From IMG/VR virus record IMGVR_UViG_3300014201_000003, positions 1 through 45,665 of that record: 45,665 nt of DNA; one strand, given 5' to 3'. Source of the DNA: a virus. Taxonomy: Duplodnaviria; Caudoviricetes. Below are positions 1 to 45,665 of the stretch, one piece after another. A program made the position numbers and the translations under genes. Under the pieces are notes generated by a model that worked only from the letters and a program-made list of their open reading frames with translations, did not search any database and was not told the DNA's origin. Each line of letters opens with the position of its first letter. Position 1 is the stretch's first letter.

Positions 1-52
1 AAGTTTTTTCCTGGTAAGTTACTGATTCGAAAGCCTTTGCGGGCTACCTATA

Positions 53-81
53 CGTATACCATGTTTGATTGGTTTCCGCAA
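53..81 (-). promoter_or_regulatory. Putative sigma70-type promoter for the leftward early operon (also present in the right repeat copy)
   Basis: The minus strand reads TTGCGG-17 nt-TATACG with TG in the extended -10 position. It points into the 45.5 kb minus-strand genes. Confidence 0.45.
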
Positions 82-87
82 CAACTT

Positions 88-112
88 TAAGTGCTTTAGA
101 ATCAGTTGGTTA
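88..112. promoter_or_regulatory. IHF-like box (one of six; others at 15-39, 262-286, 571-595, 781-805, 2496-2520)
   Basis: TAAGTGCTTTAGAATCAGTTGGTTA contains WATCARNNNNTTR, the known IHF consensus. Confidence 0.6.
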
Positions 113-261
113 CAGTTGGTATGTAAAAATTACATAGTACTATGTAAAATTTGCTCTTATAAATTAAATTATTCATGTATATGTATAATAATATATATAT
201 AAAAAAGGGTGGGGGGGGTCACCCCGGATATAGATACCCCGTCCGCAGCCTTTTTTGCCCT

Positions 262-286
262 TAAACCCTTTAGAATCAATAACTTA
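262..286. promoter_or_regulatory. IHF-like box
   Basis: TAAACCCTTTAGAATCAATAACTTA contains a perfect WATCAANNNNTTR. Confidence 0.65.
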
Positions 287-512
287 CGAACGTTCGGTAC
301 CAAAGTACTAGTACTAGCTAAGTTCTTTAGAACGGGGGTAGGCAATTTTAGGGCCAAACCAATAAATTCGCAGTTTCTTCAAGTTTTGCATGATTTTCTT
401 CTGAGTTTTTTATGATTTTCTCTTAGTTTTTTAACTGCCTCTCTTCAAAAACTCGCTATCTCGTTGATAATTTCGAGTTTTCCACAGGCCCTAAAAAGGT
501 CGAAAAGTCGTA

Positions 513-546
513 ATATATGAATAAACCCAAGGTTTTATTCATATAT
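513..546. repeat. Perfect 13-bp inverted repeat with 8-bp spacer
   Basis: ATATATGAATAAA-CCCAAGGT-TTTATTCATATAT. Confidence 0.9.
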
Positions 547-697
547 CATGAATAATTATGCATTTCCCGGTAAGTGGCTGAAAACAAAAGGGTTAGCAAG
601 CCACCTATGTAGCAGTCGAAAAACGAAATATAAATAAACTAAACAGATGAAAATTGAAAAAAGACATAAAATGCGCGACTAACTCTAGGAGATTTCG

Positions 698-754
698 GGC
701 GGCCAAAACCCGGCCAAAACTGCAAGCAGAAACCCGGCCCAAAACTGCAAGCAG
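698..754. repeat. Short direct repeats (AAACCCGGCC(C)AAAACTGCAAGCAG x2 plus a partial copy)
   Basis: Read directly from the sequence. Confidence 0.8.
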
Positions 755-823
755 GCGAACAAACATAAATCGAATGGCGCTAAACGATTGAAAACAAAGC
801 AGTTAGTGAAATATAAATTTTTC

Positions 824-852
824 TTGACTTCGCGGCGCCAATATGGCAAACT
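824..852 (+). promoter_or_regulatory. Putative sigma70-type promoter for the 916 gene
   Basis: TTGACT-17 nt-CAAACT with extended TG, an AT-rich upstream stretch, and an IHF-like box at 781-805. Confidence 0.5.
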
Positions 853-915
853 GGGATTACTGGCGAATGGGCCGGTAAGGTAAGACGAAAATCAAAATAA
901 AGGACGGAAAGAGAA

Positions 916-1317
916 ATGTTCACCACACAGGCAGAAGTAAAAGTCAAGGACTCGACTGGTAAGGTAATAATCAAACAAAACTACGAGAAAGTTGTATTCG
1001 AAGGCACAAGCCTAAACGCCAAAGGCGAGGTTGTTGGAGGAGAGGTCGAAGTACTCCTCGGCGATGCAATAGCCTATTACCAGGCCAAGGTCGGAGAAAA
1101 AGGCAACGGTGTGTTGGCTTTATTGGCCGACGCGACCTACGCCAATGACCTCGGACAGAGAGCTAAGATCCGCCAGCAACTAGTAACTGCTGCCGCTGGT
1201 CCTGACAAGGCTATCGACAAAGCCGTGAAGGACTTTATGGCTGCTCGAGCGGCGGCGGGGAAGCCGGTAACTGAGGAGCAAGCGCGGATGAAGATCAAGG
1301 CGCTAATGGAGGACTAA
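916..1317 (+). CDS. Hypothetical protein, 133 aa
   Basis: Clean ORF with AAGGA/GGA upstream and its own promoter-like element. No family recognised. Confidence 0.8.
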   Translation: MFTTQAEVKVKDSTGKVIIKQNYEKVVFEGTSLNAKGEVVGGEVEVLLGDAIAYYQAKVGEKGNGVLALLADATYANDLGQRAKIRQQLVTAAAGPDKAIDKAVKDFMAARAAAGKPVTEEQARMKIKALMED

Positions 1318-1390
1318 GCGCCTAGTCCTGACCTTAGCCCGCTTGAGATATAGCGGGCATAGGCCAGGATTTGAGTTAGGGAGCGAAGCT

Positions 1391-1459
1391 ATGACGAAAC
1401 TACACTCAGCGGTATGTCTAGGTTTGTTCCTCGGGTTGGTTATCAGCCTGATCCGCTAG
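1391..1459 (+). CDS. Possible 22-aa hydrophobic peptide (MTKLHSAVCLGLFLGLVISLIR)
   Basis: AGGGAG SD-like sequence upstream; the ORF ends just before the 1468-1500 hairpin. It is below the ORF-track length cutoff. Confidence 0.35.
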   Translation: MTKLHSAVCLGLFLGLVISLIR

Positions 1460-1461
1460 AC

Positions 1462-1500
1462 GCAAAAAAGCCCGCTTAACCGAACCAGTTAAGCGGGCTT
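1462..1500 (-). terminator. Intrinsic terminator between convergent genes
   Basis: 13-bp perfect stem AAGCCCGCTTAAC/GTTAAGCGGGCTT with a 7-nt loop and a T-run on the minus strand. Confidence 0.8.
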
Positions 1501-1580
1501 CGTACGAATGATTTTAGGCGCTTTGTCTAAGGACTAGTCTATCACGCCACCGAAATTTTGCTTAAACCAATCACTAATCG

Positions 1581-1847
1581 TCATACTGTTCCCCCCACAA
1601 TAAGTTTATATATCCCCCAGGTAAAGTCCTCGGCTACGAACTCAGGGTTCCGTTCGCGGTACCCCTCACCCAGCAGCTCCCAGACTTCATCGACTGATCC
1701 GATCGGGAGCACGATGAAAGTCCCGTCGCCGTCTTCGTCACAGTCCAGTTCTGTATGGACTGGTTTGTCGCAGTTTAGGTACAGGGCCTCCTCATAGGAA
1801 GCCGCTATCTCGACTAATTCCAGGCCTAACGCCCGTTTCGTTGTCAT
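1581..1847 (-). CDS. Hypothetical acidic protein, 88 aa
   Basis: GGGGGGA RBS; ATGA overlap with the upstream gene. Confidence 0.75.
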   Translation of the reverse strand: MTTKRALGLELVEIAASYEEALYLNCDKPVHTELDCDEDGDGTFIVLPIGSVDEVWELLGEGYRERNPEFVAEDFTWGIYKLIVGGTV

Positions 1848-2119
1848 AGCTGTTCCCCCCTCTGATGAATATCTAGCGGCTCGACCGTGATCTTCACGGG
1901 CGACAGGTCCGCGCCCAGGGCGTAAGTAAACAGGTTGAGCCGGTCGCCGCGATACAATGCCTGCTTGACCGTATTATGCGCAACAACAACAGCGGCACAA
2001 GCATCACATACTTTGAATTTATGCCTACCGCGTGTAACCAGTTTCGTGGGCGGCACCTCCTGGCAGATGAAGCACAATGCTTCGTTCACGTCTAACATCT
2101 GTTTCTGTCTCGTTGTCAT
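1844..2119 (-). CDS. Hypothetical protein with two CxxC motifs, 91 aa
   Basis: CFIC...CDAC; GAGGAAAGGA RBS; strong upstream promoter. Confidence 0.75.
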   Translation of the reverse strand: MTTRQKQMLDVNEALCFICQEVPPTKLVTRGRHKFKVCDACAAVVVAHNTVKQALYRGDRLNLFTYALGADLSPVKITVEPLDIHQRGEQL

Positions 2120-2176
2120 GACTATCCTTTCCTCTGAATATCCTGCGGCGCCTCACAAGAAGCCGCAGCCGAGTCA

Positions 2177-2205
2177 AGATTAGCAAGCCCGGCGAAAATT
2201 GTCAA
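2177..2205 (-). promoter_or_regulatory. Near-consensus sigma70-type promoter
   Basis: The minus strand reads TTGACA-17 nt-TAATCT with extended TG. Confidence 0.7.
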
Positions 2206-2317
2206 GTAGTAGAAAATTCCCGAGAAGTCAAGCGAAATTTCGTCGGGGGAATCCTGTAGTCGAACAGGCCCGGTGGGGTCATGGGGTATGCCCGTCCTAA
2301 GGGGCCCCCCGACGCGC

Positions 2318-2445
2318 GAACCGAAACGCCGTCAAAGAAAGCGCATTAAGCGCATTTGACAAGAACCGAAACGCCGTCAAAGTAAGAGCATTTGGCACGT
2401 CAAAGCAAGAGCATTAGTCAAAGAAAGCGCATTTGCGTCAAAGCA
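2318..2445. repeat. Iteron-like array GTCAAAGNAAGMGCATT x4 (plus a partial fifth)
   Basis: Copies start at 2331, 2376, 2399, 2417 and 2437. A 20-bp repeat, GAACCGAAACGCCGTCAAAG, occurs at 2318 and 2363. Confidence 0.85.
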
Positions 2446-2526
2446 CTAGTATATAAAAAACCAATGGAGAAGTTTGTTCGTCTCCCGAACGAACCTAACC
2501 CATTGAAAACAAAGGGTTTACAGGCC

Positions 2527-2555
2527 TTGACTTTCCCGCCCGCCCATGTTATCAT
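2527..2555 (+). promoter_or_regulatory. Putative sigma70-type promoter of the packaging/virion operon
   Basis: TTGACT-17 nt-TATCAT with extended TG; IHF-like box at 2496-2520. Confidence 0.7.
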
Positions 2556-2610
2556 ATATTCAACTGAGCTGTAGTCTTTGTTTTTAAAGTTGACGAGTTA
2601 GGGTAAATGT

Positions 2611-3111
2611 ATGAAAATCGATCAGAAAGAGCTAGAGCGCCGCCTGGCATCAGGCAACAACATAGCCAACACAGTCGTGGAGCACCGCTCGCGCGCCGTG
2701 GGTCGGCGAGGCCCTGAGCTGCCCGCATCTGTCAAAGATAGCATCGCCGTCCTAGCTCACGAGCCAGGGTCCCGCCAGAAGCACCTAGCCGCAGAGTTTG
2801 GGGTGTCCGTCGCGACTATCGGAAACATAAAGCGGGACCCAACGGATGCCGCCCAGAAAGAGATCGACACTAATCGGAAGAACATTCAAGACTCTGCTCT
2901 CCGTAAGTTGATGTCATCCTTGAATCTTATCTCCGATGATAAATTAACCGACCTAAGCCCTAAAGAATTGACCAGGGTAGCTCGGGATCTAAGTTCGATA
3001 GTCGGTAACCTCGAAGAGAAGCAAAAGGAAACAGACCAGACTCAGGTGAATGTTATCGTCTATGCTCCTCAAACCGTCGAGGAGAAGTCCTACAAGACTG
3101 TAGAAGTGTAA
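2611..3111 (+). CDS. HTH-containing protein, probable terminase small subunit
   Basis: HTH-like RQKHLAAEFGVSVATIGNIK, a helical middle and a C-terminal beta-strand (VNVIVYAP). It is the first gene of the packaging operon. Confidence 0.6.
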   Translation: MKIDQKELERRLASGNNIANTVVEHRSRAVGRRGPELPASVKDSIAVLAHEPGSRQKHLAAEFGVSVATIGNIKRDPTDAAQKEIDTNRKNIQDSALRKLMSSLNLISDDKLTDLSPKELTRVARDLSSIVGNLEEKQKETDQTQVNVIVYAPQTVEEKSYKTVEV

Positions 3112-3187
3112 AAAATGACTTACGACGCTGGGATATTTTATATCCTTGTGATATGGATTATCCTCGATAGATTTAATATTTATTTTT

Positions 3188-3343
3188 ATGGGTCCCATAA
3201 AACCAAAGAAACCAAAGCCAGCTTCGGTAAAACCGAAGATGATAAAGCCAAAGAGTCCTGTGCCGAAGACGAAGGTTAAAGGTCCGAGATTAAAGAACCT
3301 TACACCTAACGTCCGAGGGTTGGGTGGGATCGGTCAGTTTTAA
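3188..3343 (+). CDS. Candidate 51-aa Lys/Pro-rich basic peptide
   Basis: Hand translation: MGPIKPKKPKPASVKPKMIKPKSPVPKTKVKGPRLKNLTPNVRGLGGIGQF. A competing overlapping ORF exists at 3115-3279 (54 aa, hydrophobic N-terminus). Confidence 0.5.
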   Translation: MGPIKPKKPKPASVKPKMIKPKSPVPKTKVKGPRLKNLTPNVRGLGGIGQF

Positions 3344-3371
3344 TATTTTAAGTTTTTAAGATTTTAAGTTA

Positions 3372-4463
3372 ATGAACTCGCGTACAGCACAACTCGCTCA
3401 CGCCCAGATGCTTCTTCCAGAAGATAGGAAGATTGCGTCACATATGAGAGGGTTCGAGCAGACCCGGGCTCCGCGCCTACGGGATCTGTGTGGTGCTGAC
3501 GACATCCTCGGCTGCATGTCCAAAATGACGACGGGAGCATCGTCATTAGGACGTGCAGCTGAGGTGCTGACCGACATGCTTCGGTCAGCTCAGATCGTCT
3601 TAACATTAAGCGGCGTCGCATCGGTTGGTAAACTCGATTATATCATAGCGGAACTCATCGACATGGGGTTCATCAAAGCTGTCGTTGCGACAGGCGCTGT
3701 AATAACCCACGGATGTTCTCACGAGATGGGTGGGAAGATGTTCCATATCGACGAGGAGCAGGTGGATCAGGGAGTCGATGTTGGATTGTATAACCGAGGA
3801 TTGAATCGGGTATTTGACACTGTAGAACTGGAAAAGTCGCTCGAAGATACTGGGGATTTAGTCTGCGACATCTTAAGGTCGGGAGTGATGGGAGACTGTT
3901 TTGGGTCCTTTGAACTTCACTGCGAGATGGGAAAGTATTTGAATAAACACTGCCCGCATGAGGATGGGATACTCCACGCAGCGGCTCGCAAGAAAGTTCC
4001 GGTCTTCGTGCCTGCGTTCACCGACTCTGAGATCGGCTTGGCTGTCATGCGTTACCTCTTCGAGGAAGATGAACCATTCTATGATGGCTTCCGAGATTTC
4101 AAAGAGTACGCTGACTGGGCTAAGAACGCGACAAAGCCTTTAGGAATATTAACACTCGGAGGTGGGGTTCCGAGGAACTGGGCTCAGCAGATCGGACCGT
4201 ACTTCGACACACTCACAGACAGAAAAATGATAGAGTTACCAAAACCTATCAGATTTCAATATGCTGTAAGAATCTGCCCGGAGGTAACGAATTGGGGAGG
4301 GCTATCAGGGTGCACCTACTCTGAGGGGATTAGTTGGGGAAAATTTATCCCGGAGAAGGAGGGTGGGAAGTTTGCTGAAGTCTATGCAGATTACACTCAT
4401 GTATTTCCTCTACTCATTCGAGGCGTGATGGAGCGGGTGAGGCCGATGCCTCAAGGAAGATAG
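3372..4463 (+). CDS. Deoxyhypusine synthase family protein (DHS / DHS-like homospermidine synthase)
   Basis: Motifs VATGA, VPAFTDSEIG, LGGGVPRNW, GGLSGCTYSEGISWGK (catalytic Lys324) and EVYADYT. Length 363 aa is typical. Confidence 0.92.
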   Translation: MNSRTAQLAHAQMLLPEDRKIASHMRGFEQTRAPRLRDLCGADDILGCMSKMTTGASSLGRAAEVLTDMLRSAQIVLTLSGVASVGKLDYIIAELIDMGFIKAVVATGAVITHGCSHEMGGKMFHIDEEQVDQGVDVGLYNRGLNRVFDTVELEKSLEDTGDLVCDILRSGVMGDCFGSFELHCEMGKYLNKHCPHEDGILHAAARKKVPVFVPAFTDSEIGLAVMRYLFEEDEPFYDGFRDFKEYADWAKNATKPLGILTLGGGVPRNWAQQIGPYFDTLTDRKMIELPKPIRFQYAVRICPEVTNWGGLSGCTYSEGISWGKFIPEKEGGKFAEVYADYTHVFPLLIRGVMERVRPMPQGR

Positions 4464-4464
4464 T

Positions 4465-4653
4465 ATGGAATTAACTGAGGACTACAAAGAGGCTAGACCG
4501 TTAATTATCGTCGCCATTGGATTTGTGATTTGTTTAATTCACAGAAAGGAGCTCTCATCTGATCCTTCAGTTTTTGGTAATAAGCTAGCTCCTAAAGAGA
4601 AAGCTATGGAGCACGCTAGGGATTGGGTTAAAATTCTAGAGGCAGAAAAATAA
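4465..4653 (+). CDS. Hypothetical protein, 62 aa, one hydrophobic segment
   Basis: Tightly packed in the operon with 1-nt gaps. Confidence 0.6.
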   Translation: MELTEDYKEARPLIIVAIGFVICLIHRKELSSDPSVFGNKLAPKEKAMEHARDWVKILEAEK

Positions 4654-4654
4654 A

Positions 4655-4858
4655 ATGAATTCTTGGGAAAATGCACTTCTTCAATTCATCGTAGCTGCGG
4701 CTGAGACCGAGCTACCTCTATTCATACACTCGAAGCAGGGAGTTGCTGTGCTCAACGTAAGTGAGCCGCTCGCGAATGCGCTGGTGACGGCACTCTCATC
4801 TACGCCTTCTACAGCTTCGACCCAAACCACTACTACGACTCAGACGACGACAAAGTAA
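4655..4858 (+). CDS. Hypothetical protein, 67 aa, Thr-rich tail
   Basis: Tightly packed in the operon. Confidence 0.7.
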   Translation: MNSWENALLQFIVAAAETELPLFIHSKQGVAVLNVSEPLANALVTALSSTPSTASTQTTTTTQTTTK

Positions 4859-4868
4859 AGGAGAATAC

Positions 4869-5273
4869 ATGCCTAGCGACTACGCAGTTCCTATGTCAGC
4901 AAATTACGCACTCAAACTTCAGTTTGGGTCAAACATTGGCAACTCAACCACACTAACGGCGATCACTGTAACGGTCTCAGACACGACCAACGCTTACGTG
5001 GCCGACGCTGGTGCGAACGGAACCTGTTATCTATGTCCACGTGAAAACTTTGGGGGAACTCCTCTATCAGCTCTACAAACGTTAACTTTGCAAGTGAACG
5101 CAAAAGACACCAGCGGTAACTCACTTCCTGTGCTCACACTCACAGTGGATCTCGACCCAGCGGCACCTCCGCCTCCCGTAGCGACGTCAATCGTACTCCA
5201 ATCCGGTGGAGTCGTTGCGCTGACCTCAACCCCGACCGACCCTGGTACCGCTACGGTAAGCGTCACGTCCTAA
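4869..5273 (+). CDS. Beta-rich, Ig-like hypothetical protein
   Basis: AAGGAG RBS; alternating Thr/Val strands and a PPPP linker. Confidence 0.65.
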   Translation: MPSDYAVPMSANYALKLQFGSNIGNSTTLTAITVTVSDTTNAYVADAGANGTCYLCPRENFGGTPLSALQTLTLQVNAKDTSGNSLPVLTLTVDLDPAAPPPPVATSIVLQSGGVVALTSTPTDPGTATVSVTS

Positions 5274-5274
5274 T

Positions 5275-5523
5275 ATGACGACATTAACTTACACCGGAGT
5301 GTCGGAGGAAACTTACAATGCCCTCCTCACCGAGCTTGAAAAGAGCGGTGGGAAACTAACGCCGACGACAGAAGGCTATCACGTGGAGGCTCACAACGTG
5401 AGTGCGGTGGTTTCTTACGACGCTGCGAAAAGCGTCGCAACCGTAGATATCATCTCCAAGCCGTTCTATGTTACGATCGCTGAGATCGATAGTGGAATCT
5501 GGAAATGCCTAGGAGTGAAATAA
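5275..5523 (+). CDS. Hypothetical protein, 82 aa
   Basis: Tightly packed in the operon. Confidence 0.7.
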   Translation: MTTLTYTGVSEETYNALLTELEKSGGKLTPTTEGYHVEAHNVSAVVSYDAAKSVATVDIISKPFYVTIAEIDSGIWKCLGVK

Positions 5524-5527
5524 GTAA

Positions 5528-6022
5528 TTGAAACACCAACGTCAACGTGCCGCTTCGATCATCTTCCACTTCGGGAGGCGACACAGGTTTTGGGAACTTC
5601 TCGATCTGTTTAGGAGGCACAAAGGAAAAATGCAGTTTTCACTCGTTGCGGGTCAGCTGGTGAATGTTTTCGGCACACCGGTGATTGCCGACGGCATCAC
5701 ACCAAGTACCGCTACATTGAGTAACCAGGCTTATTTGAGTTCAGACACGACTATATTTACAGTCGCGCCTGACCCGAATACTCCAGGTGGAACGATTATC
5801 ACGTCAGTTGGTGTCGGATCGGCGACGTTGACTGAGACGGCTATAGCTACAGAGTCTGACGGGAAAACGACGGAGAATATTCAAGGCGTCGCGACGATCG
5901 TCGTGACTACTGCACCTCCGCCACCTTCTCCGCGAGCTGCATCAATTGTATTCACATTCGGGACGCCTTTCTCAGGCCCGAGCACAGGCAGTCAAGTAGC
6001 TACAAGTTTGAAGAAGTCCTGA
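5528..6022 (+). CDS. Ig-like hypothetical protein (alternative ATG start at 5630 with AAGGA RBS)
   Basis: SSDTTIFTV...GVGSATLT resembles bacterial Ig-like group 2; PPPP linker. Confidence 0.6.
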   Translation: MKHQRQRAASIIFHFGRRHRFWELLDLFRRHKGKMQFSLVAGQLVNVFGTPVIADGITPSTATLSNQAYLSSDTTIFTVAPDPNTPGGTIITSVGVGSATLTETAIATESDGKTTENIQGVATIVVTTAPPPPSPRAASIVFTFGTPFSGPSTGSQVATSLKKS

Positions 6023-6023
6023 T

Positions 6024-7661
6024 ATGTCCGATCTGATCTGGAAACCTAGTAAGCGACAGGAAGAGTTTATTCAGGTTCCAGATACTGTAAGGGAGGGCTT
6101 CTTTGGTGGGGCAGCAGGAGGAGGAAAATCAGAACTCCTCCTCATGCTGCCCATTGTTAGGAAGTTTTATCAGTACCCTCGATTCAAGGGGATACTGTTC
6201 AGGAGAACTTATCCTGAGTTAGAAAAATCCTTGATCTTAAGAAGTCAAGGTGACGGTTATTACGCAGCCACAGGAGCGGATTATAATAGGACACTTCGTA
6301 GGTGGAGGTGGCCGAGCGGAGCGGTACTCGACTTTGGTTACGTTGAATTAGAGCAGGATGTTAGAAAGTATGACACGACTGAATACAATTATATTGGATG
6401 GGATGAACTTACTTCGTTCACTGAATTTCAATATGTGTATATCACAATGTCTCGTCTTCGTACTTCTGACGGTAATTTACCTACTATTTGTCGTTCTGCA
6501 TCTAATCCAGGGAATACCGGCCACGGTTGGGTCCGGTCCAGGTTTGTTGAACCGGCTCCATACGGTACGATTATTGTAGATAAACGGACGAAGATGAAGC
6601 GTATCTTCATCCAAAGTTTACCTTCAGATAATCCTTACTTGATGAAAGCTGATCCTGGTTATGTAGCTGCACTGGAGCTACTACCAGAAGCTGAGAAGCG
6701 AGCCAAGCTCTACGGAGATTGGTGGACGTTCTCAGGCCAGGTATTTGAGGATTTTAGGGTTGCACGACTACCTGATGAGCCTGAAAATGCTTGTCACGTA
6801 ATCCAACCGTTCAATATCCCGGACTGGTGGCCAAGAGTTATTGGTGCTGATTGGGGGTACGCTGCGATGAACTGGGTCGGGTGGGCTGCTGCAGCACCTA
6901 CCGGCCGAGCGTACATGTATAGAGAGTACGCGACCAAGAAGACGTTGATTGCTGACTGGGCTTCAGTAGTGGCTCAATGCTCCCAGAATGAAGACATTAG
7001 AGATGCAGTGTTAGATCCTAGTGCCTTCTTCAAGGTGGGTGGCGAGAAAACAATATCGGAGCAGGTCAGGGAGCACTCTGGTATTGATTTTCGTAGAGCT
7101 GATAATGACCGGCTTGGCGGTAAGAACATGATGCAGGAATATCTTAGGTGGAGACCAAAACCTCCTAAATATATTCCGCCTGAAGGATTCGATCCGGACC
7201 TCGCAGCGACGATATTAAGGCGCCGAGGCCAAGAAGAGTATGAGAAATATTGCGCTGTATTTACTGAGGAAGAACCGGAAACGAATCTGCCGAAGCTACA
7301 GATATTCGGTGGGGAACCGCTCGAGCAGTACGGGACGTGTCCGGAATTTATTAAGTGTATCCCCCTCTGTGTGTACAACACAAAGGATGGCTCGAAAGAG
7401 GATGTTGCAGAGTTTAACGGCGATGATCCTTACGACGGTGGCCGATACCTAATAAACGCTATTGACCGTTTCTATAAAGAGTCTAAGAAAACTTACGTGA
7501 AGATTCAGGCTCGTGATAACATAGTAAGTAGATTCTTGAAGACGGGTGATTATACGAGCCTTCATAGAGAAATGGAGCACTTTGAGCGGAATGAGAAAGT
7601 GGCTAAGAGGGGTGTTCCTAGGTTCCACGGAAGAATGCCGCGCATGCGTCGCTTTACGTGA
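6024..7661 (+). CDS. terL: Terminase large subunit
   Basis: Q motif PSKRQ, Walker A GGAAGGGKS, Walker B YIGWDE, motif III SASNPG, nuclease IGADWG and DDPYD. Confidence 0.95.
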   Translation: MSDLIWKPSKRQEEFIQVPDTVREGFFGGAAGGGKSELLLMLPIVRKFYQYPRFKGILFRRTYPELEKSLILRSQGDGYYAATGADYNRTLRRWRWPSGAVLDFGYVELEQDVRKYDTTEYNYIGWDELTSFTEFQYVYITMSRLRTSDGNLPTICRSASNPGNTGHGWVRSRFVEPAPYGTIIVDKRTKMKRIFIQSLPSDNPYLMKADPGYVAALELLPEAEKRAKLYGDWWTFSGQVFEDFRVARLPDEPENACHVIQPFNIPDWWPRVIGADWGYAAMNWVGWAAAAPTGRAYMYREYATKKTLIADWASVVAQCSQNEDIRDAVLDPSAFFKVGGEKTISEQVREHSGIDFRRADNDRLGGKNMMQEYLRWRPKPPKYIPPEGFDPDLAATILRRRGQEEYEKYCAVFTEEEPETNLPKLQIFGGEPLEQYGTCPEFIKCIPLCVYNTKDGSKEDVAEFNGDDPYDGGRYLINAIDRFYKESKKTYVKIQARDNIVSRFLKTGDYTSLHREMEHFERNEKVAKRGVPRFHGRMPRMRRFT

Positions 7662-7980
7662 GCAGGTTGCGAGCTTAAAAGATGAAATTAATTTTCTTAG
7701 ACAAAGAGAGACTGTCCTTACGGATGGGATTTACCGAGCTGCACGAATTGATGAAAGCTCGAGGCCTAACGTCGGACGAGGACCTAAAAACGAACCAGTC
7801 CCATCAGCTAATAGCTGGAATGCGGTTAAGACTAAGCTCGAAGCTAAGCACAAAGCTAACCCGGCGGCCGACAGGACTGCAAAGTACTGGGCTGATAAAG
7901 TAGCTCAACAAGAGAAAGAATTGAATGAAATTGAGCGGGATATAAAAGAAGATGCCAGCAACCTCAGGGAAGCAATATAG
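7591..7980 (+). CDS. Hypothetical coiled-coil protein with CxxC
   Basis: Part of ORF 7546-7980; likely ATG at 7591. It overlaps the end of terL. Confidence 0.65.
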   Translation: MRKWLRGVFLGSTEECRACVALREQVASLKDEINFLRQRETVLTDGIYRAARIDESSRPNVGRGPKNEPVPSANSWNAVKTKLEAKHKANPAADRTAKYWADKVAQQEKELNEIERDIKEDASNLREAI

Positions 7981-8122
7981 ATTCATGCAAGCAGCAGCTC
8001 ATGGAGGCCTGAAAGGGTTAGGTCCATCTCCTGAAGTTGCTGAGGAGTTTATACATAAAACTCCTCCCGCTAAACGATCGATGTGGAGCAACGGCAAAGA
8101 CAAGAAGAAAAAGAAAAGCTAG
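7952..8122 (+). CDS. Small basic phage protein, 56 aa (MPATSGKQYRFMQAAAHGG...KDKKKKKS)
   Basis: Hand translation. It fills the gap before the portal and its TAG overlaps the portal GTG. The MPxxSxxQxRFMxAxAH start resembles small proteins I recall from phage head modules. Confidence 0.7.
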   Translation: MPATSGKQYRFMQAAAHGGLKGLGPSPEVAEEFIHKTPPAKRSMWSNGKDKKKKKS

Positions 8123-10536
8123 TGGACTACGACGTAACCCAAGTTGACGATCGAATAAAGGATGCGTGCTACGCTCTGATGCAGGGAGTGGAGCGTGAAG
8201 ATGAATATTTTCGTCTTGAACAGATGCGTGAGTTCAAGAAAAATAACCTCTTCTGGCACGGATTCCAGTATCTATTCTGGTCGGATACCGACATGGATTG
8301 GCGTATTCCTACTCATCAAGAGTGGACAGAAATTTCTGGACGTGAAGAAACAAGATACATTTTTGATTACGTGGTCAATCATTTCAAAGCTCATGGAGAA
8401 GCCATCATTGCTGCTCTTTCTGCTGATATTCCTAATGTACGTTTTGGACCTCGTAATTCCCAGGATCCTGAGGATCGTCGATCTGTGTCGGCTGCGGACT
8501 CGTGTGCGGAACTAATAGAGAAATGGAACAGAGCAAAGCTTTTAATCATCGAGGCTCTATTCTACTTGTGTTGTGAGGGTTTTGTTGCAAGCTACACATA
8601 TAATCGAAAGGACGAAAGTTATGGAACAATCCCAATTCCTCAGTACGATACCAGGCCTGAGAAAGTTACGCCTGATATGCACGTTTGTCCCGCTTGTGGT
8701 AATTCTCAGCCTGTTGATACCGGTGCAGCTCCTACGGGAGGAATGGATACGTCGGAACTTGGGGGTCTTGTTCCGACACAATTTCAACAAGATATTGGGG
8801 CTTCCAGCGTGGGTGACATGCCTAGTGCGCAGGAAAATCAGAACTCTCCTGGTGGAGAAGAGGACTCAGAAGAGCCTGATAATTTGGGCGGCCAATCAGG
8901 ATTAGGAAATCCGGTTTGTTCGTGCGGCGAACAAATGGAACTTCAGCCTGGACAAATGGAGCAAGTCCCATTTATCACAGGTGAAAGGTTAATTCCTAAA
9001 GGCCGTGAGGTCATCGAGGTTTACGGTCCGCTCAACGTTCGCGTCCCTTCGTATGTGACGAAGTTAGCTGACGCTGGATACTTGATTCATTACGTTGATG
9101 CAGACCCAGCTTTATTTCAGGGGACGTTTCCTCAGGTGGCTGACAAGATCGAAGCTGATCCTGGACAGGACTATGAACGCTTGATGCGTCAAAGTTCGTT
9201 GTCTTTGGACGGTTACCAGCTGAATATTAAGTTGGCGACCGAGAAGAAGTGTTGGTTCCGCCCGTGGATGTTGAACCGCCTCCGCCCAGTATATGATGAT
9301 ATTATTCCGGACCTTCAGCAGATGTTCCCGGATGGGATCTACACCTCTTACATCGGTCAAACGATGTGTGAGTTACGGAACGAGTCCGTCGATAAACATT
9401 GGTCGGTAACCAAAGCGGGACCGAGCAAAGGAATTCATGCGGATCCGATCTTGAAGCCTGAGGTTCCGCTCCAGGAGATCACGAATAACCTCTTCAACTT
9501 ATTCGTGATGCAGGTGGAGTACGGCGTGGGTGCGACGTACGCCGACACCGAAGTATTCGATTTTGAGGGCCAAAGTAAACAGGAAGTGAGTCCGGGCTAT
9601 ATTTATCCTGTGAATCCAAGACCCGGACAATCAATCGGTGACGCGTTCTATACGGAACGTGGCGCTTCGTTAAACAAAGAGTCGACAGAGTTGTTAGCGA
9701 CGGTGGCCAACAATGAACAATTCGTCCTTGGAAGCTATCCTTCAATATACGGAGGACCTCAACAGAGCGGCTCAAAAACTCTTGGAGAGTACGATAAGTC
9801 AAGAGCCTTTGCTCTCCAACGACTCGGACTCGTGTATTATTTTATTGATGTCTGGTGGGGAGAGACTGTCCATAAATCAGTCCTCTCTTTCATTGAACAT
9901 CAATTGGAAGATGAGCCACTCACACTTAATTCTCCTGGAGGATTCCAAACTAGATGGATTAAGAAAGCTGATTTTAAGGGGTCCTTCGATCGGCTCGATC
10001 CAGATCCCAGTGCTGACTTCCCAATTAGTTTTGCCCAAAAGCGACAAACCTTAATGGCTTTATTCCAGCTCAACAATCCTGTGATTAATTCAGCGCTGCT
10101 CGCACCTGAAAACGCTGAACTGATTCAACAGTACATTGGCTTGGATGAGATTCGAATTCCGTCTGCTGACCAAAGAAATAAGCAGATCGGTGAAATTTTA
10201 ATCTTGATTGGGATGGAACCTCAAATTGGGATGGATGGAAATCCGATCGCGACAGTTCCAGTAGAGCCTGAGATCGACGATCACGCTGTGCATATTGCAG
10301 TACTGACAGATTTTCTTGTTTCAGATCAAGGTCAGGACCTTAAACAAGAGAATATGGCTGCATATTCAAACTGTATGGCTCATCTGCTCGAACACAAAAA
10401 GTTCCAGCAGATCGCAATGATGCAGCAAATGGCTTTACAGGGGCCGCCCAAAGGAGGCCCACAAAGTCCGAAGAAACAACCAAAGCCTGTAGGACCTCCT
10501 CCACCTGAGGCTCAAGCACAAGGAGTACCGTCATAA
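8122..10536 (+). CDS. Portal protein (P22-like position and size)
   Basis: About 800 aa between terL and scaffold/MCP. Mostly helical, with a DDHAVHI...HLLEH motif and a Q/P-rich C-terminus. The ORF track starts at 8083; GTG at 8122 is preferred. Confidence 0.85.
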   Translation: MDYDVTQVDDRIKDACYALMQGVEREDEYFRLEQMREFKKNNLFWHGFQYLFWSDTDMDWRIPTHQEWTEISGREETRYIFDYVVNHFKAHGEAIIAALSADIPNVRFGPRNSQDPEDRRSVSAADSCAELIEKWNRAKLLIIEALFYLCCEGFVASYTYNRKDESYGTIPIPQYDTRPEKVTPDMHVCPACGNSQPVDTGAAPTGGMDTSELGGLVPTQFQQDIGASSVGDMPSAQENQNSPGGEEDSEEPDNLGGQSGLGNPVCSCGEQMELQPGQMEQVPFITGERLIPKGREVIEVYGPLNVRVPSYVTKLADAGYLIHYVDADPALFQGTFPQVADKIEADPGQDYERLMRQSSLSLDGYQLNIKLATEKKCWFRPWMLNRLRPVYDDIIPDLQQMFPDGIYTSYIGQTMCELRNESVDKHWSVTKAGPSKGIHADPILKPEVPLQEITNNLFNLFVMQVEYGVGATYADTEVFDFEGQSKQEVSPGYIYPVNPRPGQSIGDAFYTERGASLNKESTELLATVANNEQFVLGSYPSIYGGPQQSGSKTLGEYDKSRAFALQRLGLVYYFIDVWWGETVHKSVLSFIEHQLEDEPLTLNSPGGFQTRWIKKADFKGSFDRLDPDPSADFPISFAQKRQTLMALFQLNNPVINSALLAPENAELIQQYIGLDEIRIPSADQRNKQIGEILILIGMEPQIGMDGNPIATVPVEPEIDDHAVHIAVLTDFLVSDQGQDLKQENMAAYSNCMAHLLEHKKFQQIAMMQQMALQGPPKGGPQSPKKQPKPVGPPPPEAQAQGVPS

Positions 10537-10820
10537 TGGCATCACCCGCACTATTTACTTTAGACAATAACTACCCGAACTTCACAGTGACTGACTGTCC
10601 CCCTCAGAGGCCAACGCAAAAAGCGTATGACTACAATGGGAGCGGAGCAATTATTTACATTGGGTGGGCTGCCTCAGGGATTGCGACGTCAGCGGCTGGA
10701 TGGGCCATAAAACAACTCGTTTATAATGGCTCAGGTCAACTAACTCAAGAGCTGTGGGCTAATGGATCGACAGGAGAAACGAATATATGGAACAATCGAA
10801 CCTCACTAAGCTACTCTTAA
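10536..10820 (+). CDS. Small conserved-looking virion-associated protein
   Basis: YIGWA...WAIKQ...WANG...WNNRTSLSYS pattern; TAATG coupling to the portal. Confidence 0.75.
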   Translation: MASPALFTLDNNYPNFTVTDCPPQRPTQKAYDYNGSGAIIYIGWAASGIATSAAGWAIKQLVYNGSGQLTQELWANGSTGETNIWNNRTSLSYS

Positions 10821-11302
10821 TCTTTTGTGTAGCGACTAAACTATTAGCTCAGTGCGGGACACTAGTCCTCAACCCGACGACGGGAAAATTAGATTGTATT
10901 GGCGCTGCAGGTGCTACTGGGGCTACTGGAGTTACTGGAGCTACAGGGGCTACAGGCCACACAGGCGCAACGGGACCAACTGGTAGTGGAGCTCCTACTG
11001 CGATTGGAGCTGTAACGTTCACCGTTTCGGGTGGCGCTGTAACAGTCGTCAAATCTAGTGGAGTAGTGAGTGGGGTTAGTTATAGCTCGACCGGAACTTA
11101 TGCGGTTAGTTTGACTGGTGTTACGGGAACTTATTACGTGCTAACAACAGGTTACGGTGTGGTTAGTACTTCTGTAGGTAATTTGATACCTCTTGGATCC
11201 TCGCAAACAACATCAGGATTCACAATTAATGCTTGTACAATGAGTAACAATTGTGGAACATTTAATGATGTAGGTGGAGTGACAGCTATCATCTTTCAAT
11301 AG
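10787..11302 (+). CDS. Collagen-like (Gly-X-Y) repeat protein with signal-peptide-like N-terminus
   Basis: GAAGATGATGVTGATGATGHTGATGPTGSG followed by a beta-rich C-terminal domain. Confidence 0.75.
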   Translation: MEQSNLTKLLLIFCVATKLLAQCGTLVLNPTTGKLDCIGAAGATGATGVTGATGATGHTGATGPTGSGAPTAIGAVTFTVSGGAVTVVKSSGVVSGVSYSSTGTYAVSLTGVTGTYYVLTTGYGVVSTSVGNLIPLGSSQTTSGFTINACTMSNNCGTFNDVGGVTAIIFQ

Positions 11303-11321
11303 ATAAAATAAAGAGTAAACT

Positions 11322-12569
11322 ATGGCCGAACAAGTATATGATGAAAGTGCCGCGCTAGCGGCAGACGTGGCTGAGTTAGAGAGTGTCGATGACCAGCCCA
11401 TCGATGAGAGCACTCCAGAGGCTCCAGAAGCTCCTGAAGAGCCTTCCGAAGCTGAGTCTGAGACTGAGGTCGAAGAGCCTGAAGCTGAAGAGCATGAAGA
11501 GCCTTCCGAAGCTGAGAAAAAACTAAAGGTAACTCCAGTAACTCACGGTCGGCCCGCTCCAAAGGAGATCACGGCGAAGTACCCGAATTTCTTTAAGGAG
11601 TTTCCAGAAATTCGTCATATGATATTTCGTGAAGGGGAATACACGAAGCTGTATCCCACGGTCGACGATGCTAGAGAGGCTAGTGAGAAAGCAGAGAATT
11701 TCAGTAACTTCTCGGAGATGCTCCAGAGCGGAACACCCGACAAGTTCGGTGAGTTTTTAAGTGGTGTTAAGCAGGGAGGGGAGAATGTATACACCAACAT
11801 GGTGGCTAACTTCCTCCCCACACTATTCAACACAGATCGTGAAACTTATTATAAAGTTACGACTCCTGTCGCAGCTTCAATGCTCCGCAACGCTTTTAAC
11901 CGAGCAAAATCGAGTGGAGATGAGAATCTTGCTAACGCAGCTCAAGTGCTGGCTCAATGGGCTTTGGGCGACGCTAAGTATGCGACCGGTGAGAAAGTTG
12001 TCGAGCAGCTTAAGCCGGTTGAAGCTAAGCCACAGACCGAGCAACAGCAATTTTATCAGCAGCGATTCGTGGAAACTAAAGCGGCTATCGCTTCAGACAC
12101 AAGTACTATTATAAGGTCGGAGATCCGTAAGGGACTCGATCCTAATAATACGATGAATGACTTCACTCGAGATTTGATGGTGGATCGTATCTTAGTAGAG
12201 GTGGGAGACACACTATCAAAAGATAAACGCCACATGGATACTATGAACTCTTTGTGGCGACGTGCACATAGCGAAGGCTACGCCGGAAACTGGAAAGACA
12301 GACTCAAATCCGCCTACCTGTCAGGTGCCAGGGCCGTCATGCCCGCGATTAGAGCGAAGATTCGCTCGGCAGCTTTTGCTGACGCTAAAGCATCGGCTCA
12401 GTCAAGAGAGGCAACTGCGGAGAAATCCGCGAATCGAAGAGAGGTTCAAGGTTCGAAGAACTCAGGGATTGTTCGTGGGACGAACGTTTCCGCGAAACAA
12501 GTTGACTGGGGTAACACTTCGGATTTAGATTTTCTCAATGACAAGGTTTCACTCAAGAAAGTAAACTAA
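11322..12569 (+). CDS. Capsid scaffolding protein (putative)
   Basis: Acidic disordered N-terminus, helical body, immediately upstream of the MCP. Confidence 0.7.
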   Translation: MAEQVYDESAALAADVAELESVDDQPIDESTPEAPEAPEEPSEAESETEVEEPEAEEHEEPSEAEKKLKVTPVTHGRPAPKEITAKYPNFFKEFPEIRHMIFREGEYTKLYPTVDDAREASEKAENFSNFSEMLQSGTPDKFGEFLSGVKQGGENVYTNMVANFLPTLFNTDRETYYKVTTPVAASMLRNAFNRAKSSGDENLANAAQVLAQWALGDAKYATGEKVVEQLKPVEAKPQTEQQQFYQQRFVETKAAIASDTSTIIRSEIRKGLDPNNTMNDFTRDLMVDRILVEVGDTLSKDKRHMDTMNSLWRRAHSEGYAGNWKDRLKSAYLSGARAVMPAIRAKIRSAAFADAKASAQSREATAEKSANRREVQGSKNSGIVRGTNVSAKQVDWGNTSDLDFLNDKVSLKKVN

Positions 12570-13849
12570 TGGCACAGACAGAAAGTCAAGTCGTTGCCTT
12601 AGAACTCGAAAGAGTCAACTCTAAGGTTCCTACTTTGTTTGACCGTGAGGGTCTGTTTTACGCGGCCCTCGAGAAGCGTCCGGTAGAGATCGTATCAAAC
12701 CGCGACATGCGTATTCCGCTCGAGATCCTCCCTGGAGGCTCGCCGGGACACTTCAATCCAGACGGTGGAGATTTGGGTCGTGGTTCCGCGTCGATTTTTG
12801 ACGTCGCGACCATCGCGCCGGTGTTTACCAAGTACGCCGTGGAAGTCACGACGTTATCGCAGTGGGCTACCGACGATCGCCGCAAAGCGGTTCTCAACAA
12901 CTTCCGCCAGCAGCTCGCGAAGTCGATGGCTGATTATCGTAGGTTCATCGATTCGCTTTGTATGACACCGGGCAATGGCGTGATGGGAACGATCACGTCT
13001 ATCTCCACCACAGCGGGAGTCGACACCTACACCTGCACGACCGACGGTTTTGGGGTTCGTCTCCTCCGTTATAACCAGACAGTTAGCGTCTATAACTCCA
13101 CACTAACCACGGACCGTACCCCCAACGACGCGAATAGTTCGTCTGTCGCAACGACGATCTCCTTTTATGATCTCGTTAACAAACAAATCTCAATTCCCGC
13201 TGTCACTGGCGTCACGGCTGGTGATGTGATCGTTGCTGGAGGACTTGGTAACGCAACGCCTCCTGTTTCAATTCTTGGTGTCCCGTACCACAACTCCAAC
13301 GCTTCTACAGGATCGTGGATGGGAATCGACCGATCCGCTAACCCTGAAGTCCGGGCGAATCGAGTCTCAGGAAATAACTCATTCCTGACGCTTCCTCTTC
13401 CTCGGCTCGCCATGAACCGTATCGGCGATCGCGTCGGTATGGACAACGTAGGTAAGATGCAGGCCTGGATGCATCCTTGCCAGGTGCAAGCCTACGAGAA
13501 TTTGGGTTTCTTGGTGACCCAACTCAATCAGACCGGAGAAGGTAAAGGTCTTGACCTTTACTACGGCGGAGCCATGCAGATGGCTGGCTGCCCGGTTAAG
13601 AAATCTTTCTCCTGGGATAAAACACGCATCGACTTTATCGCACTGAACGTGTGGGGTCGTGGCGTGATCCAGGAGGCGGGCTTCTATAAGCCGGAAGGTA
13701 CTGACAAGTACATCTTCGAGATTCGTGGACCGTCGGGTGGAATTGCTTGCAGCAACATCTTCTACATTGCTGCAGGTTTCAACGTGTTCATGAACAATCC
13801 GGCTGCGGCGGCGTATATCGATACGCTGAAGGTTCCCTCAGGTTATTAA
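12569..13849 (+). CDS. Major capsid protein
   Basis: 426 aa, follows the scaffold with TAATG coupling, and is followed by a structured intergenic region. Composition is consistent with an HK97-fold MCP. Confidence 0.85.
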   Translation: MAQTESQVVALELERVNSKVPTLFDREGLFYAALEKRPVEIVSNRDMRIPLEILPGGSPGHFNPDGGDLGRGSASIFDVATIAPVFTKYAVEVTTLSQWATDDRRKAVLNNFRQQLAKSMADYRRFIDSLCMTPGNGVMGTITSISTTAGVDTYTCTTDGFGVRLLRYNQTVSVYNSTLTTDRTPNDANSSSVATTISFYDLVNKQISIPAVTGVTAGDVIVAGGLGNATPPVSILGVPYHNSNASTGSWMGIDRSANPEVRANRVSGNNSFLTLPLPRLAMNRIGDRVGMDNVGKMQAWMHPCQVQAYENLGFLVTQLNQTGEGKGLDLYYGGAMQMAGCPVKKSFSWDKTRIDFIALNVWGRGVIQEAGFYKPEGTDKYIFEIRGPSGGIACSNIFYIAAGFNVFMNNPAAAAYIDTLKVPSGY

Positions 13850-13875
13850 TCGGGCTCATTAATCTGAGGTGAAGT

Positions 13876-13913
13876 CGGGTGGTCTGGTGTATTCCGGGAT
13901 GCTAGGCCACCCG
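13876..13913 (+). other. RNA hairpin downstream of the MCP
   Basis: 15-bp stem with four G-U pairs; no U-tract. Confidence 0.6.
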
Positions 13914-13926
13914 TCTGGACAATAAA

Positions 13927-14439
13927 ATGTACATCAATCAAGTTTTGAAAAATCGATATGGGACTAATCTCCAGGGTCAACCGATCTTTAGGATCGTGTG
14001 GTCGACTAAACAACTGGAGAAACGTCTTGGTACGTTCAACGAGTTCTACGGAAAAATATTTATACGTACTTTTCGTGGTGTAAACGAAGTACCTAAATAT
14101 TTTTGGGTTAAGGATTGCTGGGTACTTGAAAAGTGGGTTCCGCCCCAGCTCGCATTTACTGAGGAGATTCCGTCGAGCAATGAGGGTAGCTACGAGCCCC
14201 TCTTTATGTTCCGCAATCTCGCTACAGGAGAAGATATTCCGATCGTCGAGCAGGAGGTCCACCGAATGATTTGGACTTCTCTCAATCCCGGACTTCCGGG
14301 TCATCGAGCATCACAGATGAGAACAGAAGAAGAAACTGATTACAAGAAAGAGATTGACTTCAACAAAGACGTTCTTGAAGATGCTAATCCTTACTTGGTC
14401 GGTAAATTACATAGTAAGGAGGCCATTGTCCGGCCATGA
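13927..14439 (+). CDS. Hypothetical protein, 170 aa
   Basis: Clean ORF in the operon. Confidence 0.8.
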   Translation: MYINQVLKNRYGTNLQGQPIFRIVWSTKQLEKRLGTFNEFYGKIFIRTFRGVNEVPKYFWVKDCWVLEKWVPPQLAFTEEIPSSNEGSYEPLFMFRNLATGEDIPIVEQEVHRMIWTSLNPGLPGHRASQMRTEEETDYKKEIDFNKDVLEDANPYLVGKLHSKEAIVRP

Positions 14440-15158
14440 TGTATAGAGCTAGAAGATTACCTGAATTTGAGAGTGGACCGAAGGCGACTGTCGTGTCTTT
14501 CGTTCCGTTCGCGATCCGAGAGTTCAAGCCTGGACTTTATCCGGGTTTATTCGAGATCCCTGCATGTCTAGATCACATGCCTCAATGCTTGATCGTCGGG
14601 GACTCGACTCATTATGTGTACGTCGATCACACTCGAGGATACTATCGGGTGCCGAATCCGTCGCACATCATAGCAAAATCGATCGTTAATGATTACGTTA
14701 TTTCCCAACTCGAAGTTAGTGAGGATGCTCACCCGGCTATATTCTGGGTGCCGGGTGAGTATGCACCGGAGCGGGTCGCTTTTGACCACTCGAAAAAGAT
14801 TCGGGATCTCCTAGCGATCCAGAATAACTGGTTCTATAAGCTGGTTAAACTTGGTGACGACGACTGGGAAAGAATTCGTCAGCACTCGGTTATCTCTGAC
14901 ATGCAGCGTTATGCTGCGAGGGCCATCGACCCGGATAATGAAGCTAAACGTCCTTGGATTTTGACTCGGCCCGCTGAGGTTGAGGAAGTCAAAACAAAGA
15001 TGTGTACCGCTTGTGCCTCCGACCTACCCGACATCGCTGTGGTTTGTCGGTATTGCGGATTCATCCTCGACCCTGAGAAATATGCGAAGATGACCTTTGC
15101 TAAGCCTGGGTCGTTTGATTTGAGCAAAATCCTTAATAGGGAGAGGAACGATGCCTAG
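14436..15158 (+). CDS. Hypothetical protein with C-terminal zinc ribbon
   Basis: CTACASDLPDIAVVCRYCG. Confidence 0.8.
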   Translation: MMYRARRLPEFESGPKATVVSFVPFAIREFKPGLYPGLFEIPACLDHMPQCLIVGDSTHYVYVDHTRGYYRVPNPSHIIAKSIVNDYVISQLEVSEDAHPAIFWVPGEYAPERVAFDHSKKIRDLLAIQNNWFYKLVKLGDDDWERIRQHSVISDMQRYAARAIDPDNEAKRPWILTRPAEVEEVKTKMCTACASDLPDIAVVCRYCGFILDPEKYAKMTFAKPGSFDLSKILNRERNDA

Positions 15159-15780
15159 CGTGCAGTTGAGCGTCGCACTGGCGACTGCTCGGACCTACTT
15201 GAATGACGATACGGCTACGGTGTGGAGTGATGCTACTCTCATACCGAAGGCTCAGGACGTTCATCGAGAGCTTCAATCGATGTTGTGGAGTGTTGGGTCA
15301 CCTGTAGTGCGAGCCGTATCCGCTCCAATAGCTATAGCGTCTGGAACAACGCCGACTGTTGTAACTCTTCCGACCGATCTTATGACTCCATTTGCTCTTG
15401 TGGAGTACGCCACATCGGGCGGATCGATGGCCACGGCCATACCAATGACTGAGGTGTTTAATGCCCCTATAGGATACACTATTGGGGCGACGCTGACGAA
15501 CTGGTGGTGGCAGCAAGAGACGTTGACTGTTAATCCAGCCAACACTAACCGCACCATCGTTATCTTCTATCGACGTCAAATTCCAATTCCTCAGAACGAC
15601 ACGGATCAGATTGGGATCTCGTTTGGCGAGCTTTATATGGGAGCCAAGACAGCAGCGGTTGCTCATGGCTCTCTTGGTAATGAAGCAGCTTACAAGATTC
15701 TCAGTGAGATCGCTGCAGGTAATTTCAAAACGGTCGTAGCTGCTCAGAGAGGCCAACAAACACCACCGGTAAAGCCGTAA
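15151..15780 (+). CDS. Head-tail adaptor-like protein 1
   Basis: N-terminal ARTYLNDD...WSDATLIPK helix pattern, about 210 aa, upstream of the tail genes. Confidence 0.6.
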   Translation: MPSVQLSVALATARTYLNDDTATVWSDATLIPKAQDVHRELQSMLWSVGSPVVRAVSAPIAIASGTTPTVVTLPTDLMTPFALVEYATSGGSMATAIPMTEVFNAPIGYTIGATLTNWWWQQETLTVNPANTNRTIVIFYRRQIPIPQNDTDQIGISFGELYMGAKTAAVAHGSLGNEAAYKILSEIAAGNFKTVVAAQRGQQTPPVKP

Positions 15781-15783
15781 TAA

Positions 15784-16440
15784 ATGGCCACTGTAATCGA
15801 CGCTATACATATCGCACGTACCTTGCTCAACGATGATGCGGGACTAGTTTGGAGTCACGCTGTATTGATGCCCAAAATAGTCCTCGCTCATAATGAGATG
15901 AGGTCTAAGCTCATTCTTAACGGGATAGCTGTGACGTATGAGTCGACAGCGTTGATTACAATTCCCGCTGGCCAACTTAATATGGGTATGGATCAGCCAG
16001 CTGATCTTATAAACCCGATTAAATTGAATGAGATTAGTCCTGGAGATGACATCAGTAATGCAATTCCGATGGAGAGGTGTGACTTCATTCCTGACCTCGA
16101 TCAAGAGGTCACGTTGCGTTATTGGGCCTGGATTCAACAGCAGATCGTATTTTTAGGCGCCACAGCGGATCGTCAAGTTCAGTTGTATTATTTGCGGGAC
16201 CTGGTTGCACCAAAAAATGTAACTGACCCGCTCGTACTTTTACAGTCCGAAACTTATTTGGGAGCCCGAACAGCAGCACTGTGCCGTCCCGGAACTCCTC
16301 AGTATGTTCAATTTTCACAAATAGCAGAGAATAGTCTGAGCAGTATTGTACGAACTGAGGTCAAACGATCTCAGAATCTCCCCGTACGGAGAAGGCCATT
16401 TAGCTGGTCAATCAAAAATCGAAGGAGATTTACAATATGA
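15784..16440 (+). CDS. Head-tail adaptor-like protein 2 (paralog of the preceding gene)
   Basis: ARTLLNDD...WSHAVLMPK; YLGARTAA matches YMGAKTAA in the first copy. Confidence 0.6.
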   Translation: MATVIDAIHIARTLLNDDAGLVWSHAVLMPKIVLAHNEMRSKLILNGIAVTYESTALITIPAGQLNMGMDQPADLINPIKLNEISPGDDISNAIPMERCDFIPDLDQEVTLRYWAWIQQQIVFLGATADRQVQLYYLRDLVAPKNVTDPLVLLQSETYLGARTAALCRPGTPQYVQFSQIAENSLSSIVRTEVKRSQNLPVRRRPFSWSIKNRRRFTI

Positions 16441-17228
16441 GTGTCTCTGTTACGCTTACTGATCAATGGAGTGACGGGAAACGGCTCCACGTGATTGGTT
16501 ACCTCCAATTTAGTGGCTCATACACTACCGGTGGAGATGCAGTGTCGTTTGGGTCAGTCGCAAACGATATTTCTCACTACGCTAATCAGGGTGGTGTACG
16601 ATCATCCGGACCGCCTGAGATTTTTTTAACTAAGCGTTTGGCTGGTTATGATTTCTTACACCAGCCAGGACTTGACAATAATTACACGCCTCCCGTCCCA
16701 AGCGACAATAGTGGCTTGATCCAGATTTTCTACGGTGGGACGGCCTCAGTAGCCGCAACCGGGACGATCACCGACGGAAATACCACAAACGTGTCGAATA
16801 ATGACACAGTGACGATTGGGTCGACTACATATACTTTCGTCACAGCGCTTAGCGGCACGCTTCAGATCCTCATCGGAACGAACGCAGACACCTCACTCAC
16901 GAACCTCGTGCAGGCGATTAATGCTAGCGGTACTCCAGGCACAAATTATAGTGCTGACATTACGACCGCAAACACTCAGGTGACTGCTAGCACTGTAGCC
17001 TCACACGCAACGACCCTCACCGCTGCCGCCGGCGCCGCAGGAAATAGCATCGCTCTATCTACAACATCCTCACATCTTACCGTTAGTGGAGCTGACTTGT
17101 CAGGTGGTGTGTCAGCAAACTCTGGCGGAAAAGAACTCCCCTCTGGTACTTACCCGACTGACATTACTGGTCTTGCATCGAATCCAGCAAAGATTGGATT
17201 CTATGCTATCTGGCTTCAGTTTCAATGA
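16437..17228 (+). CDS. Virion structural protein, Thr/Gly-rich
   Basis: ATGTIT...NNDTVTIGSTTYTF...LVQAINAS module typical of tail/decoration proteins. Confidence 0.65.
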   Translation: MSVSVTLTDQWSDGKRLHVIGYLQFSGSYTTGGDAVSFGSVANDISHYANQGGVRSSGPPEIFLTKRLAGYDFLHQPGLDNNYTPPVPSDNSGLIQIFYGGTASVAATGTITDGNTTNVSNNDTVTIGSTTYTFVTALSGTLQILIGTNADTSLTNLVQAINASGTPGTNYSADITTANTQVTASTVASHATTLTAAAGAAGNSIALSTTSSHLTVSGADLSGGVSANSGGKELPSGTYPTDITGLASNPAKIGFYAIWLQFQ

Positions 17229-19393
17229 TCGGCCAGGAAGACCAGAAGCAGTCAATAACTAAGTTTGAAGGTTACTACAATCGTGGGAGTGCAGACGAGG
17301 TCCCGATCGATCACGCTCAAGCTCTTTTGAACGTAAAATCGACGTCACAAAGTCGGGTTCAGACGAGGGAAGGGACTTCGGTAGCTTTCACGGTTGGGTA
17401 CTCGGGAGGCATCCGTCGATTTTTCGACATGACCTCCTTGCCGTCGAATGTAGGTCAACCTGCAGGAGGAGGTGATCCAGACGCTACAGCAGGTGATAAC
17501 GTTCTTATCCTGGATAACGCCAACAATTTATATATAGGAAACGACCCGACACCTATAATAAATGTTGGTGGGATGGCGGATTTTTCTGCCGTCAACATGG
17601 GGAACCGCACCTATGTCTCCCCGAATAATGGGATAGGAGGCTTTTCAGGTGGTAATCTACTCGTCGTTAATCCACAAACTGGAGGTATCAGACTCGCGGC
17701 GGGTCTTGCTCCGGCACAAACCGGTTCTCTCATGTCGGCCGCTGAAACCGCGACTACAGGAAACAACGCTCCAGGGGTACATCAATTCGCTGTTGCATTT
17801 CAAACTGACACAGGATTCTGGACTCCTCCAGGTCCCAAACAACAGTTCTCAGGTTTTCCCGCGACGGCTTCAACTTCAGCAGGTGCACCGACAGTATTCG
17901 CCATATCTAATCACGGTATGGTCACTGGTGAATCCCACACAATTAGAGGAGCTACTGGGTCCTGGGCGATAGTCAACGGTACATGGCATATAACTGCTAT
18001 TGACTCCGGACACTTTTCGATTCCTGTAGATACGTTTGGGCTTGGATCTCTAACAGGATCATTACAAATCGATGGTCCATTCGTAGCGGCGACCGTCAAC
18101 GCAGTTGGTGGCTTCACGATCCAATTAACTAACATCCCAACGGGACCGTCATTCTGTACTGGTCGTGTACTACTTGCTACTCAAGCCAACCTTGATACAT
18201 TCTTCTTTGTGCCTAATGTTCCTGGATGTCAAGGAGTTATCCAGGATAATACCACGACGTCAGTAACACTTAACTTCTTCGATACTGACCTGACAGCTTC
18301 AGCTGACTATTTATTCGATTTACTTGAGGTGATTCCAGGAGGTGGAGGAATTACTAAGTACCGAAATAGAATGGTCATCTCCGGCCCTTTCTTTCCAGGA
18401 AATCTAGAGCAGGTTTTACTTTCGAATGTCCTTAATCCAGAAACATTTAATTATGTCTCTGGAGTCGTTCAAGTTCAAACGGAAAATGACGATAACGTAG
18501 TTTCGAATGTCTTCGTACTTCGAGATACTTTATACATGCAGAAGTTCACCGGTACATTCAGTACCGAAGATAACGGAGGTGACCCGGATACATGGGCTGT
18601 AACCACAGTAGACGCCATTATCGGAGCTTATCCCTACGGAAATTCGTCATTCACCGTTTCTCAAAATTCTCCGGATACAGGAGATATGGTAATCGTAGCA
18701 CACAAATCAGGTCTATACATTTTCAACGGAATGTACACGCTACCTGAGTTATCCTGGAAGATCTGGAACTACTGGAACCGTATAAATTTCGCTTATTTTT
18801 ATCGTGTCACGGTAGCTCTGGACCCCTGGAATAAGTTGATCTATGTTACCGCTCCGCTCGACACGGCTACCAACCCAAACACAATGATTGTCGTGGATTA
18901 CAGTACGGGACTCGACTCTCAAAGCGTTAGATTCTACATTTACAGTTTTCCGTGGAATGCTGCATGCATTGGAATGTTCTACTATAGTGGCGAGTATAGC
19001 CTCAAAATCGGAGTTTTGACCGATACTAATTTGTATCAATTAGATACGACCAAAACTGATGATAATGGGACGACAATTCAATCATCTTACAGTCCTGGAC
19101 CTATTACATTTGGTCTGGGTGGGCTTAATTTCTTCAAGTTACTCAACTTTAGAGCTTGGGGTACAGGTAGACTCAATCTTACTCTAGCTCAAGAGGATAA
19201 CCAAAATACGGTTACTCCTCCATACTTAACGTTAACAGCTACTCCTGGGAGAGAATTACAAAGACAAATTAATTTTACTAACGAAAAACTTAATCTAACA
19301 TTCGCTTCAGGCACGACTAAAGGTGATATGATGTTTATTGATCGAGTAGATGTTTGGGGGTTAATGCGATGGCCTCTCCGTCCGGCGGTGTAG
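17225..19393 (+). CDS. Podoviral tail hub/nozzle protein (P22 gp10 / tubular B-like)
   Basis: 722 aa, all-beta propeller-like composition, located after the adaptors. It has an inserted FCCH-like segment (NHGMVTGE...NGTWHIT). Confidence 0.65.
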   Translation: MIGQEDQKQSITKFEGYYNRGSADEVPIDHAQALLNVKSTSQSRVQTREGTSVAFTVGYSGGIRRFFDMTSLPSNVGQPAGGGDPDATAGDNVLILDNANNLYIGNDPTPIINVGGMADFSAVNMGNRTYVSPNNGIGGFSGGNLLVVNPQTGGIRLAAGLAPAQTGSLMSAAETATTGNNAPGVHQFAVAFQTDTGFWTPPGPKQQFSGFPATASTSAGAPTVFAISNHGMVTGESHTIRGATGSWAIVNGTWHITAIDSGHFSIPVDTFGLGSLTGSLQIDGPFVAATVNAVGGFTIQLTNIPTGPSFCTGRVLLATQANLDTFFFVPNVPGCQGVIQDNTTTSVTLNFFDTDLTASADYLFDLLEVIPGGGGITKYRNRMVISGPFFPGNLEQVLLSNVLNPETFNYVSGVVQVQTENDDNVVSNVFVLRDTLYMQKFTGTFSTEDNGGDPDTWAVTTVDAIIGAYPYGNSSFTVSQNSPDTGDMVIVAHKSGLYIFNGMYTLPELSWKIWNYWNRINFAYFYRVTVALDPWNKLIYVTAPLDTATNPNTMIVVDYSTGLDSQSVRFYIYSFPWNAACIGMFYYSGEYSLKIGVLTDTNLYQLDTTKTDDNGTTIQSSYSPGPITFGLGGLNFFKLLNFRAWGTGRLNLTLAQEDNQNTVTPPYLTLTATPGRELQRQINFTNEKLNLTFASGTTKGDMMFIDRVDVWGLMRWPLRPAV

Positions 19394-19941
19394 GTAACTC
19401 TAACTCGAATGTACGAACTGAGCCGTTCGACCATCTAATCCAACCTCTAAAACAGGTACCGAAGGGTGCCTCGTATTATGTCAGATTATATGAAGCGTTA
19501 AAGAAGATTAGCACTCAAGTCAATAATCTTTATAATACTGTAGTACCGCCCGCGACATCGACGAACCCGACTCCGCCTGCGACACCTACAGTGGTGCAGG
19601 ATAAAGCAACATTCGGAATTACACAGACTCCTGTAGTTCAGAATGGTCTTACGAATGATTATATCTGCCGTAAGAATGGAAATTTTATTGATATTGTCGG
19701 TAAGTGTTTATCAGCTCCGAGTGGAGGAGCTACAATATTTAATATTGATAAATCGACAGATCAAGGGACTCATTGGACGCCAATTATGGCTACAGGATTA
19801 AATTTTACTGGATTAAATATAGTATCGAATGGTATATTCACGCAGCCATCGATAGCCATAGGAGATTTACTGAGAATTAACTGTACTGCTGTAGGGTCCA
19901 CACCCGGATCTGGTTTTGAGATTGTGCTGAGATGGGCATAG
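19369..19941 (+). CDS. Putative tail-associated protein
   Basis: C-terminal IAIGDLLRINCTAVGSTPGSG beta domain. The ORF track starts at 19354. Confidence 0.6.
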   Translation: MASPSGGVGNSNSNVRTEPFDHLIQPLKQVPKGASYYVRLYEALKKISTQVNNLYNTVVPPATSTNPTPPATPTVVQDKATFGITQTPVVQNGLTNDYICRKNGNFIDIVGKCLSAPSGGATIFNIDKSTDQGTHWTPIMATGLNFTGLNIVSNGIFTQPSIAIGDLLRINCTAVGSTPGSGFEIVLRWA

Positions 19942-20897
19942 CTTTTTCATACACGCCAGTTTACTACGGAATGCTTAATTCCACGTCAGCAACTACACTA
20001 CTGACTGGAATTGATAGTGCTCTGCGTACTGCTGGGTGGACTGTGTCAACATCCGGTACCGCTAAAGTGTATCAGTACACGACACCTCAAGGCTTAGCAG
20101 GCCGGGTTAAGATTTGGGATAATGGAGCAGTCGTGGGTTTTGGGTTTCCAGCTATAAGCGTACAAATATTAGATGATACTGAGAGCGTGTCTGGGCTGGA
20201 GCACCATCTAATATATGGAACTATCACGACTGGATTTAGTTATGAGATACTAACTAGTAAGACTTGGTGTTTCATAACCTTCAACGGAGTTGACGGTAAT
20301 ATTGGAGATCTGGTTAGTGCATACTCGGTGTGTTTTGGTGGTGCTTTTCTCCCGTCAGGGCTTGTAGGCCAGTGTGCCGCTCCGAAGCCCAACACAATCT
20401 ACGAGTTGACCTGGTCGAATGGGTCAGGAGACGGCGGAACATGTGGGAAAAGTTTCCGTAACTCTGCTAGATGCTACGATATACCCTTTGCTAGTGCATC
20501 CTGGTCATATATCGTTAACGGAGCAGCTTTTGTTTACGGTGGAGGTGTAGATCAAAACTACGGAGTCATGCAATATTATGAGCTATTCGGAACTTATAAT
20601 CCGTCCACTGACCCATACCCATTTACTGTGGATTACACGACTCACTTACCAATTTTTATTGATGCTTTTATTGGGTGGACTGGACAGATCCAAGGTCAGA
20701 TTTATGATGCTATGGTAGCGACGGGTGCGATGGGATTAGATAACTCATACACTTCGATGGAGGTAGACGCTCTAGGGAATAACTCGACAGTGACTTGGCA
20801 CATTTGGTGCTCTCAACCAAGCTCGTCTTTATTACTTCGTCAAAGCGGATTTAATCCTTCTGGGGGAAGTGGAGGTATATTCGGCTATGCCTACTGA
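19932..20897 (+). CDS. Putative tail fibre/receptor-binding associated protein
   Basis: 321 aa, G/S/T/Y-rich, in the tail module. Confidence 0.55.
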   Translation: MGIAFSYTPVYYGMLNSTSATTLLTGIDSALRTAGWTVSTSGTAKVYQYTTPQGLAGRVKIWDNGAVVGFGFPAISVQILDDTESVSGLEHHLIYGTITTGFSYEILTSKTWCFITFNGVDGNIGDLVSAYSVCFGGAFLPSGLVGQCAAPKPNTIYELTWSNGSGDGGTCGKSFRNSARCYDIPFASASWSYIVNGAAFVYGGGVDQNYGVMQYYELFGTYNPSTDPYPFTVDYTTHLPIFIDAFIGWTGQIQGQIYDAMVATGAMGLDNSYTSMEVDALGNNSTVTWHIWCSQPSSSLLLRQSGFNPSGGSGGIFGYAY

Positions 20898-22140
20898 TCC
20901 GCTCGCACCGGTCTATAGTGATGCAGGCACGTGCCAGTTTGTGGCTAGTGTGACTGATGATTTTCTGTTTCCAGCTGACTACGGAAATAGTGTACTCAAA
21001 CAATTGGTGTCTTCACTCAATGCATCAGGCTGGAGTCAAGTATCAGCGCTAAGCACTAATGCGACGTGTGTTTTAAGTTTTCCGTTTGGTGCTCCTACTG
21101 ACACATCTACTACCATACCATTTATTCATATTAACTGTTACTCATTTGCTCCATTCTTAAATATCATCGGTGTTTGTCAATTTATTGGTTACGCGCCTCA
21201 CACTTACATTCCACCAGTTAATACGGCTAGCTGTGTCTTTTTTGCTTATGGAAATACGGTTGCCGCAACTATGGCTAGCCTAGCTGGAGCTATAGATACA
21301 TTACCTCAGTTTACTGCCAGTGTAACTCCTACAGGTATAGGTGAGGGTTACACATTAACAATTACAGCTGTAGCTCCAGGATTTGATTGGGACTCGGCTC
21401 AAGTTCAGGTGAATGGAGGTTACGGTTTAGGGGCATTTTTCGGGGGTGGCTACATAGCCATGAGATCAGTTGGAGGTGTGGGTTACGAGCAGTTTCAAAT
21501 TCGATTAAGCACAGGCCCTAGTATATATCCGGATAATATTATGATAATCGAATTTGGTGCTCCTAACACATCACCTCCAGACTGGGGAACATTGACCCTA
21601 AACTCTCAAGTGACGACAAGTGATGTAGCTGTGGCACCGTTTAGTATTTTTACCGGGCCTAATCACTTTTGTTTACTCGACTCGGCTTCGGGAGCGGGAC
21701 TTCCATCATCTCAGTCAATATATGCAGCGGCTCCGCAAACTAGTATAGGAGCCAAGACTGGAGTTTTCGTGGTTAGTCCTGGACAATTTAAGGATCATAC
21801 ATACTGGAATAGAGGAAGTATTCGGATAGTTGACGGAGTCTCGAGTGGACTTAATGCACCTTATCAGGGATTTCCTCAATTACTTCAGTTGAGATCACCA
21901 AGTGTTTCGCTACTAACTCCCGACCAACAAGCCGTTACTATCGGACCTAAAGTTATATTCTCGCTAGGTTCCGAGCAACCGGGAATTCTGGGCGTTATTC
22001 CCGACACTTTAGTGACGACACAGACGATTAGTGGGTTTCAGCAGGACGGATATTATTTTCATGCTGTTAGTAGCAATAATGGGTCTGGATTGACTACAGT
22101 CGGAACATTACTTATTAGGATAGGGGACGTTCATGCCTAA
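20887..22140 (+). CDS. Putative tail fibre/receptor-binding associated protein
   Basis: About 417 aa, beta-rich. It shares an LxxxGW helix motif with the preceding gene. The ORF track starts at 20869. Confidence 0.55.
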   Translation: MPTDPLAPVYSDAGTCQFVASVTDDFLFPADYGNSVLKQLVSSLNASGWSQVSALSTNATCVLSFPFGAPTDTSTTIPFIHINCYSFAPFLNIIGVCQFIGYAPHTYIPPVNTASCVFFAYGNTVAATMASLAGAIDTLPQFTASVTPTGIGEGYTLTITAVAPGFDWDSAQVQVNGGYGLGAFFGGGYIAMRSVGGVGYEQFQIRLSTGPSIYPDNIMIIEFGAPNTSPPDWGTLTLNSQVTTSDVAVAPFSIFTGPNHFCLLDSASGAGLPSSQSIYAAAPQTSIGAKTGVFVVSPGQFKDHTYWNRGSIRIVDGVSSGLNAPYQGFPQLLQLRSPSVSLLTPDQQAVTIGPKVIFSLGSEQPGILGVIPDTLVTTQTISGFQQDGYYFHAVSSNNGSGLTTVGTLLIRIGDVHA

Positions 22141-22528
22141 AAGTCAATACTGGGCTAACACGATATTAGATTTTACTTATGGAGGCGTGACTTCGGTTAC
22201 TCCTCCAGCAACGTTGTACTTCGATGCCATGACGGTCCCACCCACAATTACTGGGGGCGGGACATCAGCTGGATTTGGTCGGATTGGGTTAACCAACAAT
22301 CTCACTAATTTCCCTTCAGCTAGTGGAGGCACAAAAAGCACTGGAGTTGCAATTAACTTTGGGACCAACACGACTGGATCGACTCAAGTGGTCGTTGATA
22401 TAGCAATATATGACGCATCGACCGGAGGAAATCTAATTGCATTTGGTCTTCTTTCAACATCAGTGACAGTTCCAACCGGAGCGCCATTCGTCGTACCGAT
22501 AAACGGAGGAGTATTTACTGAAACATAA
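22133..22528 (+). CDS. Small tail fibre-associated protein
   Basis: IAIYDASTGGNLIAFGLL motif, widespread in phage tail genes. Confidence 0.7.
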   Translation: MPKSQYWANTILDFTYGGVTSVTPPATLYFDAMTVPPTITGGGTSAGFGRIGLTNNLTNFPSASGGTKSTGVAINFGTNTTGSTQVVVDIAIYDASTGGNLIAFGLLSTSVTVPTGAPFVVPINGGVFTET

Positions 22529-23625
22529 TGCCTTACACTAGGACATTAACGTTCAATGCAGCTCTTGGTTCTAGCACGCTAACTAACTTTCCCATGCTAT
22601 TTTGTGGGGTGTACTCCTGGTTAGCCACGACTACACACGGCGGACATGTTACTAACTCAAACGGATATGATATACTTTTCTATAGTGATTCGGGCCATAC
22701 TACTCTTATGGATTGGGATCTTGACTATTATGATCCTACGACAGGAACCATAGCTGCCTGGATCAAAAATCCGTCATATACTACATCAGCATCTCCGTTG
22801 GTATATATGACTTATAATGATCCATCCATATCGACGTTCCAGGGTAATACTAATGGGACTTGGGACTCAAGTTTCGTCGCTGTGATTCACTTAAACGCTA
22901 GCGGAACTCAAAACGACTCGACTAGCAATGCGAATAATCTTAATCATAACCAAGGCACCGTGTCGTTTACAAACACGAATGCACTATTTGGTTATGCATT
23001 TGATAATTCAGGTGGAGGACTTCACGGACTTTATAATTCCTCAGCAGTAAACACACCATCAGGTGCGGGAGCGTTCAGCTTATCGATTTTCTTTAAGTTT
23101 CCGGGGTCCCCAAATAACTCTGACAACCAAATGATATCAATGGGTCAGAACGCAGGGACTAATGTATCGTGTGGTATTGATGCGTATAAACCAACGAATG
23201 TAATCGGTTTGGGTAACTCATCAACATTTGTTTTAGGTCCTTGGACTGCCGATAATAACTGGCATCACGTGTGTATAATGTGCGCTGCGAGCGCTAACGC
23301 AAGTGCCACAAATGTTTACCTTGACGGTACGTTATTATCGATCACAAGTTCAGGTGGAGGTACAAGCTCGCCTTATAATTTACCTTCTTCCTCAAGTTAC
23401 TTATGCATCAATTGTAATGCTGGTAACACAGGTGCGGGATCAGTCGCGAATGCTTATTTAGATGAAGCTAGATTCTCATCTACACAACGATCCGCTGACT
23501 GGATCACAAATGAGGCAGCACAGATAAATCCAACGAGCCTCTATATGGTCGGGTCTGAGGGTGGAAGCGGTGCCGGATCTAGTTTGATTCTTGATTTAGG
23601 GAGTGGAGTTCACAATCATGGCTGA
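22528..23625 (+). CDS. DUF2341-like plus LamG/concanavalin-like domain protein
   Basis: LTNFPML...NGYDILF...AWIK and DNNWHHV...VYLDG...LDEARFSSTQRSADWI. Confidence 0.75.
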   Translation: MPYTRTLTFNAALGSSTLTNFPMLFCGVYSWLATTTHGGHVTNSNGYDILFYSDSGHTTLMDWDLDYYDPTTGTIAAWIKNPSYTTSASPLVYMTYNDPSISTFQGNTNGTWDSSFVAVIHLNASGTQNDSTSNANNLNHNQGTVSFTNTNALFGYAFDNSGGGLHGLYNSSAVNTPSGAGAFSLSIFFKFPGSPNNSDNQMISMGQNAGTNVSCGIDAYKPTNVIGLGNSSTFVLGPWTADNNWHHVCIMCAASANASATNVYLDGTLLSITSSGGGTSSPYNLPSSSSYLCINCNAGNTGAGSVANAYLDEARFSSTQRSADWITNEAAQINPTSLYMVGSEGGSGAGSSLILDLGSGVHNHG

Positions 23626-24307
23626 TATAACAAGAGTAGTAGGGACTACAAGTCAAATAATTAACTTTGTTATTCGTAGCACTGCGTCTACCCCTCCAGG
23701 CCTTCCGTTGACTGGTCTTGTTTATAATTCGTCTGGACTTGTAGTGTATTATAAACGCAACTCAGCAGCTACGGACGTTGCTATCACACTCGCCAGTGGA
23801 ACTCTCGGAACGTGGTCCAGTGGAGGATTTAGGGAGGTCGACTCGACTAACATGCCCGGACTCTACGAGCTTGGCGTCCCAAACGCGGCACTTGTGAGCG
23901 GAGCAGATCAGTGCTGGATTATGCTTCAGGGAGCCACTAACATGGTTCCTATGAACTATGAGATCGAATTAACAGCTATCAACAATCAAGATGCTGTAAG
24001 GGCCGGCCTATCATCACTTCCAAACGCCGCGATGGCTATTGCGAAGGGTGTGGCTTATCCCAATTTCACATTTCCGATGTACGACACTAACGGGAACCCG
24101 AAGACGGGGCTCGGATCTGGTGTGACGTCTCAGGTACGCTTAGATAGTGGAAGTTTTGGTGCTACAACAAACAGTCCGAGTGAGGTAGCTTATGGCATCT
24201 ATACCATTAACTTATCGACCAGCGATACCAACGGTAAGGTAATCACTTTAAGATTTTCAGCTACAGGAGCTGAGGATACGTTCGTGACGATCGTAACTCA
24301 AGGATGA
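23618..24307 (+). CDS. Putative tail structural protein with two similar beta domains
   Basis: PLTGL...EVDSTNMPGLYEL and PKTGL...EVAYGIYTI. The ORF track starts at 23603. Confidence 0.65.
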   Translation: MADITRVVGTTSQIINFVIRSTASTPPGLPLTGLVYNSSGLVVYYKRNSAATDVAITLASGTLGTWSSGGFREVDSTNMPGLYELGVPNAALVSGADQCWIMLQGATNMVPMNYEIELTAINNQDAVRAGLSSLPNAAMAIAKGVAYPNFTFPMYDTNGNPKTGLGSGVTSQVRLDSGSFGATTNSPSEVAYGIYTINLSTSDTNGKVITLRFSATGAEDTFVTIVTQG

Positions 24308-24954
24308 ACAATTTTGTCGCGTTCTTTTGGAGACCCGCCCGCAAGCAGTCTCCAATACAACCAGCATCGGCTATTTGGTTTTCACAAACACCAAATACCT
24401 TCTTCTGGAGAACGAGATTAAATCTAACTCCTCCTTCTTCTTCAGGAGGACTTAGGTGGATTAGTAACAGTCCTGGAGTTTATTTCTGGTCTCGCAAGGC
24501 AGTTTCTCAGTATAAGCATAGAGGTTATTGGTTATTCAATGTTGATAATGTTTGGGTTTGGAGGTCGAGGAGATTCACATCCAACCCGACGTATCAGGGG
24601 AGTTTTAATGTTAGCGGAGCAACTAATTTACAATTCACAGCAACTCAAACTCCAGGTAATTTCACAGTTGCTGGCTCGACGAATGTCAGATTTAAGAATG
24701 CTTATACTGAAGGTACTTTCATTGTCAACGGTGCGACGTCTGTACAATTTATAATACCGACAGTTTACTATGGTAACTTTGAAGTGGATGGAGTTACGTC
24801 TGTCATTTGGGATTTTGGTGGACCTCCAACTAAATTCCAGGTAAACGGACAAACCGACATTGTATTTTTCGTTTATGTAGGACAGAAAATTTCATGTATA
24901 ACAGGAGATGGAGACACACCACCCGTAGTTTCAGTTTCAAACTACGTCTTCTAA
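24304..24954 (+). CDS. Hypothetical protein with Trp/Arg-rich N-terminal repeats and GxFxVxGxTxVxF repeats
   Basis: Repeats are visible in the translation. Confidence 0.65.
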   Translation: MNNFVAFFWRPARKQSPIQPASAIWFSQTPNTFFWRTRLNLTPPSSSGGLRWISNSPGVYFWSRKAVSQYKHRGYWLFNVDNVWVWRSRRFTSNPTYQGSFNVSGATNLQFTATQTPGNFTVAGSTNVRFKNAYTEGTFIVNGATSVQFIIPTVYYGNFEVDGVTSVIWDFGGPPTKFQVNGQTDIVFFVYVGQKISCITGDGDTPPVVSVSNYVF

Positions 24955-24958
24955 ATAT

Positions 24959-25324
24959 ATGGTACAATGGCTAACACTTGGATTCTCGTTGATAAGTACG
25001 GTGGTATTAATATCCATGTTTATTGCTCGCATGAAAGCGCGAGAAGAAAAAGTTGAGGAGGATATAATAAGGCTAGATGCAGAAGGAACAAAATCTTTCG
25101 ATAAAGTGTCAATAGAAATGAGAAACATGTCTGACATTATTGGTATCATAAAGACTGCTACGGCTGAGCAGGCTATTATGAACAAAGTTTTCACTAACAC
25201 GGTCGATGGTATGCTCAAGAAAATTGAGTGGACCCAAGATCAGATCAACGAAATTAAAATTAAGCAAGCGCAAATAGATGCAAGATTACAGAAGGTAGAA
25301 AGGTGCCCAGCTTGTAATGATTAG
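24959..25324 (+). CDS. Membrane-anchored coiled-coil protein (possible lysis-related)
   Basis: One N-terminal TM segment followed by a coiled coil. Confidence 0.6.
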   Translation: MVQWLTLGFSLISTVVLISMFIARMKAREEKVEEDIIRLDAEGTKSFDKVSIEMRNMSDIIGIIKTATAEQAIMNKVFTNTVDGMLKKIEWTQDQINEIKIKQAQIDARLQKVERCPACND

Positions 25325-25703
25325 TATTAGAGCATTTCAACCTGACGATACAGAGAAACTTCGTTCGATCGCCGAACGATCTTTCCCCATGCCTGATTTC
25401 ACTAATCCTCTATACTTTTATACTCTCGTGATAGAGAATGACGGTAAAGTTATAGGGGCTGGTTCAGTTAAACTAACAGCAGAGGCGATTCTAATATTGG
25501 ATGAAAATCAGTCTCTAAGGGTTAGAGTAGAAATACTGAAGGAGTTAATGCTGAGTTTAATGTTTCAATGTCAGAAACTTGGTTTGATTGACGTGCACGC
25601 CTTCCTGACGGGCGATACAGAAATAGGTCGAGTCTTAAAGAAACACTACGGATTCGACACTCACACTGGTGAGGTACTCGTACTAAACTTAGGAGGAACA
25701 TAG
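25317..25703 (+). CDS. GNAT-like protein preceding the ejection proteins
   Basis: IRAFQPDD start, VIENDGKVIGAG strand and LKKHYGF end. This position matches podoviral gp13-like genes. Confidence 0.6.
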   Translation: MISIRAFQPDDTEKLRSIAERSFPMPDFTNPLYFYTLVIENDGKVIGAGSVKLTAEAILILDENQSLRVRVEILKELMLSLMFQCQKLGLIDVHAFLTGDTEIGRVLKKHYGFDTHTGEVLVLNLGGT

Positions 25704-26701
25704 TGGGCAAAAGTCAGACAAACCAAGCGACTAGTCTCGCGAATCAAAACTATAATAATATCAACGCCACTGGTACCGCAACCCAAAATCAAATTCAGGG
25801 CCTGCTGGCTGGATCTAACACGTCTACTATGACGGGTTACGGTACTCAAGCTGGGACTGGATTTACTAACGAGACGGGTGCTACGGGTGCTTACGATCCG
25901 GCTACTTATGGTAATCTCTATAATGCTAACGCTAATAACACCGTAACGGGAGGATTTAATCCAGCTCAACTGAATGCATTACAGGGAGATTACGCTAACC
26001 TCACAGCGAATGGCTTGGGAGGTATAGATCCGACTCAAGCGTCAAATATAGCGGGTGGATACAATAATCTCATAAACACCGGAGGTATATCCAATGCAGC
26101 CGCGACGGCCATGGAGAATCAAGCCTCGGAGGCAGCTCAGTCGGTGTACTCGACAGCGGGTCAGCAAATGGCTCAGCAACAAGCTGCGTCTGGTCAAGTT
26201 GGAGGTGGAGGTTACGCCTCACTAGCCAGACAAGCAGCACAAGCAGCCGCTCAAGCAGCTAACACATCAACGGCTAATGTAGCACAGCTCCGTCAGCAGG
26301 GAACTGAGGCGGGGCTTGGTGGATTGTCTCAATTCGAGCAAGGTGCGGCTGGCCTACAGCAAGGTGCTGTGGCTGGTCAATCTGGACTAGCGTCGACTCA
26401 AGCGGGTAACTCACTCGCTGCCCAAGCCCAGAATCAAACACTCGCAACTAACGCAGCTAACCAGGCTCAAACGGCTAATAGTGGCCTATCAAATCTATAC
26501 GCTTCAGCACCTGGAGCACAAACAGCTTTGATAAACCAGTTATTACAGTCCCAATCTACGACTGGTCAGTTGAGTACAGAACAAATTCAGATTCTTACTG
26601 AATTATCAAAGAATCCTGGAGTATTCTCGAGCATTTTAGGTGGACTTGGTGGTATAGCTAGCGGTACTGGCGGACTTTTGACGGGAATTGGAGATTTGTG
26701 A
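25703..26701 (+). CDS. Ejection/pilot (internal virion) protein
   Basis: AGGAGG RBS with GTG start; A/Q/G/N-rich helical sequence with a Gly-rich hydrophobic C-terminus. Confidence 0.7.
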   Translation: MGKSQTNQATSLANQNYNNINATGTATQNQIQGLLAGSNTSTMTGYGTQAGTGFTNETGATGAYDPATYGNLYNANANNTVTGGFNPAQLNALQGDYANLTANGLGGIDPTQASNIAGGYNNLINTGGISNAAATAMENQASEAAQSVYSTAGQQMAQQQAASGQVGGGGYASLARQAAQAAAQAANTSTANVAQLRQQGTEAGLGGLSQFEQGAAGLQQGAVAGQSGLASTQAGNSLAAQAQNQTLATNAANQAQTANSGLSNLYASAPGAQTALINQLLQSQSTTGQLSTEQIQILTELSKNPGVFSSILGGLGGIASGTGGLLTGIGDL

Positions 26702-27816
26702 TGACACCACAATATGACGATGACTATGATCCTGAAGAGCTTCGACGTCGTCAGGCTCTTAACTATCCTTCGATAGAGGATAATCCAGTGTCTCGTGCCG
26801 CTGCGCTGGTCTTAGCTCCCGACGAAGAGGAGGCTGATGGGCCTTCTACGGTTACTCCAACCTCACAAGCCGCGACTAAATACGCACAGCTACTACAAAA
26901 TCGCCCTCAACGAGCCGACTATAAACCCTCAAAATTAGCGAGGGTCGGAGCTGCTTTATCTGGGCTAGGTGAAGGTATCAGAGGTGTGCCAGGAGCTGGA
27001 ACCCACTCTAATTTAAACGCAAAATACGACGCAGCAATACAGGAGTGGGAACAAAATCTGAGCGGAGCACAAAATCTCGCAGCACTCGAGGAGAAACATA
27101 ACCAAGAACTAATAAATCAGCAGCGTGCTAAAGCATACGCCGTGAGTGCTCAAGCACGTCAGGCAGCTGCTGAAGCTGTCGAGAGGGACCGCCAGTTTCG
27201 AGAAAGTCAACCTCGTCCTTTAACACCATTCGAGCAGTACCAGCAGAATCCTGATGCTTACACCAAATTCGAGCAGGCTCTCCATCCACGTAATCCTACA
27301 GAATTTGATCAGTACAATCAGGATCCTGACGCCTACACTAAGTTTGAGTCTACTCGACATCCTCTAGATCCGAACCGAGAAACATTTGAGCAACGTCAAC
27401 AACTTCAACAAGAGCACGAAAGATCTGAGACCTCGAGGCAAGCGGCTCATGACGCAAGAGAAGCAGCACTTCGGCGTGAATTAGCTAAACCTCCGCAGGA
27501 GAAAACACAAACACCTCAGTCTCAAGCACAAGCAGAACAGTTAGCTGTGCGTGACCTTCTAAGGACAAACCCTGAATACTCAAAATTTGTCGAGCCCCTA
27601 AAAGATTCAAAAGGTAATCTTGTGGGTCATTCAGTCATGAGTCAGGAAAATGCAGCTAATGTCGACGAGAAGTGGTGGCAAGCAAAAGACCCGCAAAGAA
27701 TTACCCGTAACCGGGATACTTATCGACAATTCTTGATGGATCTTGACAAGAGAAAACAAGAAATTTCGGGTAAGCAGCGAGGCGACGTCTGGGAGATTAA
27801 ACCTCAACAGGAATAA
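26698..27816 (+). CDS. Internal virion/ejection protein
   Basis: Helical and Q/E/R-rich, with a duplicated FxQYxQxPDAYTKFExxxHP repeat. It lies between the pilot and giant genes. Confidence 0.65.
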   Translation: MMTPQYDDDYDPEELRRRQALNYPSIEDNPVSRAAALVLAPDEEEADGPSTVTPTSQAATKYAQLLQNRPQRADYKPSKLARVGAALSGLGEGIRGVPGAGTHSNLNAKYDAAIQEWEQNLSGAQNLAALEEKHNQELINQQRAKAYAVSAQARQAAAEAVERDRQFRESQPRPLTPFEQYQQNPDAYTKFEQALHPRNPTEFDQYNQDPDAYTKFESTRHPLDPNRETFEQRQQLQQEHERSETSRQAAHDAREAALRRELAKPPQEKTQTPQSQAQAEQLAVRDLLRTNPEYSKFVEPLKDSKGNLVGHSVMSQENAANVDEKWWQAKDPQRITRNRDTYRQFLMDLDKRKQEISGKQRGDVWEIKPQQE

Positions 27817-27817
27817 C

Positions 27818-30800
27818 ATGGCTCAATACTCGGCTAGTAACAAAGTCACAGGGGAACAGATTTATTTCGACTGGAATAATCCCACTCCGCCCACACCTGA
27901 CGACGTCTCGAAGATAGCGGAACAGCAACGTAAAACACGTCAACAGGCAAGTCAGAATATTAAAGCCATTCAAGACTCTGTTCCCCTCTCACAGAAGATT
28001 CTCACGAGCGCTCCAGCCGAGTGGCTCGGGAATGCATTTAATAATCTTGGACTCAACCAGCCTTGGCATCCCTTAGACGCTCTTGGAAATATCGGTGCTG
28101 GAATTAAGGAGGCCTGGACGGGAGAAGGTCATGAACAGAATCCTAGATTAGCTGGTGCAATGCAGGCGGCTCATGGAGCTATGGGACTGGCTGGTCCAGT
28201 AGCTACCGCAGCTGGATATGCTTTGAACCCTCTCGGTACCGCTATGGCGATGGGGACGGGAAGCATCGCTCAGAGGACGGCCTCACACGCCCTAGATCAA
28301 GTAGCTCCTGATATGGCCCCTGAGGTTAAAGATGCTATATCGACGGCTGCTAGCTTAGCTGCTGGTGGAGCAGCGGGTCACGCTTTAAAAGGTGCTCCTA
28401 GTGTGGGTGACTTAGTTGATAACTGGCGAAGAGGTAAACCTCAGCCCGGACAAAAAGCTATAGAAGCTCCTAAAGGACGTATAGAAGCTCCACCAATTAA
28501 AGTTCCGAGTGCCGGAACTTACGCAGCAGAGCGGGCTCTACCGAGACAACCACAACTACCAGCTCCTCAATATCCAGCTCCTGGAGTGTTACCCCCCAGG
28601 ACAATGATTGAAGGTCGACCTCAAGCTCAACTACCAGCACCTGGACAGTATCCAATAGAGATGGGACCAGTTCCCACACAGATGCCTCCTGCAGGTACAT
28701 ATGCTGCTACTGAGCAACCGGTAACTCCTCCTATCCGTTCACGTCTATTAACTACCGGACCAGCTGGTCCTTTAGATTTATGGAACGTAGGTAAGAATTA
28801 CCCATCTCTTGAGGATCTACCTCCCCAAGCTCCTCCCCAAGCACCACCTCAAGATCCGGTGACGCCCTCGACTCCGACTGTTAAACCTATATCTGGTGGT
28901 GCTGTGTCGACTGTGGATACTACCTCACGACCTCCAGTCCAATCTATTAGACCTCCAGTTAGACCTCCAGTTAGACCTCCGGCTCCTCAGCCTTCCCAAG
29001 TTTCCCAAGTTTCCCAAGTTCCCCAAGTTCCCCAAGTTCCCCAAATTCCTCAAGCTCCTGAAGCTCCTGAAGCTCCTGAAGCTCCTGGAGAGCCTTTCTA
29101 TCATGCGACTAGATCCGCGTCAGACGCAGTGGATATCTTAAATTCAGGAGCAATTAATCCTGCTGGACAGAAACCAGGACCGTTAAATCCTGTGAATTTC
29201 GTTTCCACGACGTCTAAGCCCCTTAAGAATTACAGTCAAGCTCCGGCATATTTCGAGGTAGACCCGAAGAATCTTAAACCATTTGACTTTTTTGGTGCTG
29301 GCCCGAGTGATCCGGCGTACGAATATGAGTCAAGATCACAAGGACCGATTCCACTCTCAGATGTGAGAGCCGTCCACCTAAATCCTAATCTTAGTCCTAG
29401 CGACTCAGCAGCGATAACGGCCGCTGCGGCAAAAGCTGGTATACCAGTAGCAAAAGCTGCGTTTGACTCTCCTGTAACAGCTCCTCAATCCCCATCTACT
29501 GGAATTACCTCAGATCAAAGTCCTCCACCAACACCTGTAGAGCCACCAAAAGCACCTCCAGCTGACATCGCGAAGAGAGCAATATCAAAGTCTCAACAAC
29601 CTCAATATAAAGTTGTATGGTCGGGAGAGGCCAAACCGGCGCCGCCTGAAGCTCCTAAACCTGTAGAAGCTCCTAAACCTGTAGAAGCTCCTAAACCTGT
29701 AGAAGCCCAAGAGTTGAGTCCTCAACGTCAACAAAGAATTAATGATTTAAGACAACAGATAGGACAGTCAGACGATGAAAAAGACGACTTCACCTCGAAT
29801 ATACTCAAAGAGCACCTTCAAACTGAGGAACGTCTAAGTCAAATAGAACAGAAGGGGACTCCTGAACAGAAGTCTCAGGTCATGCAGTGGGACCAAGTTA
29901 GGTCTCGAATCGACGAGCTTGAAGATTTGGAGAATCAACGAGACCTTACTCCTGAGGAACAACAGGAACTTGGTCAGATGTATAATCGATACAACAAGAT
30001 TGGTAACTTAATTAATCAATTTTTTAGTTCAGAGGAAGGATCATCACCGTCAAGGGAAGGACCAATAAGAGGTTTTTTCGCCCGTAGGGCTTATGCTCCG
30101 AGTGGAAACATAAACCCGTTTATCGCTAAGGTCCGCTCAGCCAATCAAGTTCTCAGGGAATCAGATATACCAGCGGCACGTAAGATCGGGGAGATGACTC
30201 CTCGAGTCGAGGACCTCAAACAAAAATTCGTCGGTACTTACGAGAGGAAAGCTGCGGATATCATCTCTCCTTTAAATAAAGCGCAACGAGTTGAGGTCGG
30301 TAACATTCTCGATAAGTACGCTAACCCTGAAGACGCTCGAGGATTCTCCCCTAAATCATTAACAGCTGCTATGGACCTTCGCGACATGCTCGATGAGGTC
30401 CACAAATTATTTCCTAAGAAAGCTGGAGATAATCCAGGTGTTGGTTACATTCCCCATTATCTAACTCATATCGCGAAAGACCTCGAATCGGATAACGACT
30501 TCAAAGGAGTGATGAGGGATCTTTGGGATTATCACACTAAACCGTTTAGTGCTACAATTAACCTCTTCAAGGGAGATCCTAAATATAATCCAGAGGCTCA
30601 AGCCTCAAAAGTTCCGCCCGGCCAGGAGGGACTTGGTAAGCCTGATTCTCCTTTCACACAGGAGCGTAAAGGACAGCTTCAGGATTATGAAAAAGACATT
30701 AAGAAGATCATGCCAGTATATCTTGAATCAGCTGCTAAGGCTATTTATGATAAACCGTGGATCAATCAGGCGAGGGACCTGGTAAATCAAATACCTGATG

Positions 30801-31807
30801 AAGCTAGAACCTCAAAAAATCTAGCCACAGCGTATTTGCGAAACTATGCTCGTTACGACGCTTATCCTGGGCTTGAAAACGCGTGGAACACCTGGACGGG
30901 AACTCTAATGAGGATGGCGGGGCGGAGCATGCTTGGCTTCGACACTCGCTTATTTACCCTCCACATGGCTCGTACCATCTCTAATATAATGCCTGAATTA
31001 GGGAAATATACACCTTATGGAATATGGAAAACAGCCACTAGCCCGTTCAAGTCATATAAAGAGGCCGGACGCATGGGGCTCCTTCCACAGAACATACGTC
31101 CCTGGACTTTTAAGCGCCCGATGGAAAAGTTGGATAGCATAACTAACGCACTCTCCATACCGGACTTTATCCCCGATGCGATCGCATACCACGGGTTCAA
31201 AAAGATGTATATGGATCGTGGAATGAATCCTGCTGAGGCAGCTCGTATGGCTGTCGACAAAACAAAAGATGTGAGTCTCCGCGTCACACCAGCCCGTGCG
31301 GCAAAGCTCTTTTCCGATGATCTCAGCCTCTTTCGTCCCTTTACTCAATTCAAGCAGCAGGTCTTTAAGATCGCTGAGCAGTATGCCACCCAACCCATCG
31401 ATGCTATTAAACAACGCGACTATGCTCGACTGATGCGTTATGTCGTCGGAGTAGGGTCGATGATGGCAATGTATAAGGGCACCCATATTAGTGCCTGGCA
31501 TCTAAATCCTTTCACTCTTGGCTCTTTTCATGCTGCTGCTTATGACCACCTAGCTCGAATTCTCTCGAAGGCTAGCGGATACACTGTAACTCCTCAAGGT
31601 CTAGTCCCGAGAAGAGACGGTCCAGACCTCAAAGGGGCACTTATTGATGCTGGCCTACTTATGACTCCAGGAGGAATATCCCTCAAGAAGCAATTCGAAA
31701 AAGGTCCATCAATGTTTGAGTCATCTGGTAGCGACACTGAAAGTTTAGGTAAACTCAATGATGAGTCGGGTCTTGATAAACTTGACAGGCTACCTCCTCT
31801 AAAATGA
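27818..31807 (+). CDS. Giant multidomain internal virion (polyvalent-type) protein with an ART-like domain
   Basis: About 1330 aa and the last gene of the virion operon. It has a Gly/Ala hydrophobic N-region, Pro-rich repeat linkers, a YHAT/VSTTS/EYE domain and a helical C-terminus. The ORF track starts at 27743. Confidence 0.75.
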   Translation: MAQYSASNKVTGEQIYFDWNNPTPPTPDDVSKIAEQQRKTRQQASQNIKAIQDSVPLSQKILTSAPAEWLGNAFNNLGLNQPWHPLDALGNIGAGIKEAWTGEGHEQNPRLAGAMQAAHGAMGLAGPVATAAGYALNPLGTAMAMGTGSIAQRTASHALDQVAPDMAPEVKDAISTAASLAAGGAAGHALKGAPSVGDLVDNWRRGKPQPGQKAIEAPKGRIEAPPIKVPSAGTYAAERALPRQPQLPAPQYPAPGVLPPRTMIEGRPQAQLPAPGQYPIEMGPVPTQMPPAGTYAATEQPVTPPIRSRLLTTGPAGPLDLWNVGKNYPSLEDLPPQAPPQAPPQDPVTPSTPTVKPISGGAVSTVDTTSRPPVQSIRPPVRPPVRPPAPQPSQVSQVSQVPQVPQVPQIPQAPEAPEAPEAPGEPFYHATRSASDAVDILNSGAINPAGQKPGPLNPVNFVSTTSKPLKNYSQAPAYFEVDPKNLKPFDFFGAGPSDPAYEYESRSQGPIPLSDVRAVHLNPNLSPSDSAAITAAAAKAGIPVAKAAFDSPVTAPQSPSTGITSDQSPPPTPVEPPKAPPADIAKRAISKSQQPQYKVVWSGEAKPAPPEAPKPVEAPKPVEAPKPVEAQELSPQRQQRINDLRQQIGQSDDEKDDFTSNILKEHLQTEERLSQIEQKGTPEQKSQVMQWDQVRSRIDELEDLENQRDLTPEEQQELGQMYNRYNKIGNLINQFFSSEEGSSPSREGPIRGFFARRAYAPSGNINPFIAKVRSANQVLRESDIPAARKIGEMTPRVEDLKQKFVGTYERKAADIISPLNKAQRVEVGNILDKYANPEDARGFSPKSLTAAMDLRDMLDEVHKLFPKKAGDNPGVGYIPHYLTHIAKDLESDNDFKGVMRDLWDYHTKPFSATINLFKGDPKYNPEAQASKVPPGQEGLGKPDSPFTQERKGQLQDYEKDIKKIMPVYLESAAKAIYDKPWINQARDLVNQIPDEARTSKNLATAYLRNYARYDAYPGLENAWNTWTGTLMRMAGRSMLGFDTRLFTLHMARTISNIMPELGKYTPYGIWKTATSPFKSYKEAGRMGLLPQNIRPWTFKRPMEKLDSITNALSIPDFIPDAIAYHGFKKMYMDRGMNPAEAARMAVDKTKDVSLRVTPARAAKLFSDDLSLFRPFTQFKQQVFKIAEQYATQPIDAIKQRDYARLMRYVVGVGSMMAMYKGTHISAWHLNPFTLGSFHAAAYDHLARILSKASGYTVTPQGLVPRRDGPDLKGALIDAGLLMTPGGISLKKQFEKGPSMFESSGSDTESLGKLNDESGLDKLDRLPPLK
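28950..29087 (+). repeat. In-frame tandem repeats (AGACCTCCAGTT, CCAAGTTYC, GCTCCTGAA units)
   Basis: They encode RPPV, xQV and APE repeats. A further (GCTCCTAAACCTGTAGAA)x3 lies at about 29651-29705. Confidence 0.9.
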
Positions 31808-31940
31808 GTTCCATCTCCATAGTGTAGTCCGTCACGCCTAGCATGGCCCACGATATTTTTTGTAGTGGGCCATTAAACACATGCCAGCGGCACGCGAGCA
31901 TCACAGCCGCTAATTTGAGGAATTCTTTTTCCCAGGCCAT
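31755..31940 (-). CDS. Possible hypothetical protein, 61 aa
   Basis: GAGGA RBS-like sequence; it overlaps the 3' end of the giant gene on the opposite strand. Confidence 0.4.
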   Translation of the reverse strand: MAWEKEFLKLAAVMLACRWHVFNGPLQKISWAMLGVTDYTMEMELILEEVACQVYQDPTHH

Positions 31941-32146
31941 TCCTCTTGCGCTCCTCTTCGCTTCTCGACTAACGTGAATTTGTCGTTATTATTTCTACCT
32001 TCTTCATCCCAATAAGTAGGAACCTTCTCTCTGGCAATAGTTATATAACCAATCCAAAGCATACCATTGCCATCTCTGCTATCTGTCTCGACTTCACCTG
32101 TAACTTCAGCTACGAAGTCCTCCTTAGTCAGCCACTCACCTAACAT
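31910..32146 (-). CDS. Hypothetical protein, 78 aa
   Basis: AGGAGGT RBS. Confidence 0.75.
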   Translation of the reverse strand: MLGEWLTKEDFVAEVTGEVETDSRDGNGMLWIGYITIAREKVPTYWDEEGRNNNDKFTLVEKRRGAQEEWPGKKNSSN

Positions 32147-32626
32147 TAGTTTACCTCCTTTCGTCTTACTTACCCATCAGCTCGATCTGCTCTCGAAACA
32201 CCAGCCACACTAGTTGAGCCTAGCCAGTGCGGTACAGGCAACGATTCGTCCCTGCGCGTCGCGAACGAGACGCGCAGGGACGAAGATATCTATGCGAAAC
32301 GGGTTCTCTCGGATGGCCGCTTGCGCAGCCAAACTCGAAACCACGAAACCCGATCCGGGCTCGAAGCTCTGGTCGGGCAACCCGATAACGCGACCAAATT
32401 CAATCCGCACGACTGGAACGCCCGCAAACTCGCCAACAACTGTCTCAGTCACTTCTACGCGGACGATCCCGCTGCTTTCGATGGTCTCCGTGATTACGCC
32501 CTGCTGACAGTCCTCGCAGCCTTGTCCGTGGCAAACTGGGCAGGTTCGCTGGATAATCAGCGGATGTGGTGTAAGGTTCACGATTTTTTTTTGCATCAAG
32601 CCTCCTAACATTAGTTTACCTCCTTT
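32139..32626. repeat. 23-bp direct repeat (32139-32161 and 32604-32626) bounding a gene cassette
   Basis: CCTAACATTAGTTTACCTCCTTT occurs in both places. Confidence 0.9.
32210..32611 (-). CDS. Hypothetical protein (NLTPH motif) with CxxC-CxxC insertion
   Basis: IVNLTPH...CPVCHGQGCEDC...VRDAQGRI; visibly more GC-rich than its neighbours. Confidence 0.75.
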   Translation of the reverse strand: MLGGLMQKKIVNLTPHPLIIQRTCPVCHGQGCEDCQQGVITETIESSGIVRVEVTETVVGEFAGVPVVRIEFGRVIGLPDQSFEPGSGFVVSSLAAQAAIRENPFRIDIFVPARLVRDAQGRIVACTALARLN

Positions 32627-33804
32627 TTGAATTTCATGTACGCTTCGACCGTTTCTGGAGTCATCGTGTAAACGATCTCTTTGTCTTCACGCTCTGCTGT
32701 GATGGCGTCGGTCTGCACTAACGTCTCGATTATCCTATCAAGCGTTAACGCGTCAAACTCGCCCCAATACTTCGACAGTATTTGTTTTCTAGTTCTCCTG
32801 TGATCCGCTCGGTCGAGTAGCTCACGTAAAACAATTGAGGTGGCGTATGCGTAATCACTATTTCCCCCACCCATAGTGACTTTCTTCATACCACCTACAC
32901 ACTCGATTGTTTTACTAATAGCTTCGTCCATATGCTCTCGTGTTATTATCATTTCCGTCGTGTACGATAGTGAGATATTCATCGCTACTTTAAGGGCTGT
33001 GTCCCCGAGCCTCTCGATGTTCCCAGTTTGGTCCGAATCCGTCATCTGGGCTAGGTTGCGGTACCAGATGTCATAATCTTTCTTAGCGGACTCCTCGATA
33101 CTAAACTTACCTCTACACTTAGCTACCTCCTTGAGATAAACTGAAAGTTCCTCATCGGTAGGCATCGGTGAGGTTGGTTCATACATGAGTGAATTTATAG
33201 TTCGGCGTTTAAATTCCAATACAACAATTGTTCGAGCTATAAAGCCACCTATGATATCCTTCCTACTTAAGACACTCTTAAAATGAACCTCGTTGGTAGC
33301 TGCTAGCAGATTTATGCATGGCTCTTTAAGAGTGTCGACACCTGCTGTCTTAAGCGTGTTTTTCCAGTGCGGTACGTGAGCGTGAGTGTCGTATAAATCA
33401 GTTAAAATATCGAGTGCTTTGGGGCTCTCAACGAGAAGTGAGGCTAGTTCCCCCGATGTTATGAATCCTGTAGCCTCTTTAACGACCGCACCGTCCGGTC
33501 CTGTTTGAGCTTTCCCGAGGTCTTTGAGAATGGCCTCAATTGTGTTCCGCCCGGATATCACCCGAGTATTGTTTACTATCCCGACGAGCCTCTTAGCTAA
33601 GGATGGTGGGTTTCCTTTTCTTCCTCCTGACTTAGCCATTAAAAGAACGTACATATTTGGGTAAAGTTTATAGGCGTATCTATCCAAATATACATTCTTC
33701 TTAACGCATGCGGCTATTGTCGCTAGACCCGCCCAGTACCAAAATCTTTCAGGTGCTTCGAACTCAGCTGTCCCGTCTACTATAATATCGACCCAGCTAC
33801 GCAA
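32611..33804 (-). CDS. DUF3987/YfjI-like P-loop protein (putative replicative helicase)
   Basis: YPNMYVLLMAKSGGRKG Walker A-like motif, LTDLYD, GGFIAR and a C-terminal winged-helix-like region. It is downstream of the polymerase. Confidence 0.7.
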   Translation of the reverse strand: MRSWVDIIVDGTAEFEAPERFWYWAGLATIAACVKKNVYLDRYAYKLYPNMYVLLMAKSGGRKGNPPSLAKRLVGIVNNTRVISGRNTIEAILKDLGKAQTGPDGAVVKEATGFITSGELASLLVESPKALDILTDLYDTHAHVPHWKNTLKTAGVDTLKEPCINLLAATNEVHFKSVLSRKDIIGGFIARTIVVLEFKRRTINSLMYEPTSPMPTDEELSVYLKEVAKCRGKFSIEESAKKDYDIWYRNLAQMTDSDQTGNIERLGDTALKVAMNISLSYTTEMIITREHMDEAISKTIECVGGMKKVTMGGGNSDYAYATSIVLRELLDRADHRRTRKQILSKYWGEFDALTLDRIIETLVQTDAITAEREDKEIVYTMTPETVEAYMKFKKEVN

Positions 33805-36178
33805 CTTGTTTCATTTCCTTCCAGTTTTTATACCCAACGTGAATTTCTGCTGGGATTACTAACGGATCGCGAGGAAGTGAGCATTTTGAAAAGTCAATAG
33901 GCGTTTCGTACTCCTTAATTAATATTGGTAGCGCTTCGTCGACTCGGTCGATTGGGCACTGAAGAAGAAAAGAGTCGTGAGATTCCATGATTATGAAAGA
34001 TAACCACGGGTATAGTTGCTCTACTCTAACAGCACAGAACTTGGTGTGGTCGGAAACTACAGCCTGTGGAATAAAGGATAATGCTTCTTTTAGCATATCC
34101 TCTCCCCACCTATCAAAGAATTGCCGACGTCGGCCGTGAGCGGAAAACAGAACCTGGTCATTAGCGTAGAGTGCCTGCTCGATTTCCTCCCAGAACACAC
34201 CAGCTATCTTTGGGTTCTCAGCGTGAAATCGTTCAAGACACTTTCCTGCACGCCACTCACTAATTTCGGCTAGAAGACTTAGCCGTCGCTTACCCATCTT
34301 ATAGTTACCGGCGTGTCTAACTTTCTTACCGATCTGACGATCATCAGCCGTAATCGCGTCAAAATCCATCCCAAGAACCATCATCGTCGTTAACGTATGA
34401 CGATCGTCTTTCAAACCGAATTTGTTTCTTTTGAACTCTTTCTTTCCTAAAAGAGCTTTTCCCTCCTCATCATTTGCTAGATGCGCGACTACCCAATCCT
34501 CAGCTTGTTTACCGTCGATCTCGAGGAAGCAATAACCAGAATCCGGAACATACATGGATCGTAGGTCCGCACCTACGTCTCCATGCTTCGTCATTGTCTG
34601 AAATGCAACTCCCATCGGTTCCACGGTAATCGGCTGTTTAGGTTTAGAGGTACTAGTACGTCCAGACTCAGTTCCATTAATATTATAGGTTGTTCGACAC
34701 CGGCCATCAGGCCAGAGTTTGGCTTTGACGTATGTACCTTGAGTTTTACGGGATTTTCTTCCTTTGAGAATATTTCCGATAATTCTCTTTCTTCGCTCAT
34801 CTTTAACAGCATTAAGCATGAGCATAGTAAGCGTTTCCTCGTCGGTTCCTTTCCGCACCGGGCATTTAAGATCTCCATAAAGAGATGCAGCGACCTGTTT
34901 AGGAGACATGACGTTAAGGTCGTACCCAAGATCTCGTCTAAGACTAAAGTTAATCCAATTGGTATAGCGCTCGTATTTTCTGGTAAGACGTTTTCGTTCT
35001 GTGAGGTCAATTTTAAATCCTCTCTTTTCTAACCGAGAATAAAATCCATGAAGAGGCATGACTTTCTCAAAGAAAAAGTCCTTAACTCCAGCCTCTTCTA
35101 GCTGAGGCTCGATTTTCTCCCAGCATTCGATTGTTACTGCTGAATCCTTTGCATTATAACGTAAACGCTTATCGAGTTTATCTTTATTTGGGCTATACTC
35201 TTCGAGTTCATCCTTGTAGTATGGCTCCTCTGTGAGTATAGAAGATATGAACTCGAGAGCTTTTGGTAGCTCAGAATATAAGCAATGCCACGCCATTCCC
35301 ACGTCAGCCCAGAGCGGAGCATTTACTAAACCGATCTCCTCGTTTCTCCCCTCATCAAACTTCCAGTTCTGGCCGATTAACTTATACTGTGGGTCTAGTA
35401 GCATATCCGTTACAAGTTTCCATAGGATAACCATATCATGAAGAGCGATACCTTCTGGATTTTGATCCGACATTAAATCGAAGAGCGGGACCGAGATAGC
35501 CTCATATTTTGAGAACGCAAAAGATATACACATTGGTATAGTTTTGAACGTCTCAATATCAGAGGCCATCACGACGCGCTTAGCGTTCCGCTCTCGAAAT
35601 CGAATTAAATCGAGAGAACTACGGCAGCGGATCAAAGTCCGATCTGGAAGTTTTAATTCTCTGAACTGAGATTGTTGGATCGCACGATTGACGTCGAATT
35701 GAATGAAAGCTTTATCTCGATAAGATTTCATCTTTCCATCAGTTTCGTGGAATAACGATGCAGGATGGATCGAGCCGACTACTTTGGGTAGACCGGAGTG
35801 ACAGTTACTCAGTATCGATCCTCTATACTTTTGTATGCCAGTCTGGCCTGTTAGTGCTTTGAGGGCTACGTTTCCAAATGCTAGGATACAGTTCGGTTTA
35901 ATCGACTCAATTTCCTGCCATAACTTCGGGATAAACTCCTCGATCGACACTCCTAACTCTTTAAGTCGATGAATCTCGTTATCGGGTGGACGGACCTTAC
36001 ACACATTCGTCTTATAAATTTCAGACGGGTCCATCCCACCCTTGTAGAGGCACTCATCCACTATCTTCCCGGAGGGACCCACGAATGGTATTCCCTCTTG
36101 TTCTTCGTGATATCCTGGCGCTTCACCCACGACTACGAGCTTAGCGTTTGGATTTCCGTATCCCTGGACGTATCTCAT
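33797..36178 (-). CDS. polA: Family A DNA polymerase with N-terminal uracil-DNA glycosylase-like domain (SPO1-type architecture)
   Basis: UDG family 4-like GEAPG...PFVGPSG, TNV and HPA; 3'-5' exonuclease DIET, NWKFD and YNAKD; polymerase motifs TESGRTS, DGKQAE, RQIGKKVRHAGNY and HDS. Confidence 0.92.
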   Translation of the reverse strand: MRYVQGYGNPNAKLVVVGEAPGYHEEQEGIPFVGPSGKIVDECLYKGGMDPSEIYKTNVCKVRPPDNEIHRLKELGVSIEEFIPKLWQEIESIKPNCILAFGNVALKALTGQTGIQKYRGSILSNCHSGLPKVVGSIHPASLFHETDGKMKSYRDKAFIQFDVNRAIQQSQFRELKLPDRTLIRCRSSLDLIRFRERNAKRVVMASDIETFKTIPMCISFAFSKYEAISVPLFDLMSDQNPEGIALHDMVILWKLVTDMLLDPQYKLIGQNWKFDEGRNEEIGLVNAPLWADVGMAWHCLYSELPKALEFISSILTEEPYYKDELEEYSPNKDKLDKRLRYNAKDSAVTIECWEKIEPQLEEAGVKDFFFEKVMPLHGFYSRLEKRGFKIDLTERKRLTRKYERYTNWINFSLRRDLGYDLNVMSPKQVAASLYGDLKCPVRKGTDEETLTMLMLNAVKDERRKRIIGNILKGRKSRKTQGTYVKAKLWPDGRCRTTYNINGTESGRTSTSKPKQPITVEPMGVAFQTMTKHGDVGADLRSMYVPDSGYCFLEIDGKQAEDWVVAHLANDEEGKALLGKKEFKRNKFGLKDDRHTLTTMMVLGMDFDAITADDRQIGKKVRHAGNYKMGKRRLSLLAEISEWRAGKCLERFHAENPKIAGVFWEEIEQALYANDQVLFSAHGRRRQFFDRWGEDMLKEALSFIPQAVVSDHTKFCAVRVEQLYPWLSFIIMESHDSFLLQCPIDRVDEALPILIKEYETPIDFSKCSLPRDPLVIPAEIHVGYKNWKEMKQVA

Positions 36179-36313
36179 TTATTTTGTTTCTGATTGTTTA
36201 GTAGGTTCGTTCCGTCTTACTATTATGCTTTCACACTCTTTAGAGGTTTTCCCTATCCAATCTTTCGCCTTACGGGTAAGTATAGTCGAAGCCACTAAAC
36301 ACATGAAAATGAG

Positions 36314-36610
36314 TCATTTCACTTTTCCTCTCGTCACTGAATCAACGAATGCATTATGATGGAATTTAGAGTGCTCTGGTTCAATATACTCCAGAGCACA
36401 GTAGTTAGCAATGTTAAGAAGATGCTCGCCGTTACCTGTCTTATCATACTCTTTGAGTTCGAGCTTTAGACGGGTGAAATATTTCTTACTCTTCTTAGGT
36501 TCACCGTATCGGTAATGACCAAAAGCGAGCCTGTTTATCATCTTCTGGAAGAAATGAACGAACTGAATCTTTTTAGGCTGTGACGGAAGCAAGTCGACGT
36601 TCAATACCAT
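36314..36610 (-). CDS. Hypothetical helical protein, possibly MazG/nucleotide-pyrophosphohydrolase-like
   Basis: GHYRYG...TGNGEHLLNIANY. The start is uncertain (ORF track gives 36694). Confidence 0.55.
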   Translation of the reverse strand: MVLNVDLLPSQPKKIQFVHFFQKMINRLAFGHYRYGEPKKSKKYFTRLKLELKEYDKTGNGEHLLNIANYCALEYIEPEHSKFHHNAFVDSVTRGKVK

Positions 36611-37793
36611 CGAAGAACTTTTTGTCTCTCTCAATGATGACATATCGTCTCCCAATTTTCTTGCACGCTTCTGCTGTGACACCAGAACCTCCAAAAGGAT
36701 CCAGGACTAAGCTACCCTCGAAACTGCATTGCTCCAAGAAGTGAATTGGAACATCTACCGGCTTTTCGTTTGGGTGAATAAGTTTGGTTGGGTGTACGGC
36801 TGGAGATGAGTATACAGCGCTCGGTTGACCTGACATGGACAATACTGGCGAGCCTTTCACGGCAAGTAAGATTGGCTCGTAGTCCCGCCCGTACTCCCAC
36901 GAGCGAGTACCATGTGAGATCACATTTTGCTTGTGCCAGATGAGCGGCATCTGGCTCACAGTGAAGCCGATCTTGGCTAACTCTTGACGGTAAATGTAGA
37001 AATCGTCAGTAGAGCAAATCACGTAGAGGAATGAGCCGTGCTTCAATACACGGTACACCTCTTTAAATACCGGTAGGGTTTTGTCGTCCTTGGTCAGCTT
37101 CGCATCTTTATACTCCAGCCAGGGCGGATCAGTGAAGCAGACGTCGAACTTAGCTGAGGGAAGCTGCTTAAGTATCTCGGATGAATCTCCCAGATACACC
37201 GTGTTCACTTCGAAGTCAACTGGAGCCAGAGCTTCATCTTCAGTATTCATGCGCTGAGCTTTTTTGAGGATAAATCGACGTGCAGTCACTTTATCTTTGA
37301 TTTTCTTCAGTTGAGGGTCGGCTTGGCACGCCTCTGCGAGTTTAATATCCTCAGATAGATTCCCAAATCCCATACCAAGCTCTTGAGCCGTGTCACGTAA
37401 CGACCAGCCAACCTTGGCTCCTTGACGTCCCACACCGTGCTGCTTCCTACGCAACTCGTGTAGTTTTGCTTCCATCTCACACACGGCCCACCATTCGAGA
37501 TTGGCTCGCTTGAGGTTCTCGTGGATATGGATTCTTTCCGCCTCATCCTCTGAGACGTCTTGAGACAACACCAAACAAAGTGCTGTCTCTCGACCTAATG
37601 ACTTTAATGCGTGATAACGCTTATCGCCGGTCTTAATTGCATAGGCATTATCTCCATGGTGAACAACAGTTATTGGGTGTAGAAGATAGCCAATCTCTTT
37701 TATTGAGCTAGCTAGTTCTTGTATGTCCTCTGGTTTATACTCCGTCGGAGGTTTCTTTGGATTAATTAAGTCTATTAGTATCTCTTGAATCAT
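36573..37793 (-). CDS. ParB/Srx N-terminal domain fused to an N6-A/N4-C DNA methyltransferase (beta class)
   Basis: ParB-like LASSIKEIG, GDKRYHA and ENLKR; HTH region; MTase motifs TDPPW, HPNEKP and VLDPFGGSG. Confidence 0.9.
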   Translation of the reverse strand: MIQEILIDLINPKKPPTEYKPEDIQELASSIKEIGYLLHPITVVHHGDNAYAIKTGDKRYHALKSLGRETALCLVLSQDVSEDEAERIHIHENLKRANLEWWAVCEMEAKLHELRRKQHGVGRQGAKVGWSLRDTAQELGMGFGNLSEDIKLAEACQADPQLKKIKDKVTARRFILKKAQRMNTEDEALAPVDFEVNTVYLGDSSEILKQLPSAKFDVCFTDPPWLEYKDAKLTKDDKTLPVFKEVYRVLKHGSFLYVICSTDDFYIYRQELAKIGFTVSQMPLIWHKQNVISHGTRSWEYGRDYEPILLAVKGSPVLSMSGQPSAVYSSPAVHPTKLIHPNEKPVDVPIHFLEQCSFEGSLVLDPFGGSGVTAEACKKIGRRYVIIERDKKFFDGIERRLASVTA

Positions 37794-37861
37794 CTTGGCC
37801 TCTATTTAGCTCCTCGTTATTAAATAATCTCTGAAACCTAAGAGATCGAGAGGAGCTAAAT

Positions 37862-37879
37862 GGGGGTCAAGCGACCCCC
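37862..37879 (-). terminator. GC-rich hairpin after the acidic gene (possible terminator/attenuator)
   Basis: GGGGGTC-4 nt-GACCCCC; only a weak T tail (ATTT). Confidence 0.45.
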
Positions 37880-37885
37880 AAAGTA

Positions 37886-38188
37886 CTACGCGTCGGTCAC
37901 AGTGATTTCATCAACTGAAACGACAAATCCGAATTGTCCGATGTCCTCTTTAAAGGTGTCCGACAACGTCTCATTCAACATCTCATTCGGGTTATCCTCG
38001 TTGATAGCCACAGTCAAGGTCATCATGACCATGACTTGTTTGGTTTCGGGCTCTTCTTCTTCTTCTTCTTCTTCTTCTTCTTCTTCTTCTTCTTCTTCTT
38101 CTTCTTCTTCATCGATACCGTCGATATCAACGTCATCTTCGTCATCTTCGATCGGAACCTGTTTAGTTGCGTCGTCAAGTTTATACAT
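37886..38188 (-). CDS. Highly acidic 100-aa protein with a poly-Glu20 tract
   Basis: AAGGAG RBS; D/E-dominated sequence. Confidence 0.75.
   Translation of the reverse strand: MYKLDDATKQVPIEDDEDDVDIDGIDEEEEEEEEEEEEEEEEEEEEPETKQVMVMMTLTVAINEDNPNEMLNETLSDTFKEDIGQFGFVVSVDEITVTDA
38054..38110 (-). repeat. Perfect trinucleotide microsatellite (GAA)19
   Basis: TTC x19 on the plus strand. Confidence 0.95.
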
Positions 38189-38336
38189 TGTTTTCTCCTT
38201 AACTTTAAGTTTTTTGGGGCCGAGGTTAACTTGATTGGTTAGCGGACTTGATCGAGCCGACGATAAAGACCCAATAATTCTCGGTCTTGGTCACGTAGCT
38301 CTCCTTGTTCGGTAAGGTCTTTGGGTCTTGTCATGA

Positions 38337-38744
38337 TTAGCTCTCCGACTCCAACGCACGGAAGTCAACGACGTCGTTCTGAAGGTTACCCTCCCAGAGT
38401 CGATTCTTCACGTACGCTTGGATCTTCTTACCGATGGACTTCTCGATGTCGTAATTCCCTCCCTCAGTCTTGACTGAAGCGCCGCAGGCCTGCAGATACG
38501 GAATGATGAATCCTGGAGCCTTCTCCGAGAAACACCGACGTAGTGGAGTGTCATTCGGTCGAGAACCGTCCTGCTGGTCCGGGCCGCCGAGCACGGTCAT
38601 GTCAATCCAGGTGTTAGTGCTCTGTCCACCGTCGGACTTCGCCTTCTCCTGACTGACCTTCTTAATTATCACCGGATACCAGCCAGGGTCGAGAACCTTC
38701 GACCGTAGCATATCTTCACGAGTTACTTGAAACATTAGTGGCAT
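38337..38744 (-). CDS. DUF669-like single-stranded DNA-binding protein
   Basis: LDPGWYPVIIKKV...IGKKIQAYV OB-fold pattern, adjacent to the Sak4-like ATPase. Confidence 0.7.
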   Translation of the reverse strand: MPLMFQVTREDMLRSKVLDPGWYPVIIKKVSQEKAKSDGGQSTNTWIDMTVLGGPDQQDGSRPNDTPLRRCFSEKAPGFIIPYLQACGASVKTEGGNYDIEKSIGKKIQAYVKNRLWEGNLQNDVVDFRALESES

Positions 38745-38750
38745 TGTTGT

Positions 38751-38918
38751 TTATTTTCCTTTACTTTCGTTGTTTTCTTTACTGTTCTCTGGTTTGTTAT
38801 CAGAGCTTGTTATCGTCGCTTCGCGACGTAGGCAGTGAGGGCAGATATCAGGATAGCTATACATATGCTCACAGAGCCATGCGGCCGATCCTGCTCCAGA
38901 CTGCCTGAAAATTACCAT
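38751..38918 (-). CDS. Possible 55-aa protein with CEH...CPHC motif
   Basis: Hand translation; it exactly fills the gap and overlaps a predicted RNA stem-loop. Confidence 0.35.
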   Translation of the reverse strand: MVIFRQSGAGSAAWLCEHMYSYPDICPHCLRREATITSSDNKPENSKENNESKGK

Positions 38919-39751
38919 GTCTCCTGCTCGGTTTTGATTTCAGGAGCATCAGGATTGTTCGTGGCCCGAACGAACTGCTTACCTTCTAAGTGGTTCATTA
39001 TGATGTCATAAAGTGAACCATTAGTAAAGTCAATTCGAGCCGGAATCGGTAGAGCGGTTTTAGCCCAGTCCCACCCAGTGTTGCGGGTCACCACGGTATA
39101 CTTGGGAGGTGCTGTGACATCCATGTCGGTTTGAACATCGAATTGATAGCACTCATCGAAGTGTACCGGTAACTTCGCGGCGATTTTCTTTCCCGCTGTT
39201 AGTAGCGATCGGCTCGTTGTGGTCACTCGAGTTTTGATGTCGGTGGACTCGATCGTAAGCACGTGAGCCGTTACGATGACGTTGACTCCCCAGCGGAACG
39301 AGATAGCTTTGAGGTTATCGATAATAACCTGAAGGCCTCGACTCTCGCCTCCGTAATCCTCGATCTGGAGGAACTCAATTCCTGCTCGCTTAACCTTCTT
39401 TTTGTCGGTTTCACGAGTTGAGATCATATCAGCGAGGATTTGATCTGATCCGGTCGTGATCCCATCGTACACTATCGTCTGGTACGGAGGCTCGTGTGTG
39501 TAGAACTTCTCGAGCCTCGTATTCAACGCAAGGAATGAATCAAATCGGTCGTAATGGAACTCGCGACCCTTTGGCCGCCAGTAGTTCACGACGGACTTCA
39601 TTCGGCCATCGTTATCCATGAAGTATGGACCGATGTTTGACTTTTCTTTGTGTCCGGGATAGCTCGCAGCGGCAATCGACTTTCCACTACCCGGGTCTCC
39701 TTTGAAGAGACAGAAAAATCTTGTGTCTAGGTTAACGTCTTCTGTTGTCAT
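38912..39751 (-). CDS. AAA_24/Sak4-like RecA-family ATPase (recombinase/annealase)
   Basis: GDPGSGKS, TIVYDGIT and VIVTAH. The ORF track starts at 39835; ATG at 39751 is preferred. Confidence 0.8.
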   Translation of the reverse strand: MTTEDVNLDTRFFCLFKGDPGSGKSIAAASYPGHKEKSNIGPYFMDNDGRMKSVVNYWRPKGREFHYDRFDSFLALNTRLEKFYTHEPPYQTIVYDGITTGSDQILADMISTRETDKKKVKRAGIEFLQIEDYGGESRGLQVIIDNLKAISFRWGVNVIVTAHVLTIESTDIKTRVTTTSRSLLTAGKKIAAKLPVHFDECYQFDVQTDMDVTAPPKYTVVTRNTGWDWAKTALPIPARIDFTNGSLYDIIMNHLEGKQFVRATNNPDAPEIKTEQETW

Positions 39752-39892
39752 TTGTTTAAATCTCTTATCTCGATATCCTCGAGTGTCGTCTCTGCTGGTA
39801 ATGGCTGCCCGAGTAAGATGATCCATAATTAACATCGCTCAGCCAATCGTTAAGATTATTTTCAGAGTTAACTTCAAAATATACTGGAATAA

Positions 39893-40126
39893 TCACGCGG
39901 TTAACGCCTTTCTATGGGTACACTCAAGGCAATGCGGTTTAGCCTGTGTAGCCATCTTCGGCGACATGATTTGTTCTTGCTCACAACGCCAGCAGATTGT
40001 CTTCATTCCAGTCACAAGCTCTTGGCGAATGTAGTGGGTGCATCCTGGCTTCATACACTTGTAGACTGTGTAGCCTTTGCTACCCAACTTCACCCTCTTG
40101 TATTTATGCACATGCTCACTCTTCAT
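39893..40126 (-). CDS. Small zinc-finger protein
   Basis: HVH, CMKPGC, CWRC and HCLEC. Confidence 0.75.
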   Translation of the reverse strand: MKSEHVHKYKRVKLGSKGYTVYKCMKPGCTHYIRQELVTGMKTICWRCEQEQIMSPKMATQAKPHCLECTHRKALTA

Positions 40127-40398
40127 TTTATTAACTCCTCCAACTGCTTAGCCTCCGCATAAGCGATGCCTAGCTCTACTCCAATTACCATAGCACTCAT
40201 GAATGTTAGTGCGTGTAATTGACCTGTGTTCAACGTGAAATTCACAAAGCCGTTGCAGCACGCTCTGGCGTATTCATCCTCTTCAAGATAACTCTTGATC
40301 TGGCAGGCAAGACAATCTTCATGTGAGCCACCTAACTCAATTTGAATTTGAGAGTACAAAGACTCCGTTATCTTAGCCATGATCTCTTTGTTTATCAT
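40123..40398 (-). CDS. Hypothetical protein
   Basis: ATGA overlaps at both ends. Confidence 0.65.
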   Translation of the reverse strand: MINKEIMAKITESLYSQIQIELGGSHEDCLACQIKSYLEEDEYARACCNGFVNFTLNTGQLHALTFMSAMVIGVELGIAYAEAKQLEELIK

Positions 40399-41249
40399 AA
40401 ATCGCTCCCAACGTCCCATTTAGGACCTTTTTCGAATAGTTGATGGATTGTGTGCAGTCTCGTTTCTAGCGGAGCCTCGCACACGGTTCGGAAGATACAG
40501 ATATTACTTCCATTTTTACACGATGTAAAACTCTTAGGGTAATACTCTTCTCGCTTCCAACGTAGAGCCTCTTTAATCCAATACACTGCATTTCGTCTCC
40601 ACTCTTCGAGTACAGGTGGAGGATATGACATGATTGGACGAAGGAACTTCTCTTTTGGCTTGATTGTTTTCTGCTTCCCAATCTTGTTGACCATAAGGTT
40701 TGTGGTCCCAGTCATCCAACAATATCCCATGAACTGATTACTCAGTCCGAGAGTTTCGTCTCTTCGGGAGTACGTCTTATGATCGACACACATCACTTTG
40801 ACGTTAGCCATTGATACGATCCAATCAATTTTACTCTCGTAAAGGATGATTAGATTGTCATCTTCATACATCACCTTCGATCCGACTTGCTCAACGGCAA
40901 TTGTTTCGAGCCGCTCGCCCCAATAAAACTCAACATACTCACGGAACGTCCGGAGCGCCTCTTCGACGTCCTCTAATTCAAGCTCCAGCGATGGCGCGTA
41001 ATACTCGGCGACCCGCTCGCATATTTGAATCATCCTTTTCATCGAAAAGTGGGCCGGCCAGCGCGAGCGGTACTTATGGATTGTGTAATACGTCTGAAGC
41101 ATTCGATGAATCAGATCTCCATACTCCAGTGCTCGCTGCTTCTCTACTGGGATGAGATCCCGCTCGAATGTCAGGTGGTATTTATAGCCGCACGACTGAA
41201 CTGAGGCCAGTCGTTGGCTGTCAAATACTACTATTTCTTTGTTAGCCAT
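40395..41249 (-). CDS. PD-(D/E)XK Cas4/AddB-like exonuclease
   Basis: N-terminal C, GDLIH, E...KID...VDHKT, QFMGY and a C-terminal C-x6-C-x5-C cluster. Confidence 0.85.
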   Translation of the reverse strand: MANKEIVVFDSQRLASVQSCGYKYHLTFERDLIPVEKQRALEYGDLIHRMLQTYYTIHKYRSRWPAHFSMKRMIQICERVAEYYAPSLELELEDVEEALRTFREYVEFYWGERLETIAVEQVGSKVMYEDDNLIILYESKIDWIVSMANVKVMCVDHKTYSRRDETLGLSNQFMGYCWMTGTTNLMVNKIGKQKTIKPKEKFLRPIMSYPPPVLEEWRRNAVYWIKEALRWKREEYYPKSFTSCKNGSNICIFRTVCEAPLETRLHTIHQLFEKGPKWDVGSDL

Positions 41250-41333
41250 AAAAATAAAAATAGCACGTTTCCAGATATTGCAATTACTAACCAGATAATC
41301 AATCCCATGATCTGGTCTTCTTTGTCTACTAGC

Positions 41334-41549
41334 TCATTCTTGAGCTCCTGTACCCGCTGCTGATGTGAGAGCGGAACTATCGGTAATTCTCTTAACTTCT
41401 CGGAGTTCGTACTCATAAATTATCACCGTTCCTTTGTGGATTTTCAGGATCTCCTGCGCCCATAACTCCATACTATTTAAGTGACCTCCGAATAGTGATA
41501 TGGGTCGTGGGAGTATTTCATCAGTCTCCAGATGCGCTGCGTATCTCAT
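41334..41549 (-). CDS. Hypothetical protein, 71 aa
   Basis: Co-oriented ORF. A further short TM-containing ORF (41231-41416) overlaps it. Confidence 0.5.
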   Translation of the reverse strand: MRYAAHLETDEILPRPISLFGGHLNSMELWAQEILKIHKGTVIIYEYELREVKRITDSSALTSAAGTGAQE

Positions 41550-41844
41550 TTTTCTTTTCTTTAAGTAGTTCTAATTTTCTCTGTGCTCTTTCCCGACCAA
41601 ATAACAGTTCGTACTCTTCTTTCTTGAAAGTCCAATACTTGAGTCTCGTCTGCAACCTATGTATCTTCTTTCTGTAGCCCTCGATACTGTCCTTAACGTT
41701 ACAGACCATGACTCTACAGTGTCTTAACTCCCTATATACCGCCGAGTTCATGTTCCGCTCGTGGTTCTGTTTGACCTTGGCTATCTGGGCCAAGCGGTAC
41801 GCTGGGTCGTGTCGATACTTGCTTCGTTTCTGCTCCTTGGTCAC
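41521..41844 (-). CDS. Basic coiled-coil hypothetical protein
   Basis: GAGGAGG RBS before GTG at 41844 (the ORF track starts at 41880). Confidence 0.65.
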   Translation of the reverse strand: MTKEQKRSKYRHDPAYRLAQIAKVKQNHERNMNSAVYRELRHCRVMVCNVKDSIEGYRKKIHRLQTRLKYWTFKKEEYELLFGRERAQRKLELLKEKKNEIRSASGD

Positions 41845-42106
41845 TTCTGGCCTCCTCTCGCGGACTATTACGAATCTCAACGTCGTTATTCCACTCGTTT
41901 ATCTCCAAGTAAACATTAAAGAACGTTAAACAGAAGTGTGGCTGTTGGCTCATATTGAACACAGAGTAGCAAAAAGCCAAGACTTTGACGTAGCCACAGC
42001 ATATCTCAGGAGTTCCCTCGCCGAAATCGATAGAGCAACATTTTTTATAGTCTGTACTAGAGTTGTAGTACAGCCTCACCGTTTCGAGTTTTCCTGTTAT
42101 AATCAT
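41732..42106 (-). CDS. Cys-rich hypothetical protein
   Basis: Fills the gap after the hydrolase; ATG at 42106. Confidence 0.45.
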   Translation of the reverse strand: MIITGKLETVRLYYNSSTDYKKCCSIDFGEGTPEICCGYVKVLAFCYSVFNMSQQPHFCLTFFNVYLEINEWNNDVEIRNSPREEARSDQGAETKQVSTRPSVPLGPDSQGQTEPRAEHELGGI

Positions 42107-42110
42107 AAAT

Positions 42111-42527
42111 TTAGAGTTTGTAGAATCGAATGTCTCCGATCTCCATTTCAGGGTTCTTAGCCCAGGCCGGACGCTCTTTGGTATCCGCGACCGACTCATA
42201 AGCATTGATCCCATTTAACATCAACGCGTCTGGCTGGCCTGGAATGGGCTCTAGTACGATCTGCTGGCAGAGATTCCACACAGTCCAATCCAATGTCGTC
42301 TGGTCAGACGGGTTTGGGAACATCTGGAGGGTACCGGCGTTGAACGACGAGAATTGTTTCGGCTGCAGGATAACGGCGATAGGGTCATTCGGCCAGCGTC
42401 GTTGCGGGTCACGTGTTCTATTGATTATCACGGCCTTCACGGCTCGTATGCAGGTTGGCAGCTGGTTACGTGCTTCACGCCATAGACATAGCGCGGTTAG
42501 CCACTGCTCGTAGGTTAGTTTATTCAT
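42111..42527 (-). CDS. SleB-like cell wall hydrolase (Hydrolase_2)
   Basis: LWREARNQ, AVKAVIINR, VILQPKQFSSFN, PAWA and IGDIRFY. Confidence 0.85.
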   Translation of the reverse strand: MNKLTYEQWLTALCLWREARNQLPTCIRAVKAVIINRTRDPQRRWPNDPIAVILQPKQFSSFNAGTLQMFPNPSDQTTLDWTVWNLCQQIVLEPIPGQPDALMLNGINAYESVADTKERPAWAKNPEMEIGDIRFYKL

Positions 42528-42650
42528 TGGTTTATTTTTCTTTTTTCATTCACAATCTTTTCGATGTAATCGTTAAGTAGTCTCGTTTGCCACGATGAGA
42601 TTAAGAGCAGGACTTTCAGTACCTGCTCTAGTATCCAAACTGAGATCATT

Positions 42651-44300
42651 TTAGAAGCCCCACTTCTTACCGCCTTTCTGTCGAAGCACACCCATCAACT
42701 CAGTCATCAACGACGATTCGTCCCATTTCATCGTCGCTTTACCATCTAGAGTCGATTGCATGATCTCTCGTTTCTTTTCGACAAGCTCGGAAAAGAACTC
42801 ATCTACTGTCCCGACCGCTACAAAGTACGTAGCGTTAATCTTGTCGGCAGTTTGACCCGGCCTCGGGAACCTCGCCTCGGCCTGTTCTTCGTTAGCAGGA
42901 TTCCACTGACGCTCCGCCATGATGCAATCCGATACGAACTGCATATTTAAACCTTCTCCGCTAGCTAGCGTTGAGGCTAGCAAGATTCGGTGGGTCGGTA
43001 GTTTTAGAGTTTGTAACGCCTCATCTCTTGCGTACGAATCCATGTCCGATCTGATTTGCAGTACAGATCGGCCGTACTCGGCTGGCCAATCCGATGTGAA
43101 CTTGGTTAATTTGTGAGCGATAGTCTCCATCACATCTTTATGGTGGGTGAAGATTACGATCTTACGCTCGACTGGCGTCGACATACAGAACTCTTCGACG
43201 TACTCGACGATAGGATCGATTTTGGCCAGCCCGGCTAAATGACGCATCTTAGCGAGGTAAGCCATGAGATTCGAGTATTTCTCAAATGAGGTTCCTTCAT
43301 CCGAATCAAAAGCGTCATTAAATTCTCGCATGGTTTGAGCATACATATCCTCAACCATTTTACCGAGTTCGCAGAATTGGAACTGTCGCCAGATTAGAGG
43401 AAGGTCGGGCAGCACGGTCTTGCGGTCCCGGCGGATAATGAAATCTTTGGTATGCTCGTGAAACTTCTCAGGTGACTTGAGCCCGCCGATTTTGCTTTTG
43501 TACCCGTCAAAATAATTATCACACCAGCCGTAAATATAGCCTGACTCGGTTGGAAATTTATCCGGTCTAAGGATGTTTAGAATTGTGAAATATTCGCCGG
43601 CGTTATTCTTGATCGGTGTGCCGCTCAGGGCTATGATATGCTTAACGTTGCCACAGGTTCGCACGATCGCTTTGGTTCGCTTCGATGTAGGATTCTTAAT
43701 CATTTGACACTCGTCTATCACGACGAGCTTGACTCCCAACTTCACTGCGATGTCCCAGATAGTCTTCCCTTCCTGAGCGATGTAGTCGATAACCTTTCCC
43801 TTCTTATCCTTGAGCACTTTGTGTCCGATTCGCCACGCCGTGTCCATTGATATGATGTAGCCATCCATGCCTGGAATGAAGAATGAGTTAGCATCGTCGA
43901 TTATCTGTACCGTCAGATCTCCCCAACGTACATCCTCTTTGAGCCATTGAACTCTCAATCCAGATTTGACGAACTGAAAGAATGGGATCGTCTCTTCTCT
44001 GTGGGCAGCCACGGTAGCTATAGCCTGGACGGTCTTCCCTAATCCCATTTCGTCGGCTACCAAACATCGCATCCCACTCTTTTCGATGAATCGCGCACCT
44101 TCAAGTTGAAACGGGAAGAGCTTCTTTCCGTCAATCGAGGTGATATCAAGCGTGTCAATCTCGGTGGGTGCGGTACCGTTTATTAACTCGGAGTGTCCGC
44201 ACTGATAGGTACGCATCGAAGTCTTCCCGAATAACTTCGATTCGGACTTCAGGATTGCGACCTTCTGGCATACCGGGCAGGTGTGTTTTACTCTAGCCAT
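42651..44300 (-). CDS. SNF2-family helicase (HARP/SMARCAL1-like) with N-terminal Zn ribbon
   Basis: ADEMGLGKT, VIDECQ, LSGTP, GEGLN, WNP and QAEAR. Confidence 0.9.
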   Translation of the reverse strand: MARVKHTCPVCQKVAILKSESKLFGKTSMRTYQCGHSELINGTAPTEIDTLDITSIDGKKLFPFQLEGARFIEKSGMRCLVADEMGLGKTVQAIATVAAHREETIPFFQFVKSGLRVQWLKEDVRWGDLTVQIIDDANSFFIPGMDGYIISMDTAWRIGHKVLKDKKGKVIDYIAQEGKTIWDIAVKLGVKLVVIDECQMIKNPTSKRTKAIVRTCGNVKHIIALSGTPIKNNAGEYFTILNILRPDKFPTESGYIYGWCDNYFDGYKSKIGGLKSPEKFHEHTKDFIIRRDRKTVLPDLPLIWRQFQFCELGKMVEDMYAQTMREFNDAFDSDEGTSFEKYSNLMAYLAKMRHLAGLAKIDPIVEYVEEFCMSTPVERKIVIFTHHKDVMETIAHKLTKFTSDWPAEYGRSVLQIRSDMDSYARDEALQTLKLPTHRILLASTLASGEGLNMQFVSDCIMAERQWNPANEEQAEARFPRPGQTADKINATYFVAVGTVDEFFSELVEKKREIMQSTLDGKATMKWDESSLMTELMGVLRQKGGKKWGF

Positions 44301-44401
44301 TTTTTCGCTCCAAAGCTGAGAATGGATTATCCATATATCTCAATCCTCCCACCTTTTGGGATGAATAACCATATTTGGTCGATGGTATTGAGGTATATTT
44401 G

Positions 44402-45259
44402 TTAGTCATTGAGAAAAGCCTCCACTTCTTGTTGTGATTTACCACTCTCAAGCATCCACGTAGCGATTAGCTTGGCTTGGTCCGGAGATTTACTCGGGTC
44501 ATTCAATCTAATCTTGGCTACCAAATTCTGGATCTGCTCGGCCTTCGAGATTTTCTTTACTTTTGGAGTTTTCTTCTTTTCAATTTTCTCTCCTCTACGT
44601 AGAGCTTGGATAAACGCTTCACGCTCCGAGTCGGTCGTAAGGTTGGCAGTCTCCTCATCTTCTCGCTCGGTTCGTACTTTGCGGGTCTCCATCATTCCCA
44701 TTTTGAGTTCTTCGATACGCTGGAGGAAGAACTCAATGTGGTGCGTTAGTTGGGGGATAGACATATGCTTAACTATCTCCCTCTCTCGGTTCCGGATGAA
44801 GCGCTCATGCTCGCCTGTCGGGCGAATCTTACCGTCCTTCATGACCCAATTCTTTGTCAGATCCTCAGGTGCTTCTCCGTTCAGACATTTGGGACATTTT
44901 CCCTGTTTAAGGATATCCGGGTGACGGCACTTATCTTTCGGTCCGTGACTCCACCATCGGTTACAATCGCAGAGGTGGTGGCATCCATCCTCGGCGATCT
45001 GGTCGAATCCCTCCATTTTATTCGGGTCTTCGATACTGCCGAGCTGTGCGGGAGGTGCGGGCGGAACCTTAAAGAGCATCTTTGATGTCGGTTGAGCAAC
45101 CATGACATCTGATAGAGGTTCCTTTTCGACAAGCTCTGTTGTTTCTGGAATTATCTCTGGCACTTTTGCGGGAGAACTCGCATGCTTCGGTGTAAGTAAA
45201 TAACCTTTTGTCGTTTCGGCGGAAACAACAGCGTTATTTATTAACTTTTTTAGATCCAT
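44402..45259 (-). CDS. Hypothetical protein with central Cys/His cluster and coiled coil
   Basis: GGAGAGG RBS before ATG at 45259; CHHLCDC...H...C...CPKC. Confidence 0.75.
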   Translation of the reverse strand: MDLKKLINNAVVSAETTKGYLLTPKHASSPAKVPEIIPETTELVEKEPLSDVMVAQPTSKMLFKVPPAPPAQLGSIEDPNKMEGFDQIAEDGCHHLCDCNRWWSHGPKDKCRHPDILKQGKCPKCLNGEAPEDLTKNWVMKDGKIRPTGEHERFIRNREREIVKHMSIPQLTHHIEFFLQRIEELKMGMMETRKVRTEREDEETANLTTDSEREAFIQALRRGEKIEKKKTPKVKKISKAEQIQNLVAKIRLNDPSKSPDQAKLIATWMLESGKSQQEVEAFLND

Positions 45260-45455
45260 TTTGTTTTCCTCTCCAAGTGTTGGGCGTGCGGGACTCGACG
45301 CCATTGTATGCTCTTAGCAGAGACATCTGAGCGGCACTAAGCTGACCGGCCGCGCGTTTATAGTCAAACACGTCAGGATTAGTCGCAGCATCAGCTAAAA
45401 CCTCAGAAATGATGTCTGCTATATCTTGTATCGTGTCAGTTTGTTTTTGTGTCAT
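45234..45455 (-). CDS. Hypothetical protein, first gene of the leftward operon
   Basis: GAGGAG RBS before ATG at 45455. Confidence 0.65.
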   Translation of the reverse strand: MTQKQTDTIQDIADIISEVLADAATNPDVFDYKRAAGQLSAAQMSLLRAYNGVESRTPNTWRGKQNGSKKVNK

Positions 45456-45542
45456 CAAACTAAATTCTCCTCGAAGCCCAAAAAGCATCAGTCCAGAACA
45501 AACCGAACATAAAAAACTCGGAAGAAACTCGGCCGAATATAT

Positions 45543-45665
45543 AAGTTTTTTCCTGGTAAGTTACTGATTCGAAAGCCTTTGCGGGCTACCTATACGTATA
45601 CCATGTTTGATTGGTTTCCGCAACAACTTTAAGTGCTTTAGAATCAGTTGGTTACAGTTGGTATG
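45543..45665. repeat. Terminal direct repeat, right copy (123 bp)
   Basis: Identical to bases 1-123. Confidence 0.95.

Follow-up and report, generated by a model that had tools for sequence, protein, structure and literature searches.

A deoxyhypusine synthase-family enzyme linked to a Lys/Pro-rich peptide in the late operon of a tailed phage, and its possible action on small basic virion proteins

The stretch of DNA analysed here (‘the window’) is a complete virus record of 45,665 nucleotides with direct terminal repeats, whose gene content (a large terminase subunit, TerL; a PolA polymerase with a UDG domain; an SNF2 helicase; and a cell-wall hydrolase) is that of a tailed bacteriophage, a bacterial host being suggested by the hydrolase (PF07486) together with PolA. 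In its late operon (Table 1), a gene of the deoxyhypusine synthase (DHS) family sits between a TerS-like ORF and TerL, with five small ORFs separating it from the latter; this placement, first proposed in a preliminary description of the locus, is confirmed by matches to phrog_2538 (weak) and phrog_979. Homologues of the TerS-like gene are present in the related loci L002, L019, L110, L111 and others. When 50,697 GenBank phages were searched, the best matches to the window’s TerL reached just 30-36%, and no match was found for the portal or for the product of the second small basic gene. Six sigma70-like sites were found, as against 3.5 +/- 1.6 in shuffled sequences, which is not significant. 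Contigs from two RNA runs, which show neither level nor strand, cover the start of the TerS-like gene and positions 4390-6117, with little over the peptide and DHS genes. Elsewhere, the window encodes a PolA whose N-terminal domain is a family-4 UDG, and also a ParB-N6/N4 methyltransferase fusion (33797-36178 and 36573-37793 (-)); a role in DNA hypermodification was considered and dropped, base-modification families being absent among the 50 window ORFs scanned.

Table 1. Features of the window and of related loci (window coordinates unless a locus is named)
Feature	Position	Strand	Remarks
sigma70-like promoter match, extended -10	2527..2555	+	upstream of late operon; consensus match only, 10/12
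TerS-like gene	2611..3111	+	phrog_2538, weak, E 1.2e-4; left border of variable interval
Overlapping alternative ORF, 54 aa, hydrophobic N-half	3115..3279	+	possibly a gene
Lys/Pro-rich basic peptide gene, 51 aa, candidate substrate	3188..3343	+	[LV][KR]G[LI]G motif at end
DHS/SpeY-family NAD-dependent transferase, 363 aa, catalytic K324	3372..4463	+	Pfam DS match
Terminase large subunit, TerL	6024..7661	+	phrog_979, E 3e-43; right border of variable interval
Second small basic gene, phrog_16759-like, possible second substrate	7952..8122	+	family profile
L002 peptide, 34-aa Lys/Pro ORF	L002:3697-3801		55 nt downstream of DHS
L019 161-aa ORF with the peptide as its N-terminal 34 aa, overlapping the start of DHS	L019:2306-2791 (- strand; oriented 6468-6953)		
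Small basic gene of another family, abutting DHS	L003:5841-5990		directly upstream
Small basic gene of another family, abutting DHS	L004:5664-5861		directly upstream
Small basic head-module genes	7952-8122; L002:8501-8662; L112:1858-2034; L113:4804-4980; L122:3845-4224		

The gene is a full-length member of the DHS family, as first claimed. The Pfam DS profile (PF01916) matches residues 45-350 of its product at E 8e-59 (199.7 bits against a cut-off of 27, with positions 2-286 of the 288 in the profile covered), the SWGK motif is encoded with a lysine, K324 (codon 4341-4343), that is kept in 12 of the 12 sequences compared, and the predicted AlphaFold model (mean pLDDT 73.8) finds its best structural matches among solved DHS structures (top match 7cmc, E 4e-17). 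The database form of the protein begins at 3408 (351 aa). Below the level of the family, the enzyme falls under all seven NCBIfam equivalog cut-offs, both those for canonical DHS (best PRK00805, 181 against 434; TIGR00321, 140 against 304) and those of SpeY type (PRK02492, 146 against 500; PRK00770, 147 against 450). It matched no PHROG family, nothing among the 50,697 GenBank phages and no BFVD structure at E <= 0.001.

The ORF that stops 28 nt before the DHS gene has precisely the composition first ascribed to it: 51 amino acids with 12 lysines, 10 prolines, no acidic residues and four KPK units. Only two of the 120 ATG ORFs of 40-70 aa within the window reach a combined Lys and Pro content of at least 40%. 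The ORF exists as described from 3188, but its conserved core comprises only the last 34 residues, from an internal ATG at 3239 (the L002 peptide is equally long), and its true start is uncertain because conservation is confined to that core. The window, L002 and L019 peptides all end in [LV][KR]G[LI]G; the basic residue of this best-conserved motif is an arginine in two of the three, and the window peptide has no eIF5A-like loop.

That the Lys/Pro-rich ORF is no gene, the frame at 3115-3279 being the real one and DHS standing alone, seems very improbable. The lack of a Shine-Dalgarno motif before 3188 and the low complexity of the similarity speak for that reading, as does the scarcity of database relatives: among 1.84 billion representatives only two peptide matches were obtained, the L019 ORF itself and one 1147-aa repeat protein. 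Against it, DHS has a homologue of the peptide beside it in each of two other phages, identity at third codon positions being at background level (8/30 and 8/31), as in DHS itself; stop codons also interrupt the alternative frame in both L002 and L019. The product of 3115-3279 was matched by blastp to nothing from the ORFs of related loci, and its similarity to the membrane protein phrog_19950 is at E 0.12 only. Thus the peptide, whose possible lack of conservation had been raised at the outset, proved conserved, and the competing frame did not; both ORFs could nonetheless be real. Further searches for peptide relatives yielded nine candidates, none of which scored, five pattern matches in viral contigs, none of them confirmed, and no usable match in the Atlas search; since small ORFs often go uncalled, all these nulls are weak.

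Peptide homologues flank DHS in all three of the close loci that have both flanks, in three different arrangements (upstream of the enzyme in the window, downstream in L002, and overlapping its start in L019), so that related phages do keep a Lys/Pro-rich ORF next to DHS. Shuffles that preserved composition attained the observed score in 1 of 5000 trials for window and L019, in 31 of 5000 for window and L002, and in 358 of 5000 for L002 and L019, the last of these similarities being by itself not significant. Each peptide, when held out, ranked as the top segment of its own source (3/3; 1307, 303 and 265 segments), and the score of the held-out L002 peptide, 89, was beaten by one control segment, at 100. 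Identical peptide residues are encoded by different codons in 12 of 15 and 10 of 13 cases; nucleotide identity over the three codon positions is 18/18/8 of 30 and 17/20/8 of 31, against 0.64/0.77/0.33 for DHS, positions 1 and 2 being inflated by the use of a protein-made alignment. The L019 peptide continues in frame into a signal peptide-like stretch and a Cys-containing domain, so that its stop codon may have been lost, or the product may be a form anchored in the membrane. Short tandem AT-rich repeats, differing in sequence between the two phages, occupy the peptide-DHS spacers at window 3344-3371 and L002:3655-3696.

The TerS-TerL intervals of the window, L002 and L019 span 2.9-3.8 kb; DHS is the sole strong match common to all three, and the peptide is the sole other in-frame one (for window and L019 by tblastn, with the L002 copy taken from the shuffle and held-out comparisons). 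One extra tblastx match between intervals, of 14 codons, is off-frame. Among 18 TerL relatives identified, 13 were examined for DHS, which was found in one, the L002 record; PF01916 was likewise absent by profile search from five DHS-less whole terminase-relative records. A peptide profile matched one of 15 records, its own source, with none of 12 DHS-less records (mostly fragments, only two being at least 90% complete) and neither of two subclade-2 records matching; in this profile search the KPK peptide was not found in G014 or G015. The DHS-less records that lack the peptide include the sister lineage L109-L111 (TerL 66-68%). These events are few when counted as independent ones, the three loci forming one terminase clade and the DHS-less sister one loss. 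In the sisters, the TerS-TerL interval holds a very Pro-rich repeat protein (L111:5963-6466 and L110:1074-1544; 42 prolines in 167 aa). The stretch between DHS and TerL of L019 (oriented about 8050-8460) holds a short acidic ORF and a second small ORF that, as judged by eye, resembles a LuxR-type HTH protein.

The best 120 homologues listed comprise the enzyme itself, 11 sequences at 58-78% identity and 108 at 41-48%. In a 52-row tree (which omits P0003 and P0007, both present in a 120-row tree), 14 rows form one clade with support of 99/96, nested within a prokaryotic subfamily marked by a PRNWAQQ motif. Identity within this old clade ranges from 39 to 78%, and three different phage architectures are represented. 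Phage context was seen for five of the 14 rows: the window, L002 and L019, which belong to the same phage family and carry DHS in the TerS-TerL interval; L003, with P22-like portal and coat genes and DHS between TerL and portal; and L004 (record G015), in which an intein-bearing DHS lies at the far end of the late region. The L004 intein is inserted just ahead of the SWGK motif (L004:5872-7542). Seven or eight longer homologues, two of them named as DPANN archaeal, also carry inteins, some with HNH, at a nearby site in the three that were checked.

Two rows, P0078 and L022, form the sister of the phage-containing clade. L022:6105-8156, which follows a LacI-family gene, encodes a 683-aa fusion of a GNAT-like N-terminal domain with a SpeY-type DHS, and the same fusion is found in P0127-P0129 and P0078. 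In a Micrarchaeota locus (L065:181-2581), a PRNWAQQ-type and a canonical DHS lie in tandem. Pattern searches brought little that was new: a single-sequence viral scan gave no DHS in two stretches, the general SWGK pattern gave two matches in viral contigs, neither of them new, and a clade pattern found DHS in three of four viral and seven of 17 metagenome matches, the other 11 being dropped. The seven metagenome loci include the window’s own record (L024), repeats of L002 (L016) and L003 (L012), two loci without an upstream flank (L021, L026) and the cellular-looking L022. The genome scan covered 24 of 64 parts, and prophage copies may thus be missed.

Small basic genes of another family abut DHS in two unrelated phages, L003 and L004. 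The L004 gene aligns with the phrog_16759-like family of the second small basic gene of the window, and the L003 gene probably belongs to that family too; the former is the only match to the family profile in G015, some 50 kb from the terminase, though it was itself in the profile. With an adjacency filter fixed post hoc, once the positives had been seen, an adjacent small basic ORF was found at four of five phage DHS loci (L019 is missed, its peptide being fused), compared with 8 of 78 other phage genes (2/27 among the window’s late genes and 6/51 among head genes from other loci) and with one in 71 DHS loci of cellular origin, nine of the 80 having been dropped for short flanks. If the phage loci are counted as two or three independent lineages, an adjacency rate near 10% gives roughly 0.01 to 0.001. 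Small basic genes are found in DHS-less phages also.

Within the active site, the NAD-fold and the catalytic residues are intact, so that the initial statement that the enzyme’s motifs are preserved holds for these, but it fails for the spermidine site: N269 replaces His288, L223 replaces Asp243 and L311 replaces Asp316, and of the canonical residues (His288, Asp243, Asp316, Glu323) only the last is kept, as E318. The His288 column was placed on what we take to be its position in the GGG..KH motif, where the enzyme reads GGGVPRNW, compared with GGGVPKNF in plasmid SpeY and with KHH or KHA in solved DHS. The Asp316 position is not diagnostic, since a leucine is also found there in 8put and 7cmc. 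The human numbering of His288 follows PMC9117371.

For the bacterial enzyme CdmS, F204 and L286 are described as corresponding to human Asp243 and Asp316, and a model places E293 and S67 at the donor guanidinium and E136 and D143 at the second agmatine, the acceptor role of Asp143 being that of a docking model (PMC10981699). Six CdmS positions were mapped onto Trichormus SpeY at one constant offset of 4, and thence onto the window. CdmS F204, L286, E293, K299 and E136 fall on L223, L311, E318, K324 and E154, as expected of a CdmS-like donor site, and two of the modelled guanidinium binders are missing: S67 falls on V82 (cellular kin are also non-Ser here) and D143 on G161. The Asp143 position is non-acidic in all 16 clade members (G, S or A in 12/12 and F, Y or M in 4/4); elsewhere it is Glu in 84 of 104 cellular kin and in 10 of 10 with an arginine decarboxylase (ADC) neighbour, and Asp in both SpeY. 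In 11 of the 12 clade-1 enzymes an Asp stands one residue after G161, which may compensate for the lost acid. Because the donor side is CdmS-like, agmatine (+113 Da) is a likelier donor than spermidine (+71 Da), and we consider it the probable one on these residues.

In the chemistry reported for this family, the donor amine is first oxidised by NAD+ and its C4 arm becomes bound to the catalytic lysine as an imine; the arm then moves to an acceptor amine before reduction by bound NADH (PMC10981699, PMC9117371). Applied to the phage, the donor would probably be agmatine of the host and the arm would be carried as an imine on K324; it would then pass to lysines of the peptide, with reduction by the bound NADH, adding +113.10 Da per lysine (+71.07 if the donor were spermidine), and some bis(guanidino)homospermidine (G44G) would be expected as a side product. 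The best explanation, at close to an even chance, is that the enzyme modifies small basic virion proteins in this manner, making a DNA-neutralising protein more cationic; the modified peptide would presumably be expressed late, be present in the virion and act in DNA charge neutralisation. The pairing of an enzyme with a dedicated peptide substrate, as originally proposed, gains support from conservation and linkage and is altered in its chemistry, which is probably that of agmatine and not of spermidine. That an old, phage-specific clade has turned a SpeY-type synthase back into a protein modifier, placing N-epsilon-(4-guanidinobutyl)lysine on small basic virion proteins, is a more specific proposal that is offered with greater reserve, as a somewhat doubtful possibility.

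The prior of the family favours synthesis of a free product, because every bacterial SpeY tested is reported to yield G44G (PMC13625781). On that reading the phage enzyme is simply a SpeY that joins two host agmatines into tricationic G44G as a packaging counter-ion, which host ureohydrolases may convert to homospermidine, and the peptide binds DNA unmodified, in the manner of a protamine, and is linked to the enzyme since both serve DNA neutralisation. This is a strong contender, if somewhat short of an even chance. It accords with the SpeY-type motif and the CdmS-like residues (E154, L223, L311, E318, K324) described above, and with the neighbours of cellular kin: at least 10 of 80 loci have an arginine decarboxylase-type neighbour (PvlArgDC at five, SpeD-like at three and AR-fold decarboxylase at two), a lower bound given that neighbour calling is noisy in GC-rich loci and many of the 115 ORFs have no family, and an arginase-family gene is found at five of the 80. 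Homospermidine synthases, with the unrelated HSS fold, are also known from phages (PMC9992855). However, G44G synthesis does not account for a peptide that has kept within 60 nt of DHS despite rearrangements and turnover of the other interval genes, nor for the loss of the Asp143 equivalent in all 16 clade members; moreover, arginase-family, SpeD-like and PvlArgDC genes (PF00491, PF02675, PF01862) are absent from all four phage records, three of them incomplete, and neither an AR-fold ADC nor AIH was found among the 50 window ORFs scanned. Free homospermidine, an option named from the outset, survives as a close rival only in this changed form, since the SpeY route gives G44G and needs a ureohydrolase to reach homospermidine (PMC13625781), a gene absent from the phage.

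Peptide modification was raised to about even because of the tight linkage, the loss of the modelled acceptor acid and the long confinement to late operons, and its odds were pulled back because human DHS refuses small synthetic peptides and requires a folded eIF5A domain (PMC9117371). Also in favour of modification are the acidic cores of the clade-1 enzymes, given below, and, as a proposed precedent, the transfer of agmatine to a protein lysine by Haloferax DHS (PMC5178350). Neutralisation of DNA charge at the packaging stage, inferred from gene position alone, fits both peptide modification and G44G synthesis.

The peptide might instead be a non-substrate partner (a plug, an activator or a chaperoned client) of an enzyme that makes free polyamine, which we regard as improbable. 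Human DHS has a ball-and-chain plug at its active-site entrance (PMC10042821), and besides the tight linkage an acidic enzyme faces a basic peptide: the cores of clade-1 enzymes have a mean net charge of -16.9, more acidic than cellular kin (-6.3), although the two plasmid SpeY are equally acidic (-15.5). The filling of the same slot by two unrelated peptide families argues against a partner. A role of the peptide as a translated leader was ruled out, as the L002 copy lies downstream of DHS.

An action on host translation had also been suggested initially; as modification of host EF-P, speeding translation of Pro-rich virion proteins, we regard it as highly improbable. The late genes contain seven PPP runs against 2.4 expected, and the family does act on eIF5A/aIF5A; but the DHS-less relative L111 is equally Pro-rich, with 18 PP and 2 PPP per 1508 aa (a count that takes in one extra Pro-rich gene) against 6 and 2 per 1364 aa for TerL plus portal of the window. 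Neither an EF-P nor an IF5A gene was found in the phage records, the IF5A family PF08207 being absent from all four. The host looks bacterial, and hypusine is reported not to be found in EF-P (PMC5178350); His288 and Asp243, whose equivalents are replaced in the phage, are both required for hypusination by the human enzyme (PMC10042821).

Of known systems, bacterial SpeY/CdmS, which couples agmatine to itself to give G44G (PMC10981699, PMC13625781), shares with the phage enzyme its fold, catalytic lysine, an Asn in place of His288, hydrophobic residues at the Asp243 and Asp316 positions, and equivalents of E136 and E293; in contrast, the phage enzyme is only 25-28% identical to two plasmid SpeY, lacks equivalents of S67 and D143, and is encoded in a late operon beside a small basic gene without a decarboxylase or ureohydrolase partner. 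Eukaryotic and archaeal DHS, acting on eIF5A/aIF5A, have the same fold, equivalents of K329, W327 and E323, and the alkylation of a protein lysine that is proposed here, whereas in the phage the His288, Asp243 and Asp316 equivalents are replaced, no IF5A is present and the acceptor proposed is a short peptide that is probably unfolded. The PRNWAQQ-type DHS of Planctomycetota, Myxococcota, CPR, DPANN and Thermoplasmata, at 41-48% identity, are the group within which the phage clade is nested; unlike the phage enzymes, they retain an acidic residue at the position of window 161, and small basic neighbours are very rare among them. Diatom silaffins are Lys-rich peptides made more cationic through polyamine chains on lysine, and they offer the phage peptide an analogy only, differing in enzymes, organism and purpose. 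As in RiPP-like pairs, a short precursor gene is kept beside an enzyme, in few independent lineages; no protease or exporter family was found among the window ORFs scanned, and the pair is not classed as a RiPP.

DHS is the textbook case of a modification with one enzyme and one substrate. On a modest reading, the phage enzymes are a first DHS/SpeY lineage from viruses, maintained within the late operons of phages of three architectures. Phage-encoded polyamine chemistry is otherwise known from the HSS of Ralstonia phage phiRSL1 and the AdoMetDC/ADC of marine phages, whose folds are unrelated to DHS, and a 2023 survey of the virosphere detected by BLASTP no SpeY or DHS homologues in viruses (PMC9992855); our own literature search, of listings and abstracts largely outside subscription journals, found no report of a phage DHS. 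If the peptide is indeed modified, the family would gain a second protein substrate, and one short enough to be synthesised; if the product is guanidinobutyl-lysine, this would be the first DHS-family protein substrate beyond IF5A, a new post-translational modification and an enzymatic route to a viral protamine, and the transfer of agmatine to a protein lysine that has been proposed, and is unproven, for Haloferax DHS (PMC5178350) would become testable. A role would also be suggested for the small basic genes, hitherto unexplained, in head modules of phages from soil and wetland. Such genes recur in the head modules of the window’s phage family, with or without DHS (Table 1), and the enzymes of subclade 2 themselves bear N-terminal extensions rich in Pro and Lys (L004:5872-5990 and L026:59-230).
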